Assembly (NCBI GenBank): GCA_000004985.1
Contig: GG738900.1
Direction: 5' to 3' (one strand)
DNA length: 64,000 bases
DNA from: Naegleria gruberi
Taxonomy: Eukaryota
Shown here: in pieces, positions 1 through 64,000 of the stretch
Layout: every line of letters starts with the position of its first letter
How positions within the stretch are numbered: position 1 is the first letter of the stretch
The notes under the pieces: generated by a model
Databases searched by the model: none
Seen by the model: only the letters and a program-made list of their open reading frames with translations
What the model was told of the DNA's origin: nothing
Program-made: the position numbers and the translations under genes

Positions 1-831
1 GTCAAATTGGAGAATGATATTTTGAAGCAAAAAGCATTACGTGACAAGAATGTTTCTATTGATGAATTTGCTATTAACACTGATATTGATTCCGAAAGAA
101 TTGCTTTGGAACAAGCTCGTCGTGCTTTTAGAGCTGTTAAGATTTCTCAAGAAAAATTATCACCTGTTGAAAGAAAGGTAGACCAATTAACAAAATCCTA
201 CACTTATTATTTACAACAAAAGAAGAGAGAACAATTAAATCAAGAGGAAAAGGATAGAAAAGAACAAATGTATAATGTATTTAAAAAACAAGCCGATACT
301 AATCCAGAAGCCTTTAACACTTTCGCTCAAACCATTTTGAAAAAGAAGAACATTCCTGTTGATTTTATTCTTGAAAGTTATGTTAGTGGTATTCCAGTCG
401 AAGAAATTGCTAGACAAATTTTGGCTAAGGAAAATTCACAATTAGCTAAACCAAGTTATGAGATTGACTCTTTTGCTGAAATCAGAAGAGTTGTTCAATC
501 ATACATTGATGCTAGACAAGAATACTGTCGTGACATTTTGGGTGTAAAGACAGGTAAGAGACATGCTACTGGTGTTACTTTATATGCTGATAGAGCTCTC
601 GCTAAGGGTGATTCTCTTGGTTTCTTACGTGCTAGATTACTTGCCATTCGTGACCAAGACAGAATTGAAAGAACAATAACAAATCTTCACTCTGGTAACA
701 CTCTCACTAAGTCTCAAAAGGCTAAACGAAGTGAAAGATCAGGAAGACGTAGATACGAAGGTCAAAAGCTTGATAATACTATGAAAGTTTTCATGTGGGT
801 AAAGAAGTACAGAAACAGAATTTTGAAATAA
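1..831 (+). CDS. 3' part of a protein-coding gene that runs off the left edge; product not recognised (basic C-terminal tail)
   Basis: Frame 1 is open from base 1 (VKLENDILKQ...) to TAA at 829-831. This is the same frame as track ORF 7..831. The tail is K/R-rich (...RSGRRRYEGQKL...KKYRNRILK). I cannot assign a family by eye. Confidence 0.55.
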   Translation, partial: VKLENDILKQKALRDKNVSIDEFAINTDIDSERIALEQARRAFRAVKISQEKLSPVERKVDQLTKSYTYYLQQKKREQLNQEEKDRKEQMYNVFKKQADTNPEAFNTFAQTILKKKNIPVDFILESYVSGIPVEEIARQILAKENSQLAKPSYEIDSFAEIRRVVQSYIDARQEYCRDILGVKTGKRHATGVTLYADRALAKGDSLGFLRARLLAIRDQDRIERTITNLHSGNTLTKSQKAKRSERSGRRRYEGQKLDNTMKVFMWVKKYRNRILK

Positions 832-845
832 ATTATATCAATAAA

Positions 846-914
846 NNNNNNNNNNNNNNNNNNNNNNNNNNNNNNNNNNNNNNNNNNNNNNNNNNNNNNN
901 NNNNNNNNNNNNNN
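846..914. other. assembly gap (69 N)
   Basis: Uninterrupted run of n characters. Confidence 0.99.
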
Positions 915-999
915 TGTGTTAAATAACAAAATAATACATTATAGAATTAATGTTAGTAAACTCAATAAAGATTTATAATAATTTATAGTAACATCATGA

Positions 1000-1461
1000 T
1001 TATTGAAGATAATTGGTGATCTTCATCTTCAAGAACATGATCAAAGTGTTATAAGCAATAATGATGAGGAAAATTCCCAATCCGAGGAAAATGTATCGGG
1101 AGCGAGTTGTTGTTGATGGATCAGCTGCCCAATTCAATGAAATAAATCCAAGTCCTCCTATTGTGAATAAGAAACCAGCACTGAATCCTTCAATCACGTA
1201 TTGAGCGTTTAATCTATATTCAAGAACTGCTACTGGTCTAACTCTTCCGTCAGCATCTCTTCTACTACCAATAGATGGAGGTTCATTGATCATATCGTAA
1301 ACAATACCGGAACAAATAACAAAGTATGAAGCAAGAAGAAGAACAAAGACGAGCATCTTTGGAAGACCCTTTTCAAAGATACTTGGTAATTTAAGTTTGA
1401 TATCAGGTGCTCTGAGAGCAGAAGTGTAGATGGCTTTAAAGATTGGGAAGAGTGGATCCAT
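1000..1461 (-). CDS. OSTC: oligosaccharyltransferase complex subunit OSTC/DC2
   Basis: Single 153-aa ORF with about 3 TM segments. The blocks YDMINEPPSIGS, RPVAVLEYRLNAQYVIEGFSAGFLFTIGGLGFI and the C-terminal KMKITNYLQ match the OSTC/DC2 pattern (human YDVIVEPPSVGS...RPVAFLAYRVNGQYIMEGL..FLFTMGGLGFI). Confidence 0.85.
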   Translation of the reverse strand: MDPLFPIFKAIYTSALRAPDIKLKLPSIFEKGLPKMLVFVLLLASYFVICSGIVYDMINEPPSIGSRRDADGRVRPVAVLEYRLNAQYVIEGFSAGFLFTIGGLGFISLNWAADPSTTTRSRYIFLGLGIFLIIIAYNTLIMFLKMKITNYLQ

Positions 1462-2065
1462 TTTTTAAAAATTTTATTCTTTTTTAATAAATATTAATTT
1501 ATTATTCAAGTGGTGATGATCTACAATCGCAAGTATGGTAATTAAAATTGTTTTTATTGAGAAGTAAATCATTATATAACAGCAGTATATCTGGATGATA
1601 TGATGCTTTAACACTTATACAACTTCACAAGGCTTGTTTTATTAAGCCATTATTAAAAAAGTTGTAAATATGTTATCATTGTTTTTCCAAAGAGTTCGCA
1701 AGGGATGAAGGTGTCCAAAAATTATTCATGGGTATTTTCCTATGTCTATTGAATAATTCAATGTTAATGTAATAATCCGATAGAAATAGTTCAATGATGA
1801 TTTCGAGAAATAATTGACGAATTCCGATAATTTATATCGATAACGTAGTGGAACATTAATGCATTAAAGCATGACAAAGATTAATTGATGAATATTTATT
1901 GTTTTTGGCTTTTTTTCATGTTATTCACCAGCTAAAATTTCTTATTGTAAAATCCAGGATAGACTAGTCATCCCAAAAATTTTAAAAATTTTGTTGAAAA
2001 AAAAGTCGAAAAAAGTAAGTTCTCTCACGCCTATCACAGGTCGCTAAACAACATCAACTAAAGAC

Positions 2066-2440
2066 ATGTCTTCTGCAATTGTTAAGAAGGAGCAAACCGC
2101 CCCAGAACAATCCACCAAGGAACCAATCCACAGAATCAGAATCACCTTGACCGCCAAGAACGTCAAGGCCCTCGAAAAGGTCTGTGCTGATTTCGTTAGA
2201 GAAGCCAAGAACAAGAAGGTCAAGAGAGTCAAGGGTCCAGTCAGAATGCCAACTAAGATTTTGAAGATCACCACCAGAAAGTCTCCTTGCGGTGAAGGTA
2301 CTAACACTTGGGACAAGTTCGAAATGAGCGTCCACAAGAGAGTTATTGATTTGCACGCTCCAGCTTCAACTGTTAAGGACATTACTTCCATCTCCATGGA
2401 ACCAAACGTTGAAATTGAAATTACCGTCTGTGACTTGTAA
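2066..2440 (+). CDS. RPS20: 40S ribosomal protein S20 (uS10)
   Basis: 124-aa [27 protein letters not shown]...[42 protein letters not shown] is the canonical eukaryotic uS10 sequence. Confidence 0.95.
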
Positions 2441-2768
2441 ACGTCTACAAATAAAAAAATAAAATTATATAAAAATACAATTAAATTATTAATTTGTTAA
2501 TCCATCAAATCATTAGTATAATCATGGGTGTCAAAAAGATTGTATGATGGATCTGGTGTTGAAGATGTTTGTCTATTTTCTTGGTGTTCCACTCATTGCT
2601 AGCAAAACTTTCTCAAGAGAGGCTTGGCGCGTACAGATAAAAATAACAAAAAAAATAGCCTTCCTCTCCCGCCACATTCATCTTGCCTCTTCTTCATCTC
2701 CTAATAGTGATCGAAATTAATACAAATAATTATTTGGACAAATTTAATACATTGATGGAGAAGTTATA

Positions 2769-5342
2769 ATGGCAAATCAAGTATATGAGGATAACGAAGA
2801 ACATGAGGATAATACATCATACGATGATGAATATTCACCGATCGAGGATATTTCGGAGGGTGCTCTAGACTATAAAGATCCAATGAGAAGAGTTAAAATT
2901 TATCATTTGAGTGATCTTGGAGAGTGGATTGACAAGGGAACAGGACATATTCACTGTGAAACTCAGGTATGTTTGAAAAACATGAATTTCCAACAACAAC
3001 AAAACAAAAAGGATAACGAAACTAACCTTGTATTAGTCTCAGAGTCTTCCGATGAACGTTTATTATCAACACCAATCTCAACAGATGATATATATGCTTT
3101 ACAAAATGGTTAGTATTACCTTGTTTTTTTACAATAATTTTTGTTAATAATTTCTGTAGCAACTTTAATCGTTTGGAATGACCCAGTTCAAAAAATTGAA
3201 ATGGCTCTTAGTTTCCAACATTCTGATGGATGCATTATGATATGGTAAGTCTTTTAACATCTTGTTATTGTTAAACAATTATTTAAAGGAATGAAATCAG
3301 GAAAGTTCAAGGAAAACCTCCTGATGGAAAGGAGGTTGTTGCAAGAAACAATCAAGAAGAGGAAAGTGTAGATGATGAAATTGTTGGTATGGGACTAAAT
3401 GGAAGTTCTCTAAGTATTGGATCAACAGGTAGTAGTTTAGGAAAAATTGAGTTACCTGAACCTAGTATTAGTAATCTAACAGCTATACTATCTATAATTA
3501 CCGATCATAGATTCAGATTACCAAGTTATATCAAGTCTGATTACATTTTAAAATTGTTCCAGGTTTTTGATGATTGTGAGGATTTGGATAGTGTTGAAAA
3601 TTGTCGGATTTTATTCAAAATATTCTCTGGAATTATAGCAATTGATGATCTTGAAATATTGGAGATACTATTTTCTAAAAACAACATCATGAAGTTAATT
3701 GGTGTTTTGGAATATGATCCAGATTTACCAACAAAAAAAGCCAATCATAGAAACTTTTTAAATAATCGTGTAATTTTCAAAGAAGTTATTCCATTCAATA
3801 ATCATAATGTTTTGGATAAGATTCATCAAACATTTAAAATACAGTATATAAAGGAGACGATTTTGGCATCAATTATTGATGACCAAACATTTAGCACATT
3901 AAGCACAATAATATTCAAGAACAACACAATGATAATCAATTCCATCAAGGAAGATCAGGAATTCTTGAAGAAGGTATTTTCAACCCTATTAGCAGATGAT
4001 ACTCCAAAAGATAAACAAAGGGACCTTTCCAAGTTTCTTTCTGAATTCTTTGCATTGCTAAAACATCAAAATATTAACAATAAGATAGATACCTACAAGT
4101 AAGTTGACAGTTTTTAACTTGTTTTATTTAATAATATTTCAGGAGATTAACTCTAGATCATCAATTATTGGATGTTGCAGAGAAACATTTACAAAATGAA
4201 AATGTTTCAATCAGACATATTTAGTAAGTACTTTATAATATTTAATTCTAATGCATTATTATTCTAGTTCCGAAATACTTTTATCTATAGCACAGACGAT
4301 TCATCTCTCTTTCCTAGGAGAAATCAAACAAAGACATTTAAGAAATGATTTCAACTTGCTAAAGGTAATAATCAAAACTATTGTCAGCGAACCAGAGCTG
4401 GGCATTCAAGACAATTTGACAGAAGTCATAAAGTTATTATTGGATCCAGAGACCCTCCTTACCAACTCTGACGTATTCATTGACCAATTTTATAAGCATC
4501 ATGTTGAATTGCTTGCATCTCCAATTTTAAATCCACAGACTACAATTAATCATTTCACAAAACCTTCCATCAAAGTCAGTTGCATTAATCATGCATTGGA
4601 CTTACTTTCCTTTACAGTAATTCATCACAAACACAGAAGTAAGAACTTTTTAATAGCGAATGACATTATATCTAAGGCCGTTCATTTATTGGATGTTTAT
4701 AGGGAGAAGGATTTGATACTTGGCGTAATTAGATTCTTCAAGTCTATTATTTCGAGGGGTGACTTGCTACTTTGTACAAATATTTTGACCAACAACCTTT
4801 TTGATCCAATCATGGAAGTTTGGAGAAGAAATGGCTCAGTTTACAATCTCATTAATTCTGCAATTATAGATTTATTTGAAGCATTAAGAAATACCACAAC
4901 TGGTAGACTTAAGCAACATTGTGTCGAACGATTCAGACAAGATTTTGAAGCTGTTAATTATGTTGAAACATTTGCTCAACTTATTGAGGAATGTGATCAA
5001 CAAGAAAATTCTGAAAACAATAATAATGTATCTCAACAAGAAAGTGATGATGCCTACTTTAATGACAATGAAGAAATGCACAAGTCTATGATTGCACAAG
5101 ATTCACCAGAGCGAGCTTCTGTTGAAGAAGAGGATGATTTTTTCTTTACTCTTTCGAAACATAAGGGTAGCAATCAAGATGATGACGATGATGAATCTGA
5201 TATTTACTCTAATAGAGAGAAGAATGATATGGAGACCTCATCACCTCATTCTCCACACAAATTGCAAATTAGTTTGAAAACCAATACCACTTCACCAACC
5301 AAAGGAGAGGTGGAACCAAACCCTAAGAAGGTTAAATTTTAG
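2769..5342 (+). CDS. PPP4R3: serine/threonine-protein phosphatase 4 regulatory subunit 3 (SMEK/PP4R3), 5 exons
   Basis: Exons are 2769-3108, 3160-3244, 3289-4098, 4143-4223 and 4268-5342. Introns are 44-51 nt (GTTAGT/GTAAGT..AG). The N-terminus RRVKIYHLSDLGEWIDKGTGHIHCE is the RanBD/EVH1-like start of PP4R3. The conserved TLIVWNDP...MALSFQHSDGCIMIW block is restored only after splicing. An armadillo-like body and an acidic tail follow. Confidence 0.85.
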
Positions 5343-5465
5343 TAATTTATAATAATAAAGAATTTAATTGAAACTCTCTAGGTATCCCAACAACATCCAA
5401 ACAAAACACAAACAGATATATACCACTAACAGTCCATTAAGGATAAATATTCATAATGAATGTAT

Positions 5466-5537
5466 TCCCGTGTAGTCCAATGGCTAGGATACCTGGCTTT
5501 CACCCAGGAGGTCCGGGTTCAATTCCCGGCATGGGAG
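5466..5537 (+). tRNA. tRNA-Glu(UUC): tRNA-Glu (anticodon UUC), copy A
   Basis: Cloverleaf: acceptor TCCCGTG/CATGGGA (one G-U), D arm GTCC-AATGGCTA-GGAT, anticodon arm CCTGG-CTTTCAC-CCAGG, T arm CCGGG-TTCAATT-CCCGG, discriminator G. A T5 run lies 6 nt downstream. Confidence 0.93.
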
Positions 5538-5580
5538 AATACTTTTTAATGTTGATAAAACCAATTTTATTTGGTATTGA

Positions 5581-6621
5581 TTAAGGAATTTGGAGAATAA
5601 TTTTTCCAACAGTTCTATTGGATTCACTCATTTTTTGAGCTTGTGAGGCTTGATCCAAACTTAGAATATGAATTGGAATGTCTTTCCATAAACCACTTTC
5701 ACTCAACCACTTTAAGATAACTGCCAATTGATCACCATCCCTTTCAGCATACAAATTTTTGGCTCTTTCACTTCCAAAAACCTTTCCAGAAATTCCTTGA
5801 GGTGTGTGAACAATTGTAACAAATTGTGATTCTTCATCTTGTTTGAGCAATTCAATGGAATAGTATTCTTGATAGGATCCAACAAAATCCAACACTATAT
5901 CAAAGGTACCTTTCAAAGATTCCAATTCATGAGTGAGATATTCCTTTCCCTTAGTGTAATCTAACACTTGATCAGCTCCCAACTTTCTAACAAAGTCTGC
6001 ATTCTTTGCTGATGAAATGGTAACAATCTTTTCAGCATTGAAATAATTCTTGGCAAGTAAAATACCTGACATTCCAACACCACCACTTCCACCAATGATT
6101 AGAACTTGTTTTCCTCTCAAGGAGTCTTTTTGTCCACTCTTACTTGATGGATGTCTGAGGAAACATTGAAAAGCAGTCAAGAAAGTTACTGGACACGAGG
6201 CAGCAACTTGATGACTAATTGATTCTGGATTAAGAGCTGCTTGAGATTCAGAGCAGACAACATATTGACTGTATGTTCCTCTGATGTGTGTCATGTTACA
6301 ACCACAAACTGAATCACCAATCTTGAATTTGGTTACTTTGGAACCAGTGGCAACTACAATTCCACTAACTATTCGAAGGTAAGAATGAAAAATATTAAAC
6401 TTACAATCAACTCCAAGAATCGTTGGATATGAATTAATATAAAACCCATATTGTCTTACTTTACAATCTAATGGATTAACTCCAGCATATTGATTTCTAA
6501 CAAGAATGTCATCTTCATTCAATTGTGGTAAATCAAATTTATGGTCAATTACAATGTCATCAGCACTGACATTGGCAGATTTAATAATTGCAGCAGTTTG
6601 AAAGGTTGGAAGACTTGACAT
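5581..6621 (-). CDS. zinc-type alcohol dehydrogenase-like / quinone oxidoreductase (MDR superfamily), 2 exons
   Basis: Exons are 6405-6621 and 5581-6368. A 36-nt in-frame, stop-free intron (minus strand GTAAGT...ATAG, 6369-6404) is read through by the track ORF. Removing it gives ILGVDFSGIVVATGSKV, the typical MDR G.D.(S/A)G.V...G block. The Rossmann motif is VLIIGGSGGVGMSGILLAK. Confidence 0.8.
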   Translation of the reverse strand: MSSLPTFQTAAIIKSANVSADDIVIDHKFDLPQLNEDDILVRNQYAGVNPLDCKVRQYGFYINSYPTILGVDCKFNIFHSYLRIVSGIVVATGSKVTKFKIGDSVCGCNMTHIRGTYSQYVVCSESQAALNPESISHQVAASCPVTFLTAFQCFLRHPSSKSGQKDSLRGKQVLIIGGSGGVGMSGILLAKNYFNAEKIVTISSAKNADFVRKLGADQVLDYTKGKEYLTHELESLKGTFDIVLDFVGSYQEYYSIELLKQDEESQFVTIVHTPQGISGKVFGSERAKNLYAERDGDQLAVILKWLSESGLWKDIPIHILSLDQASQAQKMSESNRTVGKIILQIP

Positions 6622-7009
6622 TTTAGAGATGTGTATTCTTTTTTTATGATTTGAATTTTGAATTGCTTATCCAGTTAAAAAAGTTGACTTGTTTTTATAG
6701 TGTTTTGAAAAGTGTGCGCAGCAGAAATAATGTATTCTATCGCGGTAATTAAGCAACCAATCAGAAATGGAGCGCTGATTTTGGGATATTTTGACTTTCG
6801 CAAGGTTAATTTTTGATTTTCTTGTCAAGGTTCACCATCACCAGCAAATAGCTGTATTAGTAGCTGTAGTTCTTTTACTTGCTTTTGTAAAGTTCATACT
6901 TTACAAAAAAAATGCTCAAACGGAATGAAGGAGGCCGAGTTGTGATTTTCTTGGATTTTTCTTTGGAATCAAATTTGCTTTTGCAAAAATTCAAAGACAA
7001 ACTACATCA

Positions 7010-8698
7010 TTGAAGGAATATTGTAAGAAACGTGATGAAATATTAAACAAAAGACCAGAATTTATTCCATTGGAGTTTTATCGGGATTGTCAAGTGTTGG
7101 TTAAATATCCACATTTATTGGAGAATTTGCTGATTACAACGGATAGGGAATTTATTTTGTATTTTGTTAGATCGAGGGATGATCACATTCATTCAGTTTG
7201 TAGAGCTATTTCAGATACTTTGAAATGTGATGAATTATTTATTAGACAAGCCATTCAAGCTAATTATCAAATGTTTAAAGTTCTTCTTGAAAAACGTAAT
7301 CAAGACTACAACAGAAAAAGAACAAGCAAGATACGTAGAGGTCGATTCAAAGACGAGGGAAGTGATGACTCTGGAGATGAGGATAATATATCAATTGACT
7401 GGGAGTATTTCATTAATTTGAATCCAAAAGTTCTAAGATTTGTCAAAAATAGATGGAAAGAGTTGGATAGAGAAGTAGTTTTACAAGCTTTGCGAAAAGA
7501 TATTATAGCAATTTATTCATTGCAAGCTCTTGACAGAGAAATGGCATTGTTGGTAGTTGAAACCAATCCATTGGCTTTGAAATATGAACATGGAGTTTGG
7601 CAGAATGATAAAGAAATTGTACTGAAAGCAATATCACAAAATAAGAACCTACTTGTGTATGCATGTGATTCGATCATTGAAGAAGTGTTAAGAAACAGAG
7701 AACTCATTGAATATTCTCAGGAGGATGTCATTAATTTAGTATTGAATGGTGTGAAGGAAAAGCCATCTTTATTCAATTACCTTCCCGAACATATGAAAAC
7801 AAATCATGAATTTGTTATCAAATTGGTAGAATTGGACACAAGAATATCCGAGTTCATTCCAGAATCTTTAAAACAAAACAGAGAATTTCTAATGGAACTG
7901 GTCAAATATGATAGAAATGCATTTTACAATTGTAAAGATATGGATCTGAGGGGGAGTAGACAATTTTTATTGAACGCCCTATCCACTTACAGGTTCTCAC
8001 TCTCCAGTGCTCCATCTCATCTCAAAGATGATAAGGAATTTGTAATGGAATGTTTAACTGCATATCCTGCAGACTTGGATGAAGCTTCATCTCGTTTGAG
8101 AGATGATGAACAAGTGGTAGAATTGGTTTTAAAAGAATTTAATAACGCATCAAATAGATTGAAAGATGATAAGGACTTTGTAATGAAACACATTGAAGAA
8201 TTTCCTCAAATGTATCAGTCATTGAGTCAGAGATTGAAAAGCGATAAGGAAATAATTCTAAAATGTGCATCTGGAGGTGGAGTTATTTCAAATGGTTATT
8301 TCTTTCACGACGATGACTTTGTATTAGAATTGGTGGAAAGAAATGCTCATATTGTTGAAACACTGGGAAAGATAACGCCAGAGTTTGCTAAGAAATGTAT
8401 TGAGCGAAATGGCTTTTGCTACCATTTATTGAAACAACACTCTATGGTAACAGAATCTGACGAATTGGATCAATTAGCAGCTCTTTCTCGTGGATATTTA
8501 GCTGATAAACATACTGAGGATATTAGACCAACATATGGATTTCACAAAATCAAAACTCGCACAAGCTATGAGGATAGAGAAATTGTGGATTCATGGATTA
8601 AGAAGAGATTGGAGAAGCAATATGATGGGTTATATATTTCACTCAGCTCGCCAATATTTGTAAAGGGAAAGTTTGTGAATACCCACATTAAGGGATGA
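7010..8698 (+). CDS. DUF4116 repeat protein (start uncertain)
   Basis: There are repeated units of about 30-40 aa, such as W.NDKEIVLKAISQN, LKQNREFLMELVKYD, LKDDKEFVMECL, LRDDEQVVELVLK, LKDDKDFVMKHI and LKSDKEIILKC. Base 7010 is a TTG, not an ATG. See the finding on the upstream ATG ORF at 6912-7013. Confidence 0.7.
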   Translation: MKEYCKKRDEILNKRPEFIPLEFYRDCQVLVKYPHLLENLLITTDREFILYFVRSRDDHIHSVCRAISDTLKCDELFIRQAIQANYQMFKVLLEKRNQDYNRKRTSKIRRGRFKDEGSDDSGDEDNISIDWEYFINLNPKVLRFVKNRWKELDREVVLQALRKDIIAIYSLQALDREMALLVVETNPLALKYEHGVWQNDKEIVLKAISQNKNLLVYACDSIIEEVLRNRELIEYSQEDVINLVLNGVKEKPSLFNYLPEHMKTNHEFVIKLVELDTRISEFIPESLKQNREFLMELVKYDRNAFYNCKDMDLRGSRQFLLNALSTYRFSLSSAPSHLKDDKEFVMECLTAYPADLDEASSRLRDDEQVVELVLKEFNNASNRLKDDKDFVMKHIEEFPQMYQSLSQRLKSDKEIILKCASGGGVISNGYFFHDDDFVLELVERNAHIVETLGKITPEFAKKCIERNGFCYHLLKQHSMVTESDELDQLAALSRGYLADKHTEDIRPTYGFHKIKTRTSYEDREIVDSWIKKRLEKQYDGLYISLSSPIFVKGKFVNTHIKG

Positions 8699-8933
8699 TT
8701 ACCCATTATGTGAAACCTTACTAATTTGAATTTGTCTTTATTTTGGATAAAGTATTGAAACTAGGAAGCTCAGCAAACTTCAACACTCTTCTTTTTATAA
8801 TTTTTAAAATGTATGCAATAATGTAGCAAGTACATGATATTTATGAAATTATAATTCCAATTTTCATTATTATTAGTAATTATTCCCATTTCTTTATTTG
8901 TCCATTAAGGATAAATTTTCAAAATAAATGTAT

Positions 8934-9005
8934 TCCCGTGTAGTCCAATGGCTAGGATACCTGGCTTTCACCCAGGAGGTCCGGGTTCAATTCCCGGCAT
9001 GGGAG
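8934..9005 (+). tRNA. tRNA-Glu(UUC): tRNA-Glu (anticodon UUC), copy B
   Basis: The 72 nt are identical to copy A as far as I can align by eye, and a T6 run lies downstream. Track ORF 8948-9157 (MARIPGFHPGGPGSIPGMGEY) is just this tRNA translated. Confidence 0.93.
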
Positions 9006-9091
9006 AATACTTTTTTAATTATGGACTTTTAATATTGTTAAAAATTAATTTTATGTTACCACATGAGGTATTGAATAATTTAGAATTTGCA

Positions 9092-9301
9092 TTAAGGAAT
9101 GTGGAGAATGATCTTTCCAACAGTTCTATTGGATTCACTCATTTTTTGAGCTTGTGAGGCTTGATCCAAACTTAGAATGTGAATTGGGATGTCTTTCCAT
9201 AAACCACTTTCACTCAACCACTTTAAGATAATTGCCAATTGATCACCATCCCTTTCAGCATACAAATTTTTGGCTCTTTCACTTCCAAACAATTTCAACA
9301 A
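9092..9301 (-). pseudogene. orphan 3' fragment (last ~66 codons) of the quinone oxidoreductase gene
   Basis: KLFGSERAKNLYAERDGDQLAIILKWLSESGLWKDIPIHILSLDQASQAQKMSESNRTVGKIILHIP differs at only about 3 residues from the C-terminus of the 5581-6621 gene. Homology stops abruptly near 9290, and no upstream exons or ATG are present. Confidence 0.8.
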
Positions 9302-9365
9302 AAATCTATGAGCCTTTTCTTGTCACATTAATAAAAATCTGCCATGTTGTTCAATTAACCACAAT

Positions 9366-10103
9366 TTAATAACACTCATCGTCAGGATAATCCACAATTC
9401 CATACATGAGAATATTGGAATAATCACAATTTATAACAACAGAATCCATTACTTCCTTTTCCATTTGCTTTTTCGTTTCCTCTGCTTGTTTACGATACAA
9501 TTTAGCTTTTTCTTTACCCACCTCAAAGGTTGCTACGCACATTGATTCATAATCCATGTCAGATACATGGTTACGCTCAACAAGCTTTGAGTATAGATGC
9601 TTATCAGTCCTATAGATGTATTCCACAATTTTGCTTCTACATGGTTTTGCATGTTTCGAAATATCTGTGTGGGTATCGGTTGAGATCAGATTCATGTCGT
9701 TAGATATTGGGCCAACAATTGAAAGAACTACAAACGAGGATAAATCATTGTAAAAAGCCATGTCCATAGTAAGAATCACATTCTTGTTTGTTTTCAATTC
9801 ATAGGTTGTTCTTGTAACGCTAAAACAAAATGAATACCCTTTCGAATGGATAAGAAATTCTAAATTTTTGCACATGTTGGACTTTTGGCACTCTTTCCTC
9901 TTGTAATTCAAGGTTTGGTTACACTTTGTGGTATGTTTGAGCGAAATTTGAGGCTCCTTAGAATAGGTTGTTTTTTCCTTCAGCCAGTAATTTTGTTCCA
10001 TTAAAACATATTCTGATAAATCATAAAAAGTTTCATTGTAGGATGTTTTTGATTTGAATGTAAACAGAGGAAGAAGACTTTTTTCTAACTGCTCCTTGCC
10101 CAT
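9366..10103 (-). CDS. hypothetical protein (~245 aa from first ATG)
   Basis: The long ORF is 9366-10187. The codon at 10187 is TTG, and the first ATG (MGKEQLEKS...) is at 10103. I do not recognise a family. Confidence 0.5.
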   Translation of the reverse strand: MGKEQLEKSLLPLFTFKSKTSYNETFYDLSEYVLMEQNYWLKEKTTYSKEPQISLKHTTKCNQTLNYKRKECQKSNMCKNLEFLIHSKGYSFCFSVTRTTYELKTNKNVILTMDMAFYNDLSSFVVLSIVGPISNDMNLISTDTHTDISKHAKPCRSKIVEYIYRTDKHLYSKLVERNHVSDMDYESMCVATFEVGKEKAKLYRKQAEETKKQMEKEVMDSVVINCDYSNILMYGIVDYPDDECY

Positions 10104-10220
10104 AATAAAGTTGAATTTTGTAATGATTGCACTGTCGTGGGCAACATGATCTAATAAACAATCTTGATATACGAATCTTGTGTTCAATGTATGATTGTTT
10201 AAAAGTTATTAAGGTAAAAA

Positions 10221-10338
10221 GACTACAGCACCACAGGTTCCCAAGTTGTCTCCAACCTCAGTACTGATGTGGCTCGACGATGCTTACCTTCTCAAATCGG
10301 ACGGGATGAGATGCATTCATCGTGATATGGCCGTAGCC
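10221..10338 (-). rRNA. 5S: 5S ribosomal RNA, copy 1
   Basis: The reverse complement reads GGCTACGGCCATATCACGATGAATGCATCTCATCCCGTCCGATTTGAGAAGGTAAGCATCGTCGAGCCACATCAGTACTGAGGTTGGAGACAACTTGGGAACCTGTGGTGCTGTAGTC followed by TTTTT. It has 5S hallmark blocks (GGCCATA, CCCGTCCGAT, AGTACT, GGGAA) and a helix I pairing of GGCTACGG with CTGTAGTC. The ends are uncertain by a few nt (8 nt upstream are also shared with copy 2). Confidence 0.9.
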
Positions 10339-10428
10339 ATTCATTTATTTAAGTTCTGAGTCATAAATCTTTAAGCAACAGTTAGGATTGTAAGGAATAT
10401 ATTTTAATCAAGATTTTGGTTTGTTCTT

Positions 10429-10520
10429 CACTATGAACATGCTTGACTCACAACGTTGATCACAGCTAAGCCATTGTGAAAATAATTGAGTCAAGCATGT
10501 TCATAGTGATCAACGTTGTG
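10429..10520. repeat. circularly permuted inverted repeat (22-bp and 15-bp arm pairs in 1-2-1'-2' order)
   Basis: A = cactatgaacatgcttgactca (10429-10450) has its perfect reverse complement at 10487-10508. B = cacaacgttgatcac (10449-10463) has its perfect reverse complement at 10506-10520. Confidence 0.85.
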
Positions 10521-10741
10521 CAGGATGTAATAGTTAAAGTTCATACTTTGCTCAAAATGGGAAGTTACTACCCTTAATAAGACCAATTTAAAAGAAAACA
10601 TTCATGTTCAATTTAGGAACTTTTAGAATTTTGACTTATTTTATTATCATCCACAAAGAAACCATTGTGCCAGCTCTTGTTGGTGCTAAATATGCTTGAT
10701 TTGGGTTATGTAAATTTCAAAGTGCAGAACATTTGAAAAAA

Positions 10742-13700
10742 ATGCTGAAAAACAGCATAACAGTAGATTTGAGCGGTAAGGACGGAGAAGATGGTCATCA
10801 AGGCAAGAGGTAAGAGTACATACCTCAATTTTTTTGATGTTAATATGTTGCCGAATTAGTGGACGTAATGGTGAAGTGGGAAAGGTAATGTTTCTAATCT
10901 CCCTTAATCATCATAAAATCACTGTTGTAAAATAGTCAGGGAAAAGTGGACAAATATCTGCCTTAAATAATGGAAATGGAAGTCATGGAGAACCAGGAGG
11001 ACCGTAAGTATATATTGCTGGAGTGAAATTAGCCATGTGTTAATAGAGGTGGAGATGGAGAGAATGGTGGAAAGTAAGTTCTAGCTGTTATTGAGTACTT
11101 GACCTTATTTAATATTCCTTCTCAACAACAGTGGAAAAAAGGGGCAACACGCAACAGCTGGTGGAAATATTTAAGTAAAAATTGAGGGATCCAATCACAA
11201 GTTAATCACTTTGAGTGGAAGTATCAATGATTCTGTGTGTTTGAATGATGGTGCTGGACAAGTTTTGGTGTTTCTGGCGAATGGTGGAAATGGTGGAAAG
11301 TGAGTATCAGTGTAGCTTTGATTTGAAGTGCTTACAATTATAGAGGTGGACGTGGAGGACCAGGTGGTAAGTTGCTGAATAGCAAACACGACTGAGAATG
11401 TAATTCATTCAGGAATGGGGGGAGTCGGCGGAAAAGGAGGAACTGGAGCAAGAGGTGGTAATGGTAGCTCTGGAGGTAATGGTATGAATGGTCAAGATGG
11501 TGGCAATGGAGGAAAGTAAGTATTGAATGATTGAGACAATTTTGAAACTAATAATTATTTCAGTGGTGGCGTGTAAGGAGAAATACAAGTTTAGTTAGTT
11601 GATTGAAATTTAGTGCTGGAAAAGGAGGAAATGGTGGAGAGTAAGTTTTAATAATTGGTTGGAAATTCATATGTGCGTTTAACAAGTGGAGGGGAAGGAT
11701 CCAAGTAGGTTTTTCAATTATTACAACTATTTTAATGTGGAATAGTGGTGGAAATGGTGGAAATGGAGGAAGTATTCTTATTGAAACAAATAATGCTTCC
11801 TTGTTGAAGTTTGTCAAAGCAGAAAGTCAACCAGGTAAAGGAGGAATGGATGGAAAAGGTGGCTCTGCAGGAAGTGCAGGTAAAGGAGGAGAGAAAGGAC
11901 CTGGAGGACCTGGTGGTAGAGGTGGTGCAGGAGGAGCTGCAATGGGAAGAGGAATAATCAATACAAGATCTGGATCCAATGGAAGGAATGGATCAGATGG
12001 AAAATCTGGACAAAAAGGTCAAGAAGGAAGGAAGGGAAATCCAGGACACACTGGACAAGATGGTACACCAGGAAATTTAACCATTAGAGTCTATGATCCT
12101 CTTACTAATCAACTTGTGGAGGAAGGTCATTCAATTTATAATTTGGTGGTAACAACATTCGAATTGTGTGGCTATGAAAATGATGGAATTTTTGAACCAG
12201 ATGAAAATGTCTTTATTACCAACGTTGGTGTTAAGAATCAAGGAGGATTGACATTACCATCAGGTTCAGTTCTCTCATTTCCAAGCACTCAAACATTTAT
12301 TTCAAACGGTGAATGTTATGTTTTGGAGAAGAATTTGGCACCAGGCGAATTCTTTTCAATTCCTTTCCAATTTTATGGTCGAGTTGTTGGAAGGAAACAA
12401 AAACAATTTGGCCCTTTCAAGTCAACAATTAGCATTCAATCAAGTGCTTGTCTGTTAACTTCTCCATTTAGTGAAGGTTTTGTTAAGAAGGAATATCCAG
12501 TTCAGTATCCAATAGTATTGGAAAGTGTGAAAGTTCCTAAAAGTTTGGGAAGAAATGAAAAAGGAACAGTTACAATCACCGTAAAGAATCAATCTCTTAT
12601 CAATTATGGCTCTTCATTGGGTGATGGATACAGAATTAAGTTTTGTTTAACTCTGGATTCAACGTATATCATTCTAACAGAAACAAGCGCAACTAATATA
12701 TTTGAAGAGGAAATTCCCTTCATCCAAGCAGGAATGTCATACTCTAGAACGTTTAACATTGAAACAACTATCAATGCCCAATTCTATGAAACCATTCCAA
12801 TTCAAACAAATTTATTTTTGAGAGGACATCCTATTGAGGAATCATTGAACTCCATTCGTATTCAACCAACATACATTCCAACTAATCTCGATTCTCCAAA
12901 TCCTTTCGATGTGCTCTTCTTCTCAGATAAGCACATTAATAGGCAGGAATTTTCAAATTACATGTCCCTGCTTGGTAGAATAGGATTGAACGTGAATGTA
13001 TGGGATATTGAGAGATACGGTGGACTATCTTATAATAATAAGGGTAAGAGACATACAAAATCATGGATTGATGGTGGTTATGAAGGTAAAATGATAATAA
13101 TGCCTCTTATGGAACAAGGCTCTGAAAAACAAATGGCTGTCTCAGATATTTTCCAACATTTCAGGGGCAAAAATTGGCAAAATGATTCATCAAAACCAAA
13201 CAATGGATCTATCGTTTTTATCGGTAACCCTTCTGATTCATTCAAAAGTCAACTCTTTGGCGAATGCTCAGCCCAACAAATCCCAGAATCTGAACTAAGA
13301 GAAATGTTTCTGCTTTCTGAACCGAATGAAAGCTCAATGCTTAAGAAAGCAACAGAGTTTATTAAATCCCTCAATAAGACACATCCATCAAGGGTTTATA
13401 GAACTGAAAATGTGTTATTCAATCCTCAAAAAGATGGCTCATTATCAAAAACTTTATTAGGATCAGCTGATTATAAGGAATTACCCTTAAGCACTGCTGA
13501 TGCTTTATATTTCATTCCAACAAAGAGTGGAAACTCTTCTGGATTCATGAACGGAGGTATTACACTTCAAATTGAAAGCAAATCAAATATTGGAAAATTG
13601 CTTAACACTATTCTATATTCACTTCCTGTTGAGAAAAAATTGGAATTGTTAAGGAAACCAACCGAATGGCTTTCCAAAGTTCAAATTAAGGATGAAAATG

Positions 13701-13960
13701 GTGATTTACTTAATTATGTAACTTGTATTATCTTTGCTCTAAGCTTTAATCTGTTTTTGGAAATAATTTACAACGATGAAAATGGAAGATTTTCAACGGG
13801 TATTGAAGCAGATTTTGAAGCACATTTTGATGAATATAAGAATCATCCTCAATCCAAACAAATTGTTGAAACTCTATATTTGGTATTAAAGAAACTTGGC
13901 AGTGAATTAAAATGGAGAGGAACATCGGTACCTAGCATTAAGGAAAGGAAAAACCTATGA
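10742..13960 (+). CDS. glycine-rich / collagen-like repeat protein with a large unrecognised C-terminal region; 11 exons (contains an in-frame TAA)
   Basis: Exons are 10742-10809, 10860-10884, 10936-11003, 11047-11073, 11132-11299, 11344-11366, 11413-11515, 11564-11572, 11614-11640, 11687-11704 and 11746-13960. All ten introns are GT..AG and 41-58 nt. The chain encodes Gly-X-Y runs (GHQGKSGRNGEVGKSGKSGQ; GRNGSDGKSGQKGQEGRKGNPGHTGQDGTPG) and GGNGGxGG runs. TAA at 11172-11174 is in frame within exon 5. Confidence 0.6.
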
Positions 13961-14369
13961 AACTGTTTACAAAGATTTGAAAAGCATTCTCCTCAAGATT
14001 TCATCGGAACCTGCTGAATTTTTGAAGAAGGAGACCAAGACTCGTATTGGTTCTATTTCAACGGATCACTTCTTATGTCAGTTGGAGAATTTCACTAGAC
14101 CACTATTGGAAAGTTATCATTTGGAAATGGAGAAGGAACTTAGTGTGGATGGAGGAGATCATGGACATTCTCATTGACATCCTCATTGAAAAATATCACT
14201 GGAATGAAGTTGTATTATTACTCAGTTTGGTGAACTGTGCAATAAAAAAACAACTTTTAAATTCATAAAACTTTTATTGTCGTTTAAGTACCTTACTCAA
14301 CCAGATACAATAATAATGCAATTTCAAATGGAGCCAGTGCGACATCTCTAATTTTACTTGGAATTCAAA

Positions 14370-14666
14370 TTATTCTTCAAGATAGCCCTCCACACTTGAA
14401 TAAATATTCTCTCTCACGACAGTATCAGTAACTTCTTCAAATCCTTCAATATTATTTTCCTCATCATCATCGTCACTATATTTACTAGGATTCACTTGTC
14501 CCTCTCCAGCTTTACGAACCAATTTTTGTACTTCGTAGATAATGGCATAAATTCCATCTTCATCATTACTCTTTGGTTATTTATTCTCTTTGGTTAATCT
14601 TTTCATTACATTGCTGATTTGTGTGCTAACTTCATCATCACCTGCATCAGTATACATTCCATACAT
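14370..14666 (-). CDS. small acidic protein (85 aa), 2 exons; function unknown
   Basis: Exons are 14610-14666 (MYGMYTDAGDDEVSTQISN) and 14370-14570 (SNDEDGIYAIIYEVQKLVRKAGEGQVNPSKYSDDDDEENNIEGFEEVTDTVVRENIYSSVEGYLEE*). They are joined by a 39-nt GTAATG..AAAG intron (14571-14609) that contains the only stop. The gene is absent from the track because each exon is too short or lacks a start. Confidence 0.45.
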
Positions 14667-15060
14667 TTTTTTCTTTTGTGTGGCTGGTATGTTAAAACAA
14701 TGATGAACTTAAACATCCTAAAGGTTTACATTCGGTGAACATAAACAATTCTAGAAAAAACGAAATTTTGTAATGGCATTCTGAGTTCACATTCAATTTT
14801 TATCAGTTTCCATTCAATACAACTTTCCATCTATACCTCTAAATAGACTGGTTAATTGTTTTACTTCTGATGTAACATTTACAATGACACATAATCAAGC
14901 AAATCTTAGAGATAGATATTCGTAGAATTAGTTGTTACTGTGAAAAACAACCAACTTCCCAAACTAATCTTCGGAGTTGTTTTTGGAATTTTGTCAACTC
15001 CTCAACTTCTTTAAAAAGAAGGACATTATGATAATCTTATACAAGAAAAAAACAACAAAG

Positions 15061-18000
15061 ATGAATCACAAAGGTTTTGCATTGCTTCTTGTGTTAACAT
15101 GTCTGTTGTTTATTACCATTCATCCAATAATGACTAGTGAACAAATTATTCGAAACCTTGCCGGTCAAGGAATATGTGATGGTCATTTATCAACAAATGC
15201 ACCAGTCAATCCCAGTGATTGTGCCTTTTTGGATGAAGAAATGTTAATTGCAGATGCCACTAATCATAGAATTCGTAAAGTTTTCACAAATGGAACAATT
15301 GTAACCATAGCTGGAAATGGATTTGCTGGTTACAATGGAGATGGTTTAGATGCAACAAGTGCTCAATTGAACAATCCAGTTGGCATTTATGTTGATACCA
15401 ATAGTAGAGAAGTTTACATTGCTGATTCTAATAATCATCGAATTCGTAAAATATTACAGAATGGAAAAATTACAACAATTGCTGGAACAGGAATTGCTGG
15501 CTACAATGGAGATGACAAAAGTGCAGACAGTGCCCAATTGAACACCCCAAGTGGAATTGTTATTGATCCAAATAATGGAGAAATTTTCATTTCAGATTCT
15601 AAAAATCACAGAATTCGTAAAATTTTACAAAATGGTAAAATTACAACAATTGCTGGAACTGGAGAAGCTGGTTACAATGGAGATGGAATTGAGGCAAAGT
15701 TTGCAAAATTGTATCTACCAAACGGAATTGATTTGTATGAGAAAGAGTTGTTTATTGCTGATCAAAATAATCATAGAATTCGTAAAGTTTCGCTTGATAC
15801 TGGACTAATTTCAACTATTGCTGGAAATGGAAATTCAGGTTACAATGGAGATAACATTCTGGCAACAAACTGTAAATTGAGTTTACCTGCAGGAGTTAGA
15901 TACGATTCGAAAAGAAGAGAAGTTTACATTGCTGATTCCAACAACCAAAGAATTCGTAAAATATTAGAAAGTGGAATAATTGTAACAATTGCTGGAACAG
16001 GAGAAGCTGGATTTGATAATATTCTCAATGCTACCCAATCAAAGGTTAATCATCCTAATAGTGTTACTTTGAACGAATTAGGGGAAGTTTTCATTTCAGA
16101 TTCACAAAATTATCGAGTACGAAAGATTACAACAGAAAGTGGAATAATTACAACAATTGTAGGAAATGGATTTGAAAAGTATTGCACAGATTTAGCTAGT
16201 AACACACCATTGTTTTATCCTCGTGGTATAATTTCGAATGAAAATGGAGAATTTTTCTATGCCGATTCTAGCAACCATTGTATTCGAAAAATTCTGACAA
16301 ATGGTACAATTCTTACAATTGCTGGAACAGGTACTAAGGGTTACAATGGAGATGGAATTGAAGCAACAAGTGCTCAATTAAATACTCCTCACGATGTTGC
16401 ATTAAACTTGGCAACTGGCGAGATTTACATTGCAGATACGGAAAATAATAGAATAAGAAAAATTTTGACAAATGGTACAATTACAACAATTGCAGGAACT
16501 GGAGATTATGGATACAATGGAGATGGAATCATGGCTGTAGATGCATGGTTGAATGAACCGAGTGGTGTTGAAATTGATTCCACTAGCGGTGAAGTTTTCT
16601 TTTCTGATACTGAAAATTTCAGAATTCGAAGAGTTTCGAATAGTGGAATAATTACAACAATTGCAGGAACTGGAAAATCAAAATTTAATGGAGATGGTAT
16701 GGCAACAGACACGAATCTTGCTACTCCAACTGAAATTCAATACGTTCCAAGTACTACTGAAATTTATTTTGCTGATTCTGGAAATAATAGAATTAGAAAA
16801 TTTACTATAAATGGAATGATGACAACTATTGCTGGAACAAGCACAAGTGGATATAATGGTGATAATATGCCTGCAACACGTGCTTGGTTGAATTTTCCAG
16901 TTGGTGTAACATACGATCCAAAAACCAATCAAGTTTATATTGCCGATTTATCTAATCACAGAATTAGAAAAATTCTGACAAATGGTACAATTACAACCAT
17001 TGCTGGAACAGGAAAAGGAGGTTATAATGGTAATAACTTGACAGCCTTATCCACTCAAGTGAATGGACCTCATGGAATGATACTACAACCGAATGGTGAT
17101 GTAATCTTTTCAGATAGCACCAATAATGTCATTAGAATTATCAGATCTGATCAAATTTATTGTAATGGAACATTGTCAAGTGATTTGAATGTTTGTAATG
17201 GTCGTGGTTGGTGCATGGAGAGTGGAAAATGCTCTTGTCAAGACGGATGGATTGGTGATTATTGTTCAGAGCCAACATGTGAAAATGATTGTTATGGACA
17301 TGGAAGATGTGTTTCGAATAATACATGTGAATGTGAATATGGTTGGGATGGAAACTCTCACTGTTCTCAATTTTCATGTGGTGGATTGAATAATTGTAAC
17401 TCGAATGGTTTATGTGTTTCGAATAATACTTGCAGTTGCCAATCAGGATGGGCTGGAACTGATTGTTCTCAATTTACTTGTTCTGGCGCTAGCAATTGTT
17501 CAGATCATGGTTCCTGCATTTCGAATAATACTTGTCATTGCAATTCTGGTTGGAAAGGAAATGCCCAATGTTCCCAATTTACTTGTGAACTCACAAATGA
17601 TTGTTCGAATCATGGCTTGTGTGTTTCGAATAATACTTGTCAATGTAGTTCAGGTTGGAATTTCATTAATTGTTCCATCAAAGAATGTCTCATTTCAATT
17701 GTTTCAGGTTCAAGAGAATTGATATGTGGAAATGATAATTCTTCTGGTCAACTGAAAACATTTAGCAGAATAACGACTCCAGTAATTGAAACAACAAGTT
17801 TCGAATTGAATGAAAATCAACATGTAAATGTTGATATTGGATCAAGAATAATGAATTTGGATCTATCTCAAGACAAGTATTTCATAACCTCTTCATGGAC
17901 CAATTCGAATAATTTATTCTTTACCAATGTTTCCAATTTACTAATTCAAAACTCAGGTTCATCACTTATTCAAGCAGAACTTTCAACAAAAATCAAGTAT

Positions 18001-18789
18001 TCTTTCACGCATCATTCAAATCTTGATATCATGTCATTTAACTATAATTGTTTAAGATTTGACATCCTGTCACATTTGTGGACAAATCAATCCATAACAA
18101 CAAGCATTTCTCCACAAACTAACTCCATTACATGCACAACTATATTCATTTCTTCAGTAGTTGTTCAAAGAACTTTAATCCCTTCACCATCAATCTCACC
18201 AAAACACTCATCAAATCCATTTCCATCAATTTCACATGAAAATTCAATTCCACTCCCAAGCGATGAGACAATTACATTGAATATCCAACCTGGAGAATCA
18301 ATTCTCTATCAAATAACTCTTCCATCCATGAAAAGACTTTCACTTTCGTGTAAAACAATTTCAGGAAGAGATTTAAATTTGTTTATTGGAGAAAATTTCA
18401 AACCGTCTTATGAAATGTACTCAAAAGTTATGAATTCTAATCAGGAAATGGATTTTGAAAATTGGAAGTCGATATACCAGGTGTTTTACATTCGAGTTCA
18501 AGGTTTGAAAGATTCAACAACTCAATTCACTATAAGAGCTTCAATTAGTCAACTGAGACAAGTGAATTCTTCGAGTGGAGCAAGAAATGATAATTACACC
18601 ATTGGATTAATCGTCTCAAGTGTTATTTCACTTCTATTATTAATCATTACCATCCTAACTGTTCTTAGTTGTGTTTTCTATTGGAGAAAGAAACGTAAAC
18701 TTATGGAAGAAACCAGAACGAAACTACTTTCAACTCCTAATTCGCTTCAGTATTCACCTCACCAACCGTATGAAATGGAGGAAGCATAA
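15061..18789 (+). CDS. type I membrane protein with ~14 NHL repeats and 5 tenascin-type EGF repeats
   Basis: The start is signal-peptide-like (MNHKGFALLLVLTCLLFITIHPIMT; ATG 15061, in frame inside track ORF 14977). Units of about 57 aa (NHRIRK(I/V)..NG.I.TIAGTG.AGYNGDG..A..A.LN.P.G) span about 15250-17150. EGF units (C..F(S/T)C....C..HG.C.SNNTC.C..GW.G) span about 17160-17690. The TM segment is IGLIVSSVISLLLLIITILTVLSCVFYW followed by RKKRK (about 18600-18700). Confidence 0.8.
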   Translation: MNHKGFALLLVLTCLLFITIHPIMTSEQIIRNLAGQGICDGHLSTNAPVNPSDCAFLDEEMLIADATNHRIRKVFTNGTIVTIAGNGFAGYNGDGLDATSAQLNNPVGIYVDTNSREVYIADSNNHRIRKILQNGKITTIAGTGIAGYNGDDKSADSAQLNTPSGIVIDPNNGEIFISDSKNHRIRKILQNGKITTIAGTGEAGYNGDGIEAKFAKLYLPNGIDLYEKELFIADQNNHRIRKVSLDTGLISTIAGNGNSGYNGDNILATNCKLSLPAGVRYDSKRREVYIADSNNQRIRKILESGIIVTIAGTGEAGFDNILNATQSKVNHPNSVTLNELGEVFISDSQNYRVRKITTESGIITTIVGNGFEKYCTDLASNTPLFYPRGIISNENGEFFYADSSNHCIRKILTNGTILTIAGTGTKGYNGDGIEATSAQLNTPHDVALNLATGEIYIADTENNRIRKILTNGTITTIAGTGDYGYNGDGIMAVDAWLNEPSGVEIDSTSGEVFFSDTENFRIRRVSNSGIITTIAGTGKSKFNGDGMATDTNLATPTEIQYVPSTTEIYFADSGNNRIRKFTINGMMTTIAGTSTSGYNGDNMPATRAWLNFPVGVTYDPKTNQVYIADLSNHRIRKILTNGTITTIAGTGKGGYNGNNLTALSTQVNGPHGMILQPNGDVIFSDSTNNVIRIIRSDQIYCNGTLSSDLNVCNGRGWCMESGKCSCQDGWIGDYCSEPTCENDCYGHGRCVSNNTCECEYGWDGNSHCSQFSCGGLNNCNSNGLCVSNNTCSCQSGWAGTDCSQFTCSGASNCSDHGSCISNNTCHCNSGWKGNAQCSQFTCELTNDCSNHGLCVSNNTCQCSSGWNFINCSIKECLISIVSGSRELICGNDNSSGQLKTFSRITTPVIETTSFELNENQHVNVDIGSRIMNLDLSQDKYFITSSWTNSNNLFFTNVSNLLIQNSGSSLIQAELSTKIKYSFTHHSNLDIMSFNYNCLRFDILSHLWTNQSITTSISPQTNSITCTTIFISSVVVQRTLIPSPSISPKHSSNPFPSISHENSIPLPSDETITLNIQPGESILYQITLPSMKRLSLSCKTISGRDLNLFIGENFKPSYEMYSKVMNSNQEMDFENWKSIYQVFYIRVQGLKDSTTQFTIRASISQLRQVNSSSGARNDNYTIGLIVSSVISLLLLIITILTVLSCVFYWRKKRKLMEETRTKLLSTPNSLQYSPHQPYEMEEA

Positions 18790-18843
18790 ACTATTGAACT
18801 GTTTTATAAACACAAATAGAATTTATTGTAAAAGTTTAAAAAA

Positions 18844-21309
18844 ATGTCTCAACACCAAGTTGATTTTACCCTCGCGGATCTTCCCACTGAAATTCATCAT
18901 ACAATTTTTTACTACCTCGATTATGTTCGTGATATTTGTTGTGATCAGTTATTGTATGTTCCGATGATTGAAATGCCATCAACATTGGAAGAATATGAAC
19001 GGAATTGTATTGATCATGGTGAACAGGAATTTATTGATTTTGATCATCCTAGTCGCGTGCCTTTCTTTTTAGCCTGTCAATCACTGCTGAAATCTGTAAA
19101 ATCATTCAGACCAATAGTTTTGAATTTAACACTACCATCAACAGAAAGGGGGCTCTGCAGATATTATTTGGACAAGTTATATATTGAAACATTTCAAAGA
19201 ACTCCTTGGTTTAGAAGAGCAAAACCTGCATATCATTTTAGTAGTTATGATTGGAATGACGCATTTAGAGCACTATTTGAAAGGATGAAAAAGCTTTGTG
19301 GTGGTCATCCTTTGTTTAAAGTGGAATTTGTATCAGTTGCTTGTATTGTTGGCAGAAACTATACCTCTTTTGAATATGCTTATCATGGAGGATTTAATTT
19401 ACACAAACTTATGGATCTAGTACCTAACCTTAAATATGCACTATTCGATTTCAACCCTTCATTAGTTTTATATGAAAGAAGTGAATCTTTGACCATTATT
19501 TATGCATCAAAGTCAGATTATTACCATTCAGCATTGGGACAAAAAAAGAACATTTACTTCTCATCCTTTGATTATGAAAGAAACCCAATAGTACCAATTG
19601 AAAAATTGAAAGGAGTATTTCCAAACAATTATCCAACAAATATTGAAATATTCCTCTACAATAGTATAGTATCAAATAATTTTAAGGAGGCAAAATATAT
19701 TATCAACAATTTTACTCTTAATGCTAATATATTTTCCTATATATGGAATACCAAATCTTACATGACACGAGAACTCAACTATTATAATCTTACACAAATT
19801 ATGGACATATTACATTTTTTTTACAAAAATTATCCATCTTTTAGAGTATTTAGAATTCCAATAGACAATATAGTATGCTTAAAACTAATTGTATCACAGC
19901 CATTTGTAGATATTCATGTTGGTAAGAATATTACCAAATTATTCCTAGAGAGAATGACTACTAAAGATGTTCAGGTACTATCTAGAGATTATAATGTTGA
20001 TTTTTCCAAACTTGGTAATTTCAAATTCTCTGCTAATTGTTTTTTAGAAACAAATTTACAAATAGAAAATACTTGTGATATTTTTGGTGTATCCACGGCT
20101 ATGTTTAGATTGGAAAGAGGCAGTAACATTATTGAGAAGGATAAGTTTGGAAATAATATCCTTCATTATATATTCTTGAATAGGAGAGGAAACAATTTAT
20201 CGCAATCTCTTTCAAAGTTTTCACAAGAGGAAATTAAATTACTTGGAAAAGAGCCAAACATTTTCGGTATCACTGCAAATGAACTAGCGCTTATTAAGGG
20301 ATGTGACTTTAAAATTGAAAGTTTTAATAAGAAATTCTGCTACGAGTCCTTTGGTAGAACCTGTGGCAGTTCAGATTTGCCTAGAATGTTACTATTTGAT
20401 GGATTAATGGTTAATGAACAAATCTATTGTGTATTTATGAATAATTTACAAACCAGTAGATATGATTATGATCAATATAGAGATATCAACTTTAGAGATG
20501 AAAATGGAAAGCATTTGGTTCACTATTCCCCAAATTGTTTTAGTGAAAACACAGAGTGTTTGGGTTTAGAATTGAAAGATATTATCTTTTGCAAAGATAA
20601 TAATCAAACAATGCCCATCCAAACATTTTACAATAGTTATCTTGTGGCTTTGGACAAGTTAGGACAAATTGAGAATATGCCCAAGTTGAACTTTTTTTCA
20701 TATACTGATAACTTTGGAATGTGTCGATATTTATATTTATTGATGAATTCCTATATTAATACTCAGTTATTGGTATCAGAAGCTGATACTATTGGATTTG
20801 ATTACTCTTCAGGTCAACCTGAACTTGTATCATTGTGTTCTCATTATTTGGATGGACTCTATCATTTTTCAATTGAAAAAAGCCCTTTGAAACAATTGAA
20901 AGGTATTAGATACTTTGGAAGTGTTGATGGAGATGATTTCTCACATTACGTATTGAGATATTATTTGGATTACATTAACAAAAACCCTACTTACTATCTA
21001 GACACTTCAACCCTCAAGGTTCTTATTGCTAGAGGACTAAAGTTTGATGTTGTTAGAAACTCACAAGGGCAAACAGCTTTTGATTTAATTGATCACTTAA
21101 CAGGGACGACACAATTGAAACATATGAAGAAAGTATGTAGAAAAGGCCGTACCACAAAATCCAAGGCATTACCCAAATTTACAATCAAACACAATCCAAT
21201 TCCAAAAGATGTTTTAATAGAGGATTCTGAAACAACACTTGTTGTTAAATCACAAAATGTTGCACCATTCCGTATTAGAATCAAACGCAGTTTAACATTT
21301 CACAAATAG
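18844..21309 (+). CDS. F-box-like protein with possible ankyrin-like repeats
   Basis: 821-aa ORF. The N-terminal LADLPTEIHHTIFYYLDYVRDI fits the F-box L..LP.EI...IF..L pattern. Dispersed motifs (GNNILHYIF, NGKHLVHYS, QGQTAFDLIDHL) resemble ankyrin repeat cores. This is a weak assignment made by eye. Confidence 0.5.
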   Translation: MSQHQVDFTLADLPTEIHHTIFYYLDYVRDICCDQLLYVPMIEMPSTLEEYERNCIDHGEQEFIDFDHPSRVPFFLACQSLLKSVKSFRPIVLNLTLPSTERGLCRYYLDKLYIETFQRTPWFRRAKPAYHFSSYDWNDAFRALFERMKKLCGGHPLFKVEFVSVACIVGRNYTSFEYAYHGGFNLHKLMDLVPNLKYALFDFNPSLVLYERSESLTIIYASKSDYYHSALGQKKNIYFSSFDYERNPIVPIEKLKGVFPNNYPTNIEIFLYNSIVSNNFKEAKYIINNFTLNANIFSYIWNTKSYMTRELNYYNLTQIMDILHFFYKNYPSFRVFRIPIDNIVCLKLIVSQPFVDIHVGKNITKLFLERMTTKDVQVLSRDYNVDFSKLGNFKFSANCFLETNLQIENTCDIFGVSTAMFRLERGSNIIEKDKFGNNILHYIFLNRRGNNLSQSLSKFSQEEIKLLGKEPNIFGITANELALIKGCDFKIESFNKKFCYESFGRTCGSSDLPRMLLFDGLMVNEQIYCVFMNNLQTSRYDYDQYRDINFRDENGKHLVHYSPNCFSENTECLGLELKDIIFCKDNNQTMPIQTFYNSYLVALDKLGQIENMPKLNFFSYTDNFGMCRYLYLLMNSYINTQLLVSEADTIGFDYSSGQPELVSLCSHYLDGLYHFSIEKSPLKQLKGIRYFGSVDGDDFSHYVLRYYLDYINKNPTYYLDTSTLKVLIARGLKFDVVRNSQGQTAFDLIDHLTGTTQLKHMKKVCRKGRTTKSKALPKFTIKHNPIPKDVLIEDSETTLVVKSQNVAPFRIRIKRSLTFHK

Positions 21310-21476
21310 CCTAGAAAATAATAAAATAAAGAAGTTCAGCAGAAACATCATATTGATAGATATCCAACAGGTGGTCTTACATCAGTATTAGCTGTTGATG
21401 AAAACAAAATGGGTTGGATTAACATTTAATTTGGCAGTTGACATTATTTCAATTAAGTTTTCTATTGGTTGAAAAT

Positions 21477-21693
21477 GACGGGAAGCCTGCCAGGAATATG
21501 ACGACAATCCCGCTACAGTCTTTGACTGTATGAACAGTGAAGGCAACGAAGACAGAATCTTGTTGGTTCAGGTTTTGTTTGAAGAAATTGTTAAAGTTGA
21601 TCAACCTCATATTTATTGAACATTTGTCATGTTGAAATGCATGATGCAAATTTTGGTTTCTCATATTCTGATCAATTCTAAATTGAAACTTCA
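21477..21693. repeat. dispersed ~220-bp repeat, copy 1 (70-nt near-invariant core 21477-21546)
   Basis: It aligns with 44032-44260. The first 70 nt (gacgggaagcctgccaggaatatgacgacaatcccgctacagtctttgactgtatgaacagtgaaggcaa) differ at 1 position, and the rest is much more diverged with indels. The core contains the perfect hairpin ACAGTC-TTT-GACTGT and a CGGGA...TCCCG pairing. Confidence 0.85.
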
Positions 21694-21716
21694 TTATTTA
21701 CAATTTACTGAATTAT

Positions 21717-22004
21717 TTACAAGTTTTTAGATTTGGTAATTTTCTTAGTTGTGGTAGTAGATTGTTTAGCTCTCTTTTCAATTGAATTTTTAGAAGATCT
21801 TTTCACTGAAATTTGTTTACCATTTAAATTTGCATGATGATAATCAATATTATTACGATGTCTAGTTCCACTTATAATATTTGAAGTATCAATATCAAAT
21901 AATGGTAATCTTTTAGATAAATCAATTGGTTTAGATCTTGTCCATTCTGTTTTTGTTGGAATTCTATCTTCGGAAGAATGTGATGAAGTATTTCTAGCTG
22001 GCAT
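21717..22004 (-). CDS. small basic protein with CHZ-type motif (Chz1/HIRIP3-like histone H2A.Z-H2B binding motif)
   Basis: 95-aa ORF. FDIDTSNIISGTRHRNNIDYHHANL matches the yeast Chz1 core EIDTSNIITSGRRTRGKVIDYKKTA (recalled from memory). Confidence 0.55.
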   Translation of the reverse strand: MPARNTSSHSSEDRIPTKTEWTRSKPIDLSKRLPLFDIDTSNIISGTRHRNNIDYHHANLNGKQISVKRSSKNSIEKRAKQSTTTTKKITKSKNL

Positions 22005-22227
22005 TTTGCTCTTAGTTCTTGTTATTAGGTTGTTTTGTTTTGTTGTGGAAATTTCATCATCCTATACCAGTTATCTATTTATTTCCATATTGATTTCCAC
22101 TAATTTTGTGATTCCGATTTTTAGTGGATTTTCCACTCATCACAAGAATTTGAATTTTTCTATTAATATTAAGGAAATTTAATGAAAATCAACAAACAAA
22201 AGAAAATAACAAAATAACAATAAGAAA

Positions 22228-22443
22228 ATGGTCTCAACAAGAAGAAATATGTATAATTCCTCCAATAATACTTCACAATTTAATTCCGAAATTTCTCTGG
22301 ATAATATTATTGGTGGAACAAGAAGAAGAAATTTAATTGATTACAAAACATTGAATTCTATTGGAAGTGAAACAAGCAAAACTTCCAAATCTCAATCACA
22401 TAACACTTTAGAAATGAGAAACAAACAATTCAAAATGTGGTAA
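22228..22443 (+). CDS. small protein, paralogue of 21717-22004 with the same CHZ-type motif
   Basis: 71-aa ORF containing SLDNIIGGTRRRNLIDYKTLNS. It is divergently oriented, 223 bp from its paralogue. Confidence 0.5.
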   Translation: MVSTRRNMYNSSNNTSQFNSEISLDNIIGGTRRRNLIDYKTLNSIGSETSKTSKSQSHNTLEMRNKQFKMW

Positions 22444-23243
22444 TCTCCATTTAACTCAAAATTTTGTAAACCTAGGCATTCATTGTAAATAAACCCAAAA
22501 TATTGATATAAAGGAATACTCTCCTAATCAAATAAATTGTCTTATTCAACAATATCGTTCCGTTTCAATAGCATAATAACAAAGAGTTGCATTCCTCCTC
22601 TTAATTTCCTTATCGTTAACTTTTCCATTATGAATCGTTTTTCCAAAGTAACTAGTTCTGCCAGTTTTAAAATGTAAGCAGTGTATTCAATTTTTAAATT
22701 GCAATAATGTACATGTTGTTTATCCTCATTGAAACATAATGAAATGAATTCCTTTTTGAAAAGAAGATTTTGGGATTCCTATTTACTTTGATATCACAAC
22801 ATCCATACATGCATGTTGAATGAGAGGGTGTTTACATGTCCGTGTAGTTTTTTTCATCATTGGCGGTTCCAAAAGTTACAACGAGTTCCCATCTAATTAT
22901 TTTAAGCAACACGATCAAGAGGGTTAAATGAGAATATTGTAAACTAATATCTCCCTTTTCCCTATGTGTTGTTATGAGTTCTATTCGATAGTTAGATGAT
23001 ACTGAGGTGTTACCATTCCTCTTACTGACTTCTCAATAAGGTTGTTCCACAAATGTTCAACCAATTCAATTCTCAGAAAACCATTGAACTCTATTAAACT
23101 CCATTGTAAATATTGTAATCTTACTCAGTCAAAATTACTATAAATTCAAATTGACAATTCTTTTTGATAAAAACAAAACAAACAAACAATAATATTCAAT
23201 ATTGAATTGTATCTGAAAACTCCTCAACAAACTTAAACTCAAA

Positions 23244-23780
23244 ATGACTCAACAAACTCACGAAGAATTATTCAATGAAAACATGTGTGGAAGTGGTTTG
23301 GCATTCAAGAAGGTAGTTTGTGAATTATTCAACAATCGTATTGTCCCTGCGACCAAGAATCTTCAACAAGTCAACCCAAAGATGATCATCTTGTTGGATT
23401 GGGCTTCTCTTGCTGCATTGCCAAGTGAAACCAAATACAAGTATGGTGATAGATTTGTTGAAGATACCCTGTTGAATAATTGCATCAAATTCTTAATTGA
23501 AAGTCCAAGATTGAGCAATATGAGTGAAATTGCCAAGGTTTTCATCAAGGATCCTGATTGTAAGGAAGTTTTTATGGGATTGGAAAAGTTGATTTTCAGA
23601 GTTGTACACAATGCTGATAGTAAGGAATCTTCAGGTTTCCTTGGATATTCTTACAAGGTTAATGGTACTGATTTGGTTGTCACTTTGGATTGCAATTTGA
23701 CTCTTGTTATGAAGGTTGCCAATGAAAGACAAAGCCCAACTGCTGATTCAGAAGCTAAAAAGTTGATTAATGCTTTCTAA
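23244..23780 (+). CDS. hypothetical protein (178 aa)
   Basis: Clean ATG-to-TAA ORF with host-like codon usage. No family recognised. Confidence 0.55.
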   Translation: MTQQTHEELFNENMCGSGLAFKKVVCELFNNRIVPATKNLQQVNPKMIILLDWASLAALPSETKYKYGDRFVEDTLLNNCIKFLIESPRLSNMSEIAKVFIKDPDCKEVFMGLEKLIFRVVHNADSKESSGFLGYSYKVNGTDLVVTLDCNLTLVMKVANERQSPTADSEAKKLINAF

Positions 23781-23856
23781 TTTTTTAAATGGCAGTACTC
23801 TATGAATCAACATTGATTTACCTAATAAAAAACCTTTATTTTTGAATTGTCAAAAA

Positions 23857-23974
23857 GACTACAGCACCACAGGTTCCCAAGTTGTCTCCAACCTCAGTAC
23901 TGATGTGGCTCGACGATGCTTAACTTCTCAAATCGGACGGGATGAGGTGCATTCATCGTGATATGGCCGTAGCC
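23857..23974 (-). rRNA. 5S: 5S ribosomal RNA, copy 2
   Basis: The 118 nt differ from copy 1 at 2 positions (plus strand gcttaActtc vs gcttaCcttc; gatgagGtgc vs gatgagAtgc). A T5 terminator follows on the minus strand. Confidence 0.9.
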
Positions 23975-24102
23975 ATTCATTTTCTTAATTTGTGATATAT
24001 AAAACATCTTCTTAAAATCTTAATGTTGAATAAGTCAATGAATTCTTTGTTCGCACACAGAATAGTAACTTTCAAATTCCGCTAAAAATTAGAACAAAAA
24101 AA

Positions 24103-24795
24103 ATGAGTACAAACTTTTCTCAAGGTTTTCTGGTAAGAATGAAAGGAGAGCTAAAATTGCTCAAGAATCAACCTCCTCACGGAATTGCAGCCTATCCAAA
24201 GAATGAAGATCGTATCGATATTTTGGAAGCAAAAATACAAGGAACACAAGGTACACCCTATGAAGGTGGTGAATTTGTTTTGGAAATTACACTTCCGAAT
24301 AATTATCCTCATCATCCTCCAAATGTTAGATTTATTACAAAGATTTATCATCCTAATTTTGATAGTGGAGGCAGAATTTGTTTGGATCTATTGAACATGC
24401 CACCAAAAGGAGCATGGAAGCCTAGTATTAATATTTCAACATTGTTGGCTTCTATTAAATTATTAATGGATGAACCGAATGGAGATGATGGATTAATGGC
24501 AGACATTACAGAACAATTTAGAAATAATAGACAATTATTTGAGAAGATTGCAAAGGAATGGACGAAAAAGTATGCAATTACAAGTTTTGTGACAACAGAT
24601 TCATCGGAACAAACAAAGGAAGAAGAAAATAATGCAAAACCACCAGTTGAATCAAATGATAAATCATCGGAAAAGGAGAAGAAAGTAAGAAAGATTAATG
24701 ACAGTAGCAGTAGTGATGATGATGATAGCAGTAGTAGCAGTGAAGATGAGGAAGAAGGACTATTCCACAAGAAAATGAAAAAGAGAAAGCTTTAA
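24103..24795 (+). CDS. UBE2T: ubiquitin-conjugating enzyme E2 T-like
   Basis: UBC core HPPNVRFITKIYHPNFDSGGRICLDLL (catalytic Cys). MPPKGAWKPSINISTLLASIKLLMDEPNGDDGLMADI closely matches human UBE2T [37 protein letters not shown]. The C-terminal tail is Ser/Asp/Glu-rich. Confidence 0.85.
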   Translation: MSTNFSQGFLVRMKGELKLLKNQPPHGIAAYPKNEDRIDILEAKIQGTQGTPYEGGEFVLEITLPNNYPHHPPNVRFITKIYHPNFDSGGRICLDLLNMPPKGAWKPSINISTLLASIKLLMDEPNGDDGLMADITEQFRNNRQLFEKIAKEWTKKYAITSFVTTDSSEQTKEEENNAKPPVESNDKSSEKEKKVRKINDSSSSDDDDSSSSSEDEEEGLFHKKMKKRKL

Positions 24796-24796
24796 T

Positions 24797-25612
24797 TTAG
24801 AATAATGAATTATTAGATTGGCTCTTTGTACTTGACTTGGCTCTGCTTGAGCTTGGTGGAGCACCCAAGAATCCCATATCAAAACCACCATCTCCTCCAC
24901 CTGACTTTGATCCAGCGGAACCTGTTGCTTCAGTGGTTCTTCCTTTTGTCTTAACTTTAATGTTAACTTTGATCTTTTCACCTTCTCCTAAACTATAGTC
25001 CTTTTGTTCTTCTTCAACTGGATTTTCATCTTGATCTTTCACATTCTTAACCAATCTATTAAATTGTAAATAAATTGTAAAATTTAAATACGTACTTTTG
25101 GTGATCTTGCAAAGCAACATTGAAATCAAAAGCATCGGATCTTTCTCCAAAACCGATACCAATGAATGCATGCCTTCCTTTTTGTTTATCTTCAATTCTG
25201 AGAACAAAGTAACGACTAGAGTCTAAAACTCTTTCAATAGCTTGTGGTCCACTTTCATCAGTATTTACATTACAAGTGGCAAATCTCTTTTCAGTTGCTG
25301 GATCTTCAAGTCTGACTTCACAATGTTGTCCAATAGCAACAACCTTACATCTACCAGTCCAGAGAGGTTCTCCCCAGTTTTCAGCCTTATAACCTTCGGA
25401 AGAGGTTCTTGGAGGAATACGGAAGACATAAGTATTGTTTATAATACACAAAGTTTGTTCATATTCTAATGATGAGAGAAATTAAAAGAGAATTAATTTT
25501 GATGAGATTAATGATGGCCAGTTTAAAAAAAGGTGAGACGACGTATTACATGTTTCGCACAAAAAATCCAATACAAAAAACACGTACGGTTATTGAAGAT
25601 AGAGTCAGTCAT
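24797..25612 (-). CDS. NECAP: NECAP (adaptin ear-binding coat-associated protein, PHear domain), 3 exons
   Basis: Exons are 25588-25612 (MTDSIFNN, tentative), 25096-25465 and 24797-25055. Introns are 25466-25587 (GTACGT..TTAG) and 25056-25095 (GTACGT..ATAG). YEQTLCIINNTYVFRIPPRTSSEGYKAENW...DSSRYFVLRIEDKQKGRHAFIGIGFGERSDAFDFNVALQDH matches the NECAP PHear domain. Confidence 0.8.
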
Positions 25613-25818
25613 TTTTTTAAATTTGAAAATAACAGTTTTTTAGGAATTATTTCCAAAATTTATTTTTTTAACGGTGACGACAGCTAAATTATTTTTATTA
25701 ATTTTGTGGAAGACAGTTCAATGAAAATTGGATGACAAATCGATAATGAATTTGAAGGATAACAAAAATTTAGATTTTTAGAATTTTAATAATTTAATAA
25801 TTTAATTTTTTGCTTAGC

Positions 25819-26663
25819 TTATTTCTTAAAGAAGGATCTGATTTGTTCATTGACAACAGAAATTGGTTGTTCACCATTAATGTTTCTCACCAAACCCTTT
25901 TGATTATAATATCCGAGAACCTTATCAGCGTATCCGTGATAAGTCTTCAAACGATTTCTAATAATATTTTCATTGTCATCAGGTCTTTGAGTGAGTGGTT
26001 CTCCAGTTACGTCATCCAAACCATCGACTTTTGGTGGTTTAAAGAATTTGTTATATGTACGACCAGATGTAAGGTGAGTCAATCTTCCACTAACTCGTTT
26101 AACAACAACTTCATCAGAGACTCCTAAATTGAGAACATGTTCTACAGAAGTATTTCTATCACTCAACATTTGATCCAACTATTAGAATAAAACAATAAAT
26201 TATCCATTTTCCGAAAAGGAAACAAGGTGATAGAGCATAATTCAATGTCGGACCAAAGGAATCCATTCAAACAAAGTTTGTTCAGGGAACAAATTGAAAA
26301 TTTCAATACTTACAGCTTCAGCTTGTGGTACTGTACGTGGGAAACCATCGAGAATGAAACCATATCTACAAGCAGGAGAACCAATACTATCCCTAATGAT
26401 ACCAATGACAATATCATCACTGACAAGTTCACCAGCATCAATCTTAGCTTTAGCCTTCAAACCCATTTCTGTTTGGTTTCTTACGGCATCTCTCAACATA
26501 TCACCTGTAGACAAATGGCAAGCTTCATATTCCTTGGATAATTGAATAGCTTGAGTACCCTTTCCTAAAGATAACAATTAATACTATTGAAAAATTTCCT
26601 ACTATTATACTAACCTGAACCTGGAGGACCAAAGAAAACAAATCTATTTCTATGTTCAGACAT
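25819..26663 (-). CDS. ADK: adenylate kinase (AK2-like), 3 exons
   Basis: Exons are 26615-26663, 26314-26564 and 25819-26178. Introns are 26565-26614 (GTTAGT..TTAG) and 26179-26313 (GTAAGT..ATAG). The spliced product has the P-loop [13 protein letters not shown], then [41 protein letters not shown] and RPDDNE. Confidence 0.9.
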
Positions 26664-27441
26664 TTTATATGAGTTAAAAGTGTATTGATGAAAATGAGTC
26701 GACGCGGCAGGGGCACAATCGAAATATTTTTTTTGATTTAATTTTTATGATGCGATGCAAGTCTTCATCGAAGCAAGCAACAGCAGCAGAAGAAGAAGTA
26801 TCAATCTCATCCATCTGCTTGGTTTTTTACGGTGTGGCTGATGATGACAAATAGCAAAACAACTTTCGTGCTCGGTGGTTTTATCAAAAATGTTGGAACA
26901 ATGCACCGAGAATAAGAATCACCCACTCTTACTAATAAGAAAATACGATCCGTTGCTACCAGCCTTCTCAATACAAGTCAATCAATTTGGTGCACGTGTG
27001 TCTCAAGGTAAGTAGCCGACAGTTTGGTTCTTGGTGAGCAACAGCAAGCAACTTGAACATTGTAAGGAATTCTGGTCAACCTACCAATACTATTTATTGT
27101 CTACTAATGAAGTTGTTAGTGTAATAATTCCCTCAGATAGCAACAGTATTAAAGTCAATTCTCCATTATTTTGATTGAATGTAGAGTGTATTACTGAATC
27201 AAGAGATTTTTCATTGGAAAAACCGAAAAATACACATCAGACGTTATCATACATTGTAAACATGAGGGCTCGATCAAGAAAATTCCTTCGTATCGTTAGG
27301 AATACCTTCTATTAACAGTAATAAGGAATTCATCTTACAATTAAGGTTCACTTTCAGAGAAGAATTCTATTTTTAGATAAGAGAACTGAAAAACAGATTA
27401 AAATTCGAAAATGATGTAAACAATTAAAATTAATTAAAAAA

Positions 27442-28196
27442 ATGATCAGCTCATCAAATAATACATCAACAGCCAACACAACAAGAGGGCAGATAAGATG
27501 TGGAAAATTGAATCACACTCCGGATCTAGAAGGATACATTGTTGTGAATTGTTGTTCCACTGCTAAAGATCAATTATATAAACAATTGTCTCCCATGTTA
27601 TTGGGCCCATATGAATACGAAATGGATGCTACTGATTATCCTCTCGATGAGAAAAACAAACCTTCTAAAAAAGTTGTAATTCATAATTTGGAAAACTTTT
27701 GGCAATTTTCTAAAGTTTGGGAAGGAGAGGAAGAAAGTTTTTACAATGAAAAGACCAAAACTAATGAATTGAGACCAAATAGATTGTTTTTCGAGAGAAG
27801 AGCTGAAGGTTGGAATGATAAGAAGGCACACAGGTAGGTCTATTAATTTTAATCATGCATTTACATCATTTTCACAATTAATATTCTCAAAGATGGGTCA
27901 AGAAGGGAGAAAAGACATTGTATGCCTGGTGGCATGGAGAAAAGCTCGATTACATGGCTGGTAGAAGAAGAATCTACTGTCCACTCTATGCTGAGAAGGT
28001 AGTTCACATTGAAGGATTTAAAAAGGTTCAAAATCTCCTCAATAAGGGACACAATATTTTAATTCTTGGTTATGATGGTTACGATTATCATGCTGAGAAT
28101 ATGACACTTCAAGATTGTTTCAATGATGTTTCAAGACCATTCGGTCACGAATTGGTATTGTGTGGCTTGTTAACTAATGATCATGTTTGGGAGTAA
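27442..28196 (+). CDS. hypothetical protein, 2 exons; possible distant NADAR-like fold (speculative)
   Basis: Exons are 27442-27833 and 27893-28196, with intron GTAGGT..AAAG of 59 nt. The spliced junction reads ...NDKKAHRWVKKGEKTLYAWWHGEKL. See the finding for the motif comparison. Confidence 0.6.
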
Positions 28197-28219
28197 AAAG
28201 AAAATTTTACAATAAAAAA

Positions 28220-29174
28220 ATGCCTCCAAACCAATCATTAACAACACCTATTAATGTTGTCACAGCAACGTATTTGGACCCGAAAAAAGTGAGTTTTTGA
28301 TGATCATCACATATCGGAAATATATTTATTCTAGTATTCTAAATTTCTAAATATTTGGATTTATCTAGGAGTGTTGTACGGAGTGCAATATTTGCAATAT
28401 TTATATGTAAATAGGAAAAGTAAAGAGTGGGATGTAAAATTAAAGAAATGGATAGAACTTGTACAAAAGTGGAAACGAGGAGAATTACAACAATATGATT
28501 GGAATTCATATAAATATGATATATTACCACAGTCTATTTATTCTACTCTTTCAGTTTTTTCAAAAGCCTACATGGAAAATAAGGAAGAGGAAGTTAAATT
28601 ACCACCTACGTTATTGATGGGAGCATCATTTGTAAATTCATTGGAAAATGTAGTTTTTGGAACTGAAAAGAAAGATACAATTTCAAAAGGAGATGAATTA
28701 TTTTCAATTAAAGATCTGGACCAAAATACTAATAATTCAACAATAGAGGCCATGGCAGAACAAGCTACTCATTCAATAATGGAAAAATTTGAAAAACTAA
28801 ATGAATGGAATGATTTTGATTATCAACAATATTTTGCGACGAAATCGCCACCGTGGAAATCGAGATTTATCTTCAACCCCAATGAAGAGATTCCATCTAT
28901 TGAGGATATAAAACAAAATGAAGACTTGAGAATTGACACATTAGGCGAGCAACCACATGAATTTGACAAGTATTTATTTGAGGATTTTCTGGACCATATG
29001 GATCCTTTTATTAATCATCAACTTGCCAAACCTTCACTAAGTATGATTAGAGGTAAACAGGGTACTCTCTTCAATCCATCTCGAGTTCACTACATTCTCA
29101 ATGACATTGAAAATGACAGAAGAAGAATCATCAGAAATGCTATTGATTCAATAAAATTAAACAAGGTGCAATAA
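28220..29174 (+). CDS. hypothetical protein, 2 exons
   Basis: Exon 1 is 28220-28288 (MPPNQSLTTPINVVTATYLDPKK). The intron is 28289-28334 (GTGAGT..CTAG). Exon 2 is 28335-29174, in frame with track ORF 28371-29174. No family recognised. Confidence 0.55.
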
Positions 29175-29329
29175 TAACATTCCTATTTCTAATCAAATTA
29201 ATATTGATGAAGCATGATAATAGCCACCTTCAATTTAAATTTTAAATCAAATTCAACAAATCCGAAGCCATCATGATGAAGGTAAAAAAGAACATCAAAA
29301 AAAATATTCAAAAAATAAATTGAAAAAAA

Positions 29330-31597
29330 ATGCCATCATCAAAAGAAGAACGAAAATCTTCATCATCAAAAATTGCCGATAAACCTAAATATGAATTGCT
29401 CACAGACAAGGACTTTAAGAGAGCAGAACAATTAACTGAGGAAAAAAAGCTACAAGATAAAGATTTTCAAGACAAGGAAAAGAAACAAAGAAAGGAAAGA
29501 AATGAATTCTTGTTTAAAAAGACCAAGAATTTGTTAAAAACCTACGAGAAATCTAAATTTTATCAAAAGACGAAACTTTTAACAAATGATGCACTTGATA
29601 AGTATAAAAGAAAGAGTACAATCGATGAAAAACCAATCCCTAAAAGGGAGATGGCATTCTACCAATATAAAAACAAATTAGCTAACAAACAAGAAGTTTC
29701 AAGGAATATCCTTTGGACTGATGTCGATCGTTCGAAAGCTGAAGCAAGATTGGCTAGATCCGAAGTTTTGAGAACCAAAGAAAATGAAGAAAGAGGTATT
29801 GAATTGGATGATAGTGATATTTACTCTAAAACATATCAACTTTCACAGGAAGCAATTTTGAAGGATGTAGATGAAAATACTAGAAAGAAAATATTTGATA
29901 TTGAACTTACACAATATTCACCGTATAAGATTCAATATAGTTTGAGTGGTAGAAAATTACTTTTGGGTGGTGTGAAAGGTCACATTTCAACATTGGATTG
30001 GAGAAAATTTGAAATGCTTCATGAAAATCATTTCAGTGAACCATGTAAGGCAGTTCAATGGTTGATGGATGATGGCATGTATGCTGTTGCTCAATCACCA
30101 TTTACCTATGTTTATAATGAACAAGGTGTAGAAATTCACATGTGTAGAGATTTCCATAAGGTTGAATTCCTTTCTTACTTACCTTTCCATTATTTACTTG
30201 TTGGTGCTAGTAGACAACAAAATTTACCAACAGGAAATAGTGGTCAAATCATTTTCAAGGATATTTCATTGGGTGAAAACGTATCAACAGTTAAATTAGA
30301 TCCAATTTCATGCATGACACCAAATCCATATAATGCTGTTATGTGTGTTGGTCATTTGAATGGTACTGTTTCAATGGTATTACCTCGTGATAAGGATTAC
30401 AAACCAGTCGTTTCCATGTTCTGTCATCAAGCTCCAATTAAACATTTGGCAGTTGATCCAACAGGTCGTTATATGGTTACAAGTGCTGCTGATGATAAGG
30501 TTAAAGTTTGGGATATTAGAAATACCTATCAACCATTGACAACAGTTGATACTCTTGAACATCTTAATCAAATTAGACCAAAGAATGGCGATCATATTAC
30601 TTCTATGGCTGTTTCACAATCGGGAATGGTTGCTGTTTCACTTAAACATACAGTAGCAATATGGAAGAATTTGACTCACATAAATCAAGCTGATAAGGAA
30701 ATTTACTTGCTTCACAAGATGCCAAATCATACCACAGTTTCAGATTTATCATTCTGCCCATATGAAGATATTCTTGGTGTTGGTCATTCTAGAGGATTCA
30801 GTAGTTTAATTGTTCCAGGTTCTGGTTCAAGCTCTTACGATTCTAGAATGCCTAATCCTTACTTTACTGATAAACAAGTTAAGGACTTTAACGTGAGAAC
30901 CTTGCTTGAAAAGATTCCATATGAAATGATTTGTTTGGATCCAACAGTGATTGGTACATCAGGTATGAGAGAAAAGGATCACTCCTACTCATCTCAAGTT
31001 GAAATCTCAGAAGAATTGAAACAAGAATTGAGCAGAGTTGGTCTCAAGGAAGAAGAAAGAAAAGAAGCTGAAAAGAGAAAACGTTTAACCTCAAGAGATC
31101 AATACAGAGAAGAACTCTTTAACAAATATCAAGAAATGAAAGCAGCCATACCAAAGAATTGGTATGATGAAGAAGATGCTGATGCTTTGGATCGTTTTGC
31201 CTCATTAAAGAAGAGAAAGATAAAGTACGACGAAAAGAAGAGAGAAGATACTCGAAAGCAACAAGAACAAACTGAAGAATCAGATAGAGTCAAACAATTG
31301 AAGAGACAATTGAGTGGCGATGATTCTGGAGATGAGGAAGAATCATCTGGTGATGAAGACGAAAATATGCTCAAATTATCATCTTCAGGAAAGAAGAAGC
31401 AACAAGAAGGCGACGAAGATGATGAGGAACAAGACGATGAAGAACAAATGGACAATCAAGCTGATGACGACGAAGATGAGGAAGAACAAGAAGACGACGA
31501 AGACCAACAAGCAAACATTTCAGAGGAATCTGATGATTACGAAAGCGATGAAAGTGAGGAAGAAGACACCAACTCAATAATTGATCCATTCGCATAA
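29330..31597 (+). CDS. UTP7: U3 snoRNP protein UTP7 / WDR46 (BING4)
   Basis: 755-aa ORF with WD40 repeats (GHLNGTVSM, CHQAPIKHLAVDPTGRYMVTSAADDKVKVWDIR). The BING4 C-terminal block is PGSGSSSYDSRMPNPYFTDKQVKDFNVRTLLEKIPYEMICLDP. The tail is long and acidic. Confidence 0.85.
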   Translation: MPSSKEERKSSSSKIADKPKYELLTDKDFKRAEQLTEEKKLQDKDFQDKEKKQRKERNEFLFKKTKNLLKTYEKSKFYQKTKLLTNDALDKYKRKSTIDEKPIPKREMAFYQYKNKLANKQEVSRNILWTDVDRSKAEARLARSEVLRTKENEERGIELDDSDIYSKTYQLSQEAILKDVDENTRKKIFDIELTQYSPYKIQYSLSGRKLLLGGVKGHISTLDWRKFEMLHENHFSEPCKAVQWLMDDGMYAVAQSPFTYVYNEQGVEIHMCRDFHKVEFLSYLPFHYLLVGASRQQNLPTGNSGQIIFKDISLGENVSTVKLDPISCMTPNPYNAVMCVGHLNGTVSMVLPRDKDYKPVVSMFCHQAPIKHLAVDPTGRYMVTSAADDKVKVWDIRNTYQPLTTVDTLEHLNQIRPKNGDHITSMAVSQSGMVAVSLKHTVAIWKNLTHINQADKEIYLLHKMPNHTTVSDLSFCPYEDILGVGHSRGFSSLIVPGSGSSSYDSRMPNPYFTDKQVKDFNVRTLLEKIPYEMICLDPTVIGTSGMREKDHSYSSQVEISEELKQELSRVGLKEEERKEAEKRKRLTSRDQYREELFNKYQEMKAAIPKNWYDEEDADALDRFASLKKRKIKYDEKKREDTRKQQEQTEESDRVKQLKRQLSGDDSGDEEESSGDEDENMLKLSSSGKKKQQEGDEDDEEQDDEEQMDNQADDDEDEEEQEDDEDQQANISEESDDYESDESEEEDTNSIIDPFA

Positions 31598-31715
31598 ATG
31601 TACAAAAATTCTCTAAATTCTCTAAATTCAATTATTAAGCTAGCTCAAATTCTACCAAATCCTTCAATGGTTTGGAAATAGTAAATTTCTTGTAATCCAG
31701 ATATTTTTCATCACC

Positions 31716-33195
31716 ATGATATTAATAGCATTTGCCAACAAATCTTCAGAAAAAAAAATGTCAAATACAGAGAAGCTTCCTTCATCACATCAAAGCATGA
31801 TGAGGAGATTTTCCTCCTCTTCCCTGATGATGATCGTGATGAGTTTAATGATTGTAGTAATGTTACTCCGATCGGAAGTTAATGCCTTCTCCTATAGAAA
31901 TGCTCCACAAGGAATACATATTGCTCTAACAGGAGTAGAAAGCGAAATGTCGGTTATGTTCTTTACCCAACTCAAATCAAAGAATTATCAAATTATTTAT
32001 TCAACTTCTAGTAATTTGGATATATTGGATGTTAAAGTTAAACAAGAGGTTGAACATTACAAGTATATTGTCTATCAAGTACCTGGAATGTATGAAGAAC
32101 TTACAGTTCATGAATTTATTCTTAAAGGCCTTCCACCAGCAACAAAGATTTATTACAGGATTGCAATGAAAAATGATGAAACAACAACAAGTGAAACATT
32201 CTCTTTCATTACTCAAAAATCAAGAAGTGAATTATTGAAGAGTGATGAACCTTTCCAATTTTTGGTTTATGGTGATATGGATATTTTCAATGATGGACAA
32301 AATACTATTGATTCAATTATGAGAAATCACATGAAGGATACTCAATTCATTCTCCATATTGGTGATATTCCTTATGTTTGGAATCATGAACATGAATACA
32401 AGTGGGAAAAGTGGTTTGATATGATTGAACCAATTACTTCTGCAATGCCATACATTGTTTGTAACGGTAATCATGGTAAGTTTTATTTCATGTAATGAAA
32501 ATTTACAATAATTGTAACTAGAAAACGCTTCTAACTTTACCTCTTACAAGACCAGATTCACTAATAGTACTGTTTCAGTAACAACCAAGTCAAATACTCA
32601 ATCAAACTTGTATTATTCATTTGATTATGGTTCAATTCACTTTATTACTATTAGTAGTGAACATGATTATGCTTTGCAAACAAGATGGATGGAGGAAGAT
32701 CTTGCAAAGGTCAATAGAGAAGAAACTCCATTCATTATTTTCTACTCACACAGACCAATGTATAGCAGTAATGAAAACCATGGAAGTTATGACCCAATCA
32801 GAATTGCAGTTGAACCTCTTTTGAGAAAGTATAAGGTTGACTTGGCATTATTTGGTCACGTTCATGCTTATGGTAAGTAGTGATATCATCTTGTGTAATA
32901 ATGTTTACTAATTTTATTAACAACAGAGAGAACTTGTCCAATCTCGGAACAAGGTGTTTGTGACAAGAAGAAGCACAGAAATTACTTTAAGAATGCTGAT
33001 GGTACCATTCACATCCATGTTGGCACAGCAGGTTTTGAACTTAATCAAAAATGGGATCCAAAACCTGAATGGAGTACATACAGAGAAACTAATCATGGTT
33101 ATCTCAGAATTAAAGTTTTTGGCAAACGTGCTCTTTCTGTCGAATTTTTGAGAAATGGTGTTACAACAGCTGACAGTTTTTTGATTGAGAAATAA
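31716..33195 (+). CDS. purple acid phosphatase (calcineurin-like metallophosphoesterase), 3 exons
   Basis: Exons are 31716-32475, 32522-32872 and 32927-33195, with GTAAGT..AG introns of 46 and 54 nt. Splicing restores the metal-ligand blocks YGDMD, HIGDIPY, GNHE (split by intron 1), SHRPMYSS and GHVHAYER (split by intron 2). The N-terminus has a hydrophobic signal/anchor. The start could instead be ATG 31758. Confidence 0.85.
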
Positions 33196-33455
33196 ATTGG
33201 TGGTCGTTTTTATTAATTTCTTTGAGGAAGTATTCTTGACAATACTTTCTGAACACAATCAAAAAATACAGAACTAATGACATTCAACTGTCAAGGGGTT
33301 TGGAATAAAGATGATTAAGATATAAGGATTCATTTATTTTTTTTCAAATACATTCAATTGATTGAAAAACAGATTGATTAGATAGATTTACATGGATAAA
33401 AATTTACTTGGTTTCTCGAAAACTACAATAAGACCAATTCATGTTACATTCACAA

Positions 33456-34897
33456 TTATAAGAGAAGTTTTCTCAGTGCAGTGAATGTTGCAACTTGATT
33501 ATTAGAAGCAAATTGTTTAACTTTCAGCAAACTTTGATAAAGAGCTCCAACAGTAATTCCCTGTTTGTTCAAATCTTCGACAAGAGGTGCTAATACTTCC
33601 ACTTCTTTTCTTTGGAATGAATAATAAACTAAACTCTTTTGAGCTAAAGAAGCAGAAATTACTTGAATGATTGCCTTCAACTCCACGTCACCCAAGAATG
33701 CCCCACATCCCCAGTTTCCAGTTGAAATCTTATCCATTGTCTTGGAAGATGAGAAACCAGAGAGAGATTTGATAATTTCTCTATCAATGGTTTCCTTTTC
33801 CCATTGTGAAAGGAAATTTAACTTATTGAATATCAAAGCATCAATAGCACTAGTTTGTTTCAATGAATTTCCATTTGAATCCTTATTCAAATCTATAAAA
33901 TTACCAGCATAATCCAAACTAAACGCATAACCCTTGTGTTTAGAATATTGCTCAGCACCAGTAATTAAAATAGATTCCCTATCACCCATGACATGACAGA
34001 ACAATCTGGCAATATTCATTTCAGGACACAATGAGAATTCAATTTCTTCTTGAACTATGTCGAATATTGATTAGTTGAATCACATATAGTATACATACCA
34101 CATCCAAATGAAATAGAAGCTCCTCCAATAAATTTGTTAGCAAAATCAATTTGAACTGCATCATGAGAATCAGCAATAGATCCCTGACTATTAACATGAA
34201 CGTCACATAGTGGCAAATCGCTATATTCAAAGCTTGGAATTGGAGTCAAATAATGTCTTGTAAATGAAATGCCAAGATTTGGATTTGATGAATAATCAGC
34301 AAAACTCTTATGAACTCTAGCAAAATAGTTCAATAACATCATTGTCTTGGCAAATTGAGGTCTAAAATTAGGGAATTTTCCATACATTTCATCATAATTA
34401 ATTGATGGGAAATATTTCCACAATGGATCATAACTGAGTCTATACCAAGTACAGAAAAAGCTATTTGCTAAAATACATGCAGCTCCAAGTTTAGAAATTG
34501 TTAAAGTTTTCGATTCTCCCTTCTTTAAATATTGAATTGATTGTTTAGGAAGATAATCCTCACTCTTTAATACTAAATGTGCAATAAATGGAATAACAGT
34601 ACTCAAGAAATCATCACTATTATAATCGTCAGGATAATATTGTTCCTCAAATAATTCCATAGCTTGATATAATACAAGATACTTGTCGGGATTTTCATCT
34701 TCCTTCTTAGGCTTTCCGAAATGATTCACCTTGATCGATTCAATAATATCAATTACTAATTGTTTGGTGATGGATTTCGGATCTTGTACCATAGGTTGTA
34801 ATTTTGATTGTATAAATGGCCATGATGAATATTCGTATGGAAATTGAACATGTTCGAGCGTGGCTTCGTGATCTTGTGTGACAATGATTTGGGACAT
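33456..34897 (-). CDS. PARG: poly(ADP-ribose) glycohydrolase, 2 exons
   Basis: Exons are 34099-34897 and 33456-34054, with intron 34055-34098 (GTATGT..ATAG). Splicing creates the PARG signature DFANKFIGGASISFGCGVQEEIEFSLCPEMNIARLF....ILITGAEQYSKHKGYA. Confidence 0.85.
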
Positions 34898-35029
34898 TTT
34901 TTTTTAATTGTTTACAACTCACTGGAGAGAGAAACGTGAACTTTGTAGAGTTTACAAAACAAATGAACCAGAGTTCAGTTTGCAAAGATTTACAAAATTC
35001 AATGTGTGTTATTTTCATTGATCCATTTC

Positions 35030-35981
35030 TTAAAGTTTTGATTGTCTCTTGTCAATGAGAGAGTAATCATTTGGTCCATAAATTTCCAATCTGTGATATG
35101 AATTAGGAATGCCACTGATATTGTCTGATGACTTGTGGAGACAATCTCCTGGTAAAATGATTATTTGCTTTGGAATTCTTTCTCCATAAACTCCTCTAAC
35201 TGATTCATCCTTGTTATTAATCATTATTGGAAGAATTGGTTGATGATTGAGATCAACATTCTTATTTCTGGACTCCTCAATGATATGATTCCATGTTTGA
35301 TATTTACATAAATGATTCAATATACAATAAGTTGGAGGTGCCAAGAGAATTTTCTTTTGTACAAAACTTGAAATTGCTTCATCTGGTGACATCCATACAG
35401 AGTTGACATTCTCACTTCCATCGTGTGAAATGTCAAATTCAAAATCTTGTTCACTCTTTGGATTGGAAATGTAAAATTTAGTATCAAATCTAGATGGTGC
35501 CAATTCTGGAGTAATCCATCTCTGATATGGAATTAATGAATCAAGATCCAATGTCAAATTATATTGAGATAGCATTTGTTTGAATTGATTGGCTTCATTG
35601 TGAACTACATTTCTCCAATTATTTTGCATAATCTCTTTAACTGGAACCTTTTCCTTGCAAACCAAAAATCCAGCTGTATTTTCAATTGTTAAATATTAAC
35701 AATTCGAAGATTTTCACATTTTACAAACCTTCTTCAAAAGATTCTCTGATAGCACAAACTTTATCCTCATCTCCTAATTGACCATCAGTAGTCTCCAAAG
35801 CACCACCAGGAAAAGTACTACTCTTTGCAAAACTCTTTGATGATTCATTTCTCTCCAATAACAATAATTTATAATCAAAACTTGAATTGGATGATGAAAA
35901 ATTGTAATTTCTCCTTTTCAACCATTCGACAGGAACAAGATAAATTAGAGAGGAAGCTCTTCTCGGAATTGATGGAGGCAT
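35030..35981 (-). CDS. NUDT19: NUDT19-like Nudix hydrolase (probable peroxisomal CoA diphosphatase), 2 exons, C-terminal SKL
   Basis: Exons are 35729-35981 and 35030-35673, with intron 35674-35728 (GTTTGT..ACAG). The Nudix box FPGGALE...CAIRESFEEAGFLV is completed by splicing. RWITPELAPSRFDTKFYI is typical of the NUDT19/RP2p group. The protein ends ...KRQSKL, a canonical PTS1. Confidence 0.75.
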
Positions 35982-36756
35982 TTGTTTTTTCTAAAATTAT
36001 GATTAAATACAGTGATGCAGACGATTCCTTTGAATGTGATGTATTTTTTTATATTGTTCTAACGTTTAATTGTTGATTGATTACAAGTAATATTAAGAGT
36101 TGAATAATATGGTATGAATTATTGGTTGTTTCACATTCCATGACTCAATAACAAAATATTATAAGCAAGTGAGAGAAAGCAGATAAGATCCATTCTCCAA
36201 TATTTGAAATGGATAATGACCCTTTTCAAAACGTAGAACACATGGATAACCACAATTTCAAATTGCAAAGATGAATTTCAACAACAATTGGTTGTAATTT
36301 AAATCCTTCCTTATCAGAAAGTTATTAGACACTAATCAATTCTCATCATTTCAAAGTAAACAAATACAATTCAATCTAATACCTTATTCTTTTAGTTTCC
36401 CCATCAATTATGTTCTTCATTAAATTGGATTCAAAGCTGGTCCTTTCCTCATTTGATGATTATGATGACGACCAAGGCAGCATTATTTTGCTTTCATCCC
36501 GAAGTTGAATTTTTTGAAAAAATATTTGAACTCAAAATCAAGCAAAATAGGACAAGAAAACGCTTTTTTCAATAGAGAGCAAGAATTTAGCTCGTCAGCA
36601 GAGTTGTTTAAATTTATAATATTATTGAAAATATTGTGATATATAATTTATTTTGTTATTATTATTATTAGTGCGAGATAGTTGGTAAACTGCTATTTAT
36701 ATGATAACCAACAACAACAACAATATAAGACTGTAGAATTTTTATTAACCGCAAAG

Positions 36757-38427
36757 ATGCAGTTAAATCTTAACTATTTTGTGAGAGTGTTTATGCTCAA
36801 ACTGTGGTTTTTAATTTTCAATTATCCACTTTCTCTACTTACGGCCATCCTTTCCATGATGATAATTTATAGAGCTTCACAGAAGAAGAATTCGCCTCTT
36901 CCTCTCGATAAAAGATTACCTATTGAAGATAGTAGTAGTGGTACAACACTTGGATCATCAGGAATAGGTTCTCTTATATCTAATTCTGTTAATTCTGTTG
37001 CTGATGTAACAACAGTGACTTCTTCATCTAATAACAACAACAACAACAACTGGTCGGCCACAGTTGCTTCAATTTATAGTTCTTCATCTGATGATGAAAC
37101 GGAAAAACCAACATCAAGATTTACTAGTTTTATTAATTATTTCTGGGGAGGAGGAAAAACTCATCACAACGTTGATGACAATATCAGCACAACAAGTACA
37201 TCATCAGAAAATTCAACAATCTCCCCAGCTGATGGTAATCATATGTATTCCATGTTTGATAATGTTGATTCTAATGATCCAAACCAAAGTAATCTTTTAC
37301 GATGTCCTCCTAAATTATTAGAAGATCCAATGAAGTTGTTGGGAAGAACTGTCTTGATGGTAGGAGGTTGTTGTGAAGGTGTAGGATATGAAATTGCTTA
37401 TGCACTTGCACAGTTAGGTGCTAGAAAGGTTGTTTTAGCTTGTGCAAATGAACATGAAGCCCAAGAAGCAATCGAGAAAATGACAGATATTAGTCGAGGA
37501 GTTGTTGAATTTATGCATCTAGATTTATCTTCCATTCAAAGTATACGTCAATTTGTTAATTTCTATCAAAATGTTATGAATTATGAGTGCCACGTCCTAG
37601 TTAGTACTGTTCTTTGCACAAGACAGAGTAACATGGGAAAGAACACTTCTAATAATAACAGTAGTAGACAATTACAAAACCAATTTATTGGTCCTAGATT
37701 TACCAAAGATGGTTATGAAAAAAACTTCCAACTCAATTATTTGGGAAGAATTATTCTTATTGATATGATGTCGGATATGTTAAAGAGAAATCATACAAGG
37801 GTTGTTAATGTTGTGGAAATATTAAGTGAATCCCTTAAACAACAAAAACCTATGAAAATGATACCTAACTCTGATTTGAATGCTAGTACATTCAAGAAAG
37901 CATATACTGAACAAGACTATTTTAATTACTCTATGAGATGTAATTTATTATGGATTAAAATGTTTGCAAAGAAATATCAACAAGATGGTGTGACAATTTG
38001 TTGTTGCGACCCTGAACTTCCTGGAACCTACAAACCTCCAATTCCTGATATTATTAATCAACCTACCTCTACTTCCTCACTTCTTTCAGATCCATATTTT
38101 ATGGATCCAAACTCACATGATGTATTGTCAATCACTAATGAATACGCTGAAGAAATTACCAATTTTGATAAGATACAAAGTTTACTTTATGGGTCACTAT
38201 GTGATAAGCAATATTTTGAAAATGGTGCCTACATAACGAATTATAGAACTAAAAAACTTCCTTCCTCCTATTCGAATAAGAAAGATATGGAGCTGAATTG
38301 GGAACAAACAGCTTCACTCGTAACAGAGATACAGAGTTCTGTCATTTCTCAACACTCCTCTCCTTCAATCAGTGTTAATTCTTCTCCTACCCTTCCCATC
38401 CCTTCCTCCTCTCAGAACGAACCATAA
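36757..38427 (+). CDS. membrane-anchored short-chain dehydrogenase/reductase-like protein
   Basis: Track ORF 36682 starts at TTG; the first ATG is 36757 (MQLNLNYFVRVFMLKLWFLIFNY..., TM). The Rossmann-like segment is VLMVGGCCEGVGYEIAYALAQLGARKVVLACANEHEAQEAIEKM. Low-complexity Ser/Asn linkers are present. Confidence 0.6.
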   Translation: MQLNLNYFVRVFMLKLWFLIFNYPLSLLTAILSMMIIYRASQKKNSPLPLDKRLPIEDSSSGTTLGSSGIGSLISNSVNSVADVTTVTSSSNNNNNNNWSATVASIYSSSSDDETEKPTSRFTSFINYFWGGGKTHHNVDDNISTTSTSSENSTISPADGNHMYSMFDNVDSNDPNQSNLLRCPPKLLEDPMKLLGRTVLMVGGCCEGVGYEIAYALAQLGARKVVLACANEHEAQEAIEKMTDISRGVVEFMHLDLSSIQSIRQFVNFYQNVMNYECHVLVSTVLCTRQSNMGKNTSNNNSSRQLQNQFIGPRFTKDGYEKNFQLNYLGRIILIDMMSDMLKRNHTRVVNVVEILSESLKQQKPMKMIPNSDLNASTFKKAYTEQDYFNYSMRCNLLWIKMFAKKYQQDGVTICCCDPELPGTYKPPIPDIINQPTSTSSLLSDPYFMDPNSHDVLSITNEYAEEITNFDKIQSLLYGSLCDKQYFENGAYITNYRTKKLPSSYSNKKDMELNWEQTASLVTEIQSSVISQHSSPSISVNSSPTLPIPSSSQNEP

Positions 38428-38778
38428 AACCCAATTTTCAACAAGTGAAAGAATCAATTATTTTATTAATCATCATCTACAGTAATCAATTTTTCGAAGA
38501 AGAAACAATAGATTTGCGTTTTTTGTCTTGTTCATGGAAGTACAAGAATGTCCACTTTACAAAATTTCCTTCTTATTCAAATACGCACCATCAACAAGTT
38601 CATCAGAGGAAGATAACAAGGTAAACAACGTGTTAAAAATGTGTGGCTTCTCTGTGTTTACTTTCGCTGGCGTTGTCAAAATTGTTCTATAAATACATCC
38701 GTACAAAAAACACATGGTAAAAAAAATGTTCAAAACAACACCGTACCTATTAACAACAGCACACAACATCTCCCACCA

Positions 38779-39894
38779 ATGTCCTTCATTCACTACAATC
38801 CACTGGATGGAACTTCACCAAAGAAGAAGCAATTAACATTGGATGAACTGAAGTCCGTTCTTCACTTAAGCCAAGAGCAAGCTGCTAAAGTACTTGGTAC
38901 ATCTTCTTTCAAACTTCGCTCTTTATTCAAGAAGCATAGAGAGGAGCTTTCTATGGTTAGATGGCCAACACAAAAGGCTAGACAACAAATGCTAACCAAT
39001 AACAACAACAACAACAACATCATAGTGAAGGAAGAAGAAGAATTTCCTAGAGATGAAAATGACTTTCCAATCTTTAAAAAATCTCTCATATACAAGCAAC
39101 AAATCAAAAAGGGCAATAATCCATTCACTTCTATTGAACCTAAAATATTATATCTTCCTTCTCCACTTGAAAATAATCAACATAATGTTAACCATGAATC
39201 AATTTATTCCGGTTATACAGATGATGATAAGATTTTCACCTTTAACAAATATGAACTACAAGATTTCTTACATTTTTTGGAAATGAAAAGATTGGAAAAG
39301 GATATTTGTGATCGTATGATTGGTAGAGTAGCAAATGGATTCAAGAAAGTTGTATTCTGTATGCCAGTTTCAAAGTGTACCAGAAATGTATTTACCAGTT
39401 ACTTTGATATGTATGGAGAACATTGTACAATTAGAAGTAGAAAGGTTCTTGGATACGATTCTATTGGCTGTTTTACAAAAAGAAATGTTTCAAGATATGT
39501 GTTTGAATTTCCATATTTACCAACATTCGGAAATGGACGATGGACTTTGAATCAATATAGTTTAGATAATAATAATTATGAATCGGAATTTGAAGATGGG
39601 GAAGGAATAACAATATTCAACGATTCTACATCAACAACAAGTAGTACATCATCAAATGATTTCAGTTTTCCAGTTATCGAAGACAATGATTATTCATTTT
39701 TAGGAGAGGAGTTGAATGAGTTTAATGAACATTGCAATAGACAATTGGAATTCATGGAAGGATGGGATCATGTTCGAAACATGGTTTATAGATTAAGTGT
39801 TTCTCATAATTCAATCACTCAACTGGTTACAGTTTCATTCGGAATGATTTCTTTGAAGTTGTGGTATGATGGAACCTATAAAGAAACATTTTAA
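38779..39894 (+). CDS. RWP-RK-like domain protein (putative transcription factor)
   Basis: The first ATG in the ORF is at 38779 (MSFIHYNPLD); the track start 38641 is GTG. LTLDELKSVLHLSQEQAAKVLGTSSFKLRSLFKKHREELSMVRWPTQKARQ fits the RWP-RK helix-turn-helix pattern (RWP-TQK variant). Confidence 0.6.
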   Translation: MSFIHYNPLDGTSPKKKQLTLDELKSVLHLSQEQAAKVLGTSSFKLRSLFKKHREELSMVRWPTQKARQQMLTNNNNNNNIIVKEEEEFPRDENDFPIFKKSLIYKQQIKKGNNPFTSIEPKILYLPSPLENNQHNVNHESIYSGYTDDDKIFTFNKYELQDFLHFLEMKRLEKDICDRMIGRVANGFKKVVFCMPVSKCTRNVFTSYFDMYGEHCTIRSRKVLGYDSIGCFTKRNVSRYVFEFPYLPTFGNGRWTLNQYSLDNNNYESEFEDGEGITIFNDSTSTTSSTSSNDFSFPVIEDNDYSFLGEELNEFNEHCNRQLEFMEGWDHVRNMVYRLSVSHNSITQLVTVSFGMISLKLWYDGTYKETF

Positions 39895-40002
39895 TAAAGT
39901 ATAACATTTAATCTATCACTTCTATACCATCATTATCACTTACATCAACAAGTTCAACAATAACATTAATCAACTTCAACTTCTGATTCACCTAACAAAG
40001 TA

Positions 40003-40051
40003 TTTTTTGACCCTGCAGTAAAAATAAAAAATTTATTGCAGGGTCAAAAAA
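40003..40051. repeat. perfect 15-bp-stem palindromic hairpin (left bracket of the AT-rich block)
   Basis: ttttttgaccctgca (40003-40017) pairs with tgcagggtcaaaaaa (40037-40051) across a 19-nt A/T loop. It abuts ATG 40052 and contains CCTGCAGTA. Confidence 0.9.
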
Positions 40052-40693
40052 ATGCTTAAACAACCCAAACGCAAAAAACAAAAACAGGACCATCAAAACA
40101 CAACTTCATCAATAACAACATCAACCCCAACAACATCAACAACAACAACAACAACTTCATCGATTAGAAAGTGTATTGTTAATTGTATCAATAATCAAAT
40201 ACACTTTTCTAAATCGGAAACACTAGTAACTTTATTAAAAGATTCAATGAATAAGAAGGAGTCATCAAATGAAATTTGTATTGTTTGTAAAAACGGAACA
40301 CCAGATAGTCATAAAGTTAGACCCTATGATCATTTTAAACCACATTCTAAAAAGATTATTAAATTATCAAATAATATTCCTATTAAATCTATTAATAATT
40401 ATGATGAGTTAATTAAAGAAATGATTAGTAATAATTTTGCTAAATTTAAGAATAATAATAATATTATTGAACAATATAATGATTATGTTAATACTAAATT
40501 ACAATTAAATGATGAAGAAAAAGAATTAATATTTACAAATAATTTTTTTAACAAATTTAATTTTAAACATGATAGGCTCGATACTTTAGATTATTTACAT
40601 AAAATTAATACACTACAACAAAAAATTAATACAGCTATTTGTCTTCAAATTCTTTTAAAGAATTTTGTTTCGAAGATAAAAAATTCTGAATAG
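40052..40693 (+). CDS. orphan ORF (213 aa), Thr/Asn-rich, no recognisable family
   Basis: ATG-to-TAG ORF in very AT-rich DNA, where stop codons should be frequent. The N-terminus is a basic/poly-Thr low-complexity region. Confidence 0.4.
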   Translation: MLKQPKRKKQKQDHQNTTSSITTSTPTTSTTTTTTSSIRKCIVNCINNQIHFSKSETLVTLLKDSMNKKESSNEICIVCKNGTPDSHKVRPYDHFKPHSKKIIKLSNNIPIKSINNYDELIKEMISNNFAKFKNNNNIIEQYNDYVNTKLQLNDEEKELIFTNNFFNKFNFKHDRLDTLDYLHKINTLQQKINTAICLQILLKNFVSKIKNSE

Positions 40694-41134
40694 TTTCATG
40701 TAGAATTCCAATATCATCAAATAATAATACTTCATTTGTTTCATTAGAAGTTCTTTCTTTCAAATTTGGTAAAATAATATTATCCTTAAAAAAGTAAAAT
40801 ATTTTAAATCCAGTTATTACTAAATGAATATTAAATAATTGACGTTTAAAATCAGTAGTATCTGAATGTAAATGAGAGCCATTAGTTGAATCTGTAGATA
40901 TCCATAGATCAGTCCATTCAGTACATAATTTAGAATCTTTAATTAATGGTGAAATGGACTTGAATTATGTATTGTTGGACCTGGCCAAAGTATTGTGTTT
41001 AAAGAACATGTTCCTCATGGAACCTTTAATTGGGGTCCTATTACAATAAGTTTTGGACAAACTTATTTTGGAAATGAAATTGAAAAATTGATTTTCAATA
41101 AGAATCCAAATGATATTTCTTTATTGATTCAGGA

Positions 41135-41746
41135 ATGTGCAATTTAAGTAATTATTTGTGGAGAAGTGATGATGATAAGCAAGTTTCAATTATAGAAAGA
41201 ACTCCTATGAAAAGTTCTAAAGTTAATGAGTCATTTATTATTGATTGCAGCCCGCCAACAACAGTTCTTCTTAACAAACCAAGTACCACTACCATAATTC
41301 CAACCAGTGACGAAACTTTGGTAAATAGATCTCCATCAACCAAAAGAAAAGTAGATGCAATTAATGTGAAGGAATTATCAAAGAAAGCTGTTAAAGCTAT
41401 CAAGACAGATAATGAACAAAACGATTATACTATGTCAGAAACTTCATTACTTTTACAAGAATTAACAGATATTCTTTCAGATAGAGAAGAAAGAGATGCT
41501 TTAAAAAGAAAAGTTGAGCTAGAAGAAGGTTTTTATGAGTATTGTATGCAATTTTATCAAAAGATTATTACAGAAAATAAGAAAAAGATGGAATTGTTAG
41601 AAAATCAATTCGGTGAAATAGAGGCATTATCTATTGAAGTATCTTCCTATATCACTAAAAGACGAGAGAAACTAGAAATACAAGATAAAATAGAACACGC
41701 TGCTATCAAAGAAGAATTGAAAAAGCTTTTTGCAGAAGAAAAATAA
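41135..41746 (+). CDS. orphan protein (203 aa) with C-terminal coiled coil
   Basis: ATG 41135 to TAA. The C-terminal half has a heptad-like charged pattern (REERDALKRKVELEEGFYEY...KKKMELLENQFGEIEAL...KLEIQDKIEHAAIKEELKKLFAEEK). It is preceded by a start-less ORF in another frame (40953-41147). Confidence 0.5.
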   Translation: MCNLSNYLWRSDDDKQVSIIERTPMKSSKVNESFIIDCSPPTTVLLNKPSTTTIIPTSDETLVNRSPSTKRKVDAINVKELSKKAVKAIKTDNEQNDYTMSETSLLLQELTDILSDREERDALKRKVELEEGFYEYCMQFYQKIITENKKKMELLENQFGEIEALSIEVSSYITKRREKLEIQDKIEHAAIKEELKKLFAEEK

Positions 41747-41760
41747 ACTATTTTCATGAC

Positions 41761-41816
41761 TTTACATTTATTTACATTTATTTACGTTTATTTACATTTA
41801 TTTACGTTTATTTATA
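41761..41816. repeat. 10-bp tandem repeat TTTAC(A/G)TTTA x5 plus a partial unit
   Basis: tttacattta tttacattta tttacgttta tttacattta tttacgttta tttata. Degenerate copies occur again at about 41845-41900. Confidence 0.9.
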
Positions 41817-42035
41817 TCAAATAATTACAAATAGTAATGTCTTTTTAAGTTTATTTACGTTTATTGAAATATTAACGTTTATTTATATATATTACTATTT
41901 GTTGAATAAATTAACAGTATTTATTATTAATAAAACCTAGTTTAATGTTTAATCATAATGAAGCAAACAATTTGTATTAAATAATAATCATTTGATACAT
42001 AATAATACATAATCTTCCGGCATGGAATAATAGGT

Positions 42036-42066
42036 GCCTGCAGTATTTATTTTTAAAATACTGCAG
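42036..42066. repeat. 12-bp-stem palindromic hairpin (right bracket of the AT-rich block)
   Basis: cctgcagtattt (42036-42047) pairs with aaatactgcagg (42055-42066) across a 7-nt loop. It is extendable with G-U/A-T pairs to 42033-42069 and shares the CCTGCAGTA core with the hairpin at 40003. Confidence 0.9.
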
Positions 42067-42136
42067 GTATTAATTATCAGCCGAGTTTTTTTGCACAGCC
42101 ATCGCTGGGAGGTTTTTACCACCCTCTCATTTTAAC

Positions 42137-42916
42137 ATGTCAAACACCACAGAATCAGACAAACTTCACAATGATGAAGCAGTGTGCGTCTCGTCATCCG
42201 ATGAAGAAGAATTTATCAGCAAGGATAAGCAAAAAGGTCACAAGGGAGTATTTATTGAAATCGGAGAACGTATGAAAAGATATGAAGCCAATCAAGGATT
42301 ATTCTTGGATGAAACCAAGCCGTATATGGCCAGATTGGATGGTCATAAATTCTCAACATTTGCTCGTCCATTTAGGTATGTAATGATATGAATTGATTGT
42401 ATTAAATTAATTCTTGATATTCAGAAAGCCATATGATAACTTGTTGCATGCAGTCATGGTTCAAACAGCTGCTGATCTGTGGAACAATTTAATGATGNNN
42501 NNNNNNNNNNNNNNNNNNNNNNNNNNNNNNNNNNNNNNNNNNNNNNNATTTGGGCAGCATTCTATTCTACCAAGGAAATGCATGGATTGAAAGCTCGTCA
42601 AGTTGTTGAGAAATTGAAAGAGGATAAGAATGTTGATTGGAATGATTATCCAATGGGTTATCGTTACGGAACTTTTATTAAAAAGTCAAAATACGAAAAG
42701 AATGTCAAGAATCCAAAAACAGGTGAAGAATTGGTGTGTATGAGAACTAAATCAGAAGCATTTTCATTCAAATTGGAAGATTTCGATTCAAAATATATTG
42801 AATTGTTTAATCTCAAGACATGGAATGAAGTTTTTGAAAAGGGAATTTTGAATAGAGATGATTTAATTCTTGAGCCATTGTTTAGTGATTTGTTGGCTTC
42901 AGATAACAAAGAATAA
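42137..42916 (+). CDS. THG1: tRNA-His guanylyltransferase (Thg1)-like protein, 2 exons, interrupted by an assembly gap
   Basis: Exon 1 is 42137-42375, the intron is 42376-42424 (GTATGT..TCAG), and exon 2 is 42425-42916. IGERMKRYE...YMARLDGHKFSTFARPFRKPYDNLLHAVMVQTAADL parallels human THG1L [23 protein letters not shown]. The N gap at 42498-42547 removes the catalytic middle. Confidence 0.7.
42498..42547. other. assembly gap (50 N) inside the Thg1-like gene
   Basis: Run of n characters. It produces the X run in track ORF 42479-42916. Confidence 0.99.
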
Positions 42917-42964
42917 AGTTTCGAATAAATCTCCTTTTCAATATTAAAAAAATAGATCTGAAAA

Positions 42965-43909
42965 ATGGCTCAATTGACCGAAGAAGATTCACAAGTAATT
43001 GTTAATTTAATTAATTTTGATCACTCCCCCAATTCATTGTTTGATCAATTAAAAATTCAACTACGAAATTATAAGAAATTTGTACCATTTTCCATGAATT
43101 TTGAAGAGGTTGCGAAAATAACACCAATTTCCAATTTAATGTGTCATGTTAAAGTCTCACCATCACATCATTGTCTATGTGTGTCTGATACAGAAGACAA
43201 CATAAAGAAAATTAAGTTTTTTGAATTGACAAGCTTGCGATATTTAACAAGTTTTAAACATCTTACACCTGTTGACAGTTTGTTTATCGAGGAAAACTTT
43301 GATGGCCAACACAATGATGCAATTTATTTTGGAGAATTTGGGGGCATGACAAAGTACAGAGTTAAAGACTTGTTGATTTTGGGAGAAAATGCACAGTTTT
43401 TATGGAAAATTGAAAAGAAATACAGGTTTGGAATGGCAATAAGAGAAATTGGAAATAAGAAACAATTATTCAGATTTGCTGGCGTTTCCAGAACAATGGA
43501 TATAATAGATGCTGAGGAGGGTAAAATTATTGCTGAGATGGATTTTGAACATATTCACAAGGTGTTTGGAATTGAATTTATTACTCCAAAGCGATTGTTT
43601 ATATCATGTCTGGATGGAGATTGTTGTATATTTGATGAAGAAACAGAAAACAAATGGAAACTCTTTAAAATTATTCAAAGTGTGGATGATATTCGCCTTA
43701 AAGACTCTGCTGGATTAACAGTTGACTATTTGGGTAAAAAGATATTCCTCTCCAATACTGGAAGAATTATAATCTTTGATTTTGATGGAGATGTAGTTGG
43801 CTCATACAAGGCAGATATTAAAGTTCCTTGTGGTCTTGATTTTGACAAGAGAACTGGCCTTCTTTATGTTGCTGATCAATTATCCAATTCCATTAAAATT
43901 TTCAAGTAA
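42965..43909 (+). CDS. hypothetical protein, possibly a beta-propeller with an NHL-like C-terminal blade
   Basis: 314-aa ATG-to-TAA ORF. The C-terminal GLDFDKRTGLLYVADQLSNSIKIF resembles an NHL repeat. The rest is not recognised. Confidence 0.5.
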   Translation: MAQLTEEDSQVIVNLINFDHSPNSLFDQLKIQLRNYKKFVPFSMNFEEVAKITPISNLMCHVKVSPSHHCLCVSDTEDNIKKIKFFELTSLRYLTSFKHLTPVDSLFIEENFDGQHNDAIYFGEFGGMTKYRVKDLLILGENAQFLWKIEKKYRFGMAIREIGNKKQLFRFAGVSRTMDIIDAEEGKIIAEMDFEHIHKVFGIEFITPKRLFISCLDGDCCIFDEETENKWKLFKIIQSVDDIRLKDSAGLTVDYLGKKIFLSNTGRIIIFDFDGDVVGSYKADIKVPCGLDFDKRTGLLYVADQLSNSIKIFK

Positions 43910-44031
43910 AGTTACAAATATTTACATTTGACTTGATTTCTTTTCACACTTTGTAGTTGTGTGAAATGAAGAATATAACGATTGGTTAATCAAGTAGTGT
44001 GATATTTGTAACATTTCAATTGTTAATTTTG

Positions 44032-44260
44032 GACGGGAAGCCTGCCAGGAATATGGCGACAATCCCGCTACAGTCTTTGACTGTATGAACAGTGAAGGCA
44101 AGAGTTCTGGACGAATCTTGTTGTGTTTAAATAACAGGTTGTTGAGGAAATTCAATAGGTTGATCAACCTTGTATTTATTGAACATTGATTCGCTGAATT
44201 GCTTGATGCAAATTTTGGTTTCATATTTTCTGATCAAATCTAAACTAAATTGAAACTTCA
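44032..44260. repeat. dispersed ~220-bp repeat, copy 2 (core 44032-44101)
   Basis: See copy 1 (21477-21693). It has the same orientation. The minus-strand ORFs over the two copies fall in different frames across the conserved core. Confidence 0.85.
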
Positions 44261-44757
44261 GCTTATTGGATTTCATCAGCAAATTATTACAAGAAATCAA
44301 TTTTTTCACAAGATCTTTAAATATTAAAAAAATATCTCATCATTTATAATAACATTCGAATGGTTGAAATTTTTTTTACCATTTCTCATTACCTTATTTG
44401 TAAATTAATGAAATTTGTGCAATGATGCATATGAAAATGATGATTAAAATTAAATATTATCCAATTGGAATAGCTAGTGGTTTTCCAATAATTCCAAAAT
44501 CAATAAGTGAAATCTCAACTATTTAAATCTACAAGGTGTTTCTCTAAATTCATTAGATAATTTCATCTCAACGATTTATTTAATTTCAATAGAGAAACAC
44601 CATATCTTGTTTATTTAGCCCATTGCCAAACATCACATTTCAAACCATCAAAATCTCTCATTAAAAAAAATTGGAGACATTTGCCTGCCATCCATCATCA
44701 TTTTGATCACACAAAAACAAGAAGAAGAAGAATAAAATCGTGCATCAAAACATCAAA

Positions 44758-47700
44758 ATGGCACCTCCATCATCATCCACCAATACAATCCATGAAAAAT
44801 TTGATTTTTATTCCCTCGTTTCACCACAAGGACAAATCAAAACTATTTGTTCAGTAATTGATGATTATGATTTTATATTTGTTGGTTTGGGGGATGGTCG
44901 TGTAGTTATCTATCGAATGAAAATTGATAATTTCTCAGCCATTGAAGCAGAGAAATGTGTTTCCATCAATATTGACAAGGCACCGATTGAAGATATTCAA
45001 GTTGACTCTAAAAACAAGTTACTTTTTGTATTGAATGAACAACATGATTGATATTTTGGTTATGATCCGAAACATCCAACAGGAATTTCTTGAGAGAAAG
45101 GCAGAAATTTTGGGTAAACAAATTTCATGTTTTGCTGTGGATAAGAGATGTGAAAATCAGAGATTGGTTTTGAGTTATAAAAGTGGAAAGTTAAAAGGAA
45201 AGGCATCACTGTTTTCATATAAGGAATTGTTGGAAGATAGTGTTCAAGAGTTGACTGAAATTAAAACAGTTGATATGGAAGATTCAAATCAATTTACGAC
45301 AACTCATGAAATGTTATTTGTTGATTCTTACTTTGTTTGTTTACTTTCAAAAGGTGCAAAATCAAAAGAAGTCATGTATTATAAGAGATTTAGTTTGAAT
45401 ATTTCACAAACTACGAGAAATTTCATTTCCTGTCAATCAATTGTTACAAAAGAAAGTGATATGGATGAAATTCGAGGAACAAAGGGTGTTTATATTAAGA
45501 ATAGTATGATTCATTTAGAAGGAAAGGTAGCTCTCTTTAGATGTGGATTGAAATTGTGGAGACCTTGCTATTTGGATGGTGAAAAGTATTATGTGAGAAA
45601 TGCCTCCTCAAATATTGTTTCAAGTGTTGCAGGAAATGCTAACAATACTACTGATTCTTCTTCATCACTTTCCAGTAATATTCAAAGTTCAAATTCTGAA
45701 GAACAATCAGAAATTGAAGAAGTCAACTATGAAAGAACCAACACTTTACAATCCATGAAGGAAGAATTTAAATATGCCTATGTTAACACAAATGGTGCTG
45801 AACCTTTGAGTGTTTGTTTGTGTTTCCCATATGTTGCTTGTTTGATGAGTGACAGTCTCGATATTTACAATTTATATTGGAGAGAAAGTACAACTACCAA
45901 GTCAACTATGCAAGCAAAGAAAGTTTATTCATTATTGAACAATAAGGATGGTACCACTATATTTGCAGATGAACATCGTTTCTATGTGGTTACTGAAAAT
46001 TCAAATGCCATTCGTTACTTGTCTCCTCCAAATAGTGATATTCAATTAAAGACATTGAGAGAAGAGTTGCTCTCACCACAAGCTCATCACTTGTTCAAAA
46101 TGAGACAAGACAAAAATAGTGAAGATTTCAGAAAGGAATTGATGGAATTCCAATTTGCAAATGGTAAAGCGAACTTGGAAAGAGGTAGGCCGAAGGAAGC
46201 TTTCAGATTCTTCTTAGAATCAATGAAGCAATCAAAGTATTTATCCATTGAAGATAGAAAGGATATTCGTGAGATTTTGAGATATTTCATGTATTATAGC
46301 GGTTCTTCTCATTCTCAATTTAGTTTGATTTCACCAAGTTTCTTCCCGTCTTCAATTTCAAGTGAACCAATTCGTGAAAAATTGACTACAAACTTTAAAC
46401 AAGGGAAAATCAAAGCTGGTATCGATCAGAACTTTATCACTCAAGATATGGCTATGAACTTTACAGAGCACTTTATCAACTTGCTCATTCACAAGACTTT
46501 CATGTACTTGATGGAATTCCTTGAAGTGGTTCAATCAAATCCAAAATATAGACCTGAAACTTTGGATCAACAAGCTGCAGTTGAATATGCCTTGTTAGCT
46601 CTCTACACATTACCTCATCCAAACATGGCTTCAAAGGAATTTGATGAAAACAATAGAAGATCCCTTGCCTACTATCATCATTCTTGCTATGAGAACATTG
46701 AAAAGATTGTAAAGAGAAAGCACGAACCTGGTTTTGAAAAGTATACTGAACAATTGTTCAAAGTCTTGACAGATACTGGTTGTTGGAGACACGCTGCCTT
46801 GTTAGCTCATAATCTTGGGCAAAGTACTCAACAAGTTATGGGTATTTTCAAGAGTAACATTAGTCGTGACATTTACTATGAACGTTACGATGGTGTGGAT
46901 GATGTTGTTGATATTTTAAGTCAGATGGATGGTAATACATTATTGCAAAATCCATCCATTAGAGAATTCATTTCATGGATCATTTCACTCAATCCAAGCA
47001 AGAGTGTCAAGATTTTCACCGCCCCAAGAGCTAATCCACCAATCCCAGATTTGGTATTGGAATTCTTGAATCCATTCCCTCTCAACATGACAGTTCAATA
47101 TTTGCATCACATAATCTATGAAACAAAGGGTCAAGGTATTACAGATAGAGATTTGAATAGATATCATACAGAATATGCAATAAGTTTGATTGATTATGTA
47201 ACCTTGATTTATCCTGTCAATCTCGATAAGAGACTTGCCCCTCCAGCAGGTACTGAACAGGGAGATCTCGGTAAATTTAGAGGATACTTGTTGAAACACA
47301 TCAAGGAAAGTAGCAGATACAATAAGGAAATTGTCGACAAGAAACTTCAAACATCCAATTTGAATGAGGAAAAGATTTCACTCTTCCATGTTATGGGAAA
47401 ACACGAGGAGGCATTAACTGTCCTTGTAAAAACTGATTTGAAGAGAGCTGAGGAGTATTGTGATACTGTCTTTGAGGAAGAACAAAAATCTACAGTTTTA
47501 CTTTCAAAGAGTGGAAATCAAGCAAGTAATTACAATCCATATTTAATCAGATTGATTGAAATTACAACCAATCCAACACTTTTTGATGAATATGATGAAG
47601 AGAGTGCTCTCCGTAGAATGATGAGTGTTCTCAGTTTACTTCAAAGAAGAGCTTCGGATATTAACATTATTGAAGTATTGTCCGTACTTCCAGAACATTC

Positions 47701-48040
47701 TGAATTGAGGCAATTATCAACCTTCTTAACTCAGGCCATTCAATTTACTCATCACAATAATAGAACTACTTTAATTAAGAATGAATTGGCAAGAAATGCC
47801 TCAATGCAAGTTAAGGCACGTCATGTCAAAGCTACAACCAGATCAATAACTGTTACTTCAACTACATCATGTCCAGTTTGTGAACAACCTATTGGTAATG
47901 CTGTCTTTGCAATCTTCCCTGACCAATCAGTTGTCCATTATCGTTGTTTGATTAGCAACGAAGATGAAAAGAAGGAAAAGAATAGGAATGTCCATCCAAA
48001 GAATGGTATTGATTTTAAGAAATTCCCAGTTGACTTTTAA
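44758..48040 (+). CDS. VPS39: Vps39/Vam6/TGFBRAP1-family tethering protein (CNH domain, Vps39 repeats, C-terminal zinc finger)
   Basis: ATG is at 44758 (the track start 44740 is GTG). Two overlapping ORFs are joined either by a GTATTG..ACAG intron at 45028-45082 (in phase) or by a 1-nt frame correction. The C-terminus CPVCEQPIGNAVFAIFPDQSVVHYRC matches C.VC...IG.S.F..YPNG.VVH..C of Vps39/TRAP1. YLHHIIYE and HEEAL.VLV-type helical repeat segments are also present. Confidence 0.8.
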
Positions 48041-48146
48041 ATCTTTACCCGTAACAAATAAATCAATTAAACAATTCGTTCACTCTTAATATCATTAATT
48101 TTTAGCCATTTCCAAATCCTTTTAGTCGGTTGGCAAAGAAAACAAA

Positions 48147-48235
48147 AGGCGACTGAGGGAATTGAACCCTCGACCCTCAGTTATCTCAGCATTACTGCCT
48201 ACAAGACTGATGCACTGCCACTGTGCTAAGCCGCC
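48147..48235 (-). tRNA. tRNA-Thr(UGU): tRNA-Thr (anticodon UGU) with a 17-nt intron
   Basis: The minus strand reads GGCGGCT TA GCAC AGTGGCA GTGC A TCAGT CTTGTA[GGCAGTAATGCTGAGAT]A ACTGA GGGTC GAGGG TTCAATT CCCTC AGTCGCC T. The intron sits at the canonical 37/38 position, and TTTTGTTTT follows downstream. Confidence 0.8.
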
Positions 48236-48353
48236 TTACATGCATCAAAAAAATTATAAAAACCTGTGCTAAAGCAACACATGTCAAACTTTCTTCAAAA
48301 ATTTTCCACTTGAAGTTCAATTAGACATTAGACTTGAAAAAAAAGGCTTTACA

Positions 48354-50400
48354 ATGTTGCCATCATCGTGTTTTGGTTACAGTAATTGGAGTGGTAGAGC
48401 CACTGATGATGATGACTTTGAAAGCTTTCTCTATTCACCAACAAATGAGGAGCAAATTAATACTTCGGAAGAGATTAATTTAAATATGAATAATTCTATT
48501 AACACGACGGATCGGAACCAACATCAATCTATCTGTCAGAATAATACTGTGCCGGTACAATCAATTAATTCTTCATCAATGGTTGAAAAGAATGAATACA
48601 CATGTTTGTCATGTCGAAAATTACACAGAAAATGTGACAAATTACTTCCATCATGTTCTTATTGTTCAAAGAGAGGATATAATTGTATATATGAAAAACC
48701 AAAGAGAAGTGTAAAACCAAATCAACCAAACTTTGTGTTTGTTGATGAAGGAAGAAAGCTAACTAATCATCGAATAAGTCAACCAACAGCAGCAACAACG
48801 AACAAATCAATTTCGTTGTGGTGAAAATTCAAAGAATATAGAAAGGAGAGGGGAACCTTATGTAAATATTGTAAATAATTTGAATAGAATTGGAAATAAT
48901 GCAACGAGTATTAATGCATTGCAAAATGAGTTGAATTATCGATTTGTTACCACTCAAACTCTGGATGTATATTTTAATGTAATTGCTTGTGGAATGCCAC
49001 TTGTGGAAAGAAAGAAATTGGAACAAGTTTTGGAATATCAATCTAATTTGTATCATCCTTCATTCTCAATATCTGGATGTGATTTTTATACGAATCAGTT
49101 TGAATTTGAAAAGGATCAATCACTTTTATTTACATTACAAGCACTGTGTTTACAACAGATGGGTCATCGAGATGTTTCCACTCAACTCTACCTTCAAGGA
49201 AAACAATTATTGGGAAAATACTTTGATGACATTGATTCGATAAGCGTCCTACTTTCAATGAAATTTACATCACTCTATTTACTGGGAGAGGGTGAAAGAA
49301 GAAAGGCCAGAGCCATGATGTTAATTGTAAAAGCAGGTATTGATCCATACCTTTTGAAAAACGAAAAGGTGAAGGAAATTTCTGATCTAGAACTGATATT
49401 GAAGAATGCCAAATCTTTTACATCATTATTGATTGAATCTCAGCTAAAACTAATTGACCTTTACCTAAATGAAGAATGCTACCCAGACACATATCTTTTC
49501 GAGGCCATTGAGGAATTGTCAAACCGAAAACTAAAATTCACAGATGAGGAAAGATCAAGAGGATGTAAAAAACTAGACAAGGAAACCTATGAAAAGATAA
49601 AGGGATTTATGAAAGCTTACATGTCTCTCTCCAGAATATTTGTTGAGAGTGAAAGAAATGACACAGATAATGCAGGTAATTTGCTCATGCTTAGTTTGAG
49701 CATCACAACAAAGCAAATTTGGTTAGAAATTCTACTCAATTCAGATGAAAGTTTCAGAGATTTGAATGAAATTCTTCAAATTTCCAGTGAAATTATTAGA
49801 TTGACGAGGACTAAATTCTTTCCCTATCTTCAAATCAATGCTACTAAGGGAATAATTTTAGCTGCCACACTGAGGGCAAGTTATTATTACAAACTAGGTC
49901 CTAATGAAAATGTCAATGATGATTTGAGAGCTCTTAAATCACTCTCAACAAAGTACAAATATATCCAAACAGAATGTGTTGATTTGATGAAGGCACTTGA
50001 AACTCTGACATACATGTCATTAAATAGTGGAAGTTTATCAAATCCATTTTCTGTGGATGAAATTTGCAATTTTACCTCCAAAATTGAACCAACAACATTG
50101 AAAGCACCTACTGAAGGAGGAATTATTGTTTATTATAATGACTATGTAGAAAATCACAGACCTAATCTGAATCAAGTGATGAAGGAAGATACTGATCTTA
50201 TAGATGAATTAGTCAATTGTCTATTGGATCAAGATAAGATTAAGAAGGAAGTTACTGATCCTATTCAACAAAAAGAGAGCTTGCATTATAGAAAATTACA
50301 ACTTGTGCAAACCTACCGAAATAAGGCAACTGATAGGCAGGATAATTATCAAGTGATTGAAATGATGAAGAATATTCGACTCTTTTACATGTTGCAATAA
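48354..50400 (+). CDS. Zn(II)2Cys6 binuclear-cluster transcription factor, 2 exons
   Basis: CLSCRKLHRKCDKLLPSCSYCSKRGYNCIY is a perfect CX2CX6CX6CX2CX6C motif. The two ORFs are joined by an intron of about 70 nt ending at AATAG 48887. The donor is weak and ambiguous (GTGGTG at 48818 or GTTGTG at 48815, both phase 2). Confidence 0.7.
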
Positions 50401-50532
50401 CTATCCTCAATAAATTAGATTAGTTTCGAATAGTTTCATTACCAATGGTTTCAATTAGTTTCATATGAAAGTCCACTTTAGTTGGGATGCAAGATAGCTC
50501 TCTCATTTTCCCATCAATCATCACTCAAAAAA

Positions 50533-53500
50533 ATGACCAAAGACACGATAAAGGTAGACTTTCGTCTTCACCAGTCCGGTAATGTAAGTGTTCATCATCG
50601 CTACTACAGTTCATCAACGATTCTACAACAATAATTTTCCTTTCTCCATCATCATCAACAAACAACAATAACGAAATACGAAACTAATTTTTATTCGAAA
50701 CAGCTGATTGAAGGTTTTTTAAAAAAGAAGGGTAAAAACTTAATCAATCGAGCACCACTTCGTTACGTAATTGTACGAAAGGATGGTCTTTATTATTTTG
50801 ATGTAAAGAAGGATGAAAAGAATGGTCAAGATCAACCCGATCTTGATACTTGTCTTGGATTTATAAATATTCTTGATTTACAATCAGTGGTTGGAGATGA
50901 ATCTGATAACAAATTAACAATAACAGCAGAAAAGAAAAAGAAAACTAAACAATTTGTATTTTTCACTGAAAATAAGGATTCGTATACAAATTGGTTCAAT
51001 GAAGTAAAGAAATGGGAATCACAAAAAGATTTATATGTAAAATCATCACCTCAAACCAATCAATCAACATTTTCAAGTGGTGCTTCATCAAGAAATTCTG
51101 CAAAATCAGCAACCAATGAATTAACTTCCATCTCACAAAGAGTTCGATCATCTTCGAGTAGACTTTCATTGAACAAACCTATTGATACAGGTGGTCTATT
51201 TTCACAGAGTCCACCTAATAGTGGTGGTGGTGGTGCATTGAGTGGTGGTGTTGCAAGTGGTGGTACTGGAGACAGTTCAGCAACTACTCCATCAACTCCT
51301 TCCACAATTATTTCTGGAAGTTCTGCTACCCCAATTATTAATCCATCCACTACAAATGTTACTGCAGGTACGAGTCCAACTGGTATTGGATCTATTCTCA
51401 ATAGGAAAAAGACAACTTTTGAAGATGAAGATATTGGAACGGAGGCAAATATTTCTGATGAAGAAGATGAATTGGAAAATGACGAAGATGATGATAATAT
51501 GAGTGGTCTCAGTGCAAGAAGTAGAAGTTCAACAAGATCAAGAAGAAGTGGAGTTTTGAAAGGAAAAGAAAAAGGAAATTTGTTTGACTTGTTAAATTCT
51601 CAAAAATTGGCCGAATCAAGTGTTGCTAGAAGACACTCTGTCATGTTTGATAAGGTTTCTGATAGATCTTCAGTTATTTTCGATGATGGATCATCACACA
51701 GTGGTGCTGGAAATCGTAAGAACGATGAAGATCAATTTGATAAGAGAAGATTCCAAAATATCATGTCAATCTTCCCAATTGAAAGAGAACATTCTCGTTA
51801 TTTTGATGATGGTAAACGTGTTGAATTGACTCAACCAATAGCAGAAGTCAAAGAATGGGAAGAAGAATTAATCAGCTTTGAAACTAAACGTTCTCAAAAA
51901 TCAGAAAAAGTTGATGAAAAATCCATCACTACTCTCGTTCCTCATGATTTTGCAGATGCTAAGGAAAAGTGTAAGGAAACTCTTCAACAAGAGGACAAAT
52001 TCTGTTACTGGGCTCACGAAGTTGTGTGGTTCAATCCAAGAGTAGTCGGTAATAAGAATCAATACAAGGAAGCACTTCTCGTGTTGGGTAACAGAAATTT
52101 GTACATTATTGACTCGAAGAGTTTCAAAACTGAAACAAAGGTCAGAGTGAATGATATTGTTCACATTGTTCAATCTGGTTATGAGGATGACATTGTTGGT
52201 ATTGTAAGAAAGAAGGACAGAGAGGAAATGTACGATATTCTATTCCAATTCACAGAAACTAAAAAAACAAGAGGTGCCGATGAGACATCCATTACTGTTC
52301 AAGATGAAGAGAGAATTAGAGGGAAATCATTTGCTAACAGTTGTTCTGCTCTCTTTAAGGAACAAGAAAATGAAATCTACTTGAAAAAGATTGAATTCTT
52401 TGATTATATTTCAGCAATTTTCCTTTCACAAAGAGGTTTGCAACTTAAAATCTTCTTTGTCAATGATGTAAGACAAGCAGTTAGAACAACTGAAAAGGAA
52501 GATCCAATTGACTTGAATGAAAAGAATATTCTCGAATCAACATCCATTCTCCAAATCGATAAGAAGCATGATTTTATCAAACTCTATTTGGAACCAATTA
52601 GATGTAGAGTTATGAGTGAATTTGGTGATAAACAAGTGCTATTTGCTGGTCTCCTTGGTAAGAAGAATAAGAGAAACAAGTATCAAAATCGTACCATTGT
52701 CATTACTAATAGAGCTCTCTACGTCTTTGATCCAAAGAAGCAAAAATCATTCAAGAGAAGAATTAAACTCTCTGAAATCTCAAGAGTTTACAGAAATAAG
52801 AAGAAGGGTGTATTGATTGATGTTCCTAGTGAATATCCACTTTGTTTGGTTCCAAAGCAAAATATGGACGTTTTTGAAGATTTTATAACTGTTCTCTCTA
52901 CTTTGTATTTTGATAAGGATTTAGTTCAACATGTAAAGGATAATGAATTTGATTCATTTGACTTGGAAAAGTCTCAAGGTTTCAAGGAAAAGATGAACGA
53001 AACTGAAGATATTTTACAAGTCCACAATCAGCTCAGAACAGCCATTAGTTCTAAAGATGTTAACCAAGTTAGAGAATATTTGGCCTACGCTGATGCATTG
53101 GTTGGTAAGAGAGATCCTCAAGAAACTATGAGTATTAGAGATTTGAGAATTCAAGCTAGTGAATTCTTAGCTGATGTTCGTTTACAAGAATTCATCAAGG
53201 AAAAACTTCAAACTGCTTTCATTAACAGAGATTTCCTTGAAATGAGTAGAATGTTGGATCACATTGAAACTATCAAGAAGGAAAGAGGTGAGGAAGAAAT
53301 CTACAAAGTACTTGCTGACTATCTCAAGAGTATCAAAACTGAAAAGGAAGTTGTCATTAACAAACACTTACTCATGACAAGAATCGAATATTTACTTGCT
53401 GGAGGTGTTGATACAGATAATGAGAGAAGAATTCTCGAAGCTGTTGATATAGCCAAGAGAGCTGGTTTCGTAAAGGAAGTTGAAAAGTACAAACAAGAGT

Positions 53501-56382
53501 ACGACAAGGAAAAGCAAAAGATCTACATTGATCAACAAATTGCCGAAGTCATCGATAGAAAGAAGAAGAATACCAGCTTTGACTCAGATGCCGATCGTTT
53601 GATTTGTCTGATTGAAAACGCCAAAGCATTGGGAATTTATGAAGGCAAAATCCAAAAGACATTCGAAGAAAATACCAAAGATTTCATTACCAACAAATCC
53701 AACAATCACAATTTCAAGTCAGTTATTGAACAAACTAGAAAGGATATTGAGAGTAATCATTCTAAACTCAAGAAGGAAATTGAAAAGGTCAAGATTGGAG
53801 CTGAAGGTTATACCAACATTGATAAGGCCCTCGTTGATGAAGCTGAAAAGGTCCTCAAGGAAATTGAAAATATCAGAAAGTACCAAAAGAAATTGAATAC
53901 TATTCTTGATAAGACTGAAAAGGGAGTTTTCAAATTGGAAGAAGCTCAATATCTCATTGAAAAGTGTAAGAAAAAGTTGGCTAGTAAACGTAAAGGATAC
54001 GGAGAAACAAAGGACTATAGAGAGTTGACCAAGAGAGCTAACAATACATACAATGAACTCAAACGTGAAACCAAGAGAATTTACAAACAAGAAGCTTCAA
54101 ACATTGCTTTGACTTTGAAGAAACTTCTCGACGATCAACAATACGACATGTTGAGACAAAAACTTGCCCAAATCAATACTGCAGAAATCAAACCAGCTCT
54201 TGTTGCAGAACTTCCTGAACTTCAAAAGATCATTGATGAAGTTGTTGACAATTTGAATACCTTTGACTTTATGAGAAAGTTGTCTGGTGTTGGTGTTGAA
54301 AAGGAATACTCCTACAAGGATGTTGAAAAGGTTCTCAAATTTAAAGAATTTGCTGAGAGAAATCCACGTGAACTCTCTGAAGAACAACAAGAATCACTCG
54401 AAAAGATTGAAAAGAAGGTTGCTATGGAATTCAAACTCTACAATGAAATCCAAGAAGAAAAGAAGAGATTTAAGGATATTTCAGCTGAAATTTTCAATTT
54501 CCAAAAGGTTGAAATTTTATTAGAAAATGTTTCGGATATTCCTTCCTTGGAAGATGAAGCAATTGAATTAGCAAACATGGTGAGAATGAAGAAGACTTTC
54601 AACATGTATGTTAGAGAAATTCAAAAGAGAAAGGCAACAGCAAGAAGCTACGATGACATTTTGAGAAAGGCCTCAAAGGAGAACATTGATGTGAATATTC
54701 TTGTTGGTGCTGCAATGACTCAAAAGACAAACGATGTTCAATTGGAAGATGAGTTGAATGAATTGATTAGAAGAAAGGACTTGAAGAAATTACAAGATTT
54801 CATTGGTAAGAATTCAGATACCATGCCAAGAAATTTACTCAAAATGGCAAATGCCAAGTTGAACAATTTGAGAAGAGAAAATATGTCACCTCTTGAATTG
54901 ATTGAACAAATTAACAATGCTATTGACGTTCATGCTAAGGAAGAATTGTTAAATGCAATTGAAATTGCTAACAAATTATTGAACGAAGATATTGCTGAAC
55001 AATCCAAGACTCAACTTCAAAATGCCATCGAACGTGCCCAAGTAACCATCAAGGAAATTACAAACAAGGAAAATATCGAAAAGATCAAATTGTATCCACA
55101 AGAATTCATGAAAGAAGCTTTGCATTCTGATGATTTTGATGAAATTGATGTTGAAAATGATTCATTCAACATGACAAGAAAGCTTCGTCAAGTTCAAGGG
55201 CTCACCGATTACTCATCCTTGTCCAGAGAGGAAAAACAAAAGTACCTCTTTGAAATATTCCAAAGCAAGAGCATGAATTCAGATAATGAACTGTTACAAA
55301 GATTGACTTATCATGTCAACAAGCTCAGAGCTTTCTGTGAATCAAGAGAAGGCTCACATTCTGAAGAGGAAATGTATGTCGTCGAGAGAGACAATGTATT
55401 CGGCCAAAACTTGATCAAAGTTCTCTACGATATTTTGAATCACAAGACAAAGAAACGTTTCTTCTACTTGTCTAAGGATCCATATGAAATTCTGAGTGGT
55501 TTGAAGGCATCCAATGATCACATTGGTAAACTTGTCGATTCATTTGATTCTAACGAATTGGTTAAAAGATTGAAGAAGGAAAAGAAAAACGAAGCTCTTT
55601 CAGTCCAATTTATTTACTACCTCCTCTCTGAACGTTCTTTCATGTTTGTGGTTGAATTATTGTTAACATCTGACGCCTACCTAAAGGATTGCTACGAATT
55701 GGATTCTGTAGTTCTTGATAGAAGATACAGAGATGATATTTACCCACTCATGTCATTATTGGCCATGTTCCAATTCACATTCTCACTTAGATCATCAACT
55801 GATGTGTTGGCTGCTTCTCCAGTTTCCAGACTGAAAGGTATTGTCAGATCGATTGTACACTACTTTGTATCGAATAGAACTGAAACTAAATCTAATTTAG
55901 AACTCAGTGGCAAGGAAGATTGGGAGAAGAGTAACATTGGTGAGCTGATTCGTAAAAAGTTGGTACCAACAGTTGCAGAAATATTCAATCACAAGTTCAA
56001 GAGTGGTTTCATTTCAAAATATCACATTTGGCAATTCATTCAAGATGTTGCTGAACAAAAGAGAATCAGTGCTATTGACATTGGAGGTATCAATTTACCA
56101 ACTGCAATTGATTTTGTGAACGAGGCAGTTGATAATCCTTTAGACTTTGACTTTAAATTCGAGACATTTATTTGTTACGCTTTGAATAGAGGTCTTATGG
56201 CTGAATTCTTTGAAAGTATCTTGAAGGACAGATCATTCCTAGCTAAGTATTATGACCAATATGCTCTAGTATTAGATAAGGATGTTATCGGTAACACTGT
56301 CAAATATTTCGAAATCATTTCTCAATTACCATTCGATTTAATAGAATCCTCTGAAAAGTATAACCAAAAATATAACCAATAA
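50533..56382 (+). CDS. large PH-domain / coiled-coil / RUN-domain protein, 2 exons
   Basis: Exon 1 is 50533-50583 (MTKDTIKVDFRLHQSGN). The intron is 50584-50703 (GTAAGT..ACAG). Exon 2 is 50704-56382. The PH-like N-terminus is LIEGFLKKKGKNL..RYVIVRKDGLYYFD....FVFFTENKDSYTNWFNEVKKW. About 900 aa of charged coiled coil follow. Two C-terminal segments look RUN-like (LIKVLYDILNHK...FIYYLLSERSF..LL...AYLKDCYE; HIWQFIQDV...FICYALNRGLMAEFFESIL). Confidence 0.7.
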
Positions 56383-56386
56383 AAAT

Positions 56387-57397
56387 TTAACTTAATGCTC
56401 CTGATTTTGCTAATTTATCAGCCATTTCATTTCCATAAATATTTGTGTGACCTGCAACATAGGTAAATTTAACATCTGTCTTTTTGTTAATTTCAGCAAT
56501 TAATTCTCTAAATAAATCCAAATTTTGAATGTCTTTTTTAGAAGCAGTCTTCCAATCATTCTTTTCCCAAACAAATCTCCACAATGTCATTGCATTTATC
56601 ACATATTTTGAATCTGTCAAAATTTCCACATATTCCTCATTTGGAAGTAATTTAAGAGCAATTGCTGCTGCCTTAATTTCAGCTCTTTGATTAGAAGGTG
56701 GACCTTCTAAATATCCACTATAATTCAAAGGATCATCATCTCCAAAAAAGCAGCCAACTCCAGCAATACTATTTTCACTTCCATTAGCAAAACAACATCC
56801 ATCTGTATAAACTTGTCTATATACAGCACCACTCTTCACCTTCTTCTTTTTAGGAGATGCTGTTTCACTATCATTCGATGAAGAAGCCACAGTCGAGGAA
56901 GAAGAAGCACCTTCCGAAGCTGAACTCTTTCTCTTGAGTGATTTTTCAGATGATTCCGAAGAAGCAACTTCAACAACAGGTGATGCTGATTTACTCTCCT
57001 CATCAATAAACTTTTGTGCTTGTTCCATACTGGTGAATGATTTGAATTTTGCTCCAGAGAAAGCCTTCACTTGAGCTTCACATTCTGGCCAGGTTTTATA
57101 AATTCCAGGAGTTCTTCCCTTTGCGACTGCATAATATTTACGTTGTTGTGGAGGCATGGTTAGGCAATTAATGTTCGTATTGGCCAATAATAATAAATTA
57201 TTCTTCTTCTTATTCAATAATAGACAATAATTAATATCTCGTTTCAACTCTACGGAATTATTTCCAACAAGCAATGATGAGGAAGAGGAATTTTGTACAC
57301 TCAATAATAATGGAGAACTCTCCAAAAAATTGCAATTTCTTATTGTTGTGGATGTTTGTTTAAATTTAAAAGAAAAAACTCTCAATACGTTTTTCAT
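56387..57397 (-). CDS. RNASEH1: ribonuclease H1 (hybrid-binding domain + RNase H domain), possible N-terminal targeting extension
   Basis: HBD: KYYAVAKGRTPGIYKTWPECEAQVKAFSGAKFKSFTSMEQAQKFI. RNase H: VYTDGCCFANGS..AGVGCFFG, NQRAEIKAAAIAL, ILTDSKYVIN, VAGHTNIYGNEMADKLAK (DEDD residues). There are two in-frame ATGs, at 57397 and 57157. Confidence 0.88.
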   Translation of the reverse strand: MKNVLRVFSFKFKQTSTTIRNCNFLESSPLLLSVQNSSSSSLLVGNNSVELKRDINYCLLLNKKKNNLLLLANTNINCLTMPPQQRKYYAVAKGRTPGIYKTWPECEAQVKAFSGAKFKSFTSMEQAQKFIDEESKSASPVVEVASSESSEKSLKRKSSASEGASSSSTVASSSNDSETASPKKKKVKSGAVYRQVYTDGCCFANGSENSIAGVGCFFGDDDPLNYSGYLEGPPSNQRAEIKAAAIALKLLPNEEYVEILTDSKYVINAMTLWRFVWEKNDWKTASKKDIQNLDLFRELIAEINKKTDVKFTYVAGHTNIYGNEMADKLAKSGALS

Positions 57398-57495
57398 TCA
57401 ATTTTTTTCAAATTTAATTTTGATTTATTTTGATTTTTCTTGAGAAGAAATAATTGGAATTCTTTTGATTTCAATAAATAATGAATGGATTTTAT

Positions 57496-59745
57496 TTAAT
57501 GGTGAGAGTGACCATGATCACAATCATCCAAACAACCCATCATGGTTGGAAGTGGGAACATTGACATGAAAATTCTTCGAATGACAATTTCCAAAAATCC
57601 TCGATTTCTTTCCTCAACACATTCGATAATTTCACCCATGCTAGAGACCTTTACAATGACCTTATCTTCCTTATCTACAACATCAATTTCTCTATTTTCT
57701 GAGAGTCTACATGTGCATTCTCCAAAATGTTCTTTAAGCATTTGTTGAATGCAATATAACATTTTCAATTCATCCTTTCCTTCATCGAGTAAACTTTCAT
57801 GGAAAGATTTGTCAGTATATAAGATTAAATTACAGATACTATCAACAATAGTGTCATTTGCTGCACTACTTGGCCATTCAATGACACCACATGGTGTCTT
57901 TTCTTGTAATCTCAATTCAATTCTGACAACACCATCAATGAAAATGACAATAGGTTTGGCAGCTTCTGCAGCAAACTCTATTGGAGTATATTTGATGTCT
58001 TCCTTCTTGTCATCTGTTGTGTCCATAATTTCTGATTTAACTTGAACTTCGGTAGGTTCGGTTTCCAAAGTTACATTGCTAAATACTGATCTAATTAATT
58101 GTTCATATGGTACTGTATCATTCAATGGTACAAGGAGTGTTTGCTTAACACCAGAGCAACAAACATCAGAGTACAATTTAAGATCCTTTTCGTTCAAAAG
58201 TAAATGTTGGAAATTGTGATGCAAAAGAATACCATTAATTTCGTCACCATCTTCATATTTTGTAACTGCAAGTTGACCTAAAACCTTGGCTCTCTTTTCA
58301 CCTTGGAACATAATATTAATGCTTGTACAATTCTTTGGTGCATAAACCTTGCTGTCTGTAAACTTGCTTTGAAGTGAATGCTTCAAACGATTGCAATTAG
58401 CAAGATCTCCGTGTACTAAAATAATGTGAGGAGGTTTGATAGTTCCAATAAATTCCTCTGTTTGTGCCTTATCAGAGTGAGCAGAGAATGAAATAGTTCT
58501 CACACTCATTCTCAATGGAACTGTATTACCATTTGAAAGTGTAACAGTTTCAGGTTCACTCATAATTTTCTTAGCAAGTGTACCATCAACTGAATAACCA
58601 GCAATGATAACACCATTCTTGGCATCTTGACACCACAATTCAAACAATTCCTTTGACAAACCAGATTGAAGCATACCAGGACTGGCCATAATGACACAAG
58701 GACCATTATCTTGGAAGTCTTCAATAGATCTCAAATTACTGATATGCTTAAAAACGAAAGGATTGTGAATATCAAATTGTTTTCTAATCTTGTCATTCAT
58801 CATGTTAATATAAGTTTGGAAAATGGTCATACATTTCTTAGCAAGGGAAGAAGCATAATAAATAGGAATATGTTGTAAATCTTGATGTGTTTCCCAAAAT
58901 TCATCTAGAATGAGAAGAAGCTCTTGTGCTCTTCCCAAAGCAAATACGGGTATAAGACAACGACCTCCTCTCTTAACAATTTCAGTAACCATTTGTGTAA
59001 AACGTTTTTCTCTTTCAGATTGACTTTCATGTACTTGAATACCATAAGTAGATTCTACAATAAGAACATCAGGTGACATTGTTGGTGTTTCAGCTCCTAG
59101 TAAATGTCTATCTGGTTGCCTAGAAAAGTCTCCTGTATATAAAACTCTTACACCTGCAATTTCTACCATAAACATGGCTGCTCCTAATACGTGTCCAGCA
59201 TTATAACACCAAAATTTAATTCCATTATGTTCCAATTCTTGATGATAATCAATAAGTTCAATTTTCTTCAGTGAATCAAGTAAATTTTGTTCTGTGAAAA
59301 GTTGATCATCTACATGAACATCACTCACTTTAACAAAGTCAGTCAACAATAATTTATAGATAGCTTTAGTAGGGTGAGTCATGAATACTCTTCCTTGGAA
59401 ATTTGTATGTTCAGTAAAGTAAGGAAGTGCTCCGCAGTGATCCAAATGAAAATGTGTTACTAAAACTAAATCAATTTCACTAGGTTCTATCGTATCAAAG
59501 AAAGGAAGACTAGCCATACCAGTGAATGCAGGGTGAATACCACAATCAAAAAGAACAGTCTTTCCCTTGAATTGTAGAAGGACTGCACTTCTTCCGACTT
59601 CATTTCCTGCTCCTAATGGAGTTACAACTAATTTTTCTCCGTAAATATATTGTGTGTGAGGTGTGTTTTTTGTGATGGTAACAGGTTGTGGTGTTGCCGA
59701 TGACGATGATGGTGGAGGATTTGATGAAGGAGTGTTTGAAATCAT
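57496..59745 (-). CDS. CPSF3: cleavage and polyadenylation specificity factor 73 kDa subunit (CPSF3)
   Basis: 749-aa ORF. TPLGAGNEVGRSAVLLQFKGKTVLFDCGIHP, THFHLDHCGALPYF, GIKFWCYNAGHVLGAAMFMVEIAGVRVLYTGDFSRQPDRHL, IPVFALGRAQELLLILDEFW and VIMASPGMLQSGLS are near-identical to metazoan CPSF73 blocks (MBL + beta-CASP). Confidence 0.93.
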   Translation of the reverse strand: MISNTPSSNPPPSSSSATPQPVTITKNTPHTQYIYGEKLVVTPLGAGNEVGRSAVLLQFKGKTVLFDCGIHPAFTGMASLPFFDTIEPSEIDLVLVTHFHLDHCGALPYFTEHTNFQGRVFMTHPTKAIYKLLLTDFVKVSDVHVDDQLFTEQNLLDSLKKIELIDYHQELEHNGIKFWCYNAGHVLGAAMFMVEIAGVRVLYTGDFSRQPDRHLLGAETPTMSPDVLIVESTYGIQVHESQSEREKRFTQMVTEIVKRGGRCLIPVFALGRAQELLLILDEFWETHQDLQHIPIYYASSLAKKCMTIFQTYINMMNDKIRKQFDIHNPFVFKHISNLRSIEDFQDNGPCVIMASPGMLQSGLSKELFELWCQDAKNGVIIAGYSVDGTLAKKIMSEPETVTLSNGNTVPLRMSVRTISFSAHSDKAQTEEFIGTIKPPHIILVHGDLANCNRLKHSLQSKFTDSKVYAPKNCTSINIMFQGEKRAKVLGQLAVTKYEDGDEINGILLHHNFQHLLLNEKDLKLYSDVCCSGVKQTLLVPLNDTVPYEQLIRSVFSNVTLETEPTEVQVKSEIMDTTDDKKEDIKYTPIEFAAEAAKPIVIFIDGVVRIELRLQEKTPCGVIEWPSSAANDTIVDSICNLILYTDKSFHESLLDEGKDELKMLYCIQQMLKEHFGECTCRLSENREIDVVDKEDKVIVKVSSMGEIIECVEERNRGFLEIVIRRIFMSMFPLPTMMGCLDDCDHGHSHH

Positions 59746-60087
59746 TTTTTTTAATTTATTTAAATCGTCTTCATATTATTATTTAATGTTGTCTACAATA
59801 CTGCAAAGAATCATTGTTGTGATGAATCTTTAAATACACCTTCAATCAAACAGAATGAGATGATCTTTATAATATTGGTGGAGAAATCCGAGGTGGATTT
59901 GTCATCTTGAAGCTGGATTGATTTGTTGAAAAGCTCAATTTTTGTTGTATAACAATTTAAACATTTAAATCTCAACTCTTCCGAGCTCAACTTTCCCATT
60001 TATCTTAACAAAACACATTCCAGCTTTCTTCATCACTACATATTAATCAAAAAATAAATATTTTTAATTTTTTTATTAATTTAAAAA

Positions 60088-60459
60088 ATGCTCTTCAAAT
60101 CACTCGCTCGTTCTCAAGCCAGCAGACAAATCATCGCTAGAAATTTTGCTGGTGTTAGATCTTTCCAAACTAACATTGCACAAAGAGGAGGTGGTCATCA
60201 TGACGAACATCACGACTCTCATCATGATGAACATCATCACGAAGAACCATATACGGATAATGATGGTAGACTCTTTGGTATTGCTCAAGGAGAACAATAT
60301 AAATCACAAGGATGGGAAAAGAGATTCCTCCCACTCATGTACGGAGGTGTTCTTCTTTTAGTTATTGGTCTTGCTTTCAAGCCAGATTATAGCGTTCAAA
60401 GTTGGGCTAAAGAAGAAGCACTCAGAAGAAGAGCTGCCCGAACATCTCAACAAGAATAA
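60088..60459 (+). CDS. NDUFB11: probable complex I accessory subunit NDUFB11/ESSS-like, mitochondrial
   Basis: 123 aa. It has a presequence-like N-terminus (MLFKSLARSQASRQIIARNFAGVRSF) and a single TM (MYGGVLLLVIGLAF), followed by KPDYSVQSWAKEEALRRRA, which resembles the ESSS motif (LPDYRMKEWSRREAERL in human). A His-rich insert (HHDEHHDSHHDEHHHEE) is present. Confidence 0.5.
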   Translation: MLFKSLARSQASRQIIARNFAGVRSFQTNIAQRGGGHHDEHHDSHHDEHHHEEPYTDNDGRLFGIAQGEQYKSQGWEKRFLPLMYGGVLLLVIGLAFKPDYSVQSWAKEEALRRRAARTSQQE

Positions 60460-60655
60460 TTCTTTAAATTTTGTATGATAATAATAGAGGATTTAAACTT
60501 GTTTGGGTATGATTTGGCTCTTTGTAACCCGATAGAGGGAATATTTATTAATAATAACAACATAATTTCTAAAAGATAATATGAACACTAGTATTATTAT
60601 TGAAAAGTTATTTTCGGATGAATGTTTATTATGATATCGCATAATGTACAAAAAC

Positions 60656-63613
60656 TTAGTCTTGTCTGCAAATACAGAGATCTGGATTGGTTTCAAATCC
60701 TTTAACCTTATCGCAAATTACAGTTTCTCTATTTCTGACTGATTCATCATGATGTTCAACGAGAGAAACACGACGAACAGCAATTAATTTGTCCAGTGTT
60801 CTTTCTGATGTCATTGAATAATCTGCTTCAAAAACGTCATCTGTTTGAGTAGTAAACAAAACAGAAGTGTAGGCGCTTACTGTTCTTCCCTCTGATTCCT
60901 CAGGTAATTGTAAGGTAATTCTGCTAGCTTTGAGGACAGATTTGGATTCAATTGGAAGACAAGTTTCCTTATGTGGTTTTACAATCTTGTTGACATAGGA
61001 TACAGCAGATTTCACAATCGTAGAAACAATAGCAGAGTATGGTTGAGTATTGAAATCAAGCGTTTCATACTTGTTACAAGAACACCATCTTGGATCAACT
61101 CCAGCATGTTTACAGAATCTTGGATTGTGGATTGGCTGTAAGATAGATTTAGCAAGGGCTTCATACTCATCCTTCTCTTCCTTTTCTTCTTGTTCAGTAC
61201 TCACATGATGAATCAAACTATAGTGAGCTGGAAGCTCAACTTGAGGGAAGAGCATAAAATGAGCAAGTGAGGCATAGAGATCGAATGGTGTCACTAATTG
61301 TTGTTGATTACGAGCCAAATTAGTGAAAATATCCTTATGTCTCAATTGTAAATGTTCTGGAACAACTAAATTCAAAAGAGGAAGTTGGTGTTCCTTTTGG
61401 CCTACATCAGTAACATAGAATGGTCCATGTGAAATACCATTACCACTGGAAAGTACAATCAGAGTGTGTGGATGTTCTTTGGTAATATCAACAATGAATC
61501 TAGCCAATGAAATATCAAGAGCATTCATTAATGTACGACTTCTAATATGTTTTGACTCTTCAAAGTGAATAGTGGCAAAACGGGCAGTTCCAGGATACTT
61601 TGCAAAGAAGTCTGTAGTGTAGTCGAACATGTGCTCGAACAAGTCCTTTGATCCTAAACATTTTCTGTTATTTGAAGACTTGAATAAATGCTTTTCACAA
61701 GCTAATGAGAGCAAGTTGTGATCAGCACGATGCCAAGCATTGAAGAGATGTGAAGATGTGTCCATGAGTTTCTTCTTATTTGGATCCTTAACCTTGATGT
61801 AAGGACATTCACTTGATGTGAACATTGTAACGTAACCCAATTGTTTGGCAATATTCCAAATGTTGTGAGTAATTAACTTGCTTGAATCCCCTTCTTTGGC
61901 TCCAATTAAGGTTTCAGTCAAGAGTTTTTGTTGTCTTGCTGGTTCATCCTTTTCAAAGTTTCCAGATGTTTCTTCAAAGTAATTCTTCATAAAGGCAGGA
62001 GAAATCTTTAAGCCATTTTCGAGTGCGAAAATGTTTTCTCTTGAACTATGTCCAACAGTATTGTATCTGAAAAATTGGAAAACTCTATGCTTGCTTGGTT
62101 TTTTAAACATGGTTCGTTTTTGGTCCAATTCAATTTCTTCAAGAACATTAACAGTTCTTGGGAGTTCTCTAATGAAATTACTTCTAGAGGTTCCATCAAG
62201 AATAATATTCAAAATATTAACTGGGTGCATCATTTCGTATTCATATTCAATATTGGCAGCAAATTGATGATATTCATGTTTTGGTTTCTTAGATTGATCC
62301 TTCAAAGTCTTGTCAGTTTCTTCCAATTTTTTAACACGTTTAGTATAGGTTTCTTCTGCAGCTTTCTTAAGCTCAGGATTGAAAGCAACACGAGTTACAA
62401 TATCTCTTGAAGTCTTCTTTGCTTTATCGGAACCCTTGCTGCATTTGGCAACAATAATTTCAGTATCCTTAATTTGATCCTTGGATAATTTGATTACCTT
62501 CTTGGTTGGTTCAAATGTTAAAGAATCCAATTTCTTTTCCTTAATGTTAACAAAGGCACTTGGTGAAGTGGCAGTTCCATCACCATTTGAATCACGACTA
62601 AGAGCTAAGAATGGTTCGGATTTTGCATTTTCACAAAATATGAGAAATTCACTATCACTTCTCTTATTTAAGAGAGCACTAGAAGTACAATCTGGAGCAG
62701 TACTAATTAAAGTAGATGCCCAGTCAATTTGCAAATTTTCACTTTCAGTAATTTTTTCAGCATTAATCACTTCTTCATAATTTTCAGATCCAATCGGTTG
62801 AGTTAAATAGGTGTAAATAGTATTTGCAACCTTCTTGAGTAATTTCCCATTCTTACTTCTGAATGGAACAGGACAATCGGAGAGAGTAACCATTCTCTCA
62901 CCAAACATACCACGCCACATAAACTTTTCAGTTGGTGATGAATAGGTAGTATAATCCTCATGTACAATAGTTGTCTTTGATTCACCTTCTCTGATAACAT
63001 CATTCTCCTCCTTAGATCCTCTACGTGGTGTTCTTCTCTGTTCTGCTCTCTTACTATCATAGGTTTCATTCTGCTCATCATCTTCGGAAGTGTACTTGAG
63101 ATTTTTACTCTTATTCTCCCTTGAACGAACCCTCTCTAAAGCCTGATCATTATTGTTGGTGTATCGGGTTGGGTCATTGTTTTCTCTTCCGTAGCCTTTC
63201 AATTTGGCGCCATTATTGCTATTAAATAATTTACTGTAGACAAGATAACCCAAAACAAATGTAACAATCACAATGGCTAAACATATTAAAATATTGACTA
63301 GAAAACGTTTTTGTTGTTGCTGATTCTTAGGAAGTTTAGGATTGGTATACGTATAGTTTTTAGATGATGTTGTTGTTGTAGGATTGGAGGTTGAGGATGC
63401 TGAGTTGATGTTATTGGAAAATTCATGTCTACCCTCTTCCAATGAATCTGCACTATATGATGAATTAAATACAATTGGAGATGAAGAATTTGGAGTTGTA
63501 ATATTTGCAGTGAAAAGGGATCCACTATTTGGAGAATGTGTTGATGGTGAAGAAGGCGATGATGATCCACCCAGATGATATTTTGTACCTCTGTGATGTG
63601 TTTGGAAACTCAT
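60656..63613 (-). CDS. type II membrane protein with alkaline-phosphatase/sulfatase-like (DUF229-like) domain
   Basis: ATG is at 63613 (MSFQTHHRG...; the track start 63676 is TTG). The TM segment is RFLVNILICLAIVIVTFVLGYLVYS. VNILNIILDGTSRSNFIRELPRT resembles the metal-binding/nucleophile block of the alkaline phosphatase clan, and TVGHSSRENIFAL and VLSSGNGISHGPFY are further candidate blocks. The assignment was made by eye only. Confidence 0.45.
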   Translation of the reverse strand: MSFQTHHRGTKYHLGGSSSPSSPSTHSPNSGSLFTANITTPNSSSPIVFNSSYSADSLEEGRHEFSNNINSASSTSNPTTTTSSKNYTYTNPKLPKNQQQQKRFLVNILICLAIVIVTFVLGYLVYSKLFNSNNGAKLKGYGRENNDPTRYTNNNDQALERVRSRENKSKNLKYTSEDDEQNETYDSKRAEQRRTPRRGSKEENDVIREGESKTTIVHEDYTTYSSPTEKFMWRGMFGERMVTLSDCPVPFRSKNGKLLKKVANTIYTYLTQPIGSENYEEVINAEKITESENLQIDWASTLISTAPDCTSSALLNKRSDSEFLIFCENAKSEPFLALSRDSNGDGTATSPSAFVNIKEKKLDSLTFEPTKKVIKLSKDQIKDTEIIVAKCSKGSDKAKKTSRDIVTRVAFNPELKKAAEETYTKRVKKLEETDKTLKDQSKKPKHEYHQFAANIEYEYEMMHPVNILNIILDGTSRSNFIRELPRTVNVLEEIELDQKRTMFKKPSKHRVFQFFRYNTVGHSSRENIFALENGLKISPAFMKNYFEETSGNFEKDEPARQQKLLTETLIGAKEGDSSKLITHNIWNIAKQLGYVTMFTSSECPYIKVKDPNKKKLMDTSSHLFNAWHRADHNLLSLACEKHLFKSSNNRKCLGSKDLFEHMFDYTTDFFAKYPGTARFATIHFEESKHIRSRTLMNALDISLARFIVDITKEHPHTLIVLSSGNGISHGPFYVTDVGQKEHQLPLLNLVVPEHLQLRHKDIFTNLARNQQQLVTPFDLYASLAHFMLFPQVELPAHYSLIHHVSTEQEEKEEKDEYEALAKSILQPIHNPRFCKHAGVDPRWCSCNKYETLDFNTQPYSAIVSTIVKSAVSYVNKIVKPHKETCLPIESKSVLKASRITLQLPEESEGRTVSAYTSVLFTTQTDDVFEADYSMTSERTLDKLIAVRRVSLVEHHDESVRNRETVICDKVKGFETNPDLCICRQD

Positions 63614-64000
63614 CTTGTTTATATTGTGTGGTATGGTACAACAGAATAATAGGAAAGCTAGAGTCTGTGGTCCCAATTAATATTTGTTAATAATTCAGTC
63701 AGGATAATGACTCTGTTCTGGCGTGGTAACAATCTCTTTTTTTTGTGTAAATGTTTTGATTGACTGGTGATAGGTGCGTTTTTGTCCTTTGTTTTCTTAT
63801 TTACGAAGATGGTTGACAGACTTTATGACGAATGCCAGAGTAGACCATTGGTCAGAGCACGTGTTTCATCTCAATAATTGTGTATTCACATCCTAACTGA
63901 TCATCTCATCTTTTGCAGTTATTGTGTACATTGGAAAATCATTGTAGAATATCTAATCATTGAAAAATCATCAAAGTATCTTGTCAAATGCTTTACAAAT

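Follow-up and report, generated by a model that had tools for sequence, protein, structure and literature searches.

Interleaved perfect inverted repeats upstream of a 5S rRNA gene in Naegleria gruberi: the probable footprint of a single template-switch mutation

[quoted passage not shown] The model includes type 3-1-4-2, which belongs to the event types that proceed without the need to reopen a new helix (PMC5453318), and the events reported there were inferred from pairs of closely related genomes. A replication template switch likewise underlies quasipalindrome correction and spacer inversion (Ripley 1982, via PMC5453318 and PMC8604942), where inverted repeats become perfect and the spacer is invertible; the classic process needs a pre-existing near-perfect repeat and gives one nested pair. 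Microinversions between human and chimpanzee, for which a model of microhomology-mediated break-induced replication (MMBIR) was put forward, have lengths of 17–33 nt, are mostly pure inversions between pre-existing repeats, and extend with their edges a few nt into the inverted repeats that flank them (PMC8755829). Furthermore, template switches can make perfect RNA stems in one step (PMC8794818), and the title of a preprint reports de novo miRNAs arising by template switching. Two other kinds of system resemble the locus described here in parts. H-type pseudoknots and bistable RNA switches are characterized by the order 1-2-1′-2′ and by mutually exclusive full-length helices, and foldback elements and MITEs are short, non-coding, intergenic, and rich in inverted repeats.

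The locus is part of a stretch of 64 kb of Naegleria gruberi DNA, hereafter called the window, with a G+C content of ~33%, dense long ORFs, and short introns starting with gtaagt. One of its ORFs (29330–31594) is identical over its full length (100%) to the NCBI entry "WD40 repeat-containing protein [Naegleria gruberi]". Judging from this identity together with the G+C content, the dense long ORFs, and the gtaagt introns, the window is nuclear DNA of this amoeboflagellate. It contains two N runs representing assembly gaps (846–914 and 42498–42547) and a 91-nt tRNA-Thr(TGT) at 48146–48236, which presumably contains an intron.

The repeat under study is located within a 404-bp divergent intergenic region between a 5S rRNA gene and a glycine-rich gene (Table 1). 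As the 5S gene is encoded on the minus strand, the repeat lies upstream of it, covering the positions 90–182 bp from its 5′ end. On the other side, the putative ATG of the glycine-rich gene (plus strand) follows at a distance of 223–315 bp. The putative structure of this gene, as read from the sequence, begins with short 5′ exons separated by gtaagt introns, and its last exon (11735–13960) carries the DUF7932 domain. Its best homologue is 41% identical and resides on a metagenome contig of 7,990 bp. No entry of the protein collection matches the glycine-rich gene at 100%, whereas another N. gruberi protein of the window has such a match; the reference may lack an annotation of this gene. The two dispersed 5S genes differ from each other at two positions, and their common upstream sequence is limited to ~20 bp (TTAAnnAAATGAAT directly before the gene; 10339–10360 and 23975–23996), which may represent an upstream promoter element.

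Table 1. Coordinates of the interleaved repeat, the putatively copied fragment, and neighboring genes in the 64-kb window.
Feature	Position	Strand	Remarks
Arm A (alpha)	10428–10450	plus	perfect 23-bp pairing with 10487–10509; TGACTCA at 10444–10450
Arm B (beta′)	10449–10463	plus	perfect 15-bp pairing with 10506–10520
Spacer	10464–10486	plus	
Arm A′ (alpha′)	10487–10509	plus	
Arm B′ (beta)	10506–10520	plus	
Fragment putatively copied from the opposite strand (2->3)	10449–10509		55–61 nt, depending on switch-point placement within the microhomologies
5S rRNA gene	10220–10338	minus	Rfam RF00001, 98.5 bits
Second 5S rRNA gene	23856–23974		Rfam
Glycine-rich gene	10743–13960	plus	collagen-like G-X-Y repeats and DUF7932 domain

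The repeat consists of two perfect inverted-repeat pairs in the order A-B-spacer-A′-B′ with linkers of zero length. The sequence CACTATGAACATGCTTGACTCA (10429–10450) of arm A recurs as its exact reverse complement at 10487–10508, and the same applies to arm B (CACAACGTTGATCAC) and arm B′. Arm B in turn contains the palindromes CAACGTTG and TGATCA. Arms A and B overlap by CA (2 nt), and arms A′ and B′ by GTG, or by GTGA when the 23rd pair is counted. A repeat finder returned the B pair with 15 nt and 100% complementarity, and a longer, imperfect version of the A pair (10423–10450/10487–10514; 28 nt, 93%). In a scan for maximal perfect inverted repeats, the A pair measured 23 bp and the B pair 15 bp, and all 38 paired positions are intact without a single mismatch. 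The preliminary description of this locus, made from the sequence alone, had named both pairs with the correct length for B; its value of 22 bp for the A stem falls one pair short of the perfect-repeat scan. Its order 1-2-1′-2′ was recovered in the sequence as well as by the repeat finder, and the statement that the full helices are mutually exclusive is formally correct, as linkers of zero or negative length do not allow both to coexist.

To judge these arms against chance, we compared them to 30 first-order Markov simulations of the window. In total, three perfect inverted repeats of at least 13 bp within a span of 260 nt were found in the 64 kb (23, 15, and 15 bp), two of which belong to this site, and the A/A′ pair is the longest of the whole window. 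The longest perfect repeat per simulation had a mean of 13 bp and a maximum of 15 bp, and the arms of interleaved abutting pairs added up to no more than 20, compared to 38 here. The interleaved repeat is therefore real and far beyond simulated chance. Other intergenic hairpins of the window were also noted, i.e., at 40003–40051 (arms of 20 nt with 95% complementarity, loop of 9 nt), ending one base ahead of an ATG at 40052, and at 42027–42077 (arms of 22 nt with 82% complementarity, loop of 7 nt). They have the core CCTGCAGTA in common, which occurs nine times within one mismatch compared to 4.6 expected occurrences.

The arrangement of the arms follows a simple rule. The block 10449–10509 (B-spacer-A′) has a left flank that is the reverse complement of its own right end and a right flank that is the reverse complement of its own left end; apart from the ambiguity at the junctions, it equals rc(A + rc(spacer) + B′). 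The four-point operation turns a sequence R = alpha-sigma-beta into alpha | beta′ sigma′ alpha′ | beta, and the repeat was probably left behind by a single inter-strand template switch of type 3-1-4-2. The ancestor would have been a repeat-free sequence of 60 nt, with alpha-sigma-beta corresponding to A + rc(spacer) + B′ (CACTATGAACATGCTTGACTCAATTATTTTCACAATGGCTTAGCTGTGATCAACGTTGTG). Replication would have copied alpha, jumped onto the complementary strand where beta ends on its far side, copied backward via beta, sigma, and alpha, and then returned to the start of beta, where regular copying resumed. The resulting alpha | beta′ sigma′ alpha′ | beta would be a micro-inversion bordered on each side by an inverted copy of one of its own ends. 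Arms A and B′ would accordingly be the retained left and right segments of the ancestor, and arms B and A′ the first and last parts of the reverse-complement copy. According to the four-point reconstruction, the spacer would now be inverted, its ancestral orientation being ATTATTTTCACAATGGCTTAGCT. The predicted pre-event allele reads GTTCTT CACTATGAACATGCTTGACTCA ATTATTTTCACAATGGCTTAGCT GTGATCAACGTTGTG CAGGATG; it would be 32 nt shorter than the present one and carry the spacer in the opposite orientation.

We examined this scheme by a script that placed the 60-nt ancestor between the real flanks and applied one four-point operation. A single operation reproduced 10329–10620 base for base, which demonstrates sufficiency and parsimony rather than history, as the ancestor was itself derived from the derived sequence. 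Fifteen equivalent placements of the switch points were obtained, all in the order 3<1<4<2, and they differ only within the junction microhomologies of 2 nt (CA) and 4 nt (GTGA). In this scheme, the CA overlap represents 2 nt of ambiguity or microhomology where the first switch took place, and the GTG(A) overlap a 3–4-nt microhomology at the return junction. Depending on the placement, the fragment between points 2 and 3 replaces 23–29 ancestral bases; the derived form has 92 nt compared to 60 nt in the ancestor, a net gain of 32 nt. Except for the 8-bp palindrome CAACGTTG, the ancestor is devoid of inverted repeats.

The reconstruction also accounts for the periodicity in the preliminary description, which had regarded both halves of the locus (S1 and S2) as excerpts of one 32-nt periodic sequence. 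Formally, they are excerpts of about 1.1 units in opposite orientations; the period, however, depends on wrap-arounds of just 3 nt (S1) and 2 nt (S2), and the 32 nt are the net length gained. One event would account for the circular permutation as well as for the linkers of zero length and the 32-nt period. The interleaved order, the abutment at both junctions without an unrelated linker, and the equal perfection of both pairs are demanded by the model and were all found, while neither two independent events nor a designed element would require them. We infer the event, its direction, and its single-event nature from this architecture and the exact regeneration of the sequence, not from direct observation. 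As none of the 38 paired positions carries a mismatch, the event appears to be recent or otherwise preserved, and it is possibly polymorphic among strains. Some points speak against a template switch. Perfect arms would also be expected if pairing was under selection, and for a short-range switch, both the copied fragment (55–61 nt) and its arms (23 and 15 bp) seem long next to the 17–33 nt of the human–chimpanzee microinversions, which stem from a different data set and permit a loose comparison only.

Among the described systems, the 3-1-4-2 events of the four-point model come closest. They share the identical structure alpha | beta′ sigma′ alpha′ | beta, including interleaved perfect repeats, an inverted spacer, abutting arms, and short microhomology. 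Differences lie in the reconstruction of the ancestor from the derived sequence instead of a comparison of related genomes, in the host, a heterolobosean amoeba, and in arms and a fragment that appear long for the class (PMC5453318). Quasipalindrome correction differs in its starting material and product, as the inferred ancestor was repeat-free and two interleaved pairs are present. Regarding the microinversions, the repeats would here have been made by the event itself, with a gain of 32 nt (PMC8755829). A full-stem pseudoknot of the H-type is impossible with zero or negative linkers. Unlike in foldback elements and MITEs, the arms are interleaved and not terminal, a target-site duplication is missing, and the scans of the window and of metagenome and viral contigs yielded no other copy. 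Altogether, we regard the locus as an unusually clean new instance of a known, rare template-switch class, and both its 32-nt period and its alternative hairpins as by-products.

We searched for other copies and for an ancestral allele. The N. gruberi genome has a size of 41 Mb; within the 64-kb window, the 32-mer unit and the 22-mer of arm A had no further match with up to three mismatches. Arm B had a single 14/15 match at 37165, which was set aside as chance since it sits within a long ORF. Neither the 22-mer nor a 20-mer spanning the A–B junction had an exact hit in JGI metagenome contigs, and the 22-mer likewise had none in viral contigs. The preliminary description had asked whether other 5S loci carry the repeat. 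At the second 5S locus of the window it is absent, and similarity is restricted to the gene and ~20 bp upstream. Upstream of the 41%-identical homologue of the glycine-rich gene, the 7,990-bp contig contains neither a 5S gene nor a comparable inverted repeat. Given its absence from both places, the repeat is linked neither with 5S genes nor with the family of the neighboring gene. As outgroup, this homologue proved too distant. A segmental duplication within the window (5432–5822/8900–9333) could not be used as internal outgroup either, because it stops ~900 bp short of the site. Its copies are 92–97% identical with small indels and carry tRNA-Glu(TTC) together with the 3′ end of a minus-strand ORF (5581–6621); the second copy resembles a truncated gene fragment (ORF 9092–9301). 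Exact look-ups of two ORFs of the window, made in search of other assemblies of the locus, found neither on record.

On both strands, and as RNA as well as DNA, the sequence is predicted to fold into the A/A′ hairpin. Its energy amounts to −46.3 kcal/mol (plus strand) and −46.1 kcal/mol (minus strand) as RNA and to −27.4 kcal/mol as DNA, with z-scores of −6.3 to −7.2. We further compared minimum free energies with helix A or helix B forced. The values for A and B were −46.3 and −33.7 kcal/mol for plus-strand RNA, −46.1 and −29.8 kcal/mol for minus-strand RNA, −27.4 and −19.4 kcal/mol for plus-strand DNA, and −27.6 and −18.8 kcal/mol for minus-strand DNA. Forcing B/B′ therefore costs 12.6 kcal/mol in plus-strand RNA, 16.3 kcal/mol in minus-strand RNA, and ~8–9 kcal/mol in DNA, and the equilibrium population of hairpin B is predicted to be 1e-9 to 7e-12 as RNA and 2–3e-6 as DNA. 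The structural switch proposed earlier from the mutually exclusive hairpins is thus unsupported at equilibrium. With hairpin B 12.6–16.3 kcal/mol worse as RNA, the locus is no balanced switch and differs in this respect from bistable RNA switches. These energies leave only a kinetic scenario, which would take place on a putative minus-strand transcript where B′ emerges before A′.

Which other processes could have led to the same sequence? We consider it unlikely that several events or another repair route were responsible. Such a route could comprise a pair of consecutive template switches or a series of jumps (FoSTeS/MMBIR-like) in which A is copied first and B afterward, a double-strand break repaired by MMBIR, or a micro-inversion between staggered breaks, in which the overhangs are filled in and inverted duplications arise at both ends. 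The final sequence is indistinguishable between these routes, the junction microhomology of 2–4 nt suits microhomology-mediated repair, and MMBIR was proposed over template switching at the fork for some microinversions flanked by inverted repeats (PMC8755829). However, one operation suffices, and two independent events would have to abut exactly at both junctions, for which we estimate, by reasoning, a chance of a few per thousand; the equal perfection of both pairs likewise fits a single age. In the case of staggered breaks, overhangs of 15–23 nt at both ends of a 60-bp segment would be mechanically awkward. We also worked through a tandem duplication with inversion between the arms by hand, which took at least three steps and was dropped for the one-step model. 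All of these repair routes are scars of local rearrangement. The fallback of the preliminary description, a local replication-slippage artefact, comes close to the best explanation in that it assumes a local replication artefact; the mechanism it names, slippage, gives way to template switching. An artefact of cloning, sequencing, or assembly, e.g., a chimeric foldback made in vitro, is extremely improbable. Polymerases are able to switch templates in vitro, and the locus is covered by a single assembly only; nevertheless, the site is 9.5 kb away from the nearest assembly gap, and its flanks are continuous, with an intact 5S gene on one side and a gene start on the other.

The remaining readings attribute the repeat to an element rather than to a scar. 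It is improbable that the repeat serves as a functional element in the intergenic region shared by the 5S gene and the glycine-rich gene. As such, it could provide paired palindromic transcription factor sites, i.e., TGACTCA/TGAGTCA (AP-1/GCN4-like), CAACGTTG, and TGATCA, and its location within a divergent promoter region as well as three TGASTCA motifs within 137 bp (10357, 10444, and 10487) fit this idea. However, with 13 occurrences in the window compared to 14.9 expected ones, TGASTCA is not enriched, and the event itself would have made two of the three local copies; CAACGTTG occurs four times compared to 0.48 expected occurrences, and half of these are the repeat itself. Alternatively, a transcript hairpin could act, either miRNA-like or as a kinetic switch in minus-strand RNA, where B/B′ would form first and be displaced by A/A′. 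The stability of the hairpin (−46 kcal/mol as RNA, z-scores of −6.3 to −7.2), the integrity of every paired position, the reported creation of RNA hairpins by template switches, and weak generic matches to miRNA precursors (E = 0.03–0.5) are in line with such a role. These matches, which concern both strands, reflect the hairpin shape only. A search of 10300–10800 against Rfam at permissive thresholds returned sub-threshold generic hairpin matches, the best being MIR9408 with 23.4 bits compared to a gathering score of 90. Against a functional switch stands the energetic disadvantage of hairpin B as RNA, and against function in general the absence of the repeat at the other 5S locus and upstream of the distant homologue. 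A small mobile element of the foldback or MITE type, or a relic of a 32-nt tandem or rolling-circle repeat, is very improbable. Both origins had been proposed in the preliminary description, and S1 and S2 can formally be read as excerpts of one periodic sequence. The wrap-arounds of 2–3 nt are equally well explained as junction microhomology, Tandem Repeats Finder detected no array at this site, and a tandem or rolling-circle template becomes unneeded when one switch from the 60-nt ancestor suffices. Similarly, the proposal of a foldback element received no support. The interleaved arms are not terminal inverted repeats, the flanks GTTCTT and CAGGATG show no target-site duplication when read from the sequence, and a second copy was lacking in the window (up to three mismatches), including the other 5S locus, as well as in the two exact metagenome scans and the viral scan. 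Regarding tandem repeats elsewhere in the window, a 171-nt repeat with 3.6 copies and 73–78% matches was noted at 15233–15852 inside a long ORF (14977–18789); its consensus looks like an NHL-type protein repeat. Taken together, the repeat is most likely an ordinary mutational scar of a template switch, rather than a mobile element or a designed structural switch.

For the locus itself, the template switch would have added 32 bp to the shared upstream region and inverted ~55 bp of it, while sparing the ~20 bp conserved upstream of the 5S genes. It would also have created a hairpin of very high stability, both in single-stranded DNA and in any transcript. In the case of transcription, this hairpin could provide raw material for small-RNA processing, and on the minus strand a kinetic change of fold would be possible, with B/B′ forming first and A/A′ displacing it. 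The chance is slim that the newborn 23-bp perfect hairpin, made in one step in a divergent promoter or 5′ region, marks the de novo birth of a structured RNA; if true, such a birth would have been caught in the act in a protist. The finding opens no new biological question. It offers a worked example in which an exotic appearance, i.e., circular permutation, pseudoknot topology, and a 32-nt period, can be reduced to one known replication error, and it provides an explicit and testable ancestral sequence of 60 nt. The rare template-switch class with two repeats, so far catalogued mainly in primates, would thus leave recognizable scars in a distant protist as well, and such events can put a very stable hairpin beside genes in one step.

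What the first reader, a model, noticed from the sequence alone, without database searches (positions are those of the whole stretch)
10742..13960. Mosaic glycine-rich gene: ten ~45-nt introns cut a collagen-like/GGNGG region into mini-exons, eight of them in phase 2
From ATG 10742 an ORF can be maintained only through the 11-exon chain listed in the features. It yields true Gly-X-Y runs (GHQGKSGRNGEVGKSGKSGQ, later GRNGSDGKSGQKGQEGRKGNPGHTGQDGTPG). These alternate with GGNGGxGG runs and short beta-strand-like islands (QVLVFLANGG, SILIETNNASLLKFVKAES). About 620 residues with no Gly bias follow, and I cannot assign them; two stretches (FITNVGVKNQGGLTLPSG and GTVTITVKNQSLINYG) look like CARDB/Ig-type sandwiches. 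Eight of the ten introns split a codon after its second base, five of them directly behind a GGxGG run (gga aa|GT or gga ga|GT). As a result, exons of 27, 168, 9, 27 and 18 nt are symmetric 2-2 cassettes, which is the signature of exon duplication or shuffling. The antisense PPFPPF ORFs in the track are mirror images of these exons.
Basis: partly seen in the sequence, partly recalled or inferred. Interest (0 to 1): 0.6.

Follow-up and report, generated by a model that had tools for sequence, protein, structure and literature searches.

The report
Unannotated intron-rich glycine-rich Naegleria gene
This is a real but unannotated Naegleria gruberi gene of an uncharacterised protein family (DUF7932); ten tiny ordinary introns cut its glycine-rich front end, and the copy in this assembly is broken by a stop codon and a frameshift, so it improves the annotation rather than revealing a new kind of biology.

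Summary
From ATG 10742, eleven exons joined by ten GT-AG introns of 41-58 nt give a glycine-rich reading frame. Eight introns are in phase 2, and the exons of 27, 168, 9, 27 and 18 nt are symmetric.

The window is Naegleria gruberi NEG-M. The introns match the other short introns of the window. The spliced protein aligns along its whole length with homologues.

- An in-frame TAA in exon 5 (11172-11174).
- A 1-nt frameshift in an A5 run (13949-13953). Past it the family's C-terminus continues in the +1 frame to 14177.

The locus is a member of the DUF7932 family that matches no deposited protein. Other members occur in Willaertia, Percolomonas, bdelloid rotifers, a sponge, a giant virus and a bacterium.

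An AlphaFold2 model (pLDDT 90) shows two Ig-like sandwiches, an alpha/beta domain and a helical domain. In a homologue the glycine-rich part is predicted to fold compactly.

Exon duplication or shuffling is not supported:
- The introns share no sequence similarity.
- Two homologues are intronless, and two others carry fewer introns at other positions.
- The phase-2 excess follows from introns sitting just before W-GG in a Gly-Gly-X codon lattice.

Verdict: a new member of a known kind, probably recently inactivated. Interest is modest.

The parts
10742..14177 (+). Whole gene locus, from the ATG to the TGA of the repaired frame. It is an N. gruberi DUF7932-family gene with no matching deposited protein.
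   Evidence: (988-aa repaired product).
10742..10809 (+). Exon 1 (68 nt): MLKNSITVDLSGKDGEDGHQGK, the start of the first Gly-X-Y run.
   Evidence: The N-terminus aligns with the starts of L001 and P0018.
10810..10859 (+). Intron 1, 50 nt, GTAAGA..TAG, phase 2.
10860..10884 (+). Exon 2 (25 nt): GRNGEVGK.
10885..10935 (+). Intron 2, 51 nt, GTAATG..TAG, phase 0.
10936..11003 (+). Exon 3 (68 nt): SGKSGQISALNNGNGSHGEPGG.
11004..11046 (+). Intron 3, 43 nt, GTAAGT..TAG, phase 2.
11047..11073 (+). Exon 4 (27 nt, symmetric 2-2): GGDGENGG.
11074..11131 (+). Intron 4, 58 nt, GTAAGT..CAG, phase 2.
11132..11299 (+). Exon 5 (168 nt, symmetric 2-2). It encodes beta islands 1 and 2 (NI*VKIEG...LITLSGS...QVLVFLANGGNGG).
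   Evidence: aligned with homologues.
11172..11174 (+). In-frame TAA inside exon 5. It stands where homologues have a hydrophobic strand residue (I/L/W).
11300..11343 (+). Intron 5, 44 nt, GTGAGT..TAG, phase 2.
11344..11366 (+). Exon 6 (23 nt): GGRGGPG.
11367..11412 (+). Intron 6, 46 nt, GTAAGT..CAG, phase 1. It may be the same intron as Willaertia intron 2, which has the same phase and lies one GGX unit away.
11413..11515 (+). Exon 7 (103 nt): MGGVGGKGGTGARGGNGSSGGNGMNGQDGGNGG.
11516..11563 (+). Intron 7, 48 nt, GTAAGT..CAG, phase 2.
11564..11572 (+). Exon 8 (9-nt micro-exon, symmetric 2-2): (N)GG(V).
   Evidence: Including it gives the commonest family length before island 3.
11573..11613 (+). 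Intron 8, 41 nt, GTAAGG..TAG, phase 2.
11614..11640 (+). Exon 9 (27 nt, symmetric 2-2): AGKGGNGG.
11641..11686 (+). Intron 9, 46 nt, GTAAGT..AAG, phase 2.
11687..11704 (+). Exon 10 (18 nt, symmetric 2-2): GGEGS.
11705..11745 (+). Intron 10, 41 nt, GTAGGT..TAG, phase 2. It contains ATG 11735, the start of the mechanical 741-aa ORF.
11746..13960 (+). Exon 11 as it reads in the assembly (2215 nt), ending at TGA 13958-13960.
11771..11827 (+). Beta island 3 (SILIETNNASLLKFVKAES), conserved across the family.
   Evidence: (pLDDT 92-95).
11972..12073 (+). Second Gly-X-Y run (11 triplets). The Pfam Collagen hit is below threshold.
   Evidence: 21.5 bits against a cut-off of 27.2.
12143..12508 (+). DUF7932 (PF25560) domain, the first Ig-like beta-sandwich.
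   Evidence: E 3e-16, 60.4 bits against a cut-off of 27.
12512..12862 (+). Second Ig-like beta-sandwich.
12911..13534 (+). Alpha/beta domain carrying the family motifs DVLF.T and WDIERYG. It has no Pfam or PDB sequence match.
13568..13957 (+). C-terminal helical domain, truncated in the assembly.
13949..13953 (+). A5 run where a 1-nt indel shifts the frame. Removing one A joins the ORF to the +1 frame.
13954..14177 (+). C-terminal tail, 74 codons open in the +1 frame, ending at TGA 14175-14177. It corresponds to the family's C-terminal columns.

Best explanation
The locus is the Naegleria gruberi member of the DUF7932 protein family. No deposited protein matches it.

The glycine-rich 5' kilobase is split by ten ordinary short U2-type (GT-AG) introns. 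Spliced together, the exons encode the family's conserved N-terminal module: short Gly-X-Y runs and (X-G-G)n runs around three small beta 'islands'. One long exon follows. It encodes two Ig-like sandwiches, an alpha/beta domain and a helical domain.

The phase-2 excess and the symmetric mini-exons arise because most introns sit at the same place in a repeated codon motif (GGA AA|T GGT), not because exons were shuffled. Most of these introns appear specific to this gene's lineage.

The copy in this assembly carries a nonsense codon and a 1-nt frameshift. It is most likely a recently inactivated gene or allele.

Shown: the junction anatomy, family membership, collinearity with homologues, the two lesions, and the lack of intron similarity. 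Inferred: that the introns are actually spliced, that the lesions are real rather than sequencing errors, and the protein's function. The protein is probably intracellular, because it has no signal peptide and one homologue carries PH and SAM domains.
For: - Organism: five window ORFs are exact matches to N. gruberi NEG-M proteins on a 312-kb scaffold.
- Gene model. Five of the 13 plus-strand GTAAGT hexamers lie in this 1 kb. Other introns in the window are 36-54 nt with GTAAGT..YAG. Every intron gives a stop if retained, and intron GC is 0.30 against 0.46 for exons.
- Collinearity: the spliced N-terminus aligns block for block with 11 family members. The commonest family length is kept across the micro-exons.
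- Family: Pfam DUF7932 scores 60.4 bits against a cut-off of 27. A profile search finds 663 representative proteins. Named members come from Adineta, Rotaria, Willaertia, Percolomonas and Oopsacas, and Terrestrivirus. One member lies on a bacterial contig.
- Structure: the AlphaFold2 model has pLDDT 90.4 and pTM 0.78.
- No gene model: no N. gruberi protein matches the 627-aa query, and the exact look-up fails.
- Lesions: TAA; frameshift.
- Introns: they are not alike. Homologues are intronless or have other positions. The sequence context explains the phase bias.
Against: - No transcript evidence could be examined, so no junction is experimentally confirmed. A 9-nt exon between introns of 48 and 41 nt is unusual.
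- Family length in the (GGX)n region varies by 3-6 residues, so skipping of exons 8-10 is not excluded.
- All family-invariant residues in the long exon are intact. This fits very recent inactivation, but equally a functional gene with two assembly errors or a null allele.
- The +1-frame tail on its own matches the family only weakly (E 0.059).
- The closest homologues are only about 25-32% identical. Orthology with the Willaertia gene is therefore uncertain, as is the polarity of intron gain versus loss.
Confidence: 0.7

Rival explanations
1. The gene is intact and functional. On this view the TAA and the frameshift are sequencing or assembly errors, or belong to one null allele. Alternatively the stop is avoided by skipping the symmetric exon 5.
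For: All invariant and nearly invariant family residues are retained along 741 codons, and the long exon has no other stop or shift. The frameshift lies in a homopolymer (A5). The TAA is one substitution away from TTA or TAT. Skipping exon 5 gives an in-frame, stop-free 860-codon product.
Against: There are two independent disrupting lesions in one gene. From memory, the genome was Sanger-sequenced, where homopolymer errors are uncommon. No deposited N. gruberi protein covers the locus. Exon 5 encodes two beta islands that are conserved in every full-length homologue, so a product without it would lack a core part of the module.
Confidence: 0.3
2. One reading: the mini-exons arose by duplication or shuffling of symmetric 2-2 exon cassettes, each carrying its intron along.
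For: Five exons are 2-2 symmetric. Four donors share the exon motif AATGGTGGAAATGGTGGAAA|GTRAGT (family D1). Donors 7-10 are spaced 57, 68 and 64 nt apart, like a tandem array.
Against: Intron interiors show no similarity beyond shuffled controls. The local maximum score is 16 against a null of 18.9. In-register identity is 0.31 against 0.30. The cluster of introns 7-10 gives P = 0.74. The shared exon motif is simply Gly-Gly-Asn coding sequence, and it also occurs uninterrupted at 11744-11769. The whole (GGX)n block is collinear with intronless homologues and has the same length, so the repeats predate the introns. No cassette corresponds to a mobile domain.
Confidence: 0.12
3. The real gene is short. 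Transcription starts near 11700, the 741-aa ORF from ATG 11735 is the product, and the upstream mini-exons are untranscribed relics.
For: ATG 11735 opens the longest uninterrupted ORF, and this start would avoid the TAA. Several database family members lack the N-terminal part, although many of these are fragments.
Against: ATG 11735 lies inside a well-formed intron, GTAGGT..TAG. The upstream exons keep frame, triplet register and collinearity with homologues right up to a matching N-terminus. Splice signals are strongly enriched there. Relics would not preserve ten clean GT-AG introns that each restore the frame.
Confidence: 0.07
4. The introns were inserted one by one at a preferred target sequence (..RA|WGG..) by a site-specific process, either introner-like or by reverse splicing. 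This would be a burst of targeted intron gain.
For: Seven of ten introns precede W-GG, although only 12% of positions in the Gly-rich CDS have that context. Two homologues are intronless and others have different positions. The interiors of these introns are richer in G (15%) than six other window introns (7%).
Against: The introns share no sequence and show no terminal repeats. Six other introns in the window do not have this context. This is a single gene with no outgroup close enough to date the gains.
Confidence: 0.15

Closest known systems
DUF7932-domain proteins (Pfam PF25560): Adineta steineri P0002-P0004, Rotaria magnacalcarata P0016, Willaertia magna KAL9656185.1 (P0087), the Percolomonas cosmopolitus transcript (P0094), Oopsacas minuta KAI6661803.1, and Terrestrivirus A0A3G4ZNF8
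   Same: The full-length architecture and order are the same: Gly-X-Y runs, (GGX)n runs around three beta islands, the DUF7932 sandwich, a second sandwich, an alpha/beta domain with the WD.E.Y motif, and a helical C-terminus.
   Different: Identity is only 25-32%. The Naegleria gene has ten introns, against none in Adineta P0002 and JGI P0018, three in Willaertia and six in L001. It is disrupted by a stop codon and a frameshift. No family member has a known function, and no paper in the library mentions DUF7932.
Collagen-like (Gly-X-Y) repeat proteins (Pfam PF01391)
   Same: It has two uninterrupted Gly-X-Y runs of about 8 and 11 triplets.
   Different: The Pfam score is below the gathering threshold (21.5 against 27.2 bits). 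The runs are short and flank (GGX)n runs. In the homologue model these segments are confidently placed within a monomer fold rather than an extended triple helix.
Glycine-rich polyproline-II or polyglycine-II helix bundles (snow-flea antifreeze protein, Obg N-terminal domain, ALK/LTK glycine-rich domain); recalled from memory and not tested
   Same: The sequence has triplet G-x-x/G-G-x periodicity. In the AlphaFold2 model of Adineta P0002 the Gly-rich segments have pLDDT above 90 but no DSSP helix or strand, which is what packed PPII helices look like.
   Different: No structural comparison of the N-terminal module alone was possible. Whole-model searches returned only Ig-like hits. Here the Gly runs are interleaved with beta islands.
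C-terminal beta-barrel domains of transglutaminases, and CARDB, macroglobulin or pilin Ig-like domains
   Different: The match is fold-level only (8-13% identity, TM about 0.17-0.2 for the whole model). There is no Pfam CARDB or transglutaminase hit and no catalytic core.

Membership tests
DUF7932 family (PF25560) | Pfam model hit above the gathering threshold | tested here: met
   E 3e-16, 60.4 bits against a cut-off of 27, ORF residues 137-258.
DUF7932 family (PF25560) | Full-length collinearity with family members beyond the Pfam domain (second sandwich, alpha/beta WD.E.Y domain, helical tail) | tested here: met
   Alignments A1-A4 have invariant columns along the whole length. The profile retrieves 663 representatives.
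DUF7932 family (PF25560) | N-terminal Gly-X-Y / (GGX)n module with three beta islands | tested here: met
   The spliced 11-exon product aligns block for block with 11 members.
DUF7932 family (PF25560) | Intact open reading frame (a functional member) | tested here: not met
   In-frame TAA at 11172-11174; 1-nt frameshift at 13949-13953.
Canonical U2-type spliceosomal introns of N. gruberi | GT..AG boundaries with a GTAAGT-like donor | tested here: met
   10 of 10 are GT-AG; 8 begin GTAAG, with one GTGAGT and one GTAGGT. GTAAGT is enriched 25-fold locally.
Canonical U2-type spliceosomal introns of N. gruberi | Length and composition like other introns of the same genome | tested here: met
   41-58 nt against 36-54 nt for six other introns in the window; AT-rich, though richer in G.
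Canonical U2-type spliceosomal introns of N. gruberi | Removal from the transcript | not testable with these tools
   No RNA-seq or EST data were accessible.
Exon shuffling or duplication cassettes | Symmetric exons | tested here: met
   Exons 4, 5, 8, 9 and 10 are 2-2.
Exon shuffling or duplication cassettes | Paralogous exon-intron units (similar introns), or cassettes matching modules found in other genes | tested here: not met
   There is no intron similarity. The repeats are present and collinear in intronless homologues.
Introner-like elements | A family of introns with shared sequence | tested here: not met
   within this gene and against six window introns only. A genome-wide test was not possible.
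Collagen triple-helix repeat (PF01391) | Pfam hit above threshold, or a long uninterrupted Gly-X-Y tract | tested here: not met
   21.5 bits against a cut-off of 27.2; the runs are about 8 and 11 triplets.
CARDB / Ig-like beta-sandwich | Ig-like sandwich fold | tested here: met
CARDB / Ig-like beta-sandwich | Sequence membership in Pfam CARDB | tested here: not met
   No CARDB hit even at E <= 1 in 19 members.

The most novel reading that the evidence does not exclude
In an intron-poor protist, one gene acquired about eight or nine new introns. Its homologues elsewhere are intronless or carry a few introns at other positions. Nearly all the new introns lie at the same point of a repeated glycine-codon motif (GGA AA|T GG). 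That would be a natural example of sequence-targeted, serial intron gain. It might be favoured because every phase-2 GT(A/G)(A/G) donor places a stop codon in frame at +2..+4, so an unspliced message is terminated at once.
Probability: 0.2. Interest if true: 0.6.

Novelty: new member of a known kind. Interest (0 to 1): 0.35.

Why it matters
- Annotation: the finding adds a missing gene or pseudogene to the N. gruberi reference. Its micro-exons of 9-27 nt show what gene finders fail to model in low-complexity, intron-dense regions.
- Family: it places Heterolobosea firmly within a widespread but completely uncharacterised family (DUF7932; 663 representative clusters). The family also occurs in rotifers, a sponge, a giant virus and a bacterium. 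Its glycine-rich module is predicted to be a folded domain rather than disordered linker.
- Intron evolution: phase bias and symmetric exons, often read as exon shuffling, can arise trivially from a triplet-periodic coding repeat. The locus is also a candidate case of clustered lineage-specific intron gain, testable with other Naegleria genomes.

Tried and rejected
- Alternative genetic code (TAA as a sense codon). Rejected because 26 ORFs of at least 200 aa in the window are open under the standard code, and exact matches to deposited N. gruberi proteins confirm it.
- A small intron that removes the TAA or the frameshift. No GT..AG pair of plausible length and phase does so (manual check). 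Only skipping exon 5 avoids the TAA.
- Exhaustive enumeration of all GT-AG chains. It either exploded combinatorially or timed out, so it was replaced by the 512 exon-skipping combinations.
- Intron paralogy or introner tests were all negative: local alignment, in-register identity, similarity to the coding repeat, and the cluster of introns 7-10.
- Word-index homologue searches gave only 4-5 hits. The full HMMER scan was needed to see the family.
- Function from sequence. Pfam at E <= 1 on 19 members and a profile against PDB sequences gave nothing beyond DUF7932.
- Bacterial gene context. The genome-contig scan found only a spurious archaeal match. The one bacterial locus shows no informative operon.
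- Scans of viral contigs and metagenome contigs for close relatives found nothing.
- No paralogue lies elsewhere in the window.
- N. gruberi intron statistics could not be retrieved from the library.
Full report
WHERE THE WINDOW COMES FROM. The window is AT-rich (about 33% GC) and dense with long ORFs. Five of ten ORF translations are exact matches to deposited Naegleria gruberi NEG-M proteins (EFC39319, EFC39387, EFC39317, EFC39322, EFC39328). All five sit on one 312,004-bp scaffold. The standard genetic code therefore applies.

CHECKING THE OBSERVATION.
- The eleven exons are 10742-10809, 10860-10884, 10936-11003, 11047-11073, 11132-11299, 11344-11366, 11413-11515, 11564-11572, 11614-11640, 11687-11704 and 11746-13960.
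- The ten introns measure 50, 51, 43, 58, 44, 46, 48, 41, 46 and 41 nt. All are GT..AG, and eight donors begin GTAAG.
- The phases are 2,0,2,2,2,1,2,2,2,2.
- The exons of 27, 168, 9, 27 and 18 nt are 2-2 symmetric, exactly as claimed.
- The quoted peptides and the antisense PPFPPF ORFs are present.

Several results show this is far beyond chance.
- Five of the 13 plus-strand GTAAGT hexamers in the 64-kb window fall in this one kilobase.
- Six other evident introns in the window are 36-54 nt with GTAAGT..YAG, so they belong to the same class.
- Intron GC is 0.30 against 0.46 for exons 1-10, and every intron would bring an in-frame stop if retained.
- The X-G-G triplet register runs unbroken for 26 triplets across six junctions, and the Gly-X-Y register runs across the first two.

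The chain is not open.
- Codon 77, in exon 5, is TAA (11172-11174). In an alignment with homologues this codon stands at a hydrophobic beta-strand position: NI*VKIEG against DIILTVSG and ALIWLNGT. The simplest origin is one substitution from TTA or TAT.
- At the 3' end the ORF stops at TGA 13958-13960. A 74-codon open frame follows at once in the +1 frame and runs to 14177. Such a frame is unlikely by chance in 33%-GC DNA; my rough estimate is about 0.003.
- Deleting one A from the A5 run at 13949-13953 joins the two frames into a 988-residue product.
- Homologues continue about 75-100 residues beyond the conserved W-x-G motif, which is where the Naegleria ORF breaks off.
- The repaired C-terminus aligns to the last columns of the family profile (hhalign probability 92%). 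The tail on its own matches only weakly (E 0.059, an RPL motif in the right place).
- No plausible GT..AG intron removes either lesion.
- Because five exons are symmetric, 80 of the 512 exon-skipping combinations are in frame and stop-free. All the listed ones omit exon 5. So 'only this chain' is too strong.

WHAT THE GENE IS. The 741-residue ORF carries one significant Pfam domain, DUF7932 (60.4 bits, cut-off 27). Its Collagen hit is below threshold.
- Word-index searches found only a JGI metagenome protein and Adineta steineri 'DUF7932 domain-containing' proteins at 26-32% identity. They found no N. gruberi protein.
- The exact ORF is also absent from the collection. No deposited protein covers this locus, so it appears to be unannotated.
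- A full HMMER profile scan of 1.84 billion representatives found 663 family members, 133 of them at E <= 1e-30.
- Named members come from Rotaria magnacalcarata; from Willaertia magna, Percolomonas cosmopolitus (a complete transcript) and the sponge Oopsacas minuta; and from a giant virus, Terrestrivirus (Foldseek E 4.7e-25 over 945 columns).
- One member lies on a bacterial contig among ScpA/ScpB and RF3 genes.
- No paper in the library mentions DUF7932.
- All full-length members share one architecture: Gly-X-Y runs; (G-G-X)n runs interleaved with three short beta 'islands'; then about 620 residues without Gly bias.

VALIDATING THE MINI-EXONS BY HOMOLOGY. The spliced Naegleria N-terminus aligns block for block with eleven family members, from a matching start (MLKNSITVDLSG against MKQIEFVIEHNG) to island 3.
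- With all micro-exons included, the 27 residues between GG(D/N)GG and island 3 have the commonest family length. They align without gaps to L001, P0018, P0019, P0023, P0004 and P0015.
- Some members are 3-6 residues shorter there, so skipping a micro-exon is disfavoured but not excluded.

STRUCTURE.
- An AlphaFold2 model of the 741-residue ORF, built on a 69-sequence alignment, is confident (pLDDT 90.4, pTM 0.78).
- It contains two beta-sandwiches (about residues 114-256 and 260-376), an alpha/beta domain (about 393-600, with the motifs DVLF.T and WDIERYG) and a helical domain.
- The alpha/beta and helical domains have no match in Pfam or in PDB sequences.
I modelled full-length Adineta P0002 instead (pLDDT 82). 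Its Gly-rich segments score 90-97 but carry no DSSP helix or strand. I read this, as an inference, as a compact polyproline-II-type fold packed against the beta islands, not a disordered linker or a collagen triple helix.
- There is no N-terminal signal peptide. One homologue carries PH and SAM domains, which suggests an intracellular protein. The function remains unknown.

WHY PHASE 2, AND IS IT EXON SHUFFLING? Tests for intron paralogy were negative.
- The best local score is 16, against a shuffled maximum of 18.9 +/- 2.3.
- In-register identity is 0.31 against 0.30.
- The tandem-looking cluster of introns 7-10 gives P = 0.74.
- The motif shared by four donors (AATGGTGGAAATGGTGGAAA|GTRAGT) is simply Gly-Gly-Asn coding sequence, and it also occurs uninterrupted at 11744-11769.

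Homologous genes tell the same story.
- Adineta P0002 and JGI P0018 are single uninterrupted ORFs.
- Willaertia magna has three introns (39, 58 and 45 nt; phases 1,1,0).
- The metagenome eukaryote L001 has six introns (33-40 nt; phases 1,1,0,1,0,0).
- In both Willaertia and L001 the introns also lie in the 5' part of the gene, mostly within the Gly-rich region, but none coincides with a Naegleria position. The one possible exception is Naegleria intron 6 and Willaertia intron 2, which share a phase and lie one GGX unit apart.

The repeats therefore predate the introns, and most Naegleria introns look lineage-specific. The caveat is that the homologues are distant (25-32% identity).

The phase excess has a simple cause. 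Seven of the ten introns lie just before W-GG. Only 12% of positions in the Gly-rich CDS have that context, and 88% of those positions are phase 2, because the base before a Gly codon is a third codon position. Why the introns favour that context is unexplained. The candidates are ancient duplication of an intron-bearing unit that has since diverged to saturation, or an insertion preference.

One side observation: all eight phase-2 donors place TAA, TGA or TAG in frame at +2..+4, so a retained intron terminates translation immediately.

VERDICT.
- The locus is a genuine, multi-intron N. gruberi member of an uncharacterised but widespread family, with no matching deposited protein.
- The intron anatomy is canonical.
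- The 'shuffling signature' is a by-product of triplet-periodic coding sequence.
- The assembly copy is disrupted twice, although every conserved residue is retained. I favour a recently inactivated gene or allele. NEG-M is, from memory, a long-cultured axenic clone. Sequencing error is the main alternative.
- From memory of the genome paper (not retrievable here), N. gruberi averages under one intron per gene. Ten introns in one kilobase is therefore unusual for this organism, which fits the sparse introns seen elsewhere in the window.
- Interest is modest: useful for annotation and as a candidate case of clustered intron gain, but not a new kind of system.

Noticed in passing
window 10220-10338 (-): A full-length 5S rRNA gene (Rfam RF00001, 98.5 bits, E 2e-21). 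It lies about 400 nt upstream of the finding's ATG, between it and the upstream minus-strand ORF.
   Followed up: partly
window 10423-10520: Two interleaved inverted repeats, unique in the window. One is 28 nt (10423-10450 / 10487-10514, 93% complementary); the other is a perfect 15 nt (10449-10463 / 10506-10520). They are arranged A-B-loop-A'-B', so the two cannot pair at the same time. They lie 85-180 nt upstream of the 5S gene and 220-320 nt upstream of the finding's ATG. No Rfam match.
   Followed up: partly
window 10811, 11005, 11075, 11301, 11517, 11574, 11642, 11706 (intron positions +2..+4): In all eight phase-2 introns, the donor's own TAA, TGA or TAG is in frame, so a retained intron stops translation at the first intronic codon.
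   Followed up: partly
window 10810-11745 (intron interiors): The interiors of the ten introns contain 15% G, against 7% in six other short introns of the window. The sample is small and the difference is unexplained.
   Followed up: no
window 15061-18789 (+): The downstream neighbour is a 1242-aa single-exon protein with a signal peptide, many NHL repeats, teneurin-type EGF repeats and a C-terminal TM segment. Its exact sequence from that ATG is not in the protein collection.
   Followed up: no
window 14424-14470 (-): A weak, sub-threshold C/D-box snoRNA-like match (Rfam sR5, 22 bits against a gathering score of 40, E 0.053), probably chance.
   Followed up: no
L001 4821-7932 (JGI metagenome 3300062135 contig Ga0606108_0167): This eukaryotic metagenome contig encodes an intact full-length family member of 965 aa once six introns of 33-40 nt are removed. 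The prokaryote-style gene caller had reported only its last 643 residues.
   Followed up: yes
BFVD A0A3G4ZNF8 (Terrestrivirus sp.): A giant-virus protein annotated as DUF7932-containing matches the Naegleria model over 945 columns (Foldseek E 4.7e-25). The family is therefore shared between protists and a giant virus. The window's neighbours are ordinary cellular genes, so there is no sign of a viral insertion here.
   Followed up: partly
window 4099-4142, 4224-4267, 3245-3288, 32476-32521, 32873-32926 (+); about 6369-6404 (-): Other short GTAAGT..YAG introns (36-54 nt) in neighbouring genes. I used them here only as a local benchmark for N. gruberi introns.
   Followed up: partly

Follow-up and report, generated by a model that had tools for sequence, protein, structure and literature searches.

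Two copies of a dispersed repeat in Naegleria gruberi are best explained as paralogous genes for an RNA of about 220 nt, which is conserved at least across Naegleria and Willaertia. Both copies are situated in the window, i.e. the whole stretch of 64,000 nucleotides that was analysed, and their features are listed in Table 1. Judging from sequence comparison, we put the probability that they represent a real, previously undescribed family of structured non-coding RNA (ncRNA) genes of Heterolobosea, most likely encoded on the minus strand, at roughly 0.85. Literature searches yielded no study on the small RNAs of Naegleria, nor any description of such an RNA.

Table 1. Features of the two copies of the putative RNA gene, in positions of the window. 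ORF, open reading frame.
Feature	Positions	Strand	Description
Copy 1 of the putative RNA gene	21477..21693	minus, read 21693 to 21477	217 nt, delimited by similarity to copy 2; probable strand from G.U pairs
Copy 1 conserved 3' domain (70-nt core)	21477..21546	minus	69/70 against copy 2; homologous to Willaertia L004 6903-6972
Copy 1 hairpin A'	21478..21513	minus	6-bp outer stem, small internal loop, 7-bp inner stem with 1-nt bulge
Copy 1 apical loop of hairpin A', UAUUCC	21493-21498	minus	AUAUUCCUG spans 21491-21499
Copy 1 hairpin B', UACAGUC-AAA-GACUGUA	21514..21530	minus	7 pairs; directly abuts hairpin A'
Copy 1 single-stranded segment UUCACUGUUCA	21531..21541	minus	just 5' of hairpin B'; conserved
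Copy 1 AAACCA	21654..21659	minus	within conserved block AGAAACCAAAAUUUGCAUC (21643-21661); plus strand reads Sm-like AAAUUUUGG
Copy 1 upstream A/T-rich box CUUGUAAAUAAUU	21711..21723	minus	18-30 nt before first conserved base; overlaps CHZ ORF stop codon
Copy 2 of the putative RNA gene	44032..44260	minus, read 44260 to 44032	229 nt; divergent from Vps39 (44740-48040, plus)
Copy 2 conserved 3' domain	44032..44101	minus	one base differs from copy 1
Copy 2 hairpin A'	44033-44068	minus	loop UAUUCC at 44048-44053
Copy 2 hairpin B'	44069-44085	minus	
Copy 2 single-stranded segment UUCACUGUUCA	44086-44096	minus	
Copy 2 AAACCA	44216..44221	minus	within block UGAAACCAAAAUUUGCAUC (44205-44223)
Copy 2 upstream A/T-rich box CUUGUAAUAAUUU	44281..44293	minus	21-33 nt before first conserved base

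A first-pass annotation of the window had singled out the repeat for its near-invariant end of 70 nt next to a diverged remainder, and this contrast holds. The repeat finder reports the core as a direct repeat (family D13) with 99% identity (69 out of 70 nucleotides), accompanied by two weaker collinear blocks (D17 at 85% and D18 at 83%). According to BLAST and local alignment the similarity is limited to 21477-21698 against 44032-44267 (80% over 242 columns) and stops at the edges of the element. Outside the core 108 of the 146 aligned positions are identical (74%, with 14 gap columns), against 98.6% within it. The 7 bases past the end of the core have nothing in common, and beyond the opposite end the flanks align poorly. 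A larger segmental duplication had been named among the findings that would undo the original reading; with flanks that do not align, the copies do not belong to one. With approximately 26% divergence in the rest of the element, about 18 differences would by our own estimate be expected in 70 nt, against a single one observed. This is best explained by strong purifying selection on the 70-nt domain, the remainder of about 150 nt being fast-evolving.

A third copy of the core is found in Willaertia magna (L004 6897-6972), with a BLAST E-value of 1e-7 and a covariance model score of 95 bits. Between Naegleria and Willaertia 21 of the 70 core positions differ, while the helices are kept. The hairpin ACAGTC-TTT-GACTGT and the CGGGA/TCCCG helix, which had been drawn from the two Naegleria copies, are both present as described, and both are preserved through compensatory changes in the Willaertia homologue. 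In a 20-pair model, in which some of the inner-stem pairs were picked with the sequences in view, 59 of the 60 cells are standard pairs and five pairs have changed on both sides; three sequences from two lineages do not amount to a statistical proof. If the 3' partners are shifted by 1-3 columns, pairing falls to 28-47%. Hairpin A' (13 pairs) shows three two-sided compensatory changes and three wobble-preserving one-sided changes between the genera, including C-G to U-A in the outer helix and G-C to A-U as well as C-G to U-A in the inner stem (each from Naegleria to Willaertia). In hairpin B' the stem ACAGUC/GACUGU of Naegleria has become ACUCUC/GAGAGU in Willaertia, two of its 7 pairs being compensated on both sides. 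The bases in loops and junctions are invariant in all three sequences: this concerns the loops AAA and AUAUUCCU and the segments GUUCA and CUUCAC, the latter two being retained in CUUCACUCACCGUUCA, the Willaertia counterpart of UUCACUGUUCA. Drifting stems together with invariant loops fit the pattern expected of a structured RNA, in which the loops may act as recognition sites.

The element had originally been described on the plus strand, but its wobble pairs point to the minus strand. On the minus strand 59 of the 60 cells are paired against 52 of 60 on the plus strand, and seven cells are G.U on the former and A.C on the latter: the closing pair in all three sequences, a U.G in both Naegleria copies, a G.U in Willaertia and a U.G in copy 1. 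The last one involves the only base that differs between the copies (on the plus strand A at 21501 and G at 44056), which on the minus strand gives U.G in copy 1 and C-G in copy 2. Because these seven cells pair on that strand only, the RNA is most likely read from the minus strand, where the invariant 70 nt would make up its 3' domain. Folding energies relative to shuffled sequences give z-scores of -2.1 for copy 1, -3.3 for copy 2 and -2.9 for Willaertia on the minus strand, and of -0.5, -2.1 and -2.0, respectively, on the plus strand.

We infer that both genes are transcribed, giving an RNA of about 217-229 nt whose 5' domain is variable and whose conserved 3' domain of 70 nt would end right after the second hairpin. 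Outside the element the copies resemble each other only in an A/T-rich box, CUUGUAA(A)UAAUU, located 18-33 nt upstream in minus orientation, which we consider a candidate promoter. In the minus-strand fold of Willaertia a helix joins the 5' end to the CUUCAC region that immediately precedes the 3' domain, which suggests an RNA of similar length (about 222 nt); in Naegleria this pairing can also be drawn by eye, but it is absent from the minimum-energy folds.

A different product would result if the plus strand were transcribed, namely an Sm-class snRNA or a spliced-leader (SL)-type RNA with the 70 nt as its 5' domain. Its parts would be an Sm site AAAUUUUGG (21650-21658 / 44210-44218), a 3' stem GGUUUC...GAAACU and possibly a splice donor GUAUGA after the hairpin. 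The Sm-like run is indeed part of a 19-nt stretch that the two copies have conserved (D17), transcription could start at the sharp boundary at GACGGG, and the plus-strand folds of copy 2 and Willaertia are mildly better than shuffles. GUAUGA, moreover, resembles the start of the kinetoplastid SL-RNA intron. Nonetheless, this alternative is improbable: seven cells of the covarying helices would become A.C mismatches (the only difference between the copies among them), and searches at E <= 10 give no match to a spliceosomal or SL family. As criterion for an RNA of this class we used an Sm site RAU3-6GR between stems plus identity with a known snRNA or SL family, and the candidate sites in Willaertia (UAUUUGG and AAUAUUGUGG) are imperfect. 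The regions upstream on the plus strand share no motif between the copies either, and no report of trans-splicing in Naegleria was found in literature searches. On the minus-strand reading the Sm-like run is simply the complement of the AAACCA block.

Known RNA families were searched for more broadly. At the gathering threshold Rfam detects two 5S rRNA and three tRNA genes in the whole window and nothing else, while permissive scans (E <= 10) over all three copies yield only chance-level matches to C/D, miRNA and lncRNA families. This agrees with the first-pass annotation, in which the element could not be matched to a known snRNA, SRP, RNase P/MRP, tRNA or 5S. Comparisons were also made with U1, U5, U6, U6atac, U12, RNase P/MRP and SRP, and also with telomerase RNA, the TPP riboswitch and SECIS; none of these held and none appears in the Rfam results.

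The genomic surroundings provide information on the history of the copies. Copy 2 is located 0.5 kb upstream of Vps39 (the 1001-aa ORF at 45035-48040 is 100% identical to Vps39 of N. gruberi), and in Willaertia magna the distance to Vps39 is about 3 kb, the copy again being upstream and identically oriented relative to the gene. Because of this shared linkage and orientation the two are probably orthologous, which would make copy 1 a later duplicate. Copy 1 itself starts 24 nt past the stop of a CHZ-domain ORF on the minus strand (21717-22004; Pfam PF09649, E-value 1e-6) and thus lies directly 3' of the CHZ-like gene, as had been noted before; its 821-aa neighbour has no relatives outside N. 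gruberi. We compared the Vps39 loci of N. lovaniensis, N. fowleri, an environmental Naegleria contig and W. magna, and the element is present in that of W. magna only, being absent from the three Naegleria loci fetched. A covariance model built from the three cores recovers all three at 95-103 bits and has no other matches in the 64-kb window or in the other loci fetched. Motif scans gave nothing in the JGI metagenomes and only two chance matches in the GTDB genomes, both inside prokaryotic coding sequence. The window contains a second dispersed repeat as well (5580-5801 / 9091-9312, with a AATTTTTGG run), which reads as coding, lies beside a duplicated tRNA-Glu and is unrelated to the RNA element.

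A sharp boundary at one end combined with a diverged remainder might also be expected from the terminus of a mobile element, such as a SINE, or from an HDV-like self-cleaving ribozyme at the 5' end of a retroelement; a small coding exon is a further option. We regard this group of explanations as extremely unlikely. Copy number is low for a SINE or transposable element, with two copies in the 64-kb window and no further copy in four other Naegleria loci totalling 85 kb. On reading the flanks, no A-tail or A/B box was seen and no target-site duplication either, so that the SINE-like interpretation offered in the first-pass annotation finds no support there; the conserved linkage of the Vps39-side copy across two genera argues against it too. 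As to a ribozyme, a nested double pseudoknot (P1, P1.1, P2, P3 and P4) would be expected to begin at the cleavage site. The plus strand of Naegleria can be drawn with a P1/P2/P4-like nesting (GCCU/AGGC), but the P2-like pairing exists in Naegleria only and is missing in Willaertia. Where a short P3 region is expected, moreover, there is a 7-bp stem that is fully paired on the minus strand only.

For a coding exon it can be argued that translation of the frame left open in copy 1 gives peptides that resemble each other in the two genera. The copies are, however, separated by indels of 5, 8 and 1 nt that break the frames, and the same frame is interrupted in copy 2 and Willaertia by stops 8-10 codons before and 3-5 codons after the core. 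The substitutions are distributed over the codon phases as 10:8:3, without an excess at third positions (chi-square p ~0.16). As previously reported, the minus-strand ORFs over the two copies (21449-21694 and 43922-44224) differ in the frame in which they read the core, and there is no match to a Pfam family. A HMMER scan of 1.84 billion representatives returned one spurious match to a low-complexity repeat protein and nothing more, and among 5.8 billion proteins a six-frame peptide query for ORF calls overlapping homologues retrieved no relative. Transcriptome contigs were sought by looking up the overlapping ORFs and the CHZ ORF as exact sequences, which gave no match either. The earlier statement that selection does not act on a protein is consistent with these results, and a protein-coding gene was discarded as a candidate.

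Several neighbours could in principle host the element as a cis-acting structure in an mRNA, for instance a 3'-UTR element for stability or localisation or a SECIS-like element. Copy 1 follows the CHZ ORF on the same strand at the short distance given above, the Willaertia copy is situated about 260 nt downstream of a minus-strand metallophosphatase gene, and on the plus strand ORFs end 120-170 nt before both Naegleria copies. Copy 2, on the other hand, has no minus-strand ORF upstream (the 480 nt to the divergent Vps39 are full of stops). Willaertia has no annotated plus-strand gene in the approximately 2.4 kb upstream, and ORFs nearby are shorter than 60 aa. The candidate host genes are mutually unrelated, and the upstream plus-strand ORFs end in TAG and TAA, which is not suggestive of a selenoprotein. 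Given that the three copies lack a common host gene, a pure cis element is very unlikely. From the three interpretations originally put forward, it is thus the structured RNA gene with a diverging remainder that is strengthened (by the Willaertia magna homologue and its compensatory changes), at the expense of the SINE-like element and the pure cis element.

Two elements shared across the genera hint at a possible function of the minus-strand RNA. The apical loop of hairpin A' together with its closing bases reads AUAUUCCUG in both Naegleria copies and in Willaertia, which equals the m1 variant listed for the box H/ACA snoRNA U17/snR30 (E1, SNORA73) of Tetrahymena and Candida glabrata (PMC7601244, Table 1); the m1 motif is AUAUUCCUN, its usual form being AUAUUCCUA (PMC7601244). 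Outside the core, AAACCAAA is the only exact 8-mer common to both copies and Willaertia. In the full-length MAFFT alignment the Naegleria block GAAACCAAAAU is aligned with GAAAACCACAAU of Willaertia, and AAACCA sits in this sole block outside the core that is conserved across the genera. AAACCA corresponds to the six bases of m2 (AAACCAU) that pair with rm2, the helices being 6 bp (PMC2664660). In expansion segment ES6 of 18S rRNA, UAUUCC pairs with rm1 (GGAAUA) and AAACCA with rm2 (UGGUUU) (PMC2664660). The base that follows AAACCA (the seventh m2 position, U in m2) is A in Naegleria and C/A in Willaertia, which has two candidate sites of ambiguous homology. The extended rm1 and rm2 sequences used here are those of yeast 18S.

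The most specific of the functional hypotheses, and our best guess for the mechanism, is that the RNA could be a nucleolar, snoRNA-like chaperone for 18S maturation that docks on ES6 of the 18S precursor rRNA via base-pairing. The apical loop UAUUCC (in AUAUUCCUG) would pair with GGAAUA of ES6 and the upstream AAACCA with UGGUUU, so that the putative contacts would be those made by m1 and m2 of snR30/U17 during 18S maturation. The antisense elements would be arranged in linear antisense order (the m2-like one, then m1) on a scaffold without H/ACA boxes. We consider such snR30-like docking possible, though on balance doubtful. The further step, that Heterolobosea possess a remodelled counterpart of snR30/U17 in which the ES6-chaperone function has moved to, or was reinvented on, a non-H/ACA RNA, is unlikely.

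Coincidence is a live option for the two motif matches, because both motifs are short and frequent in AT-rich sequence: ATATTCCT occurs 17 times on the two strands of the AT-rich 64-kb window, and AAACCA three times in 500 nt of Willaertia. When metagenomes were scanned with a published primer for Naegleria 18S, only two chance matches turned up, both outside rRNA. With respect to the architecture of snR30, an ACA 7 nt after AAACCA is lacking in Naegleria and is seen once in Willaertia, at the second AAACCA site only, and no convincing H box (ANANNA, expected after the 5' hairpin) was found. In all three copies the SNORA73/snR30 models of Rfam lack a match at E <= 10. We also considered a canonical snR30 in which the 3' hairpin would continue beyond the core, but rejected it, as the sequence downstream is unrelated between the copies and leaves no place for the lower stem, m2 and ACA. 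Judged by these features, the Naegleria RNA is not a member of the snR30/U17 family. Trypanosoma brucei, a relative within Discoba, has an snR30 with an invariant m2 and a compensated m1 (PMC2664660). Since this related organism has a conventional snR30, a canonical one may exist elsewhere in the Naegleria genome.

It is a serious possibility, somewhat short of even odds, that the same minus-strand RNA performs another job, as a lineage-specific scaffold or guide of a different RNP, and that its likeness to m1 and m2 is coincidental. One may think of another snoRNA for pre-rRNA processing or of the RNA of a nuclear RNP, in which the loops UAUUCC, AAA and CUUCAC/GUUCA bind protein or another RNA. 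All evidence on structure, conservation and strand applies equally to such an RNA, and the failed snR30 tests, the shortness and abundance of the two motifs and the lack of an Rfam family match are in its favour. What it leaves unexplained is that both invariant single-stranded elements match the 18S docking motifs of one and the same RNA, and that the size and the variable-5'/conserved-3' layout match U17. A box C/D snoRNA, which would have a C box RUGAUGA near the 5' end and a D box CUGA near the 3' end, joined by a terminal stem, was considered as well. No conserved pair of C and D boxes was found (GUGAUGA occurs at the 5' end in Willaertia only, and a D box was not found), and box C/D models give weak and inconsistent matches (E 0.1-6), on the plus strand in Naegleria and on the minus strand in Willaertia.

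Summarizing, the element is a candidate for a new RNA family, given its covariation across genera and the absence of an Rfam match. From yeast to trypanosomes, snR30/U17 has generally been regarded as universal and as having a fixed architecture. If docking on ES6 proved true, an essential step in the assembly of the small subunit would be possible with an RNA outside the H/ACA RNPs, and a testable entry into the ribosome biogenesis of Discoba would become available. With a different function, it would remain a conserved RNA whose invariant loops would bind some other partner. Homologues in the pathogen N. fowleri, if present, could be of practical interest; the limited N. fowleri sequence examined contains none.

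Among known systems, TB11Cs2C1 and TB11Cs2C2 of T. brucei are lineage-specific, abundant snoRNAs of a discoban, involved in pre-rRNA processing with a proposed base-pairing to rRNA (PMC2978370). Like the Naegleria RNA on the docking model, they are small RNAs of one protist lineage for which pairing with rRNA, rather than guiding of modification, is proposed (PMC2978370). They are C/D-box RNAs of 76-92 nt, however, whereas the Naegleria RNA has no convincing C/D pair. Sm-class snRNAs and SL RNAs resemble the element in size, in the plus-strand run AAAUUUUGG followed by a stem, and in being encoded by small, dispersed, multi-copy genes. They differ in that the models for U1, U2, U4, U5, U11, U12, U4atac and SL do not match, the covarying helices point to the other strand and Willaertia has only an imperfect Sm-like run.

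The comparison with snR30/U17 likewise has two sides. In described members m1 comes first, m2 is found seven nucleotides before the ACA box, and the ACA lies 3 nt from the 3' end (PMC2664660). The putative Naegleria m1 is situated in the apical loop of the terminal hairpin, whereas that of snR30 is on the 5' side of an internal loop, and the m2-like block precedes m1 by 85-150 nt, whereas m2 is downstream in all described snR30/U17. The last hairpin is followed by CAU, CCA and CUA in the three loci instead of ACA. Nonetheless, the predicted length of 217-229 nt compares well with the 203-240 nt of most listed U17 RNAs, a variable 5' domain is combined with a conserved 3' domain in both, and the invariant single-stranded AUAUUCCUG corresponds to m1, while AAACCA, with its ambiguous counterpart in Willaertia, equals the pairing bases of m2.

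The RNA gene (the proposed structured non-coding RNA of ~220 nt, most likely encoded on the minus strand) is linked to Vps39 with equal relative orientation in N. gruberi (window 44032-48040) and in Willaertia magna (6897-13768 of L004, the locus that was fetched via Vps39). Upstream of Vps39, an adh_short gene takes the place of the RNA gene in the loci of N. fowleri and N. lovaniensis and in an environmental Naegleria contig; in the two named species the adh_short gene is in turn preceded by a TCP-1 gene.

Within the variable 5' domain of the RNA gene, both window copies have kept the palindrome GGTTGATCAACC, which in copy 1 reads GGTTGATCAACT on the minus strand; a second TTGATCA lies closer to the RNA 5' end. 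Possible roles of the palindrome are to form a hairpin, to mediate dimerisation or to bind a protein.

Features of the window, with positions and strand.
Feature	Position	Strand	Remarks
Duplicated segment	5432-5801 and 8900-9312		
tRNA-Glu(TTC)	5465-5538 and 8933-9006	plus	one in each copy of the duplicated segment
5S rRNA genes (two, dispersed)	10220-10338 and 23856-23974	minus	Rfam, 98 and 105 bits
12-nt palindrome	approx. 21589-21600 and 44152-44163		variable domain of the RNA gene
Small ORF	21717-22004	minus	match to Pfam CHZ histone-chaperone domain
Small ORF	22228-22443	plus	match to Pfam CHZ histone-chaperone domain, 21.5 bits (under the Pfam cut-off of 23.3)
Interstitial minisatellite	41739-41890		10-nt unit TATTTACRTT, about 8-14 units
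tRNA-Thr(TGT), with intron	48146-48236	minus	directly downstream of Vps39

Both 5S rRNA genes sit within a 152-nt repeat (94% identity, flanks included), and one of them is found at 2.2 kb from RNA gene copy 1. The two CHZ-matching ORFs lie head to head with 220 nt between them. In the duplicated tRNA-Glu segment, the ~220 nt that follow the tRNA show 92% identity between the two copies and look like minus-strand coding sequence; the tRNA would seem to have been duplicated together with a gene's 3' end. The run AATTTTTGG within this stretch belongs to the coding sequence and is no Sm site.

An ORF is broken by unknown bases (X in the translation) at window 42479-42916; this run is an assembly gap of the source record. 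At 15196-17661, about 10 tandem repeats of 171 nt (57 codons) are followed by four Cys-rich repeats of ~105 nt. Together these look like one large repeat protein gene, in which the 171-nt units are read as putative NHL-like repeats and the Cys-rich units as putative EGF-like repeats.

What the first reader, a model, noticed from the sequence alone, without database searches (positions are those of the whole stretch)
21717..22443. Divergent pair of small paralogues carrying a Chz1-type CHZ motif, sharing a 223-bp promoter region with repeated TCCACT motifs
ORF 21717-22004 (minus strand) contains FDIDTSNIISGTRHRNNIDY. ORF 22228-22443 (plus strand) contains SLDNIIGGTRRRNLIDY. Both fit the core of the H2A.Z-H2B chaperone motif of yeast Chz1 (EIDTSNIITSGRRTRGKVIDY, from memory). 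Unlike Chz1/HIRIP3, both proteins are tiny (95 and 71 aa) and basic, lacking the flanking acidic tracts. The head-to-head arrangement implies co-regulation. The spacer carries TTTCCACTAA (22095-22104), its inverted copy TTAGTGGAT (22121-22129), and TTTCCACTCA (22130-22139). Minimal CHZ-motif proteins of this kind are not something I know to be described.
Basis: partly seen in the sequence, partly recalled or inferred. Interest (0 to 1): 0.55.

Follow-up and report, generated by a model that had tools for sequence, protein, structure and literature searches.

The report
Paired mini CHZ-motif genes in Naegleria
Two tiny, strongly basic proteins of the amoeba Naegleria gruberi, encoded head-to-head and missing from the genome annotation, are real conserved genes that carry the histone-binding CHZ motif of the yeast chaperone Chz1 but lack the acidic parts that make Chz1 a chaperone.

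Summary
The window is Naegleria gruberi. ORF1 (21717-22004, minus strand, 95 aa, pI 10.7) and ORF2 (22228-22443, plus strand, 71 aa, pI 10.4) lie head-to-head across a 223-bp spacer, and neither is annotated.

Pfam CHZ scores 28.6 bits on ORF1 (cut-off 23.3) and 21.5 bits on ORF2. The only PDB matches to the family profile are yeast Chz1 chains, aligned exactly at the motif.

Both are genuine genes. dN/dS is 0.08-0.6, all indels are in frame, and the divergent pair recurs in N. fowleri (four loci), N. lovaniensis and several metagenome/Logan contigs. The ORF2-type partner is uncalled in every NCBI annotation examined.

The motif sits inside a roughly 70-aa three-block module. Every named member is heterolobosean (Naegleria, Willaertia, Acrasis, Percolomonas). 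The same module (hhalign 99%) opens longer, mostly acidic proteins of 287-369 aa with a SUKH-like C-terminal domain.

Most likely these are stand-alone basic histone H2A-H2B or nucleosome binders, co-expressed from a bidirectional promoter, and not classical chaperones. Binding and transcription were not tested.

The TTTCCACT copies are clade-specific.

This is a new variant of a known kind, of moderate interest.

The parts
21717..22004 (-). ORF1: 95-aa basic (pI 10.7) mini CHZ-motif protein, unannotated in N. gruberi
   Evidence: ORF list. Pfam CHZ 28.6 bits, above the 23.3 cut-off. Orthologues and paralogues P0010-P0014, P0016, P0046-P0049. dN/dS 0.09-0.32. The flanking genes carry consecutive accessions EFC39317 and EFC39318, so no gene model lies here.
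21903..21950 (-). ORF1 N-terminal block TEWTRSKPIDLSKRLP (residues 19-34)
   Evidence: Conserved across the mini and long forms (alignments; hhalign). R23 is nearly invariant.
21840..21899 (-). ORF1 CHZ motif FDIDTSNIISGTRHRNNIDY (residues 36-55)
   Evidence: Pfam CHZ aligns residues 38-58. Aligns to yeast Chz1 LAEIDTSNIItSGrRTRgkvIDY in 2jss_B, 6ae8_C and 8qz0_K. R50 and Y55 are invariant family-wide; N42, G46 and R48 are nearly so.
21771..21803 (-). ORF1 C-terminal block KRSSKNSIEKR (residues 68-78)
   Evidence: S71, N73 and R78 are invariant in 22 family members.
22005..22227 (.). 223-bp shared spacer, a putative bidirectional promoter
   Evidence: Head-to-head arrangement with spacers of 179-272 bp at 8 loci. 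Conserved blocks in alignment A1.
22075..22083 (-). CTATTTATT: TATA-like box on the ORF1 side, about 72 nt from the ORF1 ATG
   Evidence: Invariant in all six gruberi-clade copies. TTATTTATT lies at the equivalent place in N. fowleri L007 and L008, CATTTATT in N. lovaniensis L009 and TTTTTAT in L010/L011. Its function is inferred.
22094..22100 (+).
   Evidence: Conserved in the gruberi-like and L002-L004 copies (TTTCCAT in L005) but absent in L006 and N. fowleri.
22118..22129 (+).
   Evidence: TTTTT.GTGGA(A/T) lies centrally in the window, L003, L006, L007, L008, L010 and L011. N. lovaniensis has GCTGGAAT.
22130..22136 (+).
   Evidence: Present only in the three N. gruberi-like copies: window, L001 and L005.
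22160..22170 (+). CTATTAATATT: A/T-rich box on the ORF2 side, about 60 nt from the ORF2 ATG
   Evidence: Present in five of the six gruberi-clade copies; L001 has TTACTATT at the edge of its deletion. N. fowleri and N. lovaniensis have AAAAATAAATTC or AAAAATAAATG at a comparable place. Its function is inferred.
22228..22443 (+). ORF2: 71-aa basic (pI 10.4) mini CHZ-motif protein. This type is unannotated in N. gruberi, N. fowleri and N. lovaniensis
   Evidence: ORF list. Pfam CHZ 21.5 bits, E 1.6e-4. Orthologues P0015, P0028 and P0030, plus uncalled ORFs in L007-L011. dN/dS 0.08-0.60.
22288..22344 (+). ORF2 CHZ motif EISLDNIIGGTRRRNLIDY (residues 21-39)
   Evidence: Pfam alignment covers residues 21-40. 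Conserved as SE(I/V)S..NI.GGTR.R...(N/D)Y in all ORF2-type proteins.
22396..22425 (+). ORF2 C-terminal block SHNTLEMRNK (residues 57-66)
   Evidence: Nearly identical in all ORF2-type proteins from four lineages. Homologous to the ORF1 block SKNSIEKRAK.
21694..21722 (-). Two TTGTAAATAA elements (PUF-type UGUAAAUA core) at and just after the ORF1 stop codon
   Evidence: (repeat D3). TGTAAATA lies 21-42 nt after the stop in L001, L002 and L005.
22483..22492 (+). TTGTAAATAA element 40 nt after the ORF2 stop codon
   Evidence: TGTAAATA lies at +35, +38 and +42 in L003, L004 and L006. It is absent in N. fowleri.

Best explanation
ORF1 and ORF2 are two real, unannotated, single-exon genes of Naegleria gruberi. 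They are ancient paralogues kept head-to-head and probably co-transcribed from one bidirectional promoter. The proposed promoter layout is a TATA-like box, then a central T-run plus GTGGA(A/T) element, then an A/T box.

Each gene encodes a small, disordered, strongly basic protein built around a Chz1-type CHZ motif. In ORF1 two further conserved blocks flank the motif: TEWxRSxPxDxSKR on the N-terminal side and KRxSxNTxExR on the C-terminal side.

The most likely mechanism is as follows. The motif docks on the H2A(.Z)-H2B surface used by the CHZ motif of Chz1 and HIRIP3, namely the H2B alphaC and H2A alpha2 helices, with the invariant RxR arginines contacting acidic histone residues. These proteins have no acidic tracts to cover the DNA-binding face of a free histone dimer. 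They therefore probably act as chromatin or nucleosome (or histone-dimer) binding microproteins, not as classical chaperones. They may modulate or compete with the longer, mostly acidic CHZ-SUKH proteins encoded in the same genome.

Shown here: the genes are real, the family and its module exist, the motif matches CHZ, the pairing is conserved, and the basic charge is a family trait. Inferred only: histone binding, nuclear role, co-transcription and the promoter elements.
For: - CHZ identity: Pfam CHZ 28.6 bits (cut-off 23.3) for ORF1 and 21.5 bits for ORF2. Ten of 22 family members hit CHZ on their own at E<0.01, and no other family recurs.
- The family profile hits only yeast Chz1 in the PDB, aligned at the motif, with IDTSNII identical.
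- Invariant or nearly invariant N42, G46, R48, R50 and Y55 align with yeast Chz1 N, G, R, R and Y in the printed alignments.
- Coding and selection: dN/dS 0.08-0.6, in-frame indels, conserved starts and stops. L003 and L004 differ in ORF2 by 7 synonymous and 0 non-synonymous changes.
- Pairing: eight loci were measured (window, L003, L006-L011), with spacers of 179-272 bp. ORF2 is intact in seven of them, and ORF1 is complete in all except L003, where the contig end cuts it.
- Charge: all mini forms have pI 9.8-12.0.
- AlphaFold2 predicts no globular fold for ORF1: pTM 0.25, pLDDT 70.
- The same module heads mostly acidic long forms, including N. gruberi EFC39767 and EFC50596 (hhalign 99%, E 2e-18).
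- Literature: the CHZ motif lies on H2B alphaC and reaches H2A alpha2, contacts H2A.Z Glu66, and is indispensable for HIRIP3-H2A-H2B binding. Acidic-patch/arginine-anchor binding has been proposed for chromatin-bound HIRIP3 (PMC10854748). The Chz1 arginines contact acidic histone residues (PMC3395605).
Against: - No binding, localisation or expression data exist for any family member. No paper was found.
- In rice OsChz1 the isolated CHZ domain did not pull down H2A-H2B or H2A.Z-H2B; the adjacent acidic stretch was required (PMC7658359). HIRIP3 needs residues 403-527 for full affinity (PMC10854748). A bare motif may therefore bind weakly.
- ORF2 and most relatives score just below the Pfam cut-off.
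- The match to Chz1 is only about 20 residues. The PDB profile E-values are 0.07-0.28.
- Promoter elements rest on 6-9-mers in AT-rich DNA.
- Several copies have lost one partner (L001, L004, L010), so strict co-dependence of the two genes is not required.
Confidence: 0.55

Rival explanations
1. They are classical Chz1-like chaperones. They escort free H2A.Z-H2B dimers and hand them to SWR1, as yeast Chz1 does.
For: Same CHZ motif. Disordered like Chz1.
Against: Net charge is +12 and +6, with no acidic helix or tract and no DEF/Y motif. [quoted passage not shown] In rice the acidic region does the binding (PMC7658359). The same genome has mostly acidic long forms that fit this role better.
Confidence: 0.08
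2. They are microprotein antagonists. As truncated copies of the histone-binding module of the long CHZ-SUKH proteins, they compete for the same histone surface and tune the activity of the long chaperone, as dominant-negative microproteins do.
For: The module is homologous to the N-terminal module of the long forms. The Acrasis protein P0033 and the metagenomic P0022 carry the full TEW...SKR - CHZ - SxNxLExR module at their very N-terminus. The minis lack everything else.
Against: There is no functional evidence. The minis are multi-copy and under their own strong purifying selection, including in blocks that differ from the Naegleria long forms (W21 is absent there). This reading also presupposes the histone binding of the main explanation, so it refines that explanation and does not exclude it.
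Confidence: 0.2
3. They are small basic nucleic-acid-binding or nucleolar/ribosome-associated proteins. The CHZ-like stretch is a short linear motif used for another partner, and its resemblance to CHZ is convergent.
For: The match is short and mostly near or below the Pfam threshold. The proteins are extremely basic and rich in K, R, S and T. The C-terminal helix is lysine-rich.
Against: Seven consecutive residues are identical to yeast Chz1, and the same spaced N, G, RxR and Y positions are invariant. CHZ is the only Pfam family that recurs across members. Long relatives combine the motif with acidic tracts, as canonical CHZ proteins do.
Confidence: 0.15
4. They are not functional genes: chance ORFs, or passengers of a repeated or mobile element.
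For: They are multi-copy in each genome. Some copies are degenerate: L001 has a 206-bp deletion in ORF2, L004 has lost the ORF1 5' end, and L010 has an ORF2 nonsense codon. Both are unannotated in N. gruberi.
Against: dN/dS is far below 1 in every comparison, across species whose synonymous sites are saturated. Reading frames and termini are conserved. No terminal or inverted repeats flank the unit. Flanking genes differ between loci.
Confidence: 0.02

Closest known systems
Saccharomyces cerevisiae Chz1 (YER030W), the H2A.Z-H2B chaperone; PDB 2JSS, 6AE8, 8QZ0
   Same: The CHZ motif: ORF1 DIDTSNIISGTRHRNNIDY against Chz1 EIDTSNIITSGRRTRGKVIDY. Both are small (153 aa against 95 and 71 aa) and intrinsically disordered (PMC6544321).
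   Different: Chz1 flanks the motif with an acidic N-terminal helix and carries a C-terminal DEF/Y motif, and these give affinity and H2A.Z preference (PMC6544321, PMC3395605). The Naegleria proteins are strongly basic and have neither. Instead they have the TEWxRSxPxDxSKR and SxNTxExR blocks.
HIRIP3 (mammals) and OsChz1/AtChz1 (plants): long CHZ-domain H2A/H2A.Z-H2B chaperones
   Same: A CHZ motif that is needed for binding H2A-H2B (PMC10854748). No H2A.Z-specific elements and no DEF/Y motif (PMC6544321).
   Different: Those proteins are 470-560 aa, carry the motif near the C-terminus, and need extended or acidic flanks for binding (PMC10854748, PMC7658359). The Naegleria minis are 70-100 aa and basic.
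Heterolobosean long CHZ-SUKH proteins (N. gruberi EFC39767 and EFC50596, Willaertia magna KAL9642586, Acrasis kona KAL0483377); uncharacterised
   Same: The same three-block module (hhalign 99%, E 2e-18, 67 columns). Same lineage and same genome.
Arginine-anchor nucleosome binders (HMGN nucleosome-binding domain, LANA, CENP-C motif). This is an analogy of mechanism recalled from general knowledge, not a family assignment.
   Same: Small, basic, disordered proteins or peptides that would use a short arginine-bearing motif to dock on the H2A-H2B surface of chromatin.
   Different: No sequence relationship was tested or claimed. The CHZ motif's known footprint is H2B alphaC and H2A alpha2 on free dimers (PMC10854748). 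Binding to assembled nucleosomes is unproven.
Divergently transcribed histone gene pairs (H2A-H2B, H3-H4). This is an analogy of gene organisation, from general knowledge.
   Same: Two small basic chromatin-related paralogues head-to-head across a spacer of about 200-270 bp, with the whole pair duplicated as a unit to several loci.
   Different: They are not histones. It is not known whether the two products act together.

Membership tests
Pfam PF09649 CHZ (histone chaperone domain CHZ) | Score at or above the curated gathering threshold (23.3 bits) | tested here: met
   ORF1 scores 28.6 bits, E 9.7e-7. ORF2 alone scores 21.5 bits, E 1.6e-4, which is below the threshold. It is linked to ORF1 by BLASTP (E 9e-9) and by the family profile. 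Ten of 22 family members hit CHZ at E<0.01.
Pfam PF09649 CHZ (histone chaperone domain CHZ) | Conserved core pattern (D/E)-I-D-x-x-N-I-I ... G-R-x-R ... (I/V)-(D/N)-Y | tested here: met
   Aligned to yeast Chz1 in 2jss_B, 6ae8_C and 8qz0_K. R50 and Y55 are invariant in the family, and N42, G46 and R48 nearly so.
Chz1-type H2A.Z-H2B chaperone (functional class) | Acidic region or helix flanking the motif that covers the DNA-binding surface of the histone dimer | tested here: not met
   pI 10.66 and 10.36, D+E only 8 and 5, and no acidic run anywhere in either sequence. All mini relatives have pI 9.8-12.0.
Chz1-type H2A.Z-H2B chaperone (functional class) | C-terminal DEF/Y motif (consecutive D/E followed by F/Y) that confers H2A.Z preference in fungi (PMC6544321) | tested here: not met
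   Neither sequence has such a motif. Speculative only: the conserved E20-W21 of ORF1 (ED-H-W in Percolomonas-like members) could act as a weak aromatic anchor.
Chz1-type H2A.Z-H2B chaperone (functional class) | Direct binding to H2A.Z-H2B or H2A-H2B dimers | not testable with these tools
   This needs pull-down, ITC or NMR, or at least AlphaFold-Multimer.
Chz1-type H2A.Z-H2B chaperone (functional class) | Intrinsic disorder in the free state | tested here: met
   The AlphaFold2 model of ORF1 with a 22-sequence alignment gives pTM 0.25 and mean pLDDT 69.7. It shows no tertiary fold, only helices at 55-61 and 75-91. This is a prediction, not a measurement.
Heterolobosean three-block CHZ module family (defined here) | N-block (T)EWxRSxPxDxSKR + CHZ core + C-block KRxSxNTxExR within about 70 aa | tested here: met
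   ORF1 has all three blocks. ORF2 has the CHZ core and the C-block but lacks the N-block. The profile search found 26 members at E<=1e-3 among 1.84 billion representatives. hhalign against the long forms gives 99%.

The most novel reading that the evidence does not exclude
Heterolobosea have a lineage-specific, histone-gene-like system. A conserved, repeatedly duplicated, bidirectionally transcribed pair of basic CHZ microproteins docks directly on the H2A-H2B face of nucleosomes through the CHZ motif. The pair would act as abundant chromatin architectural or regulatory proteins, or as natural competitors of the long CHZ-SUKH chaperones. If so, the CHZ motif alone, in a basic context, would be a self-sufficient nucleosome- or histone-binding unit.
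Probability: 0.3. Interest if true: 0.7.

Novelty: new variant of a known kind. Interest (0 to 1): 0.52.

Why it matters
CHZ-motif proteins have so far been studied only as long or acidic chaperones (Chz1, HIRIP3, OsChz1). Whether the motif can work without acidic flanks is unsettled: it is indispensable in HIRIP3 but insufficient in OsChz1.

These Naegleria proteins are nature's own minimal constructs. They consist of the motif plus two short conserved blocks in a basic, disordered chain of 70-100 aa, and they have been kept under purifying selection across a deep-branching eukaryotic lineage. That makes them a direct test of what the CHZ motif does by itself.

There is also a practical point. 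The ORF2-type gene is missing from the annotations of N. gruberi, N. lovaniensis and the human pathogen N. fowleri, and ORF1 is missing at this N. gruberi locus. The finding therefore corrects annotations and adds a chromatin-related gene family to these genomes.

Tried and rejected
- Single-sequence phmmer of both peptides against the PDB found nothing. Only the family profile reached Chz1.
- The other N. gruberi copies (P0011, P0013) and the annotated scaffold itself could not be fetched, because they are not on record in the contig index. Pairing at the other N. gruberi loci is therefore untested.
- The sigma-70 promoter and terminator scan does not apply to a eukaryote and was ignored.
- Mobile-element idea: no terminal or inverted repeats flank the pair, the window holds no further copy, and the flanking genes differ between loci. 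Rejected.
- TTGTAAATAA as a generic poly(A) or 3'-end signal: it follows only 3 of 32 ORFs. Rejected. It is kept as a specific, PUF-like 3' element.
- TTTCCACT as the deeply conserved promoter motif: absent in L006 and in N. fowleri and N. lovaniensis. Only GTGGA(A/T) persists.
- Rfam gave no family for the conserved 70-nt element, even at E<=10. There is no tRNA.
- Searching papers for the locus tags found nothing.

Full report
**Source and observation.** The flanking ORFs are exact matches to consecutive Naegleria gruberi proteins: EFC39317 (18844-21309), EFC39318 (23244-23780) and EFC39319 (24103-24795, an E2 ubiquitin-conjugating enzyme). No gene model therefore exists between 21310 and 23243, and neither small ORF is in the 15-billion-protein collection as an exact sequence. 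The spacer is 223 bp. One motif coordinate is off by one base: TTTCCACTAA lies at 22094-22103. Both proteins are basic (pI 10.66 and 10.36) and have no acidic run.

**Is it a CHZ motif?** Pfam CHZ (PF09649) scores 28.6 bits on ORF1 (E 9.7e-7, gathering score 23.3) and 21.5 bits on ORF2 (E 1.6e-4), in both cases over the motif. The two ORFs are paralogues: 47% identity over 47 aa, E 9e-9. A profile of the family hits only three PDB sequences. All three are yeast Chz1, and all align at the motif (LAEIDTSNIItSGrRTRgkvIDYKK). The E-values are weak (0.07-0.28) because the match is short. Across 22 family members, R50, Y55, S71, N73 and R78 (ORF1 numbering) are invariant, and R23, N42, G46 and R48 are nearly so. 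In the printed alignments, the motif positions among these (N42, G46, R48, R50, Y55) line up with yeast Chz1 N, G, R, R and Y. CHZ is the only Pfam family that recurs among members, with 10 of 22 at E<0.01.

**Are they genes?**
- ORF1 has relatives at 57-96% identity. These include two N. gruberi paralogues already deposited as 'predicted protein' with a precomputed CHZ hit (P0011, P0013), at least four N. fowleri proteins and one from N. lovaniensis.
- ORF2 has relatives P0015, P0028 and P0030.
- Nei-Gojobori dN/dS is 0.09-0.32 for ORF1 and 0.08-0.60 for ORF2, across comparisons that range from near-identical to synonymous-saturated.
- All indels are in frame, and the start and stop positions are conserved.
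- The L003 and L004 copies of ORF2 differ by 7 synonymous and 0 non-synonymous changes.

Both ORFs are therefore protein-coding and under purifying selection. Transcription could not be tested. One family member, from Percolomonas cosmopolitus (P0052), comes from UniRef/EukProt. From my own knowledge I believe that record derives from a transcriptome, but no tool result here confirms it.

**The pair is a conserved unit.** Head-to-head ORF1-type and ORF2-type genes, 179-272 bp apart, occur at these loci:
- the window;
- L003 (a metagenome contig from a second Naegleria-like species);
- L006 (a Logan contig);
- four N. fowleri loci (L007, L008, L010, L011);
- N. lovaniensis (L009).

L002 and L005 show the start of ORF2 before the contig ends. 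In every NCBI annotation examined, only the ORF1-type gene is called and the ORF2-type partner is not. Three copies are degenerate. L001 has a 206-bp deletion that removes the 5' two-thirds of ORF2. L004 has lost the ORF1 5' end. L010 has a stop after codon 38 of ORF2. No terminal repeats flank the unit and its neighbours differ between loci, so it is not a recognisable mobile element.

**The spacer.** Among six close copies the conserved blocks are CTATTTATT, TTTCCAC(T), TGAT.TC and TTTT.GGTGGATTTTC. The first TTTCCAC is absent in L006 and in N. fowleri and N. lovaniensis. What persists in all lineages is a central GTGGA(A/T), usually preceded by a T-run (GCTGGAAT in N. lovaniensis). It lies between a TATA-like TATTTAT(T) on the ORF1 side and an A/T box on the ORF2 side. 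The ORF1-side box varies: it is CATTTATT in N. lovaniensis, TTTTTAT in L010 and L011, and in L006 the only copy is displaced to the far left of the spacer. This layout fits a bidirectional core promoter, but the elements are short and their function is inferred.

**A wider family.** An exhaustive profile search of 1.84 billion representatives gave 26 proteins at E<=1e-3, mostly 70-130 aa. The indexed search added more. Every named member is heterolobosean: Naegleria gruberi, N. fowleri and N. lovaniensis, Willaertia magna, Acrasis kona and Percolomonas cosmopolitus. The shared unit has three blocks:
- an N-block, (T)EWxRSxPxDxSKR;
- the CHZ core;
- a C-block, KRxSxNTxExR.

ORF2-type proteins (MVxTR...SE(I/V)S..NI.GGTR.R...SHNTLEMRNK) lack the N-block.

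**Mechanism.** Published work places the CHZ motif on the H2B alphaC helix, reaching H2A alpha2 and contacting H2A.Z Glu66. The motif is indispensable for HIRIP3 binding to H2A-H2B (PMC10854748). In Chz1 three arginines near the C-terminus of the core, in or beside the basic end of the CHZ motif, contact acidic histone residues, while the acidic N-terminal region covers the basic histone surface (PMC3395605). Fungal H2A.Z preference needs the flanking elements and a DEF/Y motif (PMC6544321). In OsChz1 the isolated CHZ domain does not bind, and an adjacent acidic region is required (PMC7658359).

The Naegleria minis keep only the motif, in a basic context. My best reading, at confidence 0.55, is that they bind the H2A(.Z)-H2B surface through the motif but act as chromatin or histone-dimer binding microproteins, not as chaperones. 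They may compete with, or modulate, the long CHZ-SUKH proteins. The rivals are:
- a true Chz1-like chaperone (0.08);
- a pure microprotein antagonist (0.2, a refinement of the main reading);
- unrelated basic nucleic-acid binders with a convergent motif (0.15);
- non-genes (0.02).

**Novelty.** I found no paper describing small stand-alone CHZ proteins or any of these loci. Only the open-access library was searchable. ORF1-type proteins exist in databases as hypothetical proteins, some with an automatic CHZ hit. The following appear to be undescribed: the ORF2-type genes, the conserved divergent pairing, the three-block module and its link to the CHZ-SUKH long forms. I rate this a new variant of a known kind, with interest 0.52.

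**Side observations.**
- A PUF-like TGTAAATA element lies 15-42 nt after the stop codon of both genes. It is conserved in the gruberi-clade loci and after L006 ORF2, but not in N. fowleri.
- A 70-nt element beside the pair has compensatory hairpin changes and no Rfam family. It has a second copy in the window and copies in N. fowleri.
- A 5S rRNA gene lies at 23856-23974.

Noticed in passing
window 21477-21546 (+) and window 44032-44101 (+); also L008 1648-1729 (+) and L007 3086-3149 (-): A roughly 70-nt element (GACGGGAAGCCTGCCAGGAATATGRCGACAATCCCGCTACAGTCTTTGACTGTATGAACAGTGAAGGCAA) is 83-88% identical between N. gruberi and N. fowleri, which is higher than the neighbouring coding sequences. 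Its hairpin ACAGTC-TTT-GACTGT carries two fully compensated pair changes in L007, and a third pair covaries. There is no Rfam hit even at E<=10 and no tRNA. It is probably an unclassified, dispersed small RNA gene. It lies next to the CHZ pair in the window, L007 and L008 but not in L009-L011.
   Followed up: partly
window 21694-21722 (-), 22483-22492 (+), and about 48861-48879 (+): TTGTAAATAA (core UGUAAAUA, which matches the Pumilio/PUF consensus UGUANAUA as I recall it) lies 15-42 nt after the stop codons of ORF1 and ORF2. It is conserved there in L001-L005 and after L006 ORF2, but is absent in N. fowleri. Only one other ORF of 150 aa or more in the window (48354-48824, a cysteine-rich 156-aa protein) has it, in two copies. 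This suggests shared post-transcriptional control.
   Followed up: partly
window 23856-23974 (-): A 5S rRNA gene (Rfam RF00001, 105 bits, full length) lies between the 178-aa ORF and the E2 ubiquitin-conjugating enzyme gene.
   Followed up: no
window 23244-23780 (+): The 178-aa predicted protein EFC39318 has no Pfam domain. Its 90%-identity cluster holds six N. gruberi proteins, each from a different scaffold, so it is a recently expanded multi-copy family of unknown function. It sits next to the 5S rRNA gene.
   Followed up: no
[not shown]
   Followed up: partly
L009 430-1557, L010 399-1526, L011 423-1550: In N. lovaniensis and in two N. fowleri loci the CHZ pair sits about 500 bp from an actin gene. 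An ARPC4 gene lies beyond the actin gene in L009 and L011. This synteny is not seen at the N. gruberi window locus.
   Followed up: no
L001 (~67-80), L004 (~103-156), L010 2112-2228: These are degenerate copies of the unit. L001 has a 206-bp deletion that removes part of the spacer and ORF2 codons 1-47. L004 has lost the ORF1 5' end and the left part of the spacer. L010 has a premature stop after ORF2 codon 38, which leaves only the CHZ-motif part.
   Followed up: partly
window 11067-11763 (-): Seven TTTCCAC copies cluster on the minus strand (GTGGAAA on the plus strand), just upstream of and into the start of the DUF7932/collagen-like ORF 11735-13960. This region has an unusually high GC skew (0.35). 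It may be a repeat and was not examined.
   Followed up: no
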